A program made the position numbers and the translations under genes. Of a stretch of DNA of 24,000 bases, positions 1 through 24,000 are shown in pieces. This DNA is from Aeromonas lusitana (GTDB lineage: Bacteria > Pseudomonadota > Gammaproteobacteria > Enterobacterales > Aeromonadaceae). The stretch covers positions 48,634-72,633 of the forward strand of contig NZ_PGCP01000020.1 of assembly GCF_002812985.1 (NCBI RefSeq), given 5' to 3'. The notes under the pieces are model-generated. The model was not told where the DNA came from. It saw only the letters and a list, made by a program, of their open reading frames with translations, and made no database searches. Within the stretch, counting starts at the first letter, position 1. Each line of letters begins with the position of its first letter.

Positions 1-2208
1 CCAGGCCCAGCGGTTGAAGGTGTGCACCATGGCGCCGGTGATAAGGCCATTGGCGTGGGCGTGGGCCGCCAGCAGGGAGAGCGGCAGTGGCGGCATGCCA
101 CGGGTCGTCAGCCCAGCCGGGGTCCAGCTCGCCTCGCTGGAGGGGCCCAGATCCAGGTTCGCCTGACCGACGAAGTATTGCTTGCGCCAGATAGCGGTCG
201 CCGCCGGCCAGAGCGTCTGCTCAAACAGGAGGCGGGCCGCCGCTGTGGTGGCATGGCTCTGGAAGTAGGAAGAGATGGAGGCGGAGGAGGCCTGCGGAAT
301 GGCCAGGGTCCAGCGCGGGTTCTTCTGCATCTCGTCCTGGCGTTCCTGGGAGATGGTGTAGGGGTTGTCCGTCTCCTCCAGCTTGAAGCTTTCCCAGAGC
401 GCGATTTCGGCGAGATCTATGGTGTCGGCCGGTTGGCCAAAGTAGCGGCTGACGATCTCGGCCTGGGAGGTCTGGATCCCGGTGCCCATCTCCATGCCGC
501 TGATCTTCAGCAGTATCTCCCCCTTGCTGGTCAGCTCGACGCAGGCCGAGGGTGCCACGGCCCCTGTGCCGTAGTCCTTGGTGGTGATGCTGAACCCTGT
601 GCCGTACAGGCGATCCGGGTGCTGGGCCTCGTAAGCCTGCTTCCGGCTCTCACGCTGGGCCCAGGCCTCGTGCTGCCCGGCCATCGCCAGGATCTCGGGG
701 TAACGGTTGTTGCCCTCTGGGATGGCGCCCTGAGTATTGGGTTGGCCTGGTTTGATCAGGTTGCGGCGCCTCAGCTCCAGGGGATCTATTTTGAGCAGCG
801 CGGCGGCCTCGTTGATCATCATCTCCATGGCCGCCATGGTCTGCAGGGAGCCATAGCCTCGCATCGAGCCGCAGTCCGGGTTCTCGGATGGCAGGGCGAT
901 CGCCGTGATGTCGTTCTTGGGCAGGTAGTAGACGCCCTGAATGGCGCTGGCTCCCACGCTGGTCACTGAGCCGGTGAAGTTCAAACGACCGCCGCCGTCC
1001 ACCGTCATGGAGGAGATGAGGGCGCGGAACTGGCCGCTCTGCTTGTCGAGCACCAGCTTGTTTTTCATGTTGAACGGATGACGCTTGAGGCCACCCTGGA
1101 ACTGCTCGAAACGGTCGTTGGCCAGGCGAACCGGGCCGGTGCCATAGATGGCGGCGAGCAGGCCGTAGAAGGGGAATATGGTGTGATCCTTGGCCCCGAA
1201 ACCACCGCCGATGAAGGGGGAGTGCACCACCAGCTTGTCGACCTTGCCCGCCAGCGGCCCCTTGGCCAGCATCTCAGCGGCTTCGTAGTAGAAATCGTGA
1301 GGGGACTGGGTGCTCACCACCAGGTGCATGGTGCGCGCCTTGGCGTCGAACCAGCCGTTGAAGTTTTCCGGCTCCATCATCATGGGCTCGATGAACTGGG
1401 TCTGATAGGTGCGATCCAGCACCAGGGCGTCGTCGGCCTTGAGCTCCTCGTGCACCAGTTCGGCCTGATACATGCCCTGCTCGCCCGCATTGCCATCGGC
1501 CTTGGGGGTCGGCCATACCGGCTGGTGATTGACGATGGCCGGGAAGAAGAGGCCATTTTTCAAGGCGCTGTATTGATCGGCCATGCCGAGCTTGCCCTCG
1601 ATCCGGATGATGCGCCAGCAGGCCCAGGGATCGCGGGAGGCAGCGACCAGCGGCGTCACGTCGCCGTAGCGCACCACCTTGTCATTGAATTGCAGGGTCT
1701 GCTTGGCCCGATTGAAGGTGGCAAAGTCCGGGAAGAGGAGCATGGCGGCGGCCTGGCCCAGATAGTCCGGGGTGGCGCCTTCGCTCACCAGCATGTTGAT
1801 GCCGTAGAAGGCGGGCAGCTCGACGCCATCGCGCAGCAGATCGGCTGCGGTGATCACCCGGCCGGGCTGGGCATTGGCGGGCAGCATGGAGAGATCCAGC
1901 CCCAGATAGCGGCGATCCGCCTTGTCGAGCCGGATCAGCAGCGCATGTTGCTGCTGGGATGGCCAGCCAGCCAGATCCTGCGCGCGATAGTCCCGGCTGT
2001 AGATCTTCTGACCGGTTACCTTGGCCAGGCCGTCGCTGCGAAACTTGACCTTGCCCCCCTGTTTCCACTGGCCGAGCAAGGCGGGATCGAAGACCTCGTC
2101 CTCCATGCCGGACAGGGAGAGGTTCGCGAGGAGGGGAGCGCTGTAGACGGCGATGCCGGCGATGACGCACTGCTTGATGAATTCACGTCTTGATAAGGGA
2201 TAGGACAT
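1..2208 (-). CDS. Aldehyde oxidase/xanthine dehydrogenase-family molybdopterin-binding subunit with Tat signal (IorB/PaoC-like); partial, C-terminus lies beyond position 1
   Basis: Absent from the ORF track because it runs off the left edge. Manual minus-strand translation from ATG 2208-2206 stays open for all 736 codons to position 1. It begins MSYPLSRREFIKQCVIAGIAVYSAPLLA (twin-arginine SRREFIK signal). Later segments include VVHSPFIGGGFGAKD, GSMRGYGSLQTMAAMEMMINEAA and GMEMGTGIQTSQ, which are typical of Mo-binding subunits of this family. Confidence 0.85.
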   Translation of the reverse strand, partial: MSYPLSRREFIKQCVIAGIAVYSAPLLANLSLSGMEDEVFDPALLGQWKQGGKVKFRSDGLAKVTGQKIYSRDYRAQDLAGWPSQQQHALLIRLDKADRRYLGLDLSMLPANAQPGRVITAADLLRDGVELPAFYGINMLVSEGATPDYLGQAAAMLLFPDFATFNRAKQTLQFNDKVVRYGDVTPLVAASRDPWACWRIIRIEGKLGMADQYSALKNGLFFPAIVNHQPVWPTPKADGNAGEQGMYQAELVHEELKADDALVLDRTYQTQFIEPMMMEPENFNGWFDAKARTMHLVVSTQSPHDFYYEAAEMLAKGPLAGKVDKLVVHSPFIGGGFGAKDHTIFPFYGLLAAIYGTGPVRLANDRFEQFQGGLKRHPFNMKNKLVLDKQSGQFRALISSMTVDGGGRLNFTGSVTSVGASAIQGVYYLPKNDITAIALPSENPDCGSMRGYGSLQTMAAMEMMINEAAALLKIDPLELRRRNLIKPGQPNTQGAIPEGNNRYPEILAMAGQHEAWAQRESRKQAYEAQHPDRLYGTGFSITTKDYGTGAVAPSACVELTSKGEILLKISGMEMGTGIQTSQAEIVSRYFGQPADTIDLAEIALWESFKLEETDNPYTISQERQDEMQKNPRWTLAIPQASSASISSYFQSHATTAAARLLFEQTLWPAATAIWRKQYFVGQANLDLGPSSEASWTPAGLTTRGMPPLPLSLLAAHAHANGLITGAMVHTFNRWAW

Positions 2209-2746
2209 GGCTTCGCTACCTGTGTGAGGATGAGGCGAGTGGTTCGGGGGAAAGAGAGGGGGGACAGGGGCTGTCGACCATCTTCCCTGAAGTCGCAGTA
2301 GAAAGTGACAAGGTTGTAAATAGGATACTAGGATGATGCGGTTTGGAAAATGCCTGGTTTTTGTTTATGCCAACTTGATCCGGTTTTGTGGTGTGATGCG
2401 CTGGTTGTTGACGTTTGGTTTCATATTATTGAAATTTGATAGTGAAATGGCATGGATAAACAGCGTTTTATTTTTACCCATCCGCCGCCTTTCATGTCTA
2501 GGCTGAGCGCCCCCTGTGCTCTTCCGGCTCCGCAAATCCCTCGCTTGCGCCCCGATGGCGGCTAAAGGAAGGGAGTCTGGACGCGTGCACCTGGCACCGC
2601 GCTGCTGAGAATGCGGCCGACACGGCACCACACGGGGCGCGGTTGGCAAATTCCTGTTGAGCCTCATGGGTGAATAGTGGATCATTGTCGGTTTCTAAGC
2701 GGGGGCGCGCGGTTGCCCCATGAGCTGAGACTTTCGAGGTGAATTC

Positions 2747-4408
2747 ATGAGCGAGGCGAGCAGCCCAACCAACTTTATCCGTCAGATCATCGATGAAGAT
2801 CTGGCCAGCGGTAAGCACAAGAGCGTGCATACCCGTTTTCCACCCGAGCCGAACGGTTATCTGCACATCGGCCATGCCAAGTCCATCTGCTTGAACTTCG
2901 GCATCGCCCGCGATTATCAGGGCCAGTGCAACCTGCGCTTCGATGACACCAACCCGGCGAAGGAAGACATCGAGTTCGTGGAGTCCATCAAGCAGGACGT
3001 GCAGTGGCTCGGCTTCCAGTGGAGCGGTGAGATCTGCTACTCCTCCGACTATTTCGACAAGCTGCATGGCTACGCCATCGAGCTCATCGAGAAGGGTCTG
3101 GCCTATGTGGACGAGCTCTCCCCCGAGCAGATGCGCGAGTACCGTGGCACCCTGACCGAAGCCGGCAAGAACAGCCCGTTCCGCGATCGTAGCGTCGAAG
3201 AGAACCTGGCCCTGTTCGCCAAGATGAAGAACGGCGAGATGGCCGAGGGCAGCGCCTGCCTGCGCGCCAAGATCGACATGGCATCTCCCTTCATGGTGAT
3301 GCGCGATCCCGTCATCTATCGCATCAAGTTTGCCCACCACCACCAGACAGGTGACAAGTGGTGCATCTACCCCATGTATGACTTCACCCACTGCATCTCG
3401 GACGCCCTGGAGGGGATCACCCACTCCCTGTGCACCCTGGAGTTCCAGGACAACCGCCGCCTGTATGACTGGGTGCTGGACAACATCAGCATCGACTGCC
3501 ACCCCCGTCAGTACGAGTTCTCCCGTCTGAACCTCGAATACACCGTCATGTCCAAGCGCAAGCTGAACCTGCTGGTGACCGAGGGGCACGTGAGCGGTTG
3601 GGATGATCCGCGCATGCTGACCGTCTCTGGTCTGCGCCGCCGTGGCTATACCCCGGCCTCCATCCGCGAGTTCTGCAAGCGCATCGGCGTGACCAAGCAG
3701 GACAACATCGTCGAGATGAGCATGCTGGAAGCCTGCATCCGCGAGGATCTCAACGAGAACGCCCCCCGTGCCATGGCCGTGCTGCACCCGGTGAAAGTGG
3801 TCATCGAGAACTTGGCGGCCGACGAGGTGCTGAGCGCGCCGGCGCATCCGAACAACGCCGAGATGGGCACCCGTGAGCTGACGTTCAGCCGCGAGATCTT
3901 CATCGACGAGGCGGACTTCAAGGAAGAGGCGAACAAGCAGTTCAAGCGTCTGGTGCTGGGCAAGGAAGTGCGTCTGCGCAACGCCTATGTCATCAAGGCC
4001 GAGCGGGTCGAGAAGGATGCGGACGGCAAGGTGACTTGCATCTACTGCTCCTACGATCCCGAGACCCTGGGCAAGGATCCGGCCGATGGTCGCAAGGTGA
4101 AAGGCGTGATCCACTGGGTCAGTGCCACTCACTCCCTGCCGGCGGAGATCCGCCTCTACGACCGCCTGTTCAAGATGCCAAACCCGGCGGCCGAAGACGA
4201 CTTCGAGGCGGCCCTGAACCCAGAGTCCCTGGTGGTCATCGCCGGTGCCCGGGTCGAAGCCTCCTTGAAAGATGCCAAGCCGGAGTTTGCTTACCAGTTC
4301 GAGCGTGAAGGTTACTTCTGCGCCGACAACAAGCTCTCCAGCCCGGAGCATCTGGTGTTCAACCGCACCGTCGCCCTGCGCGACGTCTGGGGCAAGGCCG
4401 AAGGCTGA
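2747..4408 (+). CDS. glnS: Glutaminyl-tRNA synthetase
   Basis: 553-aa ORF with class I aaRS HIGH motif ([12 protein letters not shown]) and KMSKS-type motif (VMSKRK). Full-length resemblance to GlnRS. GAGGTG Shine-Dalgarno lies 5 nt upstream of the ATG. Confidence 0.97.
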
Positions 4409-4418
4409 TAGCCAGAAG

Positions 4419-4440
4419 GGCAGGGGAGACCCTGCCTTTT
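4419..4440 (+). terminator. Candidate intrinsic terminator after glnS
   Basis: Stem ggcagg (4419-4424) pairs with cctgcc (4431-4436), 6-nt loop, followed by TTTT. Starts 11 nt after the glnS stop. Confidence 0.6.
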
Positions 4441-4456
4441 AGCGAATAACGGATAC

Positions 4457-4486
4457 AAAAAAAGCCAGCGTGATGCTGGCTTTTTT
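4457..4486. terminator. Bidirectional intrinsic terminator between convergent glnS and fur
   Basis: A7 run, stem gccagc (4464-4469), loop gtgat, stem gctggc (4475-4480), then T6 run. This reads as a hairpin plus U-tract on both strands. Confidence 0.75.
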
Positions 4487-4506
4487 ATTGGCGGTGGCAG
4501 CAGGGA

Positions 4507-4935
4507 TTACTCCTCGTGCTTGCACTCACCGGAGGCGCAGTGACCGTACAGATAGAGACTGTGGTTGGTCAGGCGGATGTTGTGAGCCTTGGCGATGTCG
4601 CGCTGACGCTGCTCGATCACCTCGTCGGAGAACTCGATCACCTTGCCGCAGTCGAGGCAGACCAGGTGATCATGGTGCTCCTGGGTAGCCAGCTCGAACA
4701 CCGACTTGCCCCCTTCGAAGTGGTGACGGGTGACGATACCGGCATCATCAAACTGGTTGAGAACACGATAGACGGTAGCCAGACCAATCTCTTCACCCTG
4801 ATCGATCAGCCGTTTGTACAGATCTTCCGCACTGGTGTGCTGGCAGTCCGGCTGTTGCAGGATTTCCAGGATCTTGACGCGGGGCAAGGTGATCTTGAGC
4901 CCGGCCTTTTTTAACGCTTGGTTGTTGTCTGCCAT
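4507..4935 (-). CDS. fur: Ferric uptake regulator Fur
   Basis: 142-aa ORF, MADNNQALKKAGLKITLPRVKILEIL...HHDHLVCLDCGKVIEF. It has the winged-helix N-terminus plus the His/Cys metal-site motifs of Fur. Confidence 0.97.
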   Translation of the reverse strand: MADNNQALKKAGLKITLPRVKILEILQQPDCQHTSAEDLYKRLIDQGEEIGLATVYRVLNQFDDAGIVTRHHFEGGKSVFELATQEHHDHLVCLDCGKVIEFSDEVIEQRQRDIAKAHNIRLTNHSLYLYGHCASGECKHEE

Positions 4936-5019
4936 ATTCTATTTATTCGCATTCTCGAAGGTGTGGTTATTCTGATTGACTGCCGAAGGAATGGCAACCA
5001 CGAACTCGTTTGGCCTGTC

Positions 5020-5048
5020 ATTATAGGTCGTAGCCAGACTAAAAATAA
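5020..5048 (-). promoter_or_regulatory. Candidate sigma70 promoter for fur (perfect -10, weak -35)
   Basis: On the minus strand, TATAAT lies at 5025-5020 and TTATTT at 5048-5043, with a 17-nt spacer. This would give a leader of roughly 75 nt. Sequence pattern only. Confidence 0.3.
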
Positions 5049-5137
5049 ACCCAGCAATTCAAGGGCTTTAGCATATAGCGCGCCCCACAAGATAAATGTG
5101 CCCAGGCGTGCTGCGGCTTGCTCTCCCAGGGAATGTT

Positions 5138-5162
5138 GATAATATGTAACTTCTTCATTATC
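5138..5162. promoter_or_regulatory. Fur-box-like inverted GATAAT/ATTATC element
   Basis: GATAATATGTAACTTCTTCATTATC has GATAAT and CATTATC arms as in the Fur consensus GATAATGATAATCATTATC, but with a longer centre. It lies in the fur/DUF4442 divergent region, just upstream of the 5170 start. Confidence 0.3.
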
Positions 5163-5169
5163 TGGTCGG

Positions 5170-5655
5170 ATGAGATCCATGGATTGGCTTTTTGGCAACG
5201 CGGCCTGGGTACGCCACGCCCTCAACGCCTGGCCTCCCTTCTGGGGCGCTGGCATCAAAATTGAGATCCTGAGCGATGATTTTCGCTTCTGCCGGGTCAC
5301 CCTGAAATCACGCTGGTGGAACAAGAACGCGAACCGGACCCAGTTCGGCGGCAGCATGTTCGCCATGACGGATCCCATCTATCCGTTGATGCTGATGGGT
5401 CATTTCAAGAACCGTTACTACGTCTGGGACAAGGCGGGCAGCATCAACTACATCAAGCCGGGAAAGGGGATGCTGGTGGCCGAGTTCAACCTGACCGACG
5501 CCAAGCTGGCGTCCATCGTGGCGGCGACCGAGAAGGGGGACAAGCACTTCCCCGAGTTCGAGGTACAGGTGAAGGACAAGGGCGGCGAGCTGGTGGCTCA
5601 GGTCAAACGTACCCTCTATGTCAGGGCCAAGCCGGAGCACAGGGCATCCGAGTAG
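5170..5655 (+). CDS. DUF4442-type hotdog-fold (thioesterase-like) protein
   Basis: 161-aa ORF with protein-like composition and coding-like GC3 bias. It resembles the DUF4442/PaaI-like family (recognition from memory, moderate). An alternative start is ATG 5179. Confidence 0.75.
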   Translation: MRSMDWLFGNAAWVRHALNAWPPFWGAGIKIEILSDDFRFCRVTLKSRWWNKNANRTQFGGSMFAMTDPIYPLMLMGHFKNRYYVWDKAGSINYIKPGKGMLVAEFNLTDAKLASIVAATEKGDKHFPEFEVQVKDKGGELVAQVKRTLYVRAKPEHRASE

Positions 5656-5679
5656 CGGGATAGATGTGAACAGGTAGAA

Positions 5680-5710
5680 ACAACAAGGGCCCCAGCGGGG
5701 CCCTTGTTGT
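5680..5710. terminator. Strong hairpin between convergent DUF4442 gene and fldA
   Basis: Perfect 14-bp stem: acaacaagggcccc (5680-5693) pairs with ggggcccttgttgt (5697-5710), with a 3-nt loop. There is no clear U-tract. Confidence 0.55.
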
Positions 5711-5723
5711 CAGAGGAGGTGGA

Positions 5724-6248
5724 TCAGGCCAGTTCGGCCAGATTCAGCTCGTCGTGCAGCTGCTTGCACCAGCCCTTGACGCGCTCGGCGGTCAGCTCGG
5801 GTTGGCGATCCTCATCGATACCGAGACCGACGAAGTGCTTGTCATCCACCAGCGCCTTGGAGGCTTCATACTCATAGCCGGCGGTCGGCCAGTGGCCGAC
5901 GATGATGGCGCCCTTGGCTTCGACGATGTCGCGCAGGGTACCCATGGCGTCGAGGAAGTACTCGGAATAGTCTTCCTGATCGCCGCAGCCGAAGATGGCC
6001 ACCAGCTTGTTGGTGAAGTCGATCTCTTCCAACTCGGGGAAGAAGTCATCCCAGTCAGCTTGAGACTCACCGTAGTACCAAGTCGGGATGCCAAACATCA
6101 GCAGATCGAAATTGGCGATGTCAGCCTTGCTGCTCTTGGCAATGTCATGGACTTCAATGAGTTGCTTGCCCAGTTCTTTCTGGATCATCTTGGCGACAGC
6201 TTCGGTATTACCGGTATCGCTGCCGAAAAACAGACCTACACTAGCCAT
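5724..6248 (-). CDS. fldA: Flavodoxin I
   Basis: 174-aa ORF, MASVGLFFGSDTGNTEAVAKMI... (FMN phosphate-binding loop). Long-chain flavodoxin length, and syntenic with fur and ybfE. Confidence 0.97.
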   Translation of the reverse strand: MASVGLFFGSDTGNTEAVAKMIQKELGKQLIEVHDIAKSSKADIANFDLLMFGIPTWYYGESQADWDDFFPELEEIDFTNKLVAIFGCGDQEDYSEYFLDAMGTLRDIVEAKGAIIVGHWPTAGYEYEASKALVDDKHFVGLGIDEDRQPELTAERVKGWCKQLHDELNLAELA

Positions 6249-6287
6249 AGTGTTTAGTTACCCGTATTTGGTGTTAATGCTAACGGT

Positions 6288-6584
6288 TCAGATTGCGATG
6301 CCTGCTGCAAAAGCAGACTCAATCTGTTGCTTCAGGATAGATTGGATCAGCTCGGCTCGGCTGACGTTCTGTTGCAGCGCAAGTTGGTTCAGGCGCTCCA
6401 GCAATTCGGCCTCCACCTTTAACTCAACCCGTTTCAGACCATTCTCCCGATCGCGCTTGAGCTGGTTGCGCTTGTTGATCTTGAGCTGGGTCTCACGGGG
6501 GAGTGGATTGGTCTTTGGCCTGCCGGGGCGCTTCTCAGTTGCGAACAGATCCAGTGTTGTTCGATCAGTTTGCTGTTTGGCCAT
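6288..6584 (-). CDS. ybfE: YbfE-like small ribbon-helix-helix protein (LexA-regulated protein in E. coli)
   Basis: 98-aa ORF, MAKQQTDRTTLDLFATEKRPGRPKTNPLPRETQLKINKRNQLKRDR..., closely parallels E. coli YbfE. It occupies the same position next to fldA. Confidence 0.85.
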   Translation of the reverse strand: MAKQQTDRTTLDLFATEKRPGRPKTNPLPRETQLKINKRNQLKRDRENGLKRVELKVEAELLERLNQLALQQNVSRAELIQSILKQQIESAFAAGIAI

Positions 6585-6604
6585 ACATCACAGATGAAAA
6601 GTAG

Positions 6605-6826
6605 TTAGCCGATCCCTGAGCCTTCCCAGCCCATTTCGATCAGCCCCTTGGCGACAAAACCCGCGCAACCCAGAAACAGAACCAGCCAGACGATGAGACG
6701 CCCGAAACGGGGCACGTTGCCGCGTTTGAGCACGTCTTGAATGGCCAGACCAATCAGCAGGAAGATGGCCACGAAGAACAGCTTCAGGCCCAGACTCTCG
6801 ATCAGATCGATATGTTCACTCAGCAT
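6605..6826 (-). CDS. Small membrane protein, DUF2788-like
   Basis: 73-aa ORF with two hydrophobic helices (LKLFFVAIFLLIGLAI and LIVWLVLFLGCAGFVA). The family assignment is from memory. Confidence 0.7.
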   Translation of the reverse strand: MLSEHIDLIESLGLKLFFVAIFLLIGLAIQDVLKRGNVPRFGRLIVWLVLFLGCAGFVAKGLIEMGWEGSGIG

Positions 6827-6881
6827 GGATTGCGCACACTCCTTATGACGGGCGCACTATATCACAAAGGATTTGAAACTG

Positions 6882-7664
6882 TTAACCGCCTGTCGACAGG
6901 AAATCCACAACCAATTTGTTGAACAACACCGGCTTTTCGGCGTGCAGCCAGTGGCCGGTTCCGGCGATGACCCGGGCCTTGGCCGCCGGGAATTGTGCCA
7001 TCACAGTCTCGGTATATTCGGGCAGCACATAGTCCGAATCCCCCCCCTTGATGAACAGGGTCGGCCCCTCGAAGCGGGTCTGGTCGTCGGGCCAACCCAT
7101 GATGTTGGCGTAGTTGTGCTCGAGCGCCGGTACGTTGAAGCGCCAGCCCCAACCGGAGTCGCTTTTGGCGAAGGATTTGAGCAGGAACTGGCGCACTCCG
7201 GGGATCTCGATGTGCTGGGCCAGTATGGCTTCGGCCTCGCTGCGGCTCTGGGGCGGGTTGGCGAGGGTGGCGTTGAGACCGGCGAACACATTCTTGTGAC
7301 GGGCGTGGGGATAGGCGACTGGCGCTATGTCGGCCACCACCAGCTTGTTGATGCGCGCCGGTGCCTGCTTGGCGAGTTGCATGGCAACCTTGCCCCCCAT
7401 GGAGTGACCCACGATCGCCACCTGCTCGAGGCTCAGGTGATCGAGCAGGGCGAGCACGTCGGCGGCCTGCTGGGGGTAGCTCATCTCATCGCTATGGAAG
7501 GAGGCGCCGTGGTTGCGCAGATCGATGCTGATGACACGAAACTGCTCGCTCAAGGGGCGCGCCAGCAGGCCCAGGTTGTCCAGGCTGCCGAACAGGCCGT
7601 GGATCAGGACGACGGCCGGGCCCTCTCCCTGCTCCTTGAAGTTCAAATACTGATTGTGTTGCAA
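6882..7664 (-). CDS. ybfF: Alpha/beta-hydrolase esterase YbfF
   Basis: 260-aa ORF with VVLIHGLFGSLDNLG and the nucleophile elbow GHSMGG. C-terminal GHWLHAEKP. Syntenic with seqA as in E. coli. Confidence 0.9.
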   Translation of the reverse strand: MQHNQYLNFKEQGEGPAVVLIHGLFGSLDNLGLLARPLSEQFRVISIDLRNHGASFHSDEMSYPQQAADVLALLDHLSLEQVAIVGHSMGGKVAMQLAKQAPARINKLVVADIAPVAYPHARHKNVFAGLNATLANPPQSRSEAEAILAQHIEIPGVRQFLLKSFAKSDSGWGWRFNVPALEHNYANIMGWPDDQTRFEGPTLFIKGGDSDYVLPEYTETVMAQFPAAKARVIAGTGHWLHAEKPVLFNKLVVDFLSTGG

Positions 7665-7869
7665 AATGACACCTTATCGGTCGGGGGCGCTGTCGCCATA
7701 TTTTTAACGCACTGAAAGAAAAGGATTTCATTTTTGTGGAATGATTTTTCTGTGGTTTTTTTCCAAAAAAATGACCCCTTCATCGGCTATCAGTGCGGGG
7801 GATCACACACTTGGCCCCGCATTATGACGTATTCTCGATGAGATTCATGCACATCTGCCAGCCCCTTGC

Positions 7870-7898
7870 TTGGGCTGCCGGGTTTGCCTATGTATAAT
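7870..7898 (+). promoter_or_regulatory. Candidate seqA promoter with extended -10
   Basis: TTGGGC (7870-7875), 17-nt spacer ending in TG (7891-7892), then TATAAT (7893-7898). It lies about 38 nt upstream of the seqA ATG. Confidence 0.5.
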
Positions 7899-7935
7899 CG
7901 CCGCATCCGAATTTCGACGAGTCCAGCGCATCCCT

Positions 7936-8448
7936 ATGAAAACCATCGAGCTTGATGACGATCTCTACCTCTTTATCGCGAGCCAGACCCGGCACATCGG
8001 CGAGAGTGCCTCCGATATCCTGCGCCGTCTGCTGGAACAGCCCACCTCGGCAAACCAGCCCAGAGCCGTGGAGCCGACCGTACAGGCCCAGCCGACGGCC
8101 GTAGCCGATGCCATGGGGTTGCAATCGCTGCTCGATTCCGGTGCGCTGCAACAGGAAGAGAAGTCCATCAACCGCTTCATGCTGGTGCTGAGTACCCTCT
8201 ATCGGGACAACCCGGAAGGCTTTACCCAGGCGACCGAGATCAAGGGCCGCAAGCGCGTCTATTTCTCCCGCGACCCGGAAGCGCTGCGGGCCAGTGGCAG
8301 CACCACCAAACCCAAGCCGGTGCCGGATACCCCGTTTTGGGTTATCACCAACACCAACACCAGCCGCAAGCAGAACATGGTGGCCCAGCTGATGAGCAGC
8401 ATGGGTTATGACGAGGATTTGACCGCTCGGGTGTGCGGCGCGGTTTAA
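7936..8448 (+). CDS. seqA: Replication-initiation negative modulator SeqA
   Basis: From ATG 7936 the product reads [33 protein letters not shown], which matches the E. coli SeqA N-terminus almost residue for residue. The track ORF start (TTG 7870) would overlap the promoter-like TATAAT. Confidence 0.96.
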
Positions 8449-8505
8449 CGCATCACTGACTTCAGGCCTTGCCTGGCAAGGCCGCCATCAAGCAAGGAAA
8501 ACGCC

Positions 8506-10155
8506 ATGGCACAGCATCCTCACGCCGGCAAGCCGGCTCGTTTAAGCGACCTGACCAACATTCCCCGCCTGGTCAGCGCCTACTACCTGAACAAGCCGGA
8601 CATGAGCAGCCCAGAGCAGCGGGTGGCCTTCGGCACCTCCGGCCATCGCGGCAGCGCCCTGTACAGCGCCTTCAACGAATCCCATATCCTGGCGGTGACC
8701 CAGGCCCTGGTGGAGTATCGCCAGCAGGCCGGCATCACAGGGCCCCTGTTCGTCGGCATGGATACCCACGCCCTGTCTGAATCCGCCTTTGCCAGCGCGG
8801 TGGAAGTGCTGGCGGCCAATGGGGTCGAGACCCGCATCCAGGCCGGCCTTGGTTTCACGCCGACCCCGGTCATCTCCCACGCCATCCTGCGCCACAATGC
8901 TGGCAAGCCGGCGGCCCTGGCGGACGGCGTGGTGATCACCCCGTCCCACAACCCGCCGGAAGACGGTGGCTTTAAGTACAACCCGCCCCACGGCGGCCCC
9001 GCCGAGGGTGAGATCACCAAGTGGGTGGAAGACCGCGCCAACGCGATTCTGGAAGCGAACCTGGCTGGCGTGAAGCGGATGCCCTTTGCCGAGGCGCTGG
9101 CGAGTGAGCTGGTGGTCGAGCACGACTACGTCACCCCTTATGTGGACGATCTGGAGAACGTGCTGGATCTGGCGGCTATCAAGCGCGCTGGCATCAAGAT
9201 CGGGGTAGACCCCCTCGGCGGCTCCGGCGTCGCCTACTGGGATGTCATCGCCAAGCGTTACGATCTCGACATCGAGGTGGTCAACTACCGCGTCGATCCG
9301 ACCTTCTCCTTTATGACCCTGGACAAGGACGGCAAGATCCGGATGGACTGCTCCAGTCCGTTCGCCATGGCCGGCCTGATTGCGCTCAAAGACAAGTTCG
9401 ACATCGCCCTTGGCAACGATCCTGACTACGACCGTCACGGCATCGTCACCAAGGCCGGCCTGATGAACCCGAACCACTACCTGGCGGTGGCCATCCAGTA
9501 CCTGTTCACCCACAGAACCGGCTGGGCAAAAGAGGCCGCTGTCGGCAAGACGCTGGTCTCCTCCTCCATGATTGACCGGGTCGCCGGCGAGAGCGGTCGC
9601 ACCCTGAAAGAGGTGCCGGTCGGCTTCAAGTGGTTCGTTGACGGCCTCTACAGTGGCGAGTTCGGCTTCGGTGGTGAGGAGAGCGCGGGCGCCTCCTTCC
9701 TGCGCAAGGACGGCACCGTCTGGACCACCGACAAGGATGGCTTCATTCTGGCCCTTCTGGCCGCCGAGATCCTGGCCGTCACCGGCAAGGATCCCCAGGC
9801 CCACTACGATGCCCTGGAGGCCAAGTTCGGCCGCTCCAGCTATCGCCGCATCGATGCCCCGGCCAATGGCGCACAAAAAGCCGTGCTCTCCAAGCTGGAT
9901 CCGGCGCTGGTGGAAGCCTCCACCCTGGCAGGTGACCCCATCCTCGCCAAGCTGACCAAGGCTCCCGGCAATGATGCCGCCATCGGTGGTTTGAAGGTGG
10001 TGACCGAGCATGGCTGGTTCGCGGCGCGTCCTTCCGGCACCGAGTCCATCTACAAGATCTACATGGAGAGCTTCAAGGGCGAGGCACACCTGGACCTTAT
10101 TCAGCAGGAGGCTCAGCTGATCGTCTCCGCCGCCCTGGCCAAGGCCGGCGTCTAA
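8506..10155 (+). CDS. pgm: Phosphoglucomutase (alpha-D-glucose-phosphate specific)
   Basis: 549-aa ORF with the phosphoserine loop [16 protein letters not shown] and the GEESAG sugar-binding motif. AAGGAAA Shine-Dalgarno. Syntenic downstream of seqA. Confidence 0.97.
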
Positions 10156-10181
10156 GTCGTCTGCGACTCAACCCATGCGAA

Positions 10182-10209
10182 AGAGGAGCCCTGGTGGCTC
10201 CTCTTTTTT
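10182..10209 (+). terminator. Intrinsic terminator after pgm
   Basis: 9-bp stem: agaggagcc (10182-10190) pairs with ggctcctct (10196-10204), loop ctggt, followed by a T-run to 10209. Confidence 0.8.
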
Positions 10210-10227
10210 ATGCAGCTTTAGCAACAG

Positions 10228-11109
10228 CTAACCGTTGTCAGTTCTATCGGTGGCAGCCTTGCGGGTCTGCCAGCGTTTGAAGAAAGGGCGGGCCGGCAGC
10301 TTCATCAGGAATAGGGAAAGCAGGATCACCCCTATGCCGAGCCACTGGCGGCCATCCAGGCTCTCTCCCACCATGAGCACCCCGAGGGATACCGCCACCA
10401 TGGGGTTGGTGAGGGCCAGCATGCCCATCACCTCGGGGCCGTGGCGCTTGAGGCCCCACAGCCAGGCCCAGTAAGCCAGCGCCGTGTTGAGCAGGATTAG
10501 CCAGCCAAAGGCGGGGGCACTCGCCAGCTGAGGCATGGGCATGGGCCCTGCCAGCCACCAGGCCAGCGGGATCAGCATCAGGCCGCCGAGCAGCAGTTGC
10601 CAGGCGGTGAGGGCCAGCAGATCGCTCACCGGCCAGCGCTGCATCCAGCGGCTGGATTGGCCGATGAGCACGGTGGCGAGCAGGGCGCAGGCGACACCGA
10701 CGGGATCCAGGTTGGCGGAGGGGTTGAGCAGCAGCAAGACACCGGCCAGCCCCATCAGCCCCAGCAGCAGCCACTTGAGGGTCGGCCGCTTGCCATCCTG
10801 CAGCCAGGCCAGCGCCATCAGGATGAGCGGCAGGGTGGCGCCGAGGGTGCCCGCCACGGCGCCCGGCAGGCGGAAGGCTGCCACGAACAGCAGGGCGAAG
10901 AAGGCGGTGATGTTGCAAAATGCCAGCAGGAATTGGCGGCTCCAGGTGAGCGGCGGCCAGCGCGGATGCAGCAACAGCAGCAAGACGCCGGCGGGGAGCG
11001 CTCGCCACACCGCCACCCAGTAAGGGGAGTAGTCGGTCAGGTAGAGGCTGACGAGGGCATAGGTGCTGCCCCACAACAGGGGGGCGAGCAGGGCGATCAG
11101 CAGCGGCAT
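10228..11109 (-). CDS. EamA/DMT-family transporter
   Basis: About 10 hydrophobic helices in two EamA-like halves. It begins MPLLIALLAPLLWGSTYALV from ATG 11109. The longer track start (11148) would place the operator palindrome inside the coding sequence, so the shorter start is preferred. Confidence 0.88.
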   Translation of the reverse strand: MPLLIALLAPLLWGSTYALVSLYLTDYSPYWVAVWRALPAGVLLLLLHPRWPPLTWSRQFLLAFCNITAFFALLFVAAFRLPGAVAGTLGATLPLILMALAWLQDGKRPTLKWLLLGLMGLAGVLLLLNPSANLDPVGVACALLATVLIGQSSRWMQRWPVSDLLALTAWQLLLGGLMLIPLAWWLAGPMPMPQLASAPAFGWLILLNTALAYWAWLWGLKRHGPEVMGMLALTNPMVAVSLGVLMVGESLDGRQWLGIGVILLSLFLMKLPARPFFKRWQTRKAATDRTDNG

Positions 11110-11126
11110 GGCTATCTCACGAAGAA

Positions 11127-11146
11127 GTATCTTTAAGTAAAGATAC
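11127..11146. promoter_or_regulatory. Perfect 9-2-9 palindrome, candidate MarR operator
   Basis: GTATCTTTA-AG-TAAAGATAC lies in the EamA/MarR divergent intergenic region. Confidence 0.55.
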
Positions 11147-11173
11147 ATTAGCCACGAGTTGGTTTATTATCAA

Positions 11174-11193
11174 GTATCTTTACGAAAAGATAA
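11174..11193. promoter_or_regulatory. Second, imperfect copy of the same palindrome
   Basis: GTATCTTTA-CG-AAAAGATAA: the left half-site is identical and 7 of 9 positions match in the right half. It ends 8 nt upstream of the MarR ATG and overlaps the region just before the GGAG Shine-Dalgarno. Confidence 0.5.
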
Positions 11194-11200
11194 TGGAGCC

Positions 11201-11686
11201 ATGATGGAGACAGATCACGTGGATCTGCTGCTGGAGCAATGGGCCCGGCAGCGGCCGGATCTCGATTGCAGCCCCATGGGGGTGTTTGGGCGAGTGGCGC
11301 GGATGGCAGCCATCGCCGGGCGCGAGATCAACGACGAGTTGAAAGAGTGCGGCCTGCTGGGCTCGGATTTCGACATACTGGCGACCCTGCGCCGCGCCGG
11401 TGAGCCGCTGACCCCCACCGCCCTCTATCAGTCCGCCATGCTCACCTCGGGGGCCATGACGGCGCGCCTCGACAAGCTGGCGGAGCGGGGCCTCATCGAG
11501 CGCCAGGCCGCCCCGAGCGACAGGCGAAGCCTCTTGGTCTGTTTGACGGCAGAGGGACGGGAGCTTATCGATTTGGCGGTGGAGCGGCACGTGGCGAACG
11601 AGCAGCGCCTGCTGTCCCCCTTGACCCAGGCCGAGCAGACGCAACTGGCAGACTTGCTCAAACGCTGGCTGCTGGAGAACGAATAG
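11201..11686 (+). CDS. MarR-family transcriptional regulator
   Basis: From ATG 11201 (GGAG Shine-Dalgarno at 11195-11198) the ORF has MarR length and a winged-helix region (FDILATLRRAGEPLTPTALYQSAMLTSGAMTARLDKLAERGLIERQAAPSDRR). Confidence 0.9.
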   Translation: MMETDHVDLLLEQWARQRPDLDCSPMGVFGRVARMAAIAGREINDELKECGLLGSDFDILATLRRAGEPLTPTALYQSAMLTSGAMTARLDKLAERGLIERQAAPSDRRSLLVCLTAEGRELIDLAVERHVANEQRLLSPLTQAEQTQLADLLKRWLLENE

Positions 11687-11687
11687 C

Positions 11688-11712
11688 AAAACGGGCCTGA
11701 TGGCCCGTTTTT
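11688..11712. terminator. Bidirectional terminator between convergent MarR gene and mltB
   Basis: AAAA, stem cgggcc, loop tgat, stem ggcccg, then TTTTT. Hairpin with A- and T-tracts on either side. Confidence 0.8.
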
Positions 11713-11726
11713 ACGTTTTAGCAGAA

Positions 11727-12818
11727 TTAATAACTGCCTTTGGCATCTTTCACCGCAAGACCCAGCTGCCACACCGCCATGGCGTAGTGGGTGCTGTGGT
11801 TGTAGCGGGTGATGGCGTAGAAGTTCGGCAGGCCGTACCAGTATTGATAGCCGGTCCCCACGTCCAGACGCAGCAGGCTCGCCTCCTTGTGGTTGCCAAG
11901 GGAGGCGATGGGGGCGAGGCCGGCGCCGCGCAGGGTGGCGACCGGGTAGCGGGTCTGGAAGCCGTGTTCATAGCCGGGCAATTGGCCCTGGCCGCGCACC
12001 GCCACCGGTTGTCCCTTCTCCCAGCCGTGGGCTTTGAAGTAGTTCGCTACGCTGCCGATGGCATCCACCGGATCCCAGAGGTTGGTGTGACCGTTGCCGT
12101 TGAAGTCCACCGCATAGCTGCGAAAACTCGATGGCATGAACTGGCCATAGCCCATGGCGCCGGCGTAGGAGCCCTGCGGCTGTGCAGGATCCATGCCTTC
12201 GTCCCGGGTCATCACCAGGAAGGCTTCCAGCTCGCCGGTGAAGAACTCGGCCCGGCGCGGATAGTCAAACGCCAGGGTCGCCAGGGCATCCAGGATGCGG
12301 GTCTTGCCCATTACCCGACCCCAGCGGGTCTCCACCCCTATGATGCCGACGATGATCTCCGGCGGTACGCCGTAGATCTGTTGCGCCCGGTTGAGCTCGC
12401 TCTCGTATTCGCGCCAGAAGTTGACGCCGTTTTGCACATTGTCCGGGGTGATGAACTTGGCGCGATAGCGGTTCCAGGCCCCGGTCGGGCCGGTCGGCGG
12501 CGTGGTGGTCGGGGCCTGGGCATCCATCAGGCGGATGATCCAGTCGTAGCGCTGGGCCTGGGCCAGCACCTGGTGCAGCTCGGCGTTGTCAAAACCGTGC
12601 TTCTCGACCATGCGCTGCACGAACCTGTCCACGTTGGGGCGATTGGCGAAATCCCCCTTGCTGACTCCCTGGCTGTAGACCGGCTTGCTTGGCGGCGTCT
12701 GGTTGATGAAGGCGCTGTTGGGCTGTGGCTTGACCACGGGCTTGGGTGCCGGTGTGCTGCTGCAGCTCTGAATGAGCGGCAGGGCGGAGAGGGTGAGCAG
12801 GCAGACAAGGCGACGCAT
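11727..12818 (-). CDS. mltB: Membrane-bound lytic murein transglycosylase B
   Basis: 363-aa ORF with a lipoprotein signal and lipobox (LSALPLIQSC). It carries the SLT_2/MltB hallmarks YAGAMGYGQFMPSSF and a C-terminal AITRYNHSTHYAMAV. Confidence 0.94.
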   Translation of the reverse strand: MRRLVCLLTLSALPLIQSCSSTPAPKPVVKPQPNSAFINQTPPSKPVYSQGVSKGDFANRPNVDRFVQRMVEKHGFDNAELHQVLAQAQRYDWIIRLMDAQAPTTTPPTGPTGAWNRYRAKFITPDNVQNGVNFWREYESELNRAQQIYGVPPEIIVGIIGVETRWGRVMGKTRILDALATLAFDYPRRAEFFTGELEAFLVMTRDEGMDPAQPQGSYAGAMGYGQFMPSSFRSYAVDFNGNGHTNLWDPVDAIGSVANYFKAHGWEKGQPVAVRGQGQLPGYEHGFQTRYPVATLRGAGLAPIASLGNHKEASLLRLDVGTGYQYWYGLPNFYAITRYNHSTHYAMAVWQLGLAVKDAKGSY

Positions 12819-12913
12819 AGGGATTCTCGGGGACTGGAACTAGAGTGACGTCATGGTAAAACATTGGCGTCCATTCGCAAGTGCCGAGTCGTATCGCCGC
12901 CTCTCAAATGAAT

Positions 12914-13519
12914 CTAGTCCCGCAAGGTGTGGTAACCGCTCCAGAGCCGGGTGAGTGTGGTGATGAAGCAGAGCAGGGCGAAGCCGTAGGCAAGCCACCC
13001 GAAGGCCGCGGGCCAGAGGCACATCAGCACGAACAGGGTGATGGTCTCGCTCCCCTCGGTGAGGCCGCCGAGATAGTAGAGGGACTTGTGGTGATAGACG
13101 GGGTTCTCGATCCCCCGTTTGCCCGCCATGATGGCGAAGGCCAGGAAACTCGAGCCCGTGCCCATGAAGGCGAACAGCAGGGTGGCGGCGGGCAGTGCGT
13201 TGGCGGGATCAGAGAGGGCAAAGCCTAGCACCACGGCGGCGTAGAAGATGAAGTCCAGCGTGATGTCGAGGAAGCCGCCGCAGTCTGTGATGCCGTTCTG
13301 GCGCGCCACGGCGCCGTCCAGCCCATCCAGCAGCCGATTGCAAAGAATGGCAATCAGGGCCCAGCCGTGCAGCCCCAGCGCCAGTAGCGGCAGGGCCAGC
13401 ATGCCGATGGCAAAGCCGACGAGGCTTATCTGGTTGGCGCTGACCCCGGCTCGGCACAAGGGAGTGGCCATGAGTGCCAGGGGGCGACGAAGAAGGGGAA
13501 TGATGCGGCTATCGAACAA
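12914..13519 (-). CDS. CDP-alcohol phosphatidyltransferase-family membrane protein (YnjF-like)
   Basis: 201-aa ORF with the family signature D-G-x2-A-R-x8-G-x3-D-x3-D, seen as DGLDGAVARQNGITDCGGFLDITLD. Several TM helices. TTG start at 13519 is preceded by GAGGAG, with an 8-nt gap after it. Confidence 0.87.
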   Translation of the reverse strand: MFDSRIIPLLRRPLALMATPLCRAGVSANQISLVGFAIGMLALPLLALGLHGWALIAILCNRLLDGLDGAVARQNGITDCGGFLDITLDFIFYAAVVLGFALSDPANALPAATLLFAFMGTGSSFLAFAIMAGKRGIENPVYHHKSLYYLGGLTEGSETITLFVLMCLWPAAFGWLAYGFALLCFITTLTRLWSGYHTLRD

Positions 13520-13521
13520 GG

Positions 13522-13608
13522 TCAGATCTCCTCATGTATGGGGGAAGTGGGGGGCATAAGGTCAAGAATGGCGCCCGGCGCATCCTCCTCATCGTGAGTG
13601 ACCGGCAT
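13522..13608 (-). pseudogene. Duplicated 3' fragment of the ABC ATPase gene (28-codon ORF MPVTHDEEDAPGAILDLMPPTSPIHEEI)
   Basis: Lies in repeat unit 1 and repeats the H-loop block VTHDEEDAPGAIL of the upstream ATPase. Whether it is translated is unknown. Confidence 0.4.
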
Positions 13609-13833
13609 GAGAGGGGATCTGTCATGGCGATCAGTCAAGGCCGAGTTTCTCTTTATCAGAGCAGGGGGTTGTCAGTGTCAGTATGGCGCCCGGTGCATCC
13701 TCTTCATCATGGGTGACCTGCATGAGAAGGGATCTGTCATGGCGATCAGTCAAGGTCGGGTTCCTCTTTATCAGAGCAGGGGGTTGTCAGTGCCAGTATG
13801 GCGCCCGGCGCATCGTCCTCGTCGTGGGTTACC
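13568..13833. repeat. Tandem direct repeat, period 115 bp, 2 full units plus a 36-bp partial third unit
   Basis: Units at 13568-13682 and 13683-13797 are identical at 105 of 115 positions (counted by hand). The third copy (13798-13833) is the genuine 3' end of the ATPase CDS. Confidence 0.92.
13631..13723 (-). pseudogene. Duplicated 3' fragment of the ABC ATPase gene (30-codon ORF MQVTHDEEDAPGAILTLTTPCSDKEKLGLD)
   Basis: Lies in repeat unit 2 and mirrors the real C-terminus ...VTHDEDDAPGAILALTTPCSDKEEPDLD. No obvious Shine-Dalgarno. Confidence 0.4.
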
Positions 13834-14420
13834 AGGATGGCCGGGATCCGGCGCGCGGCGATACGCTCGAACACCAGGGTGCGAAACGCGGCTCGCAGCG
13901 GCTTGTCGAGGCGCGAGAAGGGTTCGTCCAGCAGCAGGGCCCGGGGTTCGGCGAGCAGGGCACGCAGCAAGCTGACGCGTGCCTTCTGACCGCCGGAGAG
14001 CTGGCCGGGCAGCATGTCCGCCTGATCCACAAGCCCCACCTCGCCGAGCGCCGCCAGCGCGGCGGCCCGCCGGACGGCCATCCCCTTGAGATAAGCCGGC
14101 ATGCCAAACATCAGGTTCTCCGCCACCGTCAGGTGAGCGAACAGCAGATCCTCCTGAAACAACATGCCGATCTGCCTCTGCTGGGGCGGCAGAGTGGTGA
14201 GTGGCCGCTCACCGAGCCAGAGCTCGCCATCCAGCCTGAAAGGGCCCCTCCCTGTTAAAGAGCCGGGCAAGACCCCCGCCAGCGCCGCCAGCAAGGAGCT
14301 CTTGCCGCAGCCGCTCGGCCCCATCAGGGTCAGCACCTCGCCGGGGGCGACCGCCAGCGGCGGCAGATGGAGCAGGGGCTTGCCGTGCAGGCTCAGGGTG
14401 AGGGCGCCGGTTTTCAACAT
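13746..14420 (-). CDS. ABC transporter ATP-binding protein (short, YnjD/ThiQ-like)
   Basis: Walker A GPSGCGKSS, signature LSGGQKARVSL, Walker B LLLDEPFS, H-loop VTHD. The start ATG 14420 overlaps the permease stop (ATGTTGA coupling). The longer track ORF (to 14690) is an upstream read-through artefact. Confidence 0.92.
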   Translation of the reverse strand: MLKTGALTLSLHGKPLLHLPPLAVAPGEVLTLMGPSGCGKSSLLAALAGVLPGSLTGRGPFRLDGELWLGERPLTTLPPQQRQIGMLFQEDLLFAHLTVAENLMFGMPAYLKGMAVRRAAALAALGEVGLVDQADMLPGQLSGGQKARVSLLRALLAEPRALLLDEPFSRLDKPLRAAFRTLVFERIAARRIPAILVTHDEDDAPGAILALTTPCSDKEEPDLD

Positions 14421-16078
14421 GACTCGTGTCTCGTGGCTGGGTTGATACGGCCCGGCAGCCAGAGTACCAGGGCATACACGCAAAGTGGCAGCAGCAGTTG
14501 CAGCAGGCCATAGAGCCCCGCCAGCCGCCGGTTGAGGCCGCTGCCGATGGCTACCGCCTCCGTGGTGATGGTGACGACGCGACCGGCGCCAAACAGCAGG
14601 GTCGGCAGGTACTGCGCCAGGCTCACCGCGGCGCCGACCCCGAAGGCGAACAGCAGGGGGCGCGCCAGCAGGGGGGCCTTCACCCGCCACCAGGCCCGCC
14701 AGGGGCTGGCGCCAAGCAGCAGGGCCGCCTGTGCGATACGAGGGTCAAATTGACGATAGGGGCCGTGCAGGCAGAGATAGACATAGGGCGCCACGAACAA
14801 CAGCTGGCTCCAGAGCACCCAGCCCCAGCCGATGCCATCTCCCTGCCACCCGGCGCCGAGCCAGTCCACTTGCAGCCGCAGCCCGAACAGCAGGCTGGCC
14901 TGGGGCAGCAGCAGCGGCAAACAGATGAGCCAGAGCGGCCAGGGGCGCCTGTCTTGCTGCGCCTCCAGGCTGAGCACCACCAGCAGGAGTGACAGGCCGG
15001 CGCTCGCGATGGCGAGCAGCAGGCTCTGCCCGAGCAGGGGGCCCAGGCTGGGCAACAGATCCAGCCAGTAACGGGCACTCCACTGGGTCGGCAACAGCGC
15101 CGGGAAGGACCAGCGCCGGGTCAGGGACCAGAGCAGCAGGCTGGCCAGCACCAGCAGATTGATGATAAGCAGCCCCCAGATGGCTGACGCCGTCAGGGCG
15201 CCGGCGAGGGCAGAGGGGGCCGCCCGCCGACCATTGAGGCTATGTGCCTTACCCATGTTCAGATGAACCCATTCCAGCAACCTGAGCCCAGCCAGCAGCA
15301 AGAGGTTGGCGGCCAGCAGCAGCAGGGCGCCGCTGGCACAGGCGCCGCGCCAGTGCAGATCCGGGTCCTGATACCAGAGCCAGAGCCGCACCGCCAGGGT
15401 GGGCGGCGCATCGGGCCCCAGTAGCTGGGCGAGATCCACCACCCCCAGGCCATAGGCCGCCACCGCATAGAGCGGCAGGCGCAGGGCGGGCCAGAGCGCG
15501 GGCAGCAGCAGGCGCCACCAGACTTGAGGCCCACAAAAGCCCAGGGTGTGGCCGAGCCATTGCTGGCGAGCCACCCGGGCAGGATCCTGCGCCGCGAGGG
15601 CCATCAGCAGCAGAAACGGCGTCTCCTTGAGGATGAGGGCGACGATGAGCCCGAGTCCGAGCGGGTCTTTCAGGGTCTGCCAGTCGGGGGGGAGATCGGC
15701 AAAACCGAGTACAGGGGCGAGCAGGCGCAGCAGCCAGCCTGAGGGGGCGAGCAGGAAGGCAAAGCCGATGGCGAAGGCGACGTGGGGCAGGGCCAGCAAG
15801 GGGGAGAGCAGGCGGCGCAAGCGCGCCATCCAGCGGCTGCCCTCGCCGTGAGCGAGCAGCAAGGCAGTCAGCAGCAGGGCCCCCAGGGTCGAGGCAGCCG
15901 CTACCCAGAGGCTCAGCCCCAGGGAGTGCCAGAGCCCGGGCTGACTCAGCAGCAGGCGCAGGTTGTCGGCGGCCATGCCCTCGATCAGCAGCAGTAGCAA
16001 GCCACCGACGAGCGGTGCGGCCAGCAGCAGGCCACAGGAAAGCAGCAAGAGCAGGCGTCCCGAACCCCAGCTGTTCAT
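14414..16078 (-). CDS. ABC transporter permease, double-domain (YnjC/ThiP-like)
   Basis: 554-aa, highly hydrophobic, about 12 TM helices in two permease halves. Its ATG overlaps the stop of the binding-protein gene (ATGA at 16078). Confidence 0.92.
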   Translation of the reverse strand: MNSWGSGRLLLLLSCGLLLAAPLVGGLLLLLIEGMAADNLRLLLSQPGLWHSLGLSLWVAAASTLGALLLTALLLAHGEGSRWMARLRRLLSPLLALPHVAFAIGFAFLLAPSGWLLRLLAPVLGFADLPPDWQTLKDPLGLGLIVALILKETPFLLLMALAAQDPARVARQQWLGHTLGFCGPQVWWRLLLPALWPALRLPLYAVAAYGLGVVDLAQLLGPDAPPTLAVRLWLWYQDPDLHWRGACASGALLLLAANLLLLAGLRLLEWVHLNMGKAHSLNGRRAAPSALAGALTASAIWGLLIINLLVLASLLLWSLTRRWSFPALLPTQWSARYWLDLLPSLGPLLGQSLLLAIASAGLSLLLVVLSLEAQQDRRPWPLWLICLPLLLPQASLLFGLRLQVDWLGAGWQGDGIGWGWVLWSQLLFVAPYVYLCLHGPYRQFDPRIAQAALLLGASPWRAWWRVKAPLLARPLLFAFGVGAAVSLAQYLPTLLFGAGRVVTITTEAVAIGSGLNRRLAGLYGLLQLLLPLCVYALVLWLPGRINPATRHESC

Positions 16079-17271
16079 CAGTGGCCGTAGCGTGCGGCCC
16101 AGGCCGCTTCCAGCCGCAGCTGCCAGCTGGGATGGGGTTCGGCCAGTGCCTTGAAGCGCAGGGCCGGGGCCGTGCCCTTGGGCAGGGCATCCCTTCGCAA
16201 GACGCTGGGATCGCCCCAGACGGCGACGTCGGCCTTGCGGGCCTGAGCGGCGGGGCTCAGCAGGAAGTTCGCCACCACCAGGGCGCTGGCCCGGGCGTTG
16301 GCGTTGAAGGGAATGGCGAGGAAGTGGCTGTTGGTCAGCGCCCCCTTGGCCATGGCGATGGCCTTGACGCCCGGCGGCAGGGTGCCGTTTTGCACCGAGC
16401 TTTGGGCCTCAGAGGGGTTGAAGCTGATGGCCATGGCGAGCTCGCCGTCATCCAGCAGTTGCTTGGTCTCGGCGGCGCCTGCCGGGAATAGCTTGCCCTT
16501 GCGCCAGAGCGCGGGATGGAGTGCATCGAGCCAGGCCCAGAGGGGCGCACTCAGACGTTCGAACTCTGCATCTGTCGCTTCTTGGTAGAGATGCGTGGGA
16601 TCTGGCGTCAACTCCAGCAGGATCTGCTTGAGAAAGCTCGAACCATGAAATTGTGGCGGCTTGGGATAAGTAAAGCGGCCGGGGTGGGTCTGGGCCCAGG
16701 CCAGCAGGGCCGCCGCCGAGGTCGGGGGCGTGCCGACCTCCTCTTCATTGACCATCAGATTGAGCTGCCCTATGCCCCAGGGGGCCTCCAGTCCCTCGAC
16801 CGGCACGGTGAAGTCCTGGTTGACCGGCAACTGTTGATCCACCAGAGCCATGTTGGGCAGATCGCCGGTGAAGGGCGCCCCCAGCAGCTGTTTGTCCTTG
16901 AGCGCCTTGAAGTTCTCGCCATTGACCCAGAGCAGGTCGATGGGGCTGCCGCTCTTCTTGCCTGCCTGCTGGTTGGCGAGCAACTGGCTGACGCTCTGGG
17001 CGATGTCATCCACCTTTACCTGCACCAGCTTGACCCCGTATTGGCGCTGGATCTCAGCGCTGGCCCACTGGAGGTAGGCGTTGATCTCCGGGCTGCCGCC
17101 CCAGGCGTTGAAGTAGACGGTCTGGCCGCGGGCCTCGCTCAGGGTCTGCTGCCAGCGCTCTGCTGCCGGTGGCGCCTCCTTTGCCTGCAGCCCGGGAGCC
17201 ATCAGGGTGCTGGCCAGCAACAGCAAACCTGGCAAGGGGTGGAGCAGGGCGCGAAGCCGGGTCTTGAACAT
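16078..17271 (-). CDS. Periplasmic substrate-binding protein of the ABC transporter (YnjB-like)
   Basis: From ATG 17271 it reads MFKTRLRALLHPLPGLLLLASTLMAPGLQA/KE (Sec signal), followed by an SBP-like sequence of about 370 aa. The N-terminal extension in the track ORF (to 17769) overlaps the upstream gene and is rejected. Confidence 0.9.
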   Translation of the reverse strand: MFKTRLRALLHPLPGLLLLASTLMAPGLQAKEAPPAAERWQQTLSEARGQTVYFNAWGGSPEINAYLQWASAEIQRQYGVKLVQVKVDDIAQSVSQLLANQQAGKKSGSPIDLLWVNGENFKALKDKQLLGAPFTGDLPNMALVDQQLPVNQDFTVPVEGLEAPWGIGQLNLMVNEEEVGTPPTSAAALLAWAQTHPGRFTYPKPPQFHGSSFLKQILLELTPDPTHLYQEATDAEFERLSAPLWAWLDALHPALWRKGKLFPAGAAETKQLLDDGELAMAISFNPSEAQSSVQNGTLPPGVKAIAMAKGALTNSHFLAIPFNANARASALVVANFLLSPAAQARKADVAVWGDPSVLRRDALPKGTAPALRFKALAEPHPSWQLRLEAAWAARYGH

Positions 17272-17294
17272 GTGATGACCTCTTGCAAATGGGA

Positions 17295-19469
17295 TCAGGC
17301 GCCGCGGCGCCAAGCGTGATAACGAGCCAGCCAGGGCAGCAGGCGTGTGGGCTGATGGGCCCGTTGCCACTCTCCTGCCAGGTATTTGTTCCCCTCCACC
17401 AGGGTGGGATAGGGATGGATGGTGGCCAGGATCTTGCGAAGCCCGAGCCCATGGCGCATGGCCAGCACGAACTCGGCGAGCCGCTCGCCGGCGTGAGGGC
17501 CCACAATGGTTGCCCCCAGGATCCTGTCCTTGCCCGGCACCGTCAGCACCTCCACAAACCCCTGCCGCTCGCCGTCGGCGATGGATCGGTCGAGCTCTGC
17601 CATCTCGAAGCGGGTCACTTCGAAAGGAATGCCTCGCGCACTGGCCTCGCGCCGGTTCAATCCCACCCGGGCTATCTCGGGGCTGGTGTAGGTGGCGGCC
17701 GGGATCACCCGATAGTCCGCCCGAAAGCGCTTGAAGGGGCTGAACAGGGTATTGACCGCCGCGTACCAACCCTGATGGGCCGCCACATGGGTGAACTGAT
17801 AGGGACCGGCCACGTCCCCCACCGCCAGCAGGCTGGGATAGGGGGTGGCGAGATACTCATCGACCGCCAGGGTGCCGTCCGGCGAGAGGGGCACTCCCAG
17901 CGCTTCCAGTCCGAAGCCGCTGACGTTGGCGACCCGGCCTAGGGCCAGCAGCAGCTGATCCCCCTCCAGCAGCAGCTGCTCGTCATCACGGCGCAGGTGC
18001 AATCGAATGGGCCACTGGCTTGGTTCGTCCTCGGGCTCGCTCTCGGCCTTTGGCAGATAATCTACCCGCTCGGCGCGCCAGCCGGTGAGTACCTGCACAC
18101 CGTCTGCCACCATCCGGGCCTGCAACAGATCAGCGACGTCGCGCTCTTCCCTTGGCAGCAGCTGATCCGCCAGCTCCACCAGGGTGACCTGGATGCCGAG
18201 CAGGGCCAGGCTCTGGGCCAGCTCGCAGCCGATGGGGCCGCCGCCCAGCACCAGCAGGTGGCGCGGCGCCTCGCGCAGCTGCCAGAGGTTGTCCGAGGTG
18301 AGGTAGGGAACCTCCGTCAGGCCCGGCAGGTTCGGCACCCTGGGCCGGGCGCCGGTGGCGATGACGATATGGCGGGCGGACAGGCGCTGGCCACCCACCT
18401 CGACCTCCCAGGGGGAGACGAGGCGGCCGGTGCCTTGGATGCACTCCACCCCCAGCCCCTGGTAGCGTTCTACCGAGTCGTGGGGCTCGACGGCCTTGAT
18501 CACCTCGGCCACCCGTGCCATCACGGCGGCAAAATCGGCTCTGGAGTGGGCAGGCGTGAAGCCCAGTTCGGCGGCGCGGCGCTGCTCAAAGGCGAAGCGA
18601 GCGCTTCGGATCAGCGCCTTGGAGGGGACGCAGCCGGTATGGAGGCAATCCCCGCCCATCCTGTGCTGCTCGATGAGCCCGACCCTGGCCTTGACCGCCG
18701 CCGCGATATAGCTGGTCACCAGGCCACCGGCCCCTGCGCCTATGACCAGCAGGTTGTAGTCGAAGCGTTCGGGTTTGCGGTAGGGGGCGTGCAGGCGGCG
18801 CAGGGCGAGGCGCGCCATCAGATGTTTCATCAGCCAGGGCATAAGCCCCAGCAGGGTCAACGCCAGGATGAGACCGGGGGAGAGGATGTTGCCCGTGCTG
18901 GTGAGGGTGGCGAGCTCCGAGCCCGCCAGCACGTAGACGAAGGTGCCGGGCAGCATGCCGAGCTGGCTCACCCAGAAGTAGGTGCTGACTCTGATGGGGG
19001 TGAGCCCCATCAGCAGGTTGACCAGAAAGAAGGGGAAGAGGGGAATGAGGCGCAGGCTCAGCAGGTAGAAGGCGCCATCCTTTGCCATCCCCTGCTCGAA
19101 TTGGGCCAGCCTGTCGCCAAAGCGGGTCCTGACCCAGTCTCGCAGCAGGAAGCGGGCGCTGAGCATGGCGAGCGTCGCGCCGAGGGTGCTGGCAAAGGAG
19201 ACCAGCAAGAGCCCCCAGCCGATACCGAACACGGCGCTGCCCGCCAGGGTCAACAGGCTGGCACCGGGCAGGGAGAGGGCCGTGCTCACGACATAGATGA
19301 GCAGGTATAAGAGGGCGGCTTCGAGGAAGTGTGCCTGCACCCAGGTCAAGATCTGCAGCTGACGGGCCTGCAACTCGGCGAGGCTCAGGTAGCGGCCGAG
19401 ATCCAGGGCAAAGAAGGTAGCGATCAACCCAAGGATAAGTAGCAGCAATATAAGGCGAGGACGACTCAT
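17295..19469 (-). CDS. Fusion protein: N-terminal DedA/TVP38-TMEM64 membrane domain plus C-terminal class I FAD pyridine-nucleotide-disulfide oxidoreductase
   Basis: The first 220 aa or so are polytopic (LRLIPLFPFFLVNLLMG is DedA/SNARE-associated-like). Then come the FAD fold LLVIGAGAGG, the redox-active disulfide GGDCLHTGCVPSK, the NAD fold LLVLGGGPIGCE, and the C-terminal dimerisation motif HPYPTLVE. Confidence 0.92.
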   Translation of the reverse strand: MSRPRLILLLLILGLIATFFALDLGRYLSLAELQARQLQILTWVQAHFLEAALLYLLIYVVSTALSLPGASLLTLAGSAVFGIGWGLLLVSFASTLGATLAMLSARFLLRDWVRTRFGDRLAQFEQGMAKDGAFYLLSLRLIPLFPFFLVNLLMGLTPIRVSTYFWVSQLGMLPGTFVYVLAGSELATLTSTGNILSPGLILALTLLGLMPWLMKHLMARLALRRLHAPYRKPERFDYNLLVIGAGAGGLVTSYIAAAVKARVGLIEQHRMGGDCLHTGCVPSKALIRSARFAFEQRRAAELGFTPAHSRADFAAVMARVAEVIKAVEPHDSVERYQGLGVECIQGTGRLVSPWEVEVGGQRLSARHIVIATGARPRVPNLPGLTEVPYLTSDNLWQLREAPRHLLVLGGGPIGCELAQSLALLGIQVTLVELADQLLPREERDVADLLQARMVADGVQVLTGWRAERVDYLPKAESEPEDEPSQWPIRLHLRRDDEQLLLEGDQLLLALGRVANVSGFGLEALGVPLSPDGTLAVDEYLATPYPSLLAVGDVAGPYQFTHVAAHQGWYAAVNTLFSPFKRFRADYRVIPAATYTSPEIARVGLNRREASARGIPFEVTRFEMAELDRSIADGERQGFVEVLTVPGKDRILGATIVGPHAGERLAEFVLAMRHGLGLRKILATIHPYPTLVEGNKYLAGEWQRAHQPTRLLPWLARYHAWRRGA

Positions 19470-20101
19470 GGCAGCGGTTTATCCTGCCGGGGAGGGGTGA
19501 CCTGCTCGGTTGTCGGGTCGACGGCGCCTGTGGTATCCGGCGCCGCACTCCGCTCGGGCTGCACCGGCAGTTGGCAGAAGCCCTGAGGCGCTATGTCGAG
19601 GGCGGCATTGAACTTGGCGGACATGTTCTGGAAGGCGATGAGGCCGGTCAGCTCCACCAGACTGTCGTCATCGAACCAGGGCTTGAGGCGCAGCGCCTGC
19701 TCGTCGCTCACCCCGTCCAGCCCGGTCATGGCCTCGGCGTAGTCGAGCACGGCCCGCTCCCGCTCATCGAACAGGGGGCTGGTGCGCCAGTTCGCCAGCG
19801 CTTCTACCTTGGCGCTGGAGCCCGCCCGCTTGATGAGCGTCATGGCGTTGATGTCGACGCAAAAGCGGCACCAGTTGAGCTGGGAGACCCGCACAGTGAC
19901 CAGGGAGCGCAGCACGGGATCGATGGGAGAGCGCTTGCGGTTGATGACCCCGTACAGGGTGGCCACGGCGGCAAACAGGCGCGGCGAGCGGCCCCAGCAC
20001 TTGCCGGGGATCAGCACCTGGCCGTAGTTGCGCTGCTGCAGCCAGAAGAAGGGGCGGATAAACCAGGCATATTCCCGGTCGGGCTTCACCTCGATGCGCA
20101 T
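19466..20101 (-). CDS. Carboxymuconolactone decarboxylase/AhpD-like family protein (YnjA-like)
   Basis: 211-aa ORF with the CMD-type CxxC region (QLNWCRFCVDIN). Its stop overlaps the downstream start (ATGA at 19466-19469). Confidence 0.88.
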   Translation of the reverse strand: MRIEVKPDREYAWFIRPFFWLQQRNYGQVLIPGKCWGRSPRLFAAVATLYGVINRKRSPIDPVLRSLVTVRVSQLNWCRFCVDINAMTLIKRAGSSAKVEALANWRTSPLFDERERAVLDYAEAMTGLDGVSDEQALRLKPWFDDDSLVELTGLIAFQNMSAKFNAALDIAPQGFCQLPVQPERSAAPDTTGAVDPTTEQVTPPRQDKPLP

Positions 20102-20108
20102 CTTGACC

Positions 20109-20795
20109 TCAGTATTTCAGATTGGGTTTGTAGGCCTGCCCGAGGCGCTCGCTCAGGCGGATCAGGAAGTCCTGAATACGCGCCCGGTTGGCCCCCAGAT
20201 CGCTGCGTCCCTGACGGGAAGCGGATCGCATATCGACCCGGGTCTCCTTGGGACCGGCGAAGACCCGCAGCGCCACGTCATCCTCGAAGCCGAACCAGGG
20301 GCTGGTGACCACGGCATTGAGGCCGCCTGGCGTCTCCATGACGCGCCAGCCCAGCTCAGTCATCAGCTCCTCGGCCTCGGCGAGCACCTCGTCTGGCGAG
20401 GCATGGGTATAGAGAGGACCGGGGTTGTTGGCAAATGCTTGCAAGGGGGCGGCATTGATGGGCAGATCCTGCGCCGTTCTGAGCTGTTCGGCCCACTGCA
20501 GGCGAGGGGGGTGGTAGGGATCCGTGCTGACGTCGTTGATGAGCGGCGCGCGCAGCGCCTGCACCAGGAACAGCAGGGGCAGCAGCATGGGCACTATGCC
20601 CCACAGATCCGGCCACAGGTTGGTGGTGCGACGACGGCGCCAGGGCAGGCGCAGCAAGAGGCCAAGCCCTATCAGGGCGCTGGCCAGACAGAGGGTGAAA
20701 CCGACCCACCAGGGCCAGAGATGGATGCGGCTGCCGAGGGCGCCAGTGAGGGGCAGCAACCAGGCCAGCAGGGGCCACCACAAATAGCTGGGCAT
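20109..20795 (-). CDS. DUF1499-family protein with N-terminal transmembrane segments
   Basis: 228-aa ORF with three hydrophobic helices, then a soluble domain ending FGFEDDVALRV...VDMRSASRQGRSDLGANRARIQDF, which is typical of DUF1499. It ends 7 nt before the next gene. Confidence 0.83.
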   Translation of the reverse strand: MPSYLWWPLLAWLLPLTGALGSRIHLWPWWVGFTLCLASALIGLGLLLRLPWRRRRTTNLWPDLWGIVPMLLPLLFLVQALRAPLINDVSTDPYHPPRLQWAEQLRTAQDLPINAAPLQAFANNPGPLYTHASPDEVLAEAEELMTELGWRVMETPGGLNAVVTSPWFGFEDDVALRVFAGPKETRVDMRSASRQGRSDLGANRARIQDFLIRLSERLGQAYKPNLKY

Positions 20796-20845
20796 AGGAG
20801 GGATCCACTGGTTATGATGGGCAATGCTCAGAAGGATAAACTTAA

Positions 20846-21385
20846 TTGACTGATAACGTTAGTAAATTTATCTATCTCCTGCTGCTTTTCGCCGTCCGTC
20901 CCTTGTGGGCCGACAGCGCCGTGCTGGCGGCGGGGGACATGTGGCGAGCCGAGGCAGCCTTTGAGGCCATGGTGGGGGTCAGCCGGGTGGAGACGGGATA
21001 TGCGAGCCCGCCGGATGGGAGCGAAGCGCGCCGTCAGGCGGTGCGGGTGCATTTTGACAACCGGCGCCTTGGTTATGGCGATCTGCTCGGCCGTTTCTGG
21101 CAACTGGTGGATGGAGATGATGGGGAGGGGCAGTATTGCAATCGGGGCAAGGGGTTCGCTCCGGCGCTTCTGCCCCAGAGTGATTACCAGTGGCGTCTGG
21201 CCGAGGCGAGCCTGGCGCGCTGGCGAGCACTCCATGGCCGGGAGAGTCGGGTCTCCTTCTGGCCACAGAGCCAATTCACGCCAGCCCCCGAGATGGAAGA
21301 CTGGGCCAGCCGTCACCCCTGGCGTTTCGGGGTCTATGCCCGGCGTTGTGGTGGCTGGCCCCTGCCTGAGGTGAGCCGTCCCTGA
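20846..21385 (+). CDS. Secreted MsrA-fold protein lacking the catalytic GCFWG cysteine (putative pseudoenzyme)
   Basis: TTG start with an AAGGA Shine-Dalgarno 9 nt upstream. Signal peptide KFIYLLLLFAVRPLWA/DS. Manual alignment to E. coli MsrA: AAGDMWRAEAAFEAMVGVSRVETGY versus [25 protein letters not shown], and LLGRFWQLVD versus LLQVFWENHD. Confidence 0.72.
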   Translation: MTDNVSKFIYLLLLFAVRPLWADSAVLAAGDMWRAEAAFEAMVGVSRVETGYASPPDGSEARRQAVRVHFDNRRLGYGDLLGRFWQLVDGDDGEGQYCNRGKGFAPALLPQSDYQWRLAEASLARWRALHGRESRVSFWPQSQFTPAPEMEDWASRHPWRFGVYARRCGGWPLPEVSRP

Positions 21386-21390
21386 GCCGT

Positions 21391-21412
21391 CTAAGGTGCT
21401 GGTGCACCTTAG
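21391..21412. terminator. Hairpin between convergent msrA-like gene and ppiC
   Basis: 9-bp stem: ctaaggtgc (21391-21399) pairs with gcaccttag (21404-21412), with a 4-nt loop. It overlaps the ppiC stop codon and has no U-tract. Confidence 0.5.
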
Positions 21413-21687
21413 TTGCGGTAAAGCACCTTGATGAGGTGGAAGCCGAACTTGGTGCGCACGGGGCCGAGCACGGTCAGCAGCTCCCCCTTGAACACGGCAT
21501 CGTCGAACGCCTTGACCATGTCCCCCTTGGAGAACTCCCCCAGATCGCCGCTGCGCTTGGCGGAGGCGCAAGTGGAGAAGCGCTTGGCCATCTGGCCAAA
21601 ATCGGCGCCCTTGGCGAGTTTTTCCTTGATCTCGAGACACTGCTTCTCGGTCTTGACCAGGATGTGCTGGGCACAGGCTTTCTTCAT
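21409..21687 (-). CDS. ppiC: Parvulin-type peptidyl-prolyl cis-trans isomerase C
   Basis: From ATG 21687 (GAGGAAAG Shine-Dalgarno) it reads MKKACAQHILVKTEKQCLEIKEKLAKGADFGQMAKRFSTC...GFHLIKVLYRN. This is collinear with E. coli PpiC (92-93 aa). Confidence 0.95.
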   Translation of the reverse strand: MKKACAQHILVKTEKQCLEIKEKLAKGADFGQMAKRFSTCASAKRSGDLGEFSKGDMVKAFDDAVFKGELLTVLGPVRTKFGFHLIKVLYRN

Positions 21688-21776
21688 GGGGCTTTCCTCG
21701 GCGGATGACAAAAGGGGCGCAAGATTACCCTAATTGGCCTTGTCCGTCAGCCATGTTCGAGGGCGCTCGCCTTGTA

Positions 21777-22157
21777 TCAGGCTTGCATGTCTGCGGTCAG
21801 CCGCACCCTGGCGCGCGATTGCCACAGGATCTCCAGCCCCAGCAGGGCATAGAGGCTCCAGATGGCCAAAGGATTGAGCCAGTCGCCCCCCAATTGCAGG
21901 GTGAGCAGGGCGCCGCCGACCAGCAGCAAGCTGATGCCGGGCAGACGCCAGTGAGCGGGCAGGGGGGCCAGCATGGCCAATCCCAGCAGTAGGGCCAGGC
22001 CGAAGGGCAGGTTGAGGGCGGTGAAGGCCAGTGCCTGCTGGCCGCTCATGCCGGTCAGCAGGGCCAGCATGGCACTGCAGCAGGCCAGAAAGGTGATGAA
22101 CTCGAGCCTGTCGGCGATGTAATCAGCCAGCTGTTCGCTACGCATGGGCATGGGCAT
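21777..22157 (-). CDS. Hypothetical small inner-membrane protein (3-4 TM helices)
   Basis: 126-aa ORF with alternating hydrophobic stretches. No motif recognised. Confidence 0.6.
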   Translation of the reverse strand: MPMPMRSEQLADYIADRLEFITFLACCSAMLALLTGMSGQQALAFTALNLPFGLALLLGLAMLAPLPAHWRLPGISLLLVGGALLTLQLGGDWLNPLAIWSLYALLGLEILWQSRARVRLTADMQA

Positions 22158-22262
22158 GGTCTCCTTCGATTGATGTTACCAGTGTGGGGCAGGGCAGCGC
22201 CAAGTGGCAGCGGGATAAATCGATTGGATTAAACGAAGCTTTCAGCTAACCAATTCAAGTTA

Positions 22263-22290
22263 TTGATTTAAGTTTATTTTCCTGTTCAAT
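22263..22290 (+). promoter_or_regulatory. Candidate sigma70 promoter at the edge of the GC-rich block upstream of tamA
   Basis: TTGATT (22263-22268), 16-nt spacer ending in TG, then TTCAAT (22285-22290). The predicted start near 22297 coincides with the abrupt switch from AT-rich to GC-rich sequence. Pattern only. Confidence 0.3.
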
Positions 22291-22693
22291 AGCAGAGTGT
22301 GGTGTGCGCGCCGCAAGCGCAGGGATGTCAAGGCGCTCTTCGGGCCCTTGACCCCAATGGGAAGTGCCACCCGACACGGTCTGTCGCGTGCTGTCAGTGG
22401 CAGAAAGACGGGGCGGCGGCCCGCTTGGGAAGATGCTCATACGCGGCTGCGCTGCTTTTTTGTACCCCATTGCCGAGAGAGTGCGCACTTTTCTCCCGCC
22501 GGCGGGGGATTTTCCCGCGCGGTGTGCAACGAGCGGGGAGCGCGGTGCCAGAATAGGGGTGACTGAGCGGGGGGATCCCGCTGCGGTCGCGTCCGGGGTT
22601 ATGCTAGGATGAGCGGCGCTTGCTCGGCAGTAAGCCTCACTATCATTCTATTTAATACAGTCTTTTAATCATGTTATTCGGGGAAATTGACGT

Positions 22694-24000
22694 TTGACAG
22701 GATGCTATCCTCTCCTGGCAGCAGGGACCAGATCGCCCGGGCGCTACCTTCGCCACGGGCTCGGCACATTGCTCGCGCTCTGCCTCTTGCTGCTGGCGAT
22801 GCCTGCCATGGCGGCCAAGCTGACCTATCAGATAAAAGGGGTCAAGGGAGAGCAGAAGGACAACGTCGAGGCCTACCTCAATGCCCTGCCCGTCTATCAG
22901 GAGCGCCAGTACCGCCCTGCCCGCGCCAAGATCACAGAGAGCGTGCAAAAAGCCCTGCAGGTCTATGGCTATTACCAGCCGAAGATTACCCTCAACCGTG
23001 ACAAGAATGCCCCCGCCAAGGTGGTGATCGAGATAGACAGGGGCAAGCCGGTGATCGTCTCGCGCCTCGACATCCTGCTGGAAGGGGACGCGAGCAACGA
23101 CGAGATCTACAGCGCCCTCCTCGATCAGCTGCCCCTCAAGGAGGGGGATCCCCTCAACCATGGCAAGTACGAGTCCATCAAGGCGGATCTCGGCAGCCTG
23201 GGGCTTGCCCGCGGCTATTTCGACGCCAAGATCAGCAAGAGTCAGGTCAAGGTGTTCCCGGATCAGGGCAAGGCGGAGATCTATATCCTGTTCCGCTCCG
23301 GCCCCCGCTACCACTTCGGCGACATCCACTACGATGCCACCCCGGAGGCGCTGCGCCTCATTCGCCCGCTCATCAACATCAAGAGCGGCGATCCTTACCT
23401 CGCCATCCGCCTCGCCGAGATGTCCCAGGATGTCTCCTCCACCAAGCTGTTCAAGGTGGTGGATATCAAACCCATGATAAGCCAGGCGGAGAACAACCTG
23501 GTGCCGGTGCAGGTGACCCTCACCAACCGGGTGGATCATGAAATAGAGGCCGGTGTCGGTTACGCCACCGACGTGGGGCCGCGCATGAGCGCCACCTGGG
23601 AGAAGCCCTGGGTCAACCGCTACGGCCACAGCCTCTCAAGCACCGCCAAGATCTCGGCGCCGGAGGCCGAGCTCAGCTTCGATTACCAGATCCCGGTGGG
23701 CAACCCGCTGCGGGACTACTACTCATTGCAGGCCGGTTATCAGTACACCAACAACAACGATACCCGCTCCGATCTGACCACCATAGGGGTGCACCGCTGG
23801 AAACGGCGGCCGGAGAGCTGGGACAGGGACGTCTTTGTGCGCCTCGAGAACGAGCGCTACGTGCAGGGCAGCGACGAGGGGAACAGTCTGTTGCTGATCC
23901 CGGGTGTCTCCTGGTCGCGGCTGCGGGTGCGCGGCGGCATGGTGCCGGACTGGGGGGATCGCCAGCAGCTGACGCTGGAGTTCTCCAGTCCGTACTGGGG
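22694..24000 (+). CDS. tamA: Translocation and assembly module outer-membrane protein TamA (Omp85 family); partial, 3' end beyond the window
   Basis: Absent from the track because it runs off the right edge. Manual translation gives RYLRHGLGTLLALCLLLLAMPAMA/AKLTYQIKGVKGEQKDNVEAYLNALP (signal plus POTRA). Later IEAGVGYATDVGPRMSATWEKPWVNRYGHSLSS parallels E. coli TamA ([29 protein letters not shown]). The start is uncertain: after the in-frame stop at 22688-22690, the only start-type codons before the conserved signal sequence are TTG 22694 and CTG 22715. Confidence 0.92.
   Translation, partial: MTGCYPLLAAGTRSPGRYLRHGLGTLLALCLLLLAMPAMAAKLTYQIKGVKGEQKDNVEAYLNALPVYQERQYRPARAKITESVQKALQVYGYYQPKITLNRDKNAPAKVVIEIDRGKPVIVSRLDILLEGDASNDEIYSALLDQLPLKEGDPLNHGKYESIKADLGSLGLARGYFDAKISKSQVKVFPDQGKAEIYILFRSGPRYHFGDIHYDATPEALRLIRPLINIKSGDPYLAIRLAEMSQDVSSTKLFKVVDIKPMISQAENNLVPVQVTLTNRVDHEIEAGVGYATDVGPRMSATWEKPWVNRYGHSLSSTAKISAPEAELSFDYQIPVGNPLRDYYSLQAGYQYTNNNDTRSDLTTIGVHRWKRRPESWDRDVFVRLENERYVQGSDEGNSLLLIPGVSWSRLRVRGGMVPDWGDRQQLTLEFSSPYW

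Follow-up and report, generated by a model that had tools for sequence, protein, structure and literature searches.

Which envelope function is encoded by a run of seven genes in Aeromonas lusitana in which an ABC importer, thiol-redox proteins and a lipid head-group enzyme lie together, and is this run a local invention? The genes lie on the minus strand of the window, the whole stretch of 24,000 nucleotides that we analysed, and homology indicates that their cluster is the Aeromonas form of the widespread, uncharacterised envelope system encoded in E. coli by ydjXYZ-ynjABCD(E)/ynjF.

The cluster and its E. coli counterpart

The original prediction of seven tightly packed same-strand genes was borne out by an ORF check of the window, which found all of them on the minus strand (20795..12914) in the order 5' to 3' DUF1499, CMD/YnjA, DedA::FAD reductase, binding protein, double permease, ATPase and CDP-alcohol phosphatidyltransferase. 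The features are:

20109..20795, minus strand: DUF1499 protein, 228 aa (PF07386, 79.9 bits)
19466..20101, minus strand: YnjA homologue of the AhpD/CMD family, 211 aa (PF02627, 46.4 bits)
17295..19469, minus strand: DedA::FAD disulfide reductase fusion, whole ORF, 724 aa
18810..19469, minus strand: DedA/VTT domain of the fusion, about residues 1-220 (PF09335, 77.8 bits)
17295..18764, minus strand: class I pyridine-nucleotide disulfide oxidoreductase domain of the fusion, residues 236-724 (PF07992, 187 bits; PF02852, 95 bits)
16078..17271, minus strand: YnjB-family periplasmic substrate-binding protein, 397 aa, with signal peptide (NF008633)
14414..16078, minus strand: YnjC-family double permease, 554 aa, about 12 hydrophobic segments
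13746..14420, minus strand: YnjD-family short ABC ATPase, 224 aa (PF00005, 98 bits)
13568..13833, no strand: tandem duplication of the junction between the ynjD 3' end and the ynjF 5' end, 115 bp, 2.3 copies
12914..13519, minus strand: YnjF homologue of the CDP-alcohol phosphatidyltransferase family, 201 aa (PF01066, 40.1 bits)
20846..21385, plus strand: secreted MsrA-like protein (PF01625, 54.6 bits), outside the interval of the original prediction

A second, independent gene call on the source contig gave the same genes, with a ynjF start 16 codons downstream of the one listed, which is a TTG preceded by a GAGGAG Shine-Dalgarno sequence. A gap of 7 nt separates DUF1499 from ynjA, which overlaps the fusion gene by 4 nt (ATGA); 23 nt lie between the fusion gene and ynjB, the next two junctions overlap by 1 and 7 nt, and a spacer of 226 nt precedes ynjF. 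The junctions had been read correctly, but the 1-nt overlap is TGATG and not ATGA. With overlaps of 4, 1 and 7 nt, the genes look translationally coupled. The family names hold above Pfam thresholds for every protein but the permease (23.9 bits against a cut-off of 26.4), whose assignment we kept because it is homologous to YnjC, PhnU and PhnV.

The comparison with the E. coli K-12 locus (ydjX-ydjY-ydjZ-ynjA-ynjB-ynjC-ynjD-ynjE / ynjF, b1750-b1758), whose ydjXYZ-ynjABCD genes are listed as one FNR-activated operon (Myers et al. 2013, PMC3688515), supports the proposed homology, with identities of 50% for YnjA, 48% for YnjB, 50% for YnjD and 61% for YnjF, and of 34% and 46% for the two segments in which the permease aligns to YnjC. 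A search of the window for a rhodanese found none, as anticipated for YnjE. The cluster had been described as having gained a DedA-reductase fusion and DUF1499 instead. The fused reductase and DUF1499 do set it apart from E. coli, but the DedA module is shared: the E. coli locus as first described had omitted ydjX, ydjY and ydjZ, directly upstream of ynjA, and YdjX and YdjZ are DedA proteins about 37% identical to the N-terminus of the fusion (37.5% and 36.7%, respectively), so that DedA is a shared core part. The DedA domain of the fusion is thus assigned, from sequence, to the YdjX/YdjZ type (COG0398, TVP38/TMEM64). Common to both loci are 1) a YdjX/YdjZ-type DedA adjoining ynjA; 2) the order of the importer genes; 3) the CxFC motif of YnjA; and 4) the catalytic motif of YnjF. 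Two separate DedA genes, YdjY and the rhodanese YnjE are found in E. coli only, whereas the fused reductase domain and DUF1499 are found in Aeromonas only. DedA precedes YnjA in E. coli and follows it in Aeromonas, and ynjF is convergent to the operon in the former and co-directional in the latter, being translationally coupled to ynjD in relatives of the Aeromonas cluster.

Conservation of a core module and turnover of its accessories

The adjacency is conserved well outside the present strain, as neighbourhood scans of other Aeromonas and other proteobacteria revealed. The seven genes occur in identical order in a 92%-identical relative, in A. veronii and on three metagenome contigs, and order and chromosomal place are kept in other Aeromonas species; the arrangement is therefore not due to chance. 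Across 160 related loci the recurrent core consists of a COG0398-type DedA, YnjBCD and YnjF, and we have high confidence that this conserved core module is real. As redox accessory it carries either the fused reductase or YnjA with YnjE, and among these loci YnjA and the fused reductase occur together in Aeromonas only. A YnjF-anchored scan of metagenome contigs gave 29 loci flanked by 8 kb or more on each side: YnjB, YnjD and DedA are present together in 23 of them and DedA in 25, and the fused reductase (12 loci) is almost mutually exclusive with the pair formed by YnjA (15) and YnjE (13).

Anchoring the scan on the fusion in species genomes (80 loci, 10 kb neighbourhood) placed YnjF and/or YnjBCD in the neighbourhood of about 15 fusions, which belong to Vibrionaceae, Halomonadaceae, Beta- and Alphaproteobacteria; about 65 loci have no ynj gene at that distance. 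In relatives the stop of ynjD overlaps the start of ynjF. Grimontia has five tightly packed genes, fusion-YnjBCD-YnjF, and YnjF is also packed with the fusion and YnjBCD in Paraglaciecola-type loci. YnjBCD stands alone, lacking DedA and YnjF, in Oceanibaculum, Breoghania and a JGI contig, from which we infer that the importer also serves a purpose that does not involve YnjF. In Sphingomonadales-type loci, the place of YnjBCD between the fusion and YnjF is taken by a NupC/CNT nucleoside transporter.

The fusion was expected to be what the cluster had been locally rebuilt around, but its architecture spans many distinct 50%-identity clusters and was already published: Todor, Herrera and Gross (2023, mBio, PMC10127716) describe DedA (COG0398) with PF07992/PF02852 as the most frequent fusion in that DedA subfamily. 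NCBI names the protein 'bifunctional TVP38/TMEM64 family protein/FAD-dependent oxidoreductase'. The published fusions share the domain architecture; the one described here sits inside a ynj operon, and the passages of the article consulted contain no mention of a link to YnjBCD, YnjF, YnjA, DUF1499 or ArsS-type genes. The authors liken COG0398 DedAs to eukaryotic phospholipid scramblases and propose that the subfamily acts as such, and not as undecaprenyl-phosphate flippases.

A possible path from import to lipid

The composition of the cluster suggests that a compound may be imported, reduced, attached to a lipid and flipped, a tentative mechanism that we hold at less than an even chance and that rests on guilt by association. 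First, YnjB would bind a small polar periplasmic compound and hand it to YnjCD for import, the likely cargo being a redox-sensitive polar alcohol with S, Se or As, or a disulfide. Second, at the cytoplasmic membrane face, electrons would pass from NADH to FAD and on to the C275/C280 pair of the tethered reductase, and from there probably through the CxxC of YnjA, the compound being reduced or held reduced. Third, YnjF would join the compound, as alcohol acceptor, to CDP-diacylglycerol, giving an unusual phospholipid. Fourth, the DedA domain, a putative phospholipid scramblase, would carry this lipid across the inner membrane. Fifth, the lipid may be handled on that side by the periplasmic domain of DUF1499. 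The guess made at the outset, which combined import, thiol redox and an unusual phospholipid and allowed for S or Se, remains plausible; genome context elsewhere sharpens it without proving it.

The redox pair C275/C280 is nearly invariant among 35 diverse fusions. In alignments to the Lpd and MerA structures, VTLVE corresponds to VTLIE of Lpd, and HPYPTLVE matches HPHPTLSE of Lpd, unlike APYLTMAE of MerA. The NAD site of the domain carries an Lpd-like Glu. A His-Glu dyad is present, and a C-terminal Cys pair, sought within the domain, is absent. We predict an NADH-type class I disulfide reductase that faces the cytoplasm, judging from the K/R-rich linker. YnjA has a C78-x-x-C81 motif, with the CxFC invariant, and no TM segment by hydropathy; it is predicted to be cytoplasmic. 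In mycobacteria, AhpD is reduced via lipoamide and Lpd. The Aeromonas cluster resembles this AhpD-lipoamide (DlaT)-Lpd relay in that a CMD/AhpD protein with a CxxC adjoins an Lpd-like class I reductase, and the 4-nt overlap between the ynjA stop and the start of the fusion gene would agree with a relay in which electrons pass from NADH to FAD, then to the reductase dithiol and finally to the CxxC. It differs in that 1) the cluster has neither AhpC nor a lipoyl carrier; 2) the reductase is membrane-tethered via DedA; 3) YnjA scores under the cut-offs of AhpD-type NCBIfam models; and 4) the YnjA-reductase pairing is kept in Aeromonas only. The fusion-anchored scan found no YnjA beside the fusion in non-Aeromonas loci, which argues against a general reductase-to-YnjA relay.

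The binding protein far exceeds the NF008633 cut-off (514 bits against 203). The folds nearest to its AF2 model (pLDDT 87) are PhnS-like, PotD and FbpA, at 13-19% identity, and a search for a solved close relative found none; the modelled fold offers no clue to the ligand, which we count against the mechanism. Both permease halves match PhnU/PhnV-type models, and the ATPase, with Walker A, signature and Walker B motifs all present, has ThiQ and PhnT as its best NCBIfam neighbours. The YnjF motif D65-x2-D68-G69-x2-A72-R73...G81-G82-x2-D85-x3-D89 is invariant in 10 homologues, and the protein is predicted to be a membrane enzyme with an intact catalytic motif. Its nearest solved relatives are AF2299, DIPPS and PIPS (E-values against PDB chains of 1e-8 to 1e-5). 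It shares the catalytic motif and the six-helix core with the phosphatidylinositol-phosphate/archaetidylinositol-phosphate synthases and AF2299/DIPPS, its closest characterised and solved relatives, but falls far under the cut-offs of those families (59 bits against 180, 41 against 170), and sequence comparison points to a subfamily of CDP-alcohol phosphotransferases of its own.

DUF1499 is the first gene of the cluster throughout Aeromonas and also occurs near six fusion-ynj loci elsewhere. Its product, anchored in the membrane, has three predicted N-terminal helices (3-23, 29-49 and 61-82 in the AF2 model), a loop with 5 K/R between TM segments and a C-terminal alpha/beta domain, probably periplasmic, whose model weakly resembles a KA1/BamC-N-like fold.

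The repeat spacer noted in the original prediction exists (TRF score 441, 89% matches). Its copies re-encode the C-terminus of the ATPase at 82% and 60% identity, and the repeat arose by duplication, in tandem, of the 3' end of ynjD plus the ynjF 5' start; the 226-nt spacer is due to this duplication of the junction. Among relatives, the spacer is 110 nt long in L171 and the gap 16 nt in A. veronii, and in L083 stop and start overlap. RNA structure prediction on the repeat gave nothing notable. The duplicated spacer uncouples ynjF from ynjD in the present strain, which also counts against the mechanism, as do the stand-alone YnjBCD loci, the roughly 65 fusion loci devoid of nearby ynj genes and the convergent ynjF of E. 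coli.

Competing explanations and a variable neighbour

One rather unlikely alternative is that the system scavenges sulfur only: YnjBCD would import an oxidised or disulfide sulfur compound (thiosulfate, an organic disulfide or a persulfide) for reduction or trans-sulfuration by YnjA and YnjE in enterics or, in Aeromonas, by YnjA and the tethered reductase; DedA and YnjF would be neighbours with a separate role in membrane homeostasis. The rhodanese in the enteric locus, the stand-alone YnjBCD loci, the apparent interchange of the reductase with YnjA and YnjE, and the pairing of a CxxC AhpD-like protein with an Lpd-like reductase, a known type of relay, all fit. YnjF is nonetheless the tightest partner, with its stop/start overlap with ynjD and its packing in Grimontia and Paraglaciecola-type loci, and it stays with the fusion even where NupC replaces YnjBCD. 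The frequency of DedA in the long YnjF loci speaks against mere neighbourhood too, and the permease and ATPase look most like importers of phosphonate, thiamine and polyamines, not like CysTWA.

Fusion loci in other genomes suggest another reading, which we regard as unlikely: the DedA::reductase could be the hub of two alternative supply routes for the same organo-compound chemistry of As or Se. The compound would be made endogenously by ArsS, ArsM, TIGR04283 and TIGR04282 ('arsenosugar biosynthesis'), or it would enter preformed through YnjBCD or a NupC-type transporter, as an organo-arsenical or organo-selenium compound resembling a nucleoside or a sugar; the reductase would keep the metalloid centre reduced, and YnjF would couple the sugar-alcohol to CDP-diacylglycerol, yielding a lipid akin to an arsenosugar-phospholipid. 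Among 45 fusion loci flanked by 7 kb or more on each side, ArsS is present in 12, TIGR04283 in 15, TIGR04282 in 11, the TIGR03169 'N-terminal-to-SelD' oxidoreductase in 11, an ArsM-like gene in 4 and YnjF in 8, the ArsS-bearing and YnjF-bearing sets being disjoint. Halomonas GFAJ-1 encodes YnjBCD-TIGR04283-TIGR04282-fusion-TIGR03169 on one strand, the three tested TIGR families exceeding their curated cut-offs. ArsS is reported to adenosylate arsenic (Cheng et al. 2021, as cited in PMC12159101), so its product is a nucleoside analogue. The NupC/CNT transporter at the importer position of Sphingomonadales-type loci also fits this reading; the best NCBIfam match of YnjA, under its cut-off, is a 'YciW-related (seleno)protein' model. 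Yet neither the window nor the E. coli locus has ArsS, ArsM, TIGR04283, TIGR04282 or TIGR03169, and the NupC replacement is limited to one clade of 4 loci. The 'arsenosugar' names of TIGR04282 and TIGR04283 presumably derive from context and not from experiment, and a literature search found no paper tying ArsS-type or TIGR genes to DedA, YnjF or YnjBCD, both of which weigh against this reading.

Just as doubtful is a recycling role, in which YnjBCD would re-import a polar head-group fragment released in the periplasm (an amino-alcohol, a phosphonate or a glycerophospho compound), YnjF would re-attach it to lipid, DedA would re-equilibrate the leaflets and the redox proteins would merely guard against oxidative damage. 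The importer is nearest to 2-aminoethylphosphonate, polyamine and thiamine systems, and YnjF to inositol-phosphate-transferring enzymes. The putative scramblase activity of COG0398 DedAs (PMC10127716) and the induction of the ynjABCD operon upon BaeR overexpression (PMC2731931) also fit. This leaves unexplained the consistent attachment of a disulfide reductase or rhodanese and the link to ArsS-type loci. We know of no candidate head group in Aeromonas or E. coli, a further point against it. That the genes are neighbours by chance or shared regulation is very improbable and effectively refuted by the conservation data: YnjA, YnjE, YdjY, DUF1499 and the MsrA-like gene do come and go by lineage, but the core trio is met repeatedly, in several different gene orders and in no fewer than four orders of proteobacteria, chance would put a single-copy family within 10 kb in well below 1% of loci, and overlapping start and stop codons argue for co-translation.

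The MsrA-like gene, transcribed divergently from the cluster, has GDMW in place of GCFW and thus lacks the catalytic Cys. It is found in the window and in L171, is absent from A. veronii and may be an accessory specific to its lineage; MsrA-like genes that have the canonical Cys divergently adjoin fusion-YnjF pairs in four other loci.

The seven-gene cluster and its Escherichia coli counterpart

The original prediction described seven tightly packed genes on one strand of this GC-rich window (~63% GC) from an Aeromonas chromosome, and the open reading frames, the junctions, and the Pfam and NCBIfam families all agree with it. The same genes are found on the source contig. The first junction is a 7-nt gap and the second an ATGA overlap of 4 nt; then come a gap of 23 nt, overlaps of 1 nt and 7 nt, and finally the spacer of 226 nt. 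The 1-nt overlap had been worded as ATGA, and the sequence there is TGATG.

Genes of the cluster, in order, all on the minus strand within 20795..12914; for all seven, Pfam/NCBIfam bear out the family.
DUF1499 protein, 228 aa
CMD protein, 211 aa
VTT/DedA + Pyr_redox_2 + Pyr_redox_dim fusion (DedA::reductase), 724 aa
SBP_bac_8 binding protein, 397 aa
double BPD-type permease, 554 aa
short ABC ATPase, 224 aa
CDP-OH_P_transf protein, 201 aa, with a TTG start and GAGGAG ahead of it

The proposed homology to the E. coli ynj locus is also borne out. The annotated order in strain K-12 is ydjX (encoding a DedA protein), ydjY, ydjZ (DedA), ynjA, ynjB, ynjC, ynjD, and ynjE, with ynjF convergent. Orthology was called from synteny and pairwise identity (BLASTP), and the cluster encodes homologues of YnjA (50% identity, with C78 and C81 aligned with the E. 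coli Cys pair in a CxFC motif), YnjB (48% identity, 367 aa; 514 bits to NF008633/PRK11622 against a cut-off of 203), YnjC (two matching segments, 34% and 46% identity), YnjD (50% identity), and YnjF (61% identity over 198 aa, with the catalytic motif aligned). As in E. coli, ynjC and ynjD lie directly downstream of ynjB, here with overlaps of 1 nt and 7 nt, whereas ynjF, convergent in E. coli, points the same way as the other genes here. A rhodanese had been said to be missing, and tblastn searches of the whole 24-kb window with YnjE, and also with YdjY, gave no match. The statement that DedA had been gained is wrong, because the picture of the E. coli locus behind it omitted ydjXYZ: ydjX and ydjZ belong to that locus, and the fusion's N-terminal domain shares 37.5% identity with YdjX and 36.7% with YdjZ. 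A DedA of this type is found by ynjA in both loci, as a domain here and as a separate gene in E. coli, and DedA is a core component common to the two. The true differences are the fused reductase and DUF1499, present here, and YnjE and YdjY, missing here. To our knowledge, the K-12 genes of ydjXYZ-ynjABCDEF remain y-genes without a characterised function. The type of locus and the fusion architecture are already known; the Aeromonas arrangement is new.

The E. coli genes ydjXYZ-ynjABCD were listed as a single FNR-activated operon by Myers et al. (PMC3688515), and ynjABCD was mildly induced upon overexpression of BaeR (Bury-Moné et al., PMC2731931). A search for FNR boxes in the 50-bp divergent promoter region of the cluster found no site, and E. 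coli-style FNR control could therefore not be extended to it. Promoter and terminator scans gave sites no more numerous than in shuffled sequence, and Rfam and tRNA scans of the whole window had no match.

Predicted activities of the encoded proteins

Many Aeromonas species have proteins that share 80-92% identity with the fusion. Its N-terminal domain matches PF09335 (VTT/DedA) with 77.8 bits against a cut-off of 33.9; among the E. coli proteins of the ydj/ynj locus, only YdjX and YdjZ match. The NCBI name of the fusion puts this part in the TVP38/TMEM64 family. Todor et al. (PMC10127716) place YdjX and YdjZ in the COG0398 subfamily, propose by analogy with TMEM41B and VMP1 that COG0398 DedAs may be phospholipid scramblases, and give the fusion with this reductase architecture as the commonest one of the subfamily. 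The architecture is widespread: among the top 150 representatives of 50%-identity clusters, dozens are fusions of full length (~700-750 aa), and C275 and C280 are almost invariant among 35 of these.

The reductase domain (PF07992, 187 bits; PF02852, 95 bits) is a canonical class I flavoprotein disulfide reductase by its FAD and NAD(P) Rossmann motifs, redox-active CxxxxC pair, and dimerisation domain with the His-x4-Glu dyad (GAGAGG at 244, GGDCLHTGC at 272 with C275/C280, GGGPIG at 409, HPYPTLVE at 685). The Glu in VTLVE matches that of the VTLIE of NADH-type Lpd, and MerA has LMQR there. All specific NCBIfam models for the reductase remain below their cut-offs, including TIGR01350 (Lpd; 341 bits against 408.8) and TIGR02053 (MerA; 331.6 bits against 454), and the cluster encodes no lipoyl carrier. 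The hallmarks of MerA are a C-terminal Cys pair and a Tyr replacing the catalytic His. We rejected an identity with MerA on its score, on the cysteines, which are only 275, 280, 343, and 415 and include no C-terminal pair, and on His685, kept where MerA has APYLT. Because the C-terminal pair is absent and the specific models are below cut-off, the domain is not MerA and is probably not a bona fide Lpd or GR either. A K/R-rich linker follows the last hydrophobic segment, and the reductase is therefore predicted to be cytoplasmic.

The YnjA homologue matches PF02627 (46.4 bits against a cut-off of 23), with CRFC at residues 78-81, and is borderline for the AhpD core-domain model TIGR00778 (27.1 against 27.8). 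The YnjB homologue has a signal peptide and a confident structural model (pLDDT 87), whose fold neighbours (PhnS-like, PotD, FbpA, MctA, and AfuA) are only 13-19% identical; its profile matches to PDB sequences are marginal. Profile and fold comparisons put it only in the broad PhnS/PotD/FbpA class, from which the ligand is not inferable. Single-sequence PDB searches with YnjB, DUF1499, and YnjF gave no match.

The YnjF homologue matches PF01066 (40.1 bits against a cut-off of 22) and was searched for the motif D-x2-D-G-x2-A-R...G-x3-D-x3-D, whose residues D65, D68, G69, A72, R73, G81/G82, D85, and D89 are invariant among 10 homologues. By hydropathy it is a polytopic membrane protein with between 4 and 6 hydrophobic segments (the 6 peaks overlap). 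Among solved structures it lies closest to AF2299, DIPPS, and PIP synthases (E 1e-8 to 1e-5). In spite of these relatives, it is not a member of the phosphatidylinositol-phosphate/archaetidylinositol-phosphate synthases, since it scores far below the cut-offs of NF040950 (59 bits against 180) and NF045883 (41 against 170). By these scores YnjF is a separate subfamily, and its active site is intact. Three helices make up the N-terminal part of the DUF1499 protein; its soluble domain is predicted from hydropathy and charge to be periplasmic. Confidence in the model is medium (pLDDT 70), and a weak likeness of the fold to KA1, the AMPK-alpha C-terminal domain, and BamC-N (E ~1e-4) may be taken as a hint only.

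A cross-order core with interchangeable redox accessories

In the other Aeromonas inspected, ppiC and mltB-marR-eamA-pgm frame all seven genes, whose order is unchanged, and DedA, YnjBCD, and YnjF recur across proteobacterial orders; the adjacency is conserved beyond this strain, as the original prediction required. A scan anchored on YnjF covered 80 metagenome-contig loci, and counts were taken from the 29 with at least 8 kb on either side. YnjB, YnjD, and DedA occur together in 23 of them, DedA in 25, YnjA in 15, YnjE in 13, the fused reductase in 12, DUF1499 in four, and the rare YdjY in two. In these 29 loci the reductase and the YnjA-YnjE pair are almost mutually exclusive, and the reductase and YnjA are found together in the Aeromonas type only. 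A second scan, anchored on the fusion in 80 species genomes, found YnjBCD and/or YnjF less than 10 kb away in ~15 loci.

Arrangements around the fusion in other taxa.
Grimontia: fusion-YnjBCD-YnjF, five tightly packed genes
Betaproteobacterial loci: YnjBCD-YnjF-fusion
Halomonas, Rhodospirillales, Allorhizobium: YnjBCD and/or YnjF within 10 kb of the fusion
Paraglaciecola-type contig: fusion-DUF547-YnjBCD-YnjF, with DUF1499 3 kb downstream

There are counter-examples, as YnjBCD stands by itself in some Alphaproteobacteria. From the neighbourhood scans, the recurrent core is therefore a COG0398 DedA with YnjBCD and YnjF, and DUF1499 and a secreted MsrA-like protein are its occasional satellites. 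In eight enterobacterial-type metagenome loci (L095, L113, L120, L122, L125, L129, L131, and L139; ~9440-10600), ynjA is immediately upstream of ynjF and co-directional, and DedA-ynjBCD-ynjE converge from the opposite side; this adjacency ties the CxxC protein to the lipid enzyme. A 574-aa ENA protein (P0284) carries CMD (PF02627) and SBP_bac_8 in one ORF, either a YnjA::YnjB fusion or a read-through; the topology would be odd, since a CxxC protein of the cytoplasm would be linked to a binding protein of the periplasm.

Neighbours of the fusion were clustered and then annotated with NCBIfam and Pfam. The recurrent ones are ArsS (TIGR04167), the 'arsenosugar biosynthesis glycosyltransferases' TIGR04283 and TIGR04282, the 'N-terminal-to-SelD' oxidoreductase TIGR03169, DUF3047, DUF547, ArsM-like methyltransferases, and an ECF sigma factor. 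At least one partner family (any of these, or ynj-type, NupC, DUF1499, or the MsrA-like gene) is present in 30 of the 45 long-flank fusion loci; ArsS is found in 12 and YnjF in eight, with no locus having both. The window has no TIGR03169 and no ArsS, ArsM, TIGR04283, or TIGR04282, the last four of which neighbour the fusion only in other taxa. In Halomonas sp. GFAJ-1, the 'arsenic-life' strain, a single-strand array (L164:9001-17273) reads YnjB-YnjC-YnjD-TIGR04283-TIGR04282-DedA::reductase-TIGR03169 and joins the ynj importer directly to genes named for arsenosugar biosynthesis. A radical-SAM gene directly upstream of YnjB in another locus (L168) looked ArsS-like, but matched no NCBIfam family and was dropped. 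Four Sphingomonadales-type loci have a NupC/CNT nucleoside transporter in the importer slot of YnjBCD, directly upstream of YnjF (L021:5244-6449, L030:12103-13377, L039:6604-7884, L170:11476-12759), and between the fusion and YnjF in the last three, which hints at a nucleoside-like cargo. ArsS adenosylates arsenic, as cited in PMC12159101, and its product is therefore a nucleoside analogue. Together, these gene contents suggest a cargo that may be nucleoside-like or sugar-like, possibly with a metalloid.

The searchable literature on the ynj genes, DUF1499, DUF2064/DUF547/DUF3047/TIGR0428x, and DedA with arsenosugar yielded no functional study, and both the cross-order core and the role of the fusion as a hub between ynj-type and ArsS-type loci appear undescribed there. 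The first of these turns a 'conserved hypothetical' locus into a concrete, testable hypothesis of import, reduction, lipid attachment, and flipping. Starting from what is directly backed (homology, operon-like packing, intact catalytic motifs, the cross-order trio, and interchangeable redox accessories), we propose that 1) YnjBCD would take up a small polar compound; 2) the tethered NADH-dependent reductase would reduce it, or keep it reduced, at the membrane, in Aeromonas probably via the CxxC of YnjA; 3) YnjF would couple it to a CDP-activated lipid; and 4) DedA would scramble the lipid product to the outer leaflet. This mechanism as a whole is plausible but tentative. An importer beside thiol-redox proteins would also fit sulfur scavenging, with the lipid genes unrelated, which is unlikely; YnjF is part of the recurrent core. 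Head-group recycling would employ YnjF and DedA and would give the redox proteins a purely protective part, and seems rather doubtful. A similarly doubtful reading makes the system a branch of the ArsS pathway that would salvage and lipidate organo-arsenic or organo-selenium compounds; the GFAJ-1 array and the other neighbours of the fusion point towards it, and the non-overlapping ArsS and YnjF loci would then be alternatives. In its fullest form, which we hold to be improbable, a COG0398 DedA with YnjBCD (or NupC) and YnjF would be the salvage/lipidation branch of a pathway, widespread in bacteria, for organo-metalloid (As/Se) sugar or nucleoside compounds, and ArsS, ArsM, TIGR04283, and TIGR04282 the de novo branch. 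If this were true, YnjF would be the missing phosphatidyltransferase making arsenosugar-type phospholipids, the DedA domain their scramblase, and the fused reductase would hold the metalloid centre in a reactive reduced state, giving a first function to the COG0398 DedA subfamily and to the E. coli ynj locus. Mere coincidence is very improbable: the association of such a DedA with its own ABC importer and a phospholipid head-group transferase holds from one proteobacterial order to another, and the thiol-redox accessories can replace each other.

The bacterial proteins most closely related to the human scramblases TMEM41B and VMP1 are those of the COG0398 DedA subfamily, which has no substrate that we know of. 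The core and the hub make the old question of its function, and of that of the ynj locus, testable: the proposed sequence from import to flipping can be approached in two variants, those of Aeromonas and E. coli, both open to genetics, and the link of the fusion to ArsS-type loci suggests where to seek the substrate.

Flanking genes and the ynjD-ynjF junction

A gene for a secreted MsrA-like protein (PF01625; 20846..21385, plus strand), in which Asp replaces the catalytic Cys (GDMW for GCFW), is divergent from that for DUF1499, the two start codons being only 50 bp apart. The Cys-less form is found in this sublineage only, and in other taxa (L035, L062, L136, L150) MsrA-like genes that keep the canonical Cys lie beside DedA::reductase-YnjF pairs. 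Further on, a stretch of ~0.5 kb at 22160..22650, without a convincing ORF or an Rfam or tRNA match, lies upstream of a small membrane-protein gene (21777..22157). On the other side, a gene for an MltB-like lytic transglycosylase (SLT_2; 11727..12818, minus strand) starts 95 nt after the ynjF-like gene with no predicted terminator and may be co-transcribed with it; L002, L171, and L172, the Aeromonas loci that were inspected, have it in the same place.

The 226-nt spacer contains a 115-bp unit in 2.3 copies (13568..13833). The repeat encodes the C-terminus of the ATPase again (its final 28-30 residues; 82% and 60% identity) and holds a decayed copy of the opening codons of the ynjF-like gene, so that the spacer is a tandem duplication of the gene junction. 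A terminator or attenuator was considered and rejected, as RNA folding of the spacer showed nothing unusual (z = -0.93). Relatives display ancestral and intermediate states: the ynjD stop overlaps the TTG start of ynjF in one locus (L083), the gap is 16 nt in A. veronii, which lacks the repeat unit, and a 92%-identical relative (L171) has a 110-nt spacer with one unit fewer (1.3 copies). In the genus overall ynjF is an operon member, and in this strain the duplication has broken its translational coupling. Repeat number thus varies among close relatives, with ynjD and ynjF both intact yet uncoupled.

Follow-up and report, generated by a model that had tools for sequence, protein, structure and literature searches.

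A tandem array of the overlapped ynjD/ynjF gene junction in Aeromonas lusitana and its relatives

The DNA between the ynjD-like and ynjF-like genes of Aeromonas lusitana is best read, with a probability of roughly 0.62, as a heritable tandem array of the overlapped ynjD/ynjF junction that was made and reshaped by recombination and that is probably near-neutral. The window, i.e., the whole stretch of 24,000 nt of A. lusitana DNA that was analyzed (NZ_PGCP01000020.1:48634-72633), had previously been described in a first-pass annotation as carrying extra copies of the 3' end of the ATPase gene. This description holds for the conserved block and the variable tail of each unit, while a remnant of the 5' end of ynjF had been overlooked; our alignments indicate that the repeat unit is the entire overlapped ynjD/ynjF junction and thus more than the ATPase 3' end.

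The repeat unit and the single-copy junction

A tandem repeat was detected at 13568-13833 (period 115, 2.3 copies, 89% matches, score 441; TRF), and a second, independent repeat search found 2 copies of 115 nt at 90% as well as a 61-nt core in 3 copies with spacings of 115 and 115. Both searches bear out the two 115-bp copies reported earlier; 105/115 positions agree between units 13568-13682 and 13683-13797, and the third copy consists of the 39-nt block that stands beside these two full units. The repeat does not extend into the flanks, where 34-57 of 115 positions are identical on either side. The same array, without any difference from the window, is present in L130, a second assembly of A. 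lusitana.

Block and tail derive from the 3' end of ynjD, and the 28-nt linker between units aligns to the 5' end of ynjF, of which it is a degenerate copy; the copies are thus arranged head to tail and derived from adjacent local genes, as in a tandem junction duplication. Each unit contains the H-loop block VTHDE(D/E)DAPGAIL, a 15-codon tail (which includes the ynjF Shine-Dalgarno (SD) sequence, the TTG start and a TGA stop) and a decayed, in-frame remnant of the first ynjF codons. Tails of two types, designated A (TLTTPC..K[ED][ED].DLV) and B ([DGN]LMP...), occur in the array, which comprises the following features:

13746-14420, minus strand: ynjD-like ABC transporter ATPase coding sequence, 224 aa, ending in tail 1 (open reading frame; WP_100860457.1 of Aeromonas lusitana)
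13794-13832, minus strand: block 1, VTHDEDDAPGAIL, H-loop region, in the ynjD frame
13746-13793, minus strand: tail 1, ALTTPCSDKEEPDLD, and TGA stop (13746-13748), of a type matching the single-copy L137 and A. encheleia tails
13718-13745, minus strand: ynjF' remnant 1, MTDRHDRSLLMQ, decayed first codons of ynjF (native MFDRH(L/I)IPLIRR)
13631-13753, minus strand: mini-ORF 1, 40 codons, consisting of ynjF' remnant, block 2 and tail 2, with its TTG 5 nt before the ynjD stop
13679-13717, minus strand: block 2, VTHDEEDAPGAIL
13631-13678, minus strand: tail 2, TLTTPCSDKEKLGLD, and TGA stop (13631-13633), holding the mini-ORF 2 TTG (13638-13636)
13603-13630, minus strand: ynjF' remnant 2
13522-13638, minus strand: mini-ORF 2, 38 codons, consisting of ynjF' remnant, block 3 and native tail 3, with its stop 2 nt before the ynjF TTG
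13564-13602, minus strand: block 3, VTHDEEDAPGAIL, with the 3' end ATT CTT that L004 and L133 (type-B single-copy loci) also have
13522-13563, minus strand: tail 3, DLMPPTSPIHEEI, and TGA stop (13522-13524), native (type-B) C-terminus of ynjD, including the ynjF SD (GAGGAG)
12914-13519, minus strand: ynjF-like CDP-alcohol phosphatidyltransferase, TTG start (13519)

Reading of the ORFs and of the sequence agreed with the earlier placement of the last stop at 13522-13524, of the 2-nt gap and of the TTG at 13519. Tail 1 carries an SD-like stretch (AAAGAGGAA) and the TTG of mini-ORF 1 (13753-13751). YnjD matches PF00005 and is ThiQ-like; its family homology to ABC ATPases ends at approx. residue 204-207, inside the block, and the tails (residues 210-224) lie beyond the conserved ABC domain.

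In the single-copy loci L001, L002, L004, L008, L011, L133, L135, L137, L138 and L139, the stop of ynjD either overlaps the TTG of ynjF (cTTGTTTGA) or directly adjoins it. The single-copy junction, ...GAC CTT GTT TGA TCG CCA CCT GAT CCC..., reads TTG TTT GAT CGC CAC CTG ATC CCC in the ynjF frame and encodes MFDRHLIP; its cassette equivalent, cTTG ACT GAT CGC CAT GAC AGA TCC..., encodes MTDRHDRS. Sequences of the MTDRHDRS type were absent from native ynjF among the loci read, and the alignment indicates that this stretch of the cassette is a degenerate copy of the first ynjF codons. The acidic residues of the YnjD tail (KEE, EE) are encoded by the codons that spell the SD of ynjF (AAAGAGGA, GAGGAG); the SD of ynjF itself, GAGGAG, is strong and sits 8 nt ahead of the TTG. 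The two GATC sites noted earlier in each unit can be traced to inherited ynjF codons (GAT-CGC, CTG-ATC), but they are not kept in all cassettes.

In these genomes, annotations miscall the YnjD C-terminus and the ynjF start, or else these vary; ynjF of L130, for example, is annotated 16 codons too short.

Array alleles in related genomes and footprints of recombination

Arrays were found in related genomes as only 5 distinct alleles, a sample on which statistics are thin. These alleles, together with a single-copy relative of one of them, are as follows (tails given in order from the ynjD end):

Window and L130 (A. lusitana): 3 units; tails ALTTPCSDKEEPDLD / TLTTPCSDKEKLGLD / DLMPPTSPIHEEI
L081 (Aeromonas MAG, 96% YnjD identity): 3 units; tails TLTTPCSDKETPDLD / TLTTPCSDKEELDLD / GLMPPSFFNPEEPHLV; last stop overlaps ynjF, like the ancestral state
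L131: 2 units; tails TLTTPCSDKEKLDLD / QLHPPVSRHPQESDLV
L132: 2 units, spacing 118 nt; tails TLTTPCSDKEELDLD / DLMPPTSPTHEEI
L082-85: 2 units, spacing 103 nt; tails TLTTPEGSDLD / NLMPFEEKNLA; different lineage, 81% ynjD identity
L133/L134: 1 unit; tail NLMPFEEKNLA; same species as L082 (94-99% identity along ynjD)

By flanking-gene identity (90-97%), the window, L081, L131 and L132 form one clade, to which the single-copy locus L004 is sister. The last tail of L081 (GLMPPSFFNPEEPHLV) is close to that of L004 (DLMPPSFFNPEEPHLV), and the last tail of L082 is identical to the single-copy P0009 tail. The first-pass annotation had named a strain-private duplication with fixed copy number as the finding that would count against a variable array; the related genomes instead carry 3, 2 or 1 units, and a hybrid unit is present among them, so that the locus is structurally polymorphic.

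This hybrid unit is found in L132, where the 5' part of the second block is that of window block 2 and the 3' end (ATT CTT) is that of window block 3; the hybrid block is followed by the tail DLMPPTSPTHEEI, which is close to window tail 3 (DLMPPTSPIHEEI). Such a block would be the product expected from the loss of a unit by a crossover between blocks 2 and 3. Codon 12 of the tail provides a further marker: in both 3-unit arrays it is CCC in the first unit and CTC in the second, and both 2-unit arrays carry the second-unit form, CTC. The L133 block is one synonymous change away from a hybrid of L082 blocks 1 and 2, which weakly suggests that the single-copy L133 arose by deletion from an L082-like array (one change as compared to three under the alternative). 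Because arrays of 3, 2 and 1 units occur in close relatives and L132 carries the hybrid block, the comparisons indicate that evolutionary change of copy number by recombination within the block has happened. Moreover, the copies differ by 9-10% and mix type-A and type-B tails, and therefore inter-allelic recombination must also have acted. The ynjD gene itself is mosaic: over one interval of 100 nt, the window agrees with L082/L133 at 97-98%, whereas identity falls to 61-74% outside it; sliding-window identities, in which mosaicism was strong, yielded no clean donor for the body of the window ynjD near its 3' end.

Divergence between copies and the alternative readings

On the minus strand, blocks 1, 2 and 3 translate to VTHDEDDAPGAIL, VTHDEEDAPGAIL and VTHDEEDAPGAIL, respectively. 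Our recount reproduced the 9 variable sites that had been reported among the three blocks, all of which (9/9) fall on third codon positions, with 8 being synonymous and one a D/E replacement; the uniform expectation for a third-position-only pattern is 5e-5. The accompanying claim that the tails differ by replacement only was confirmed for tails 1 and 2, which differ at 4 sites, all replacements (4/4; A/T, E/K, P/L, D/G).

The upstream tails (A/TLTTPCSDKE..DLD) match a real single-copy C-terminus, TLTTPC[ST]DKEE[AP]DLV (L137, A. encheleia), and the type-A tail in general is the true C-terminus in A. media, A. rivipollensis, A. encheleia, A. salmonicida and L137. The type-B tail of the last unit is the true C-terminus in L004, L133/P0009, A. 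intestinalis, P0004 and P0013, with the single-copy tails of the latter three resembling tail 3. The type-A tails that stand upstream are thus the real C-terminus of other species, and the last, type-B tail is of the type native to the clade and its neighbours. The 3' end of the block tracks the tail type: it is ATT CTT with type-B tails (window block 3, L132, L082, L133, L004) and ATA CTG, ATC CTG or ATA TTG in the cassettes and in the single-copy type-A loci L135 and L137. Block 1 (CAC GAC GAG GAC GAT GCG) matches alleles such as those of A. aquatica and L137, and block 2 (CAT GAT GAA GAG GAT GCA) resembles L004. Because the block 3' end co-varies with tail type and blocks 1 and 2 resemble different alleles, the differences between blocks appear to be largely allelic, i.e., to have accumulated in functional genes and to have been united by duplication or capture together with recombination. 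The coding-like divergence is thus most readily accounted for if the blocks descend from functional alleles and have recombined with them, and third-position-only divergence between repeat copies need not imply selection on silent copies, as it can be inherited from functional alleles.

All mini-ORFs (7/7) are open in the 5 distinct alleles. Each begins with a TTG located 5 nt before the previous TGA, after a purine-rich SD-like stretch, and stops at or overlapping the next start, its frame running from the ynjF remnant into the block (in the ynjD frame) and on to the next tail. The ORFs of 30 and 28 codons with ATG starts that had been proposed earlier do exist as internal versions, but longer ORFs run from TTG 13753 (40 codons) and TTG 13638 (38 codons). 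All indels in the arrays are multiples of 3 (+3 in the L132 remnant, -3 in L082 block 2 and -12 in L082 tail 1), the remnant as compared to native ynjF shows a net change of -15 or -18, which is also frame-preserving, and the other two frames hold several stops. These features would fit a relay of coupled mini-ORFs under selection, in which the array would be tolerated only while ribosomes pass from ynjD through the ORFs to ynjF; such a relay would ensure the translation of ynjF and prevent Rho polarity over the 230 nt, with the frames being maintained and not the peptides. We hold this selection to be possible, at odds clearly short of even, as the sample is small, a GAG deletion within the GAGGAG repeat would be 3 nt on mechanistic grounds anyway and ynjF may not need coupling given its own strong SD. 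A relay is compatible with an array made and reshaped by recombination, to which it adds a selective constraint. It is rather unlikely that the array goes further and acts as a copy-number-variable translational relay, in which the number of mini-ORFs would set the amount of ynjF product relative to the transporter; if it did, gain and loss of units by block recombination would tune the ratio of CDP-alcohol phosphatidyltransferase to transporter and would at the same time swap the ATPase tail. In a sub-variant of this proposal, the peptides of 38-40 residues, being duplicates of the H-loop end of the ATPase, may act on the transporter.

Selection on the peptides themselves can be judged from the same ORFs, whose predicted products begin with MTDRHDRSLLMQVTHDEEDAPGAIL... 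and MTDRHDRSPLMPVTHDEEDAPGAIL.... Among the non-first blocks, 12/15 variable sites are at third positions, and even the last block of L131, with 10 differences, has 7 of these at third positions; the non-first blocks have stayed coding-like though strongly diverged, with frames intact, and selection on translated mini-ORFs may be involved. If the mini-ORFs encoded functional micro-proteins mimicking the YnjD C-terminus, the synonymous-only variation of the blocks would be explained, and the SD and TTG signals and intact ORFs would fit as well. However, the N-terminal (remnant) half varies mostly at second codon positions and almost only by replacement, the orthologous unit 2 of the window and L081 differs by 2 synonymous and 4 replacement changes, a search of 5.8 billion protein clusters showed no such ORF, either as a called gene or as a conserved one, both peptides lack a family match and the blocks of the last units travel with imported tails. 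We therefore consider functional micro-proteins improbable. As regards the earlier suggestion of translated mini-ORFs, translation appears plausible from the SD, the TTG overlapping the stop and the intactness of all ORFs, but the peptides do not look selected.

A protein search with the 40-residue mini-ORF returned a 64-aa ORF as its sole candidate; this ORF lies on a contig with 0.78x coverage, on which there is an A. media-type ynjD 3' end, and does not represent a cassette.

The geometry of the array would also suit programmed, phase-variable switching of the C-terminus, with the downstream cassettes serving as silent alternative tails, which recombination or slippage in the block would join to YnjD at a useful frequency. 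Deletion of 115 or 230 bp would join tail 2 or tail 3 in frame, copy number varies in relatives and a hybrid block exists. The homology is only 39 bp long, though, with 4-6 mismatches and a longest perfect run of 17 nt (block 1/block 3), and neither a dedicated recombinase gene nor inverted repeats nor long near-perfect homology was found at the locus, which is surrounded by transporter, lipid, murein and MarR genes. Tails 1 and 2, with their 4 differing residues, offer little diversity, the tails are not part of the ABC domain and are free to vary from species to species, and the two A. lusitana assemblies, which are consensus assemblies, are identical. The proposal of copy-number or phase-variable switching thus stands for evolution, in which copy number has varied (3/2/1 units, L132 hybrid), but not for programmed or high-frequency variation, which we regard as having a small chance of being correct. 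Still far less credible are a mobile or dispersed (MITE/REP-like) nature of the 115-bp unit and an assembly artefact as the source of the array, readings that only the repetition itself would favor. All parts of the unit derive from local ynjD/ynjF sequence, inverted repeats (including terminal ones) were not found, the remnant has no other copy in the window, and diverged versions of the array occur in independent assemblies. An exact scan of 241 million metagenome records for the cassette junction CTTGACTGATCNNCATGNCA gave 44 loci, none with a neighbouring THD/DAPG block, i.e., chance matches. Nor did the region resemble a structured RNA or attenuator: the only Rfam match was snoR9 (16 bits as compared to a gathering score of 90), the fold of the region was no better than that of shuffled controls (z = -0.47), and no promoter or terminator was predicted on the coding strand.

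Proposed origin and comparison with known systems

For a tandem array of the junction that was made and reshaped by recombination, the first extra unit would have arisen when short similarities in ynjF and ynjD, lying in phase, were joined illegitimately, either as an in-situ duplication or because a foreign type-A 3' end was captured ahead of the native one by homology-facilitated illegitimate recombination. A candidate for this join is CCTGG(C/T)CACCC, which occurs as CCTGGTGACCC in ynjD and as CCTGGCCACCC in ynjF, in phase and 130 nt apart, in L137, the tail of which is nearly that of the cassette; such a join would give an in-frame junction, with a later net loss of 15 nt. Overall, three alignments of the junction are possible, i.e., a co-linear one with TCACCC microhomology (net -3), the one with CCTGG(C/T)CACCC (net -15) and one with the native-type ynjF "CTCATG" (net -18). 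The type-A tail resembles L137 and A. encheleia, yet the remnant "CTCATG" matches the ynjF type of A. lusitana, L004 and L133; because cassette tail and remnant point to different ynjD/ynjF types, simple foreign-donor and simple in-situ models each need extra steps. Among the three options offered in the first-pass annotation, repeated capture of diverged alleles fits best, with upstream tails of the type of other species and a native last tail.

Unequal crossing-over would then have taken the array from 2 to 3 units, and crossovers within the 39-bp block would remove units again. The third-position-only divergence would follow if each block descended from a functional ynjD allele or was overwritten by recombination with one, the block being the last homologous stretch before the hypervariable tail, where recombination tracts can end; the downstream copies would need no selection as protein. 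YnjD would gain a different tail outside its conserved ABC domain, and each unit recreates the overlap of SD, TTG and stop, so that ynjF would stay translated, putatively by a relay from ynjD to the 40-codon ORF, to the 38-codon ORF and to ynjF.

The single-copy state shows the overlap (TTGTTTGA) that is classic for translational coupling by termination-reinitiation, as in many operons, with the SD inside the upstream gene, and each cassette repeats this arrangement (cTTGACTGA); in the array, however, coupling would pass through two non-functional relay ORFs. The locus also offers a natural test case of how a duplicated junction is tolerated where genes overlap and are translationally coupled. 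Tandem duplications formed by microhomology or slippage share with the array the head-to-tail units, the candidate microhomology at the junction, the 1-3 copies and a hybrid unit that marks a crossover, but the units here are not recent identical duplicates, as they combine type-A and type-B tails and 9-10% divergence. Silent-cassette variation (pilE/pilS, hsdS shufflons) likewise involves out-of-frame alternative 3' cassettes downstream of an expressed gene and a shared recombination block. Here, on the other hand, neither a machinery nor a sequence dedicated to recombination is present, very few cassettes are on offer, the gene encodes neither a surface protein nor a specificity protein, and no sign of switching is seen in the consensus assemblies.

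C-terminal displacement and orphan arrays have reportedly been described, by Jackson and co-workers in 2009 and Koskiniemi and co-workers in 2014, at rhs, cdiA and T6SS effector loci. The present array is like these in that a constant body is followed by a short conserved block and a variable 3' end, with the newer 3' end in front and the displaced older end downstream, preceded by a piece of the block and re-fusable by recombination in it; its block-tail units follow one another, with the native tail in last place and tails of a foreign allele type upstream of it. An origin by homology-facilitated illegitimate recombination, as considered here, has also been proposed for the orphan arrays at T6SS/rhs loci (Kirchberger et al. 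2017, PMC5361080). Unlike in those systems, the array is tiny (115-bp units with tails of 13-16 residues), it affects an ABC ATPase gene of housekeeping type, its displaced units are junction copies with a remnant of the next gene, and no selective benefit is evident. A toxin domain and an immunity gene are absent from the array, in which the 13-16-residue tails have no family match and each is followed by an ynjF remnant. An architecture of constant body and stacked variable 3' ends is usually taken to point to polymorphic-toxin or antigenic-variation systems; the present locus suggests that such a body, a conserved block and stacked variable 3' ends can also arise at an ordinary operon junction with no benefit evident, by illegitimate duplication or capture and allelic recombination. 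Of the known kinds, the locus comes closest to a combination of C-terminal displacement and tandem junction duplication, of which it is a miniature, non-toxin variant.

Mosaic structure of ynjD

The ABC ATPase gene ynjD of the window (13746-14420, minus strand) was compared in 100-nt windows with its counterparts at L082 (a two-unit allele of the junction from another lineage), L133 (a single-copy locus of the same species as L082), L004 (the single-copy sister locus of the window clade), L137 (a further single-copy locus) and others. Judged from these alignments, the ynjD of the window is a striking mosaic across species. At approximately alignment columns 100-200, it shares 97-98% identity with L082 and L133, while identity to the same two loci is just 61-74% in other 100-nt windows. 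The 92% identity between the ynjD genes of L082 and L004 is likewise confined to the first approx. 150 nt. Moreover, divergence from the sister locus L004 is greater for ynjD (80% identity) than for ynjC, ynjF and mltB (85-94%).

An A. media-type ynjD 3' end (LLVTHDEEDAPGAILTLTTPCLTKEDSDLV) was also observed on L140 (ENA ERZ9422170; coverage 0.78), joined to an unrelated N-terminus in a 64-aa ORF (611-805) that adjoins a gcvH-like gene; this low-coverage contig is probably chimeric or frameshifted. Separately, G+C is about 0.63-0.69 in most segments of the window, with dips to 0.56 at 2001-3000 and 0.53 at 6001-7000.

The YnjD tail and ynjF initiation

Hypervariable YnjD tail regions were compared between the array and single-copy loci; those in the window are:

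13525-13563, minus strand, hypervariable YnjD tail
13749-13793, minus strand, hypervariable YnjD tail

The sole conserved feature, in the array and single-copy loci alike, is an acidic EE or ED followed by LV*, which falls on the Shine-Dalgarno, TTG start and overlapping stop at the ynjF junction. This coincidence suggests that ynjF initiation signals, rather than YnjD function, mould the tail sequence. In L130, a second A. lusitana assembly with an identical array, ynjF (2450-3007, the counterpart of window 12914-13519) is annotated 16 codons short (185 aa vs. 201 aa); the gene caller evidently passed over the array-adjacent TTG start.

GATC sites in the repeat units

The pair of GATC sites that the first-pass annotation assigned to each unit is indeed present (13602-13630 and 13717-13745). 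The paired sites derive from the ynjF codons GAT-CGC and CTG-ATC; as many as three GATC sites occur at the 5' end of native ynjF genes. As the second site is missing from L082 and from the second ynjF remnant of L081 (a three-unit Aeromonas MAG), the pairs, on sequence comparison, appear not to form a conserved element under Dam regulation.
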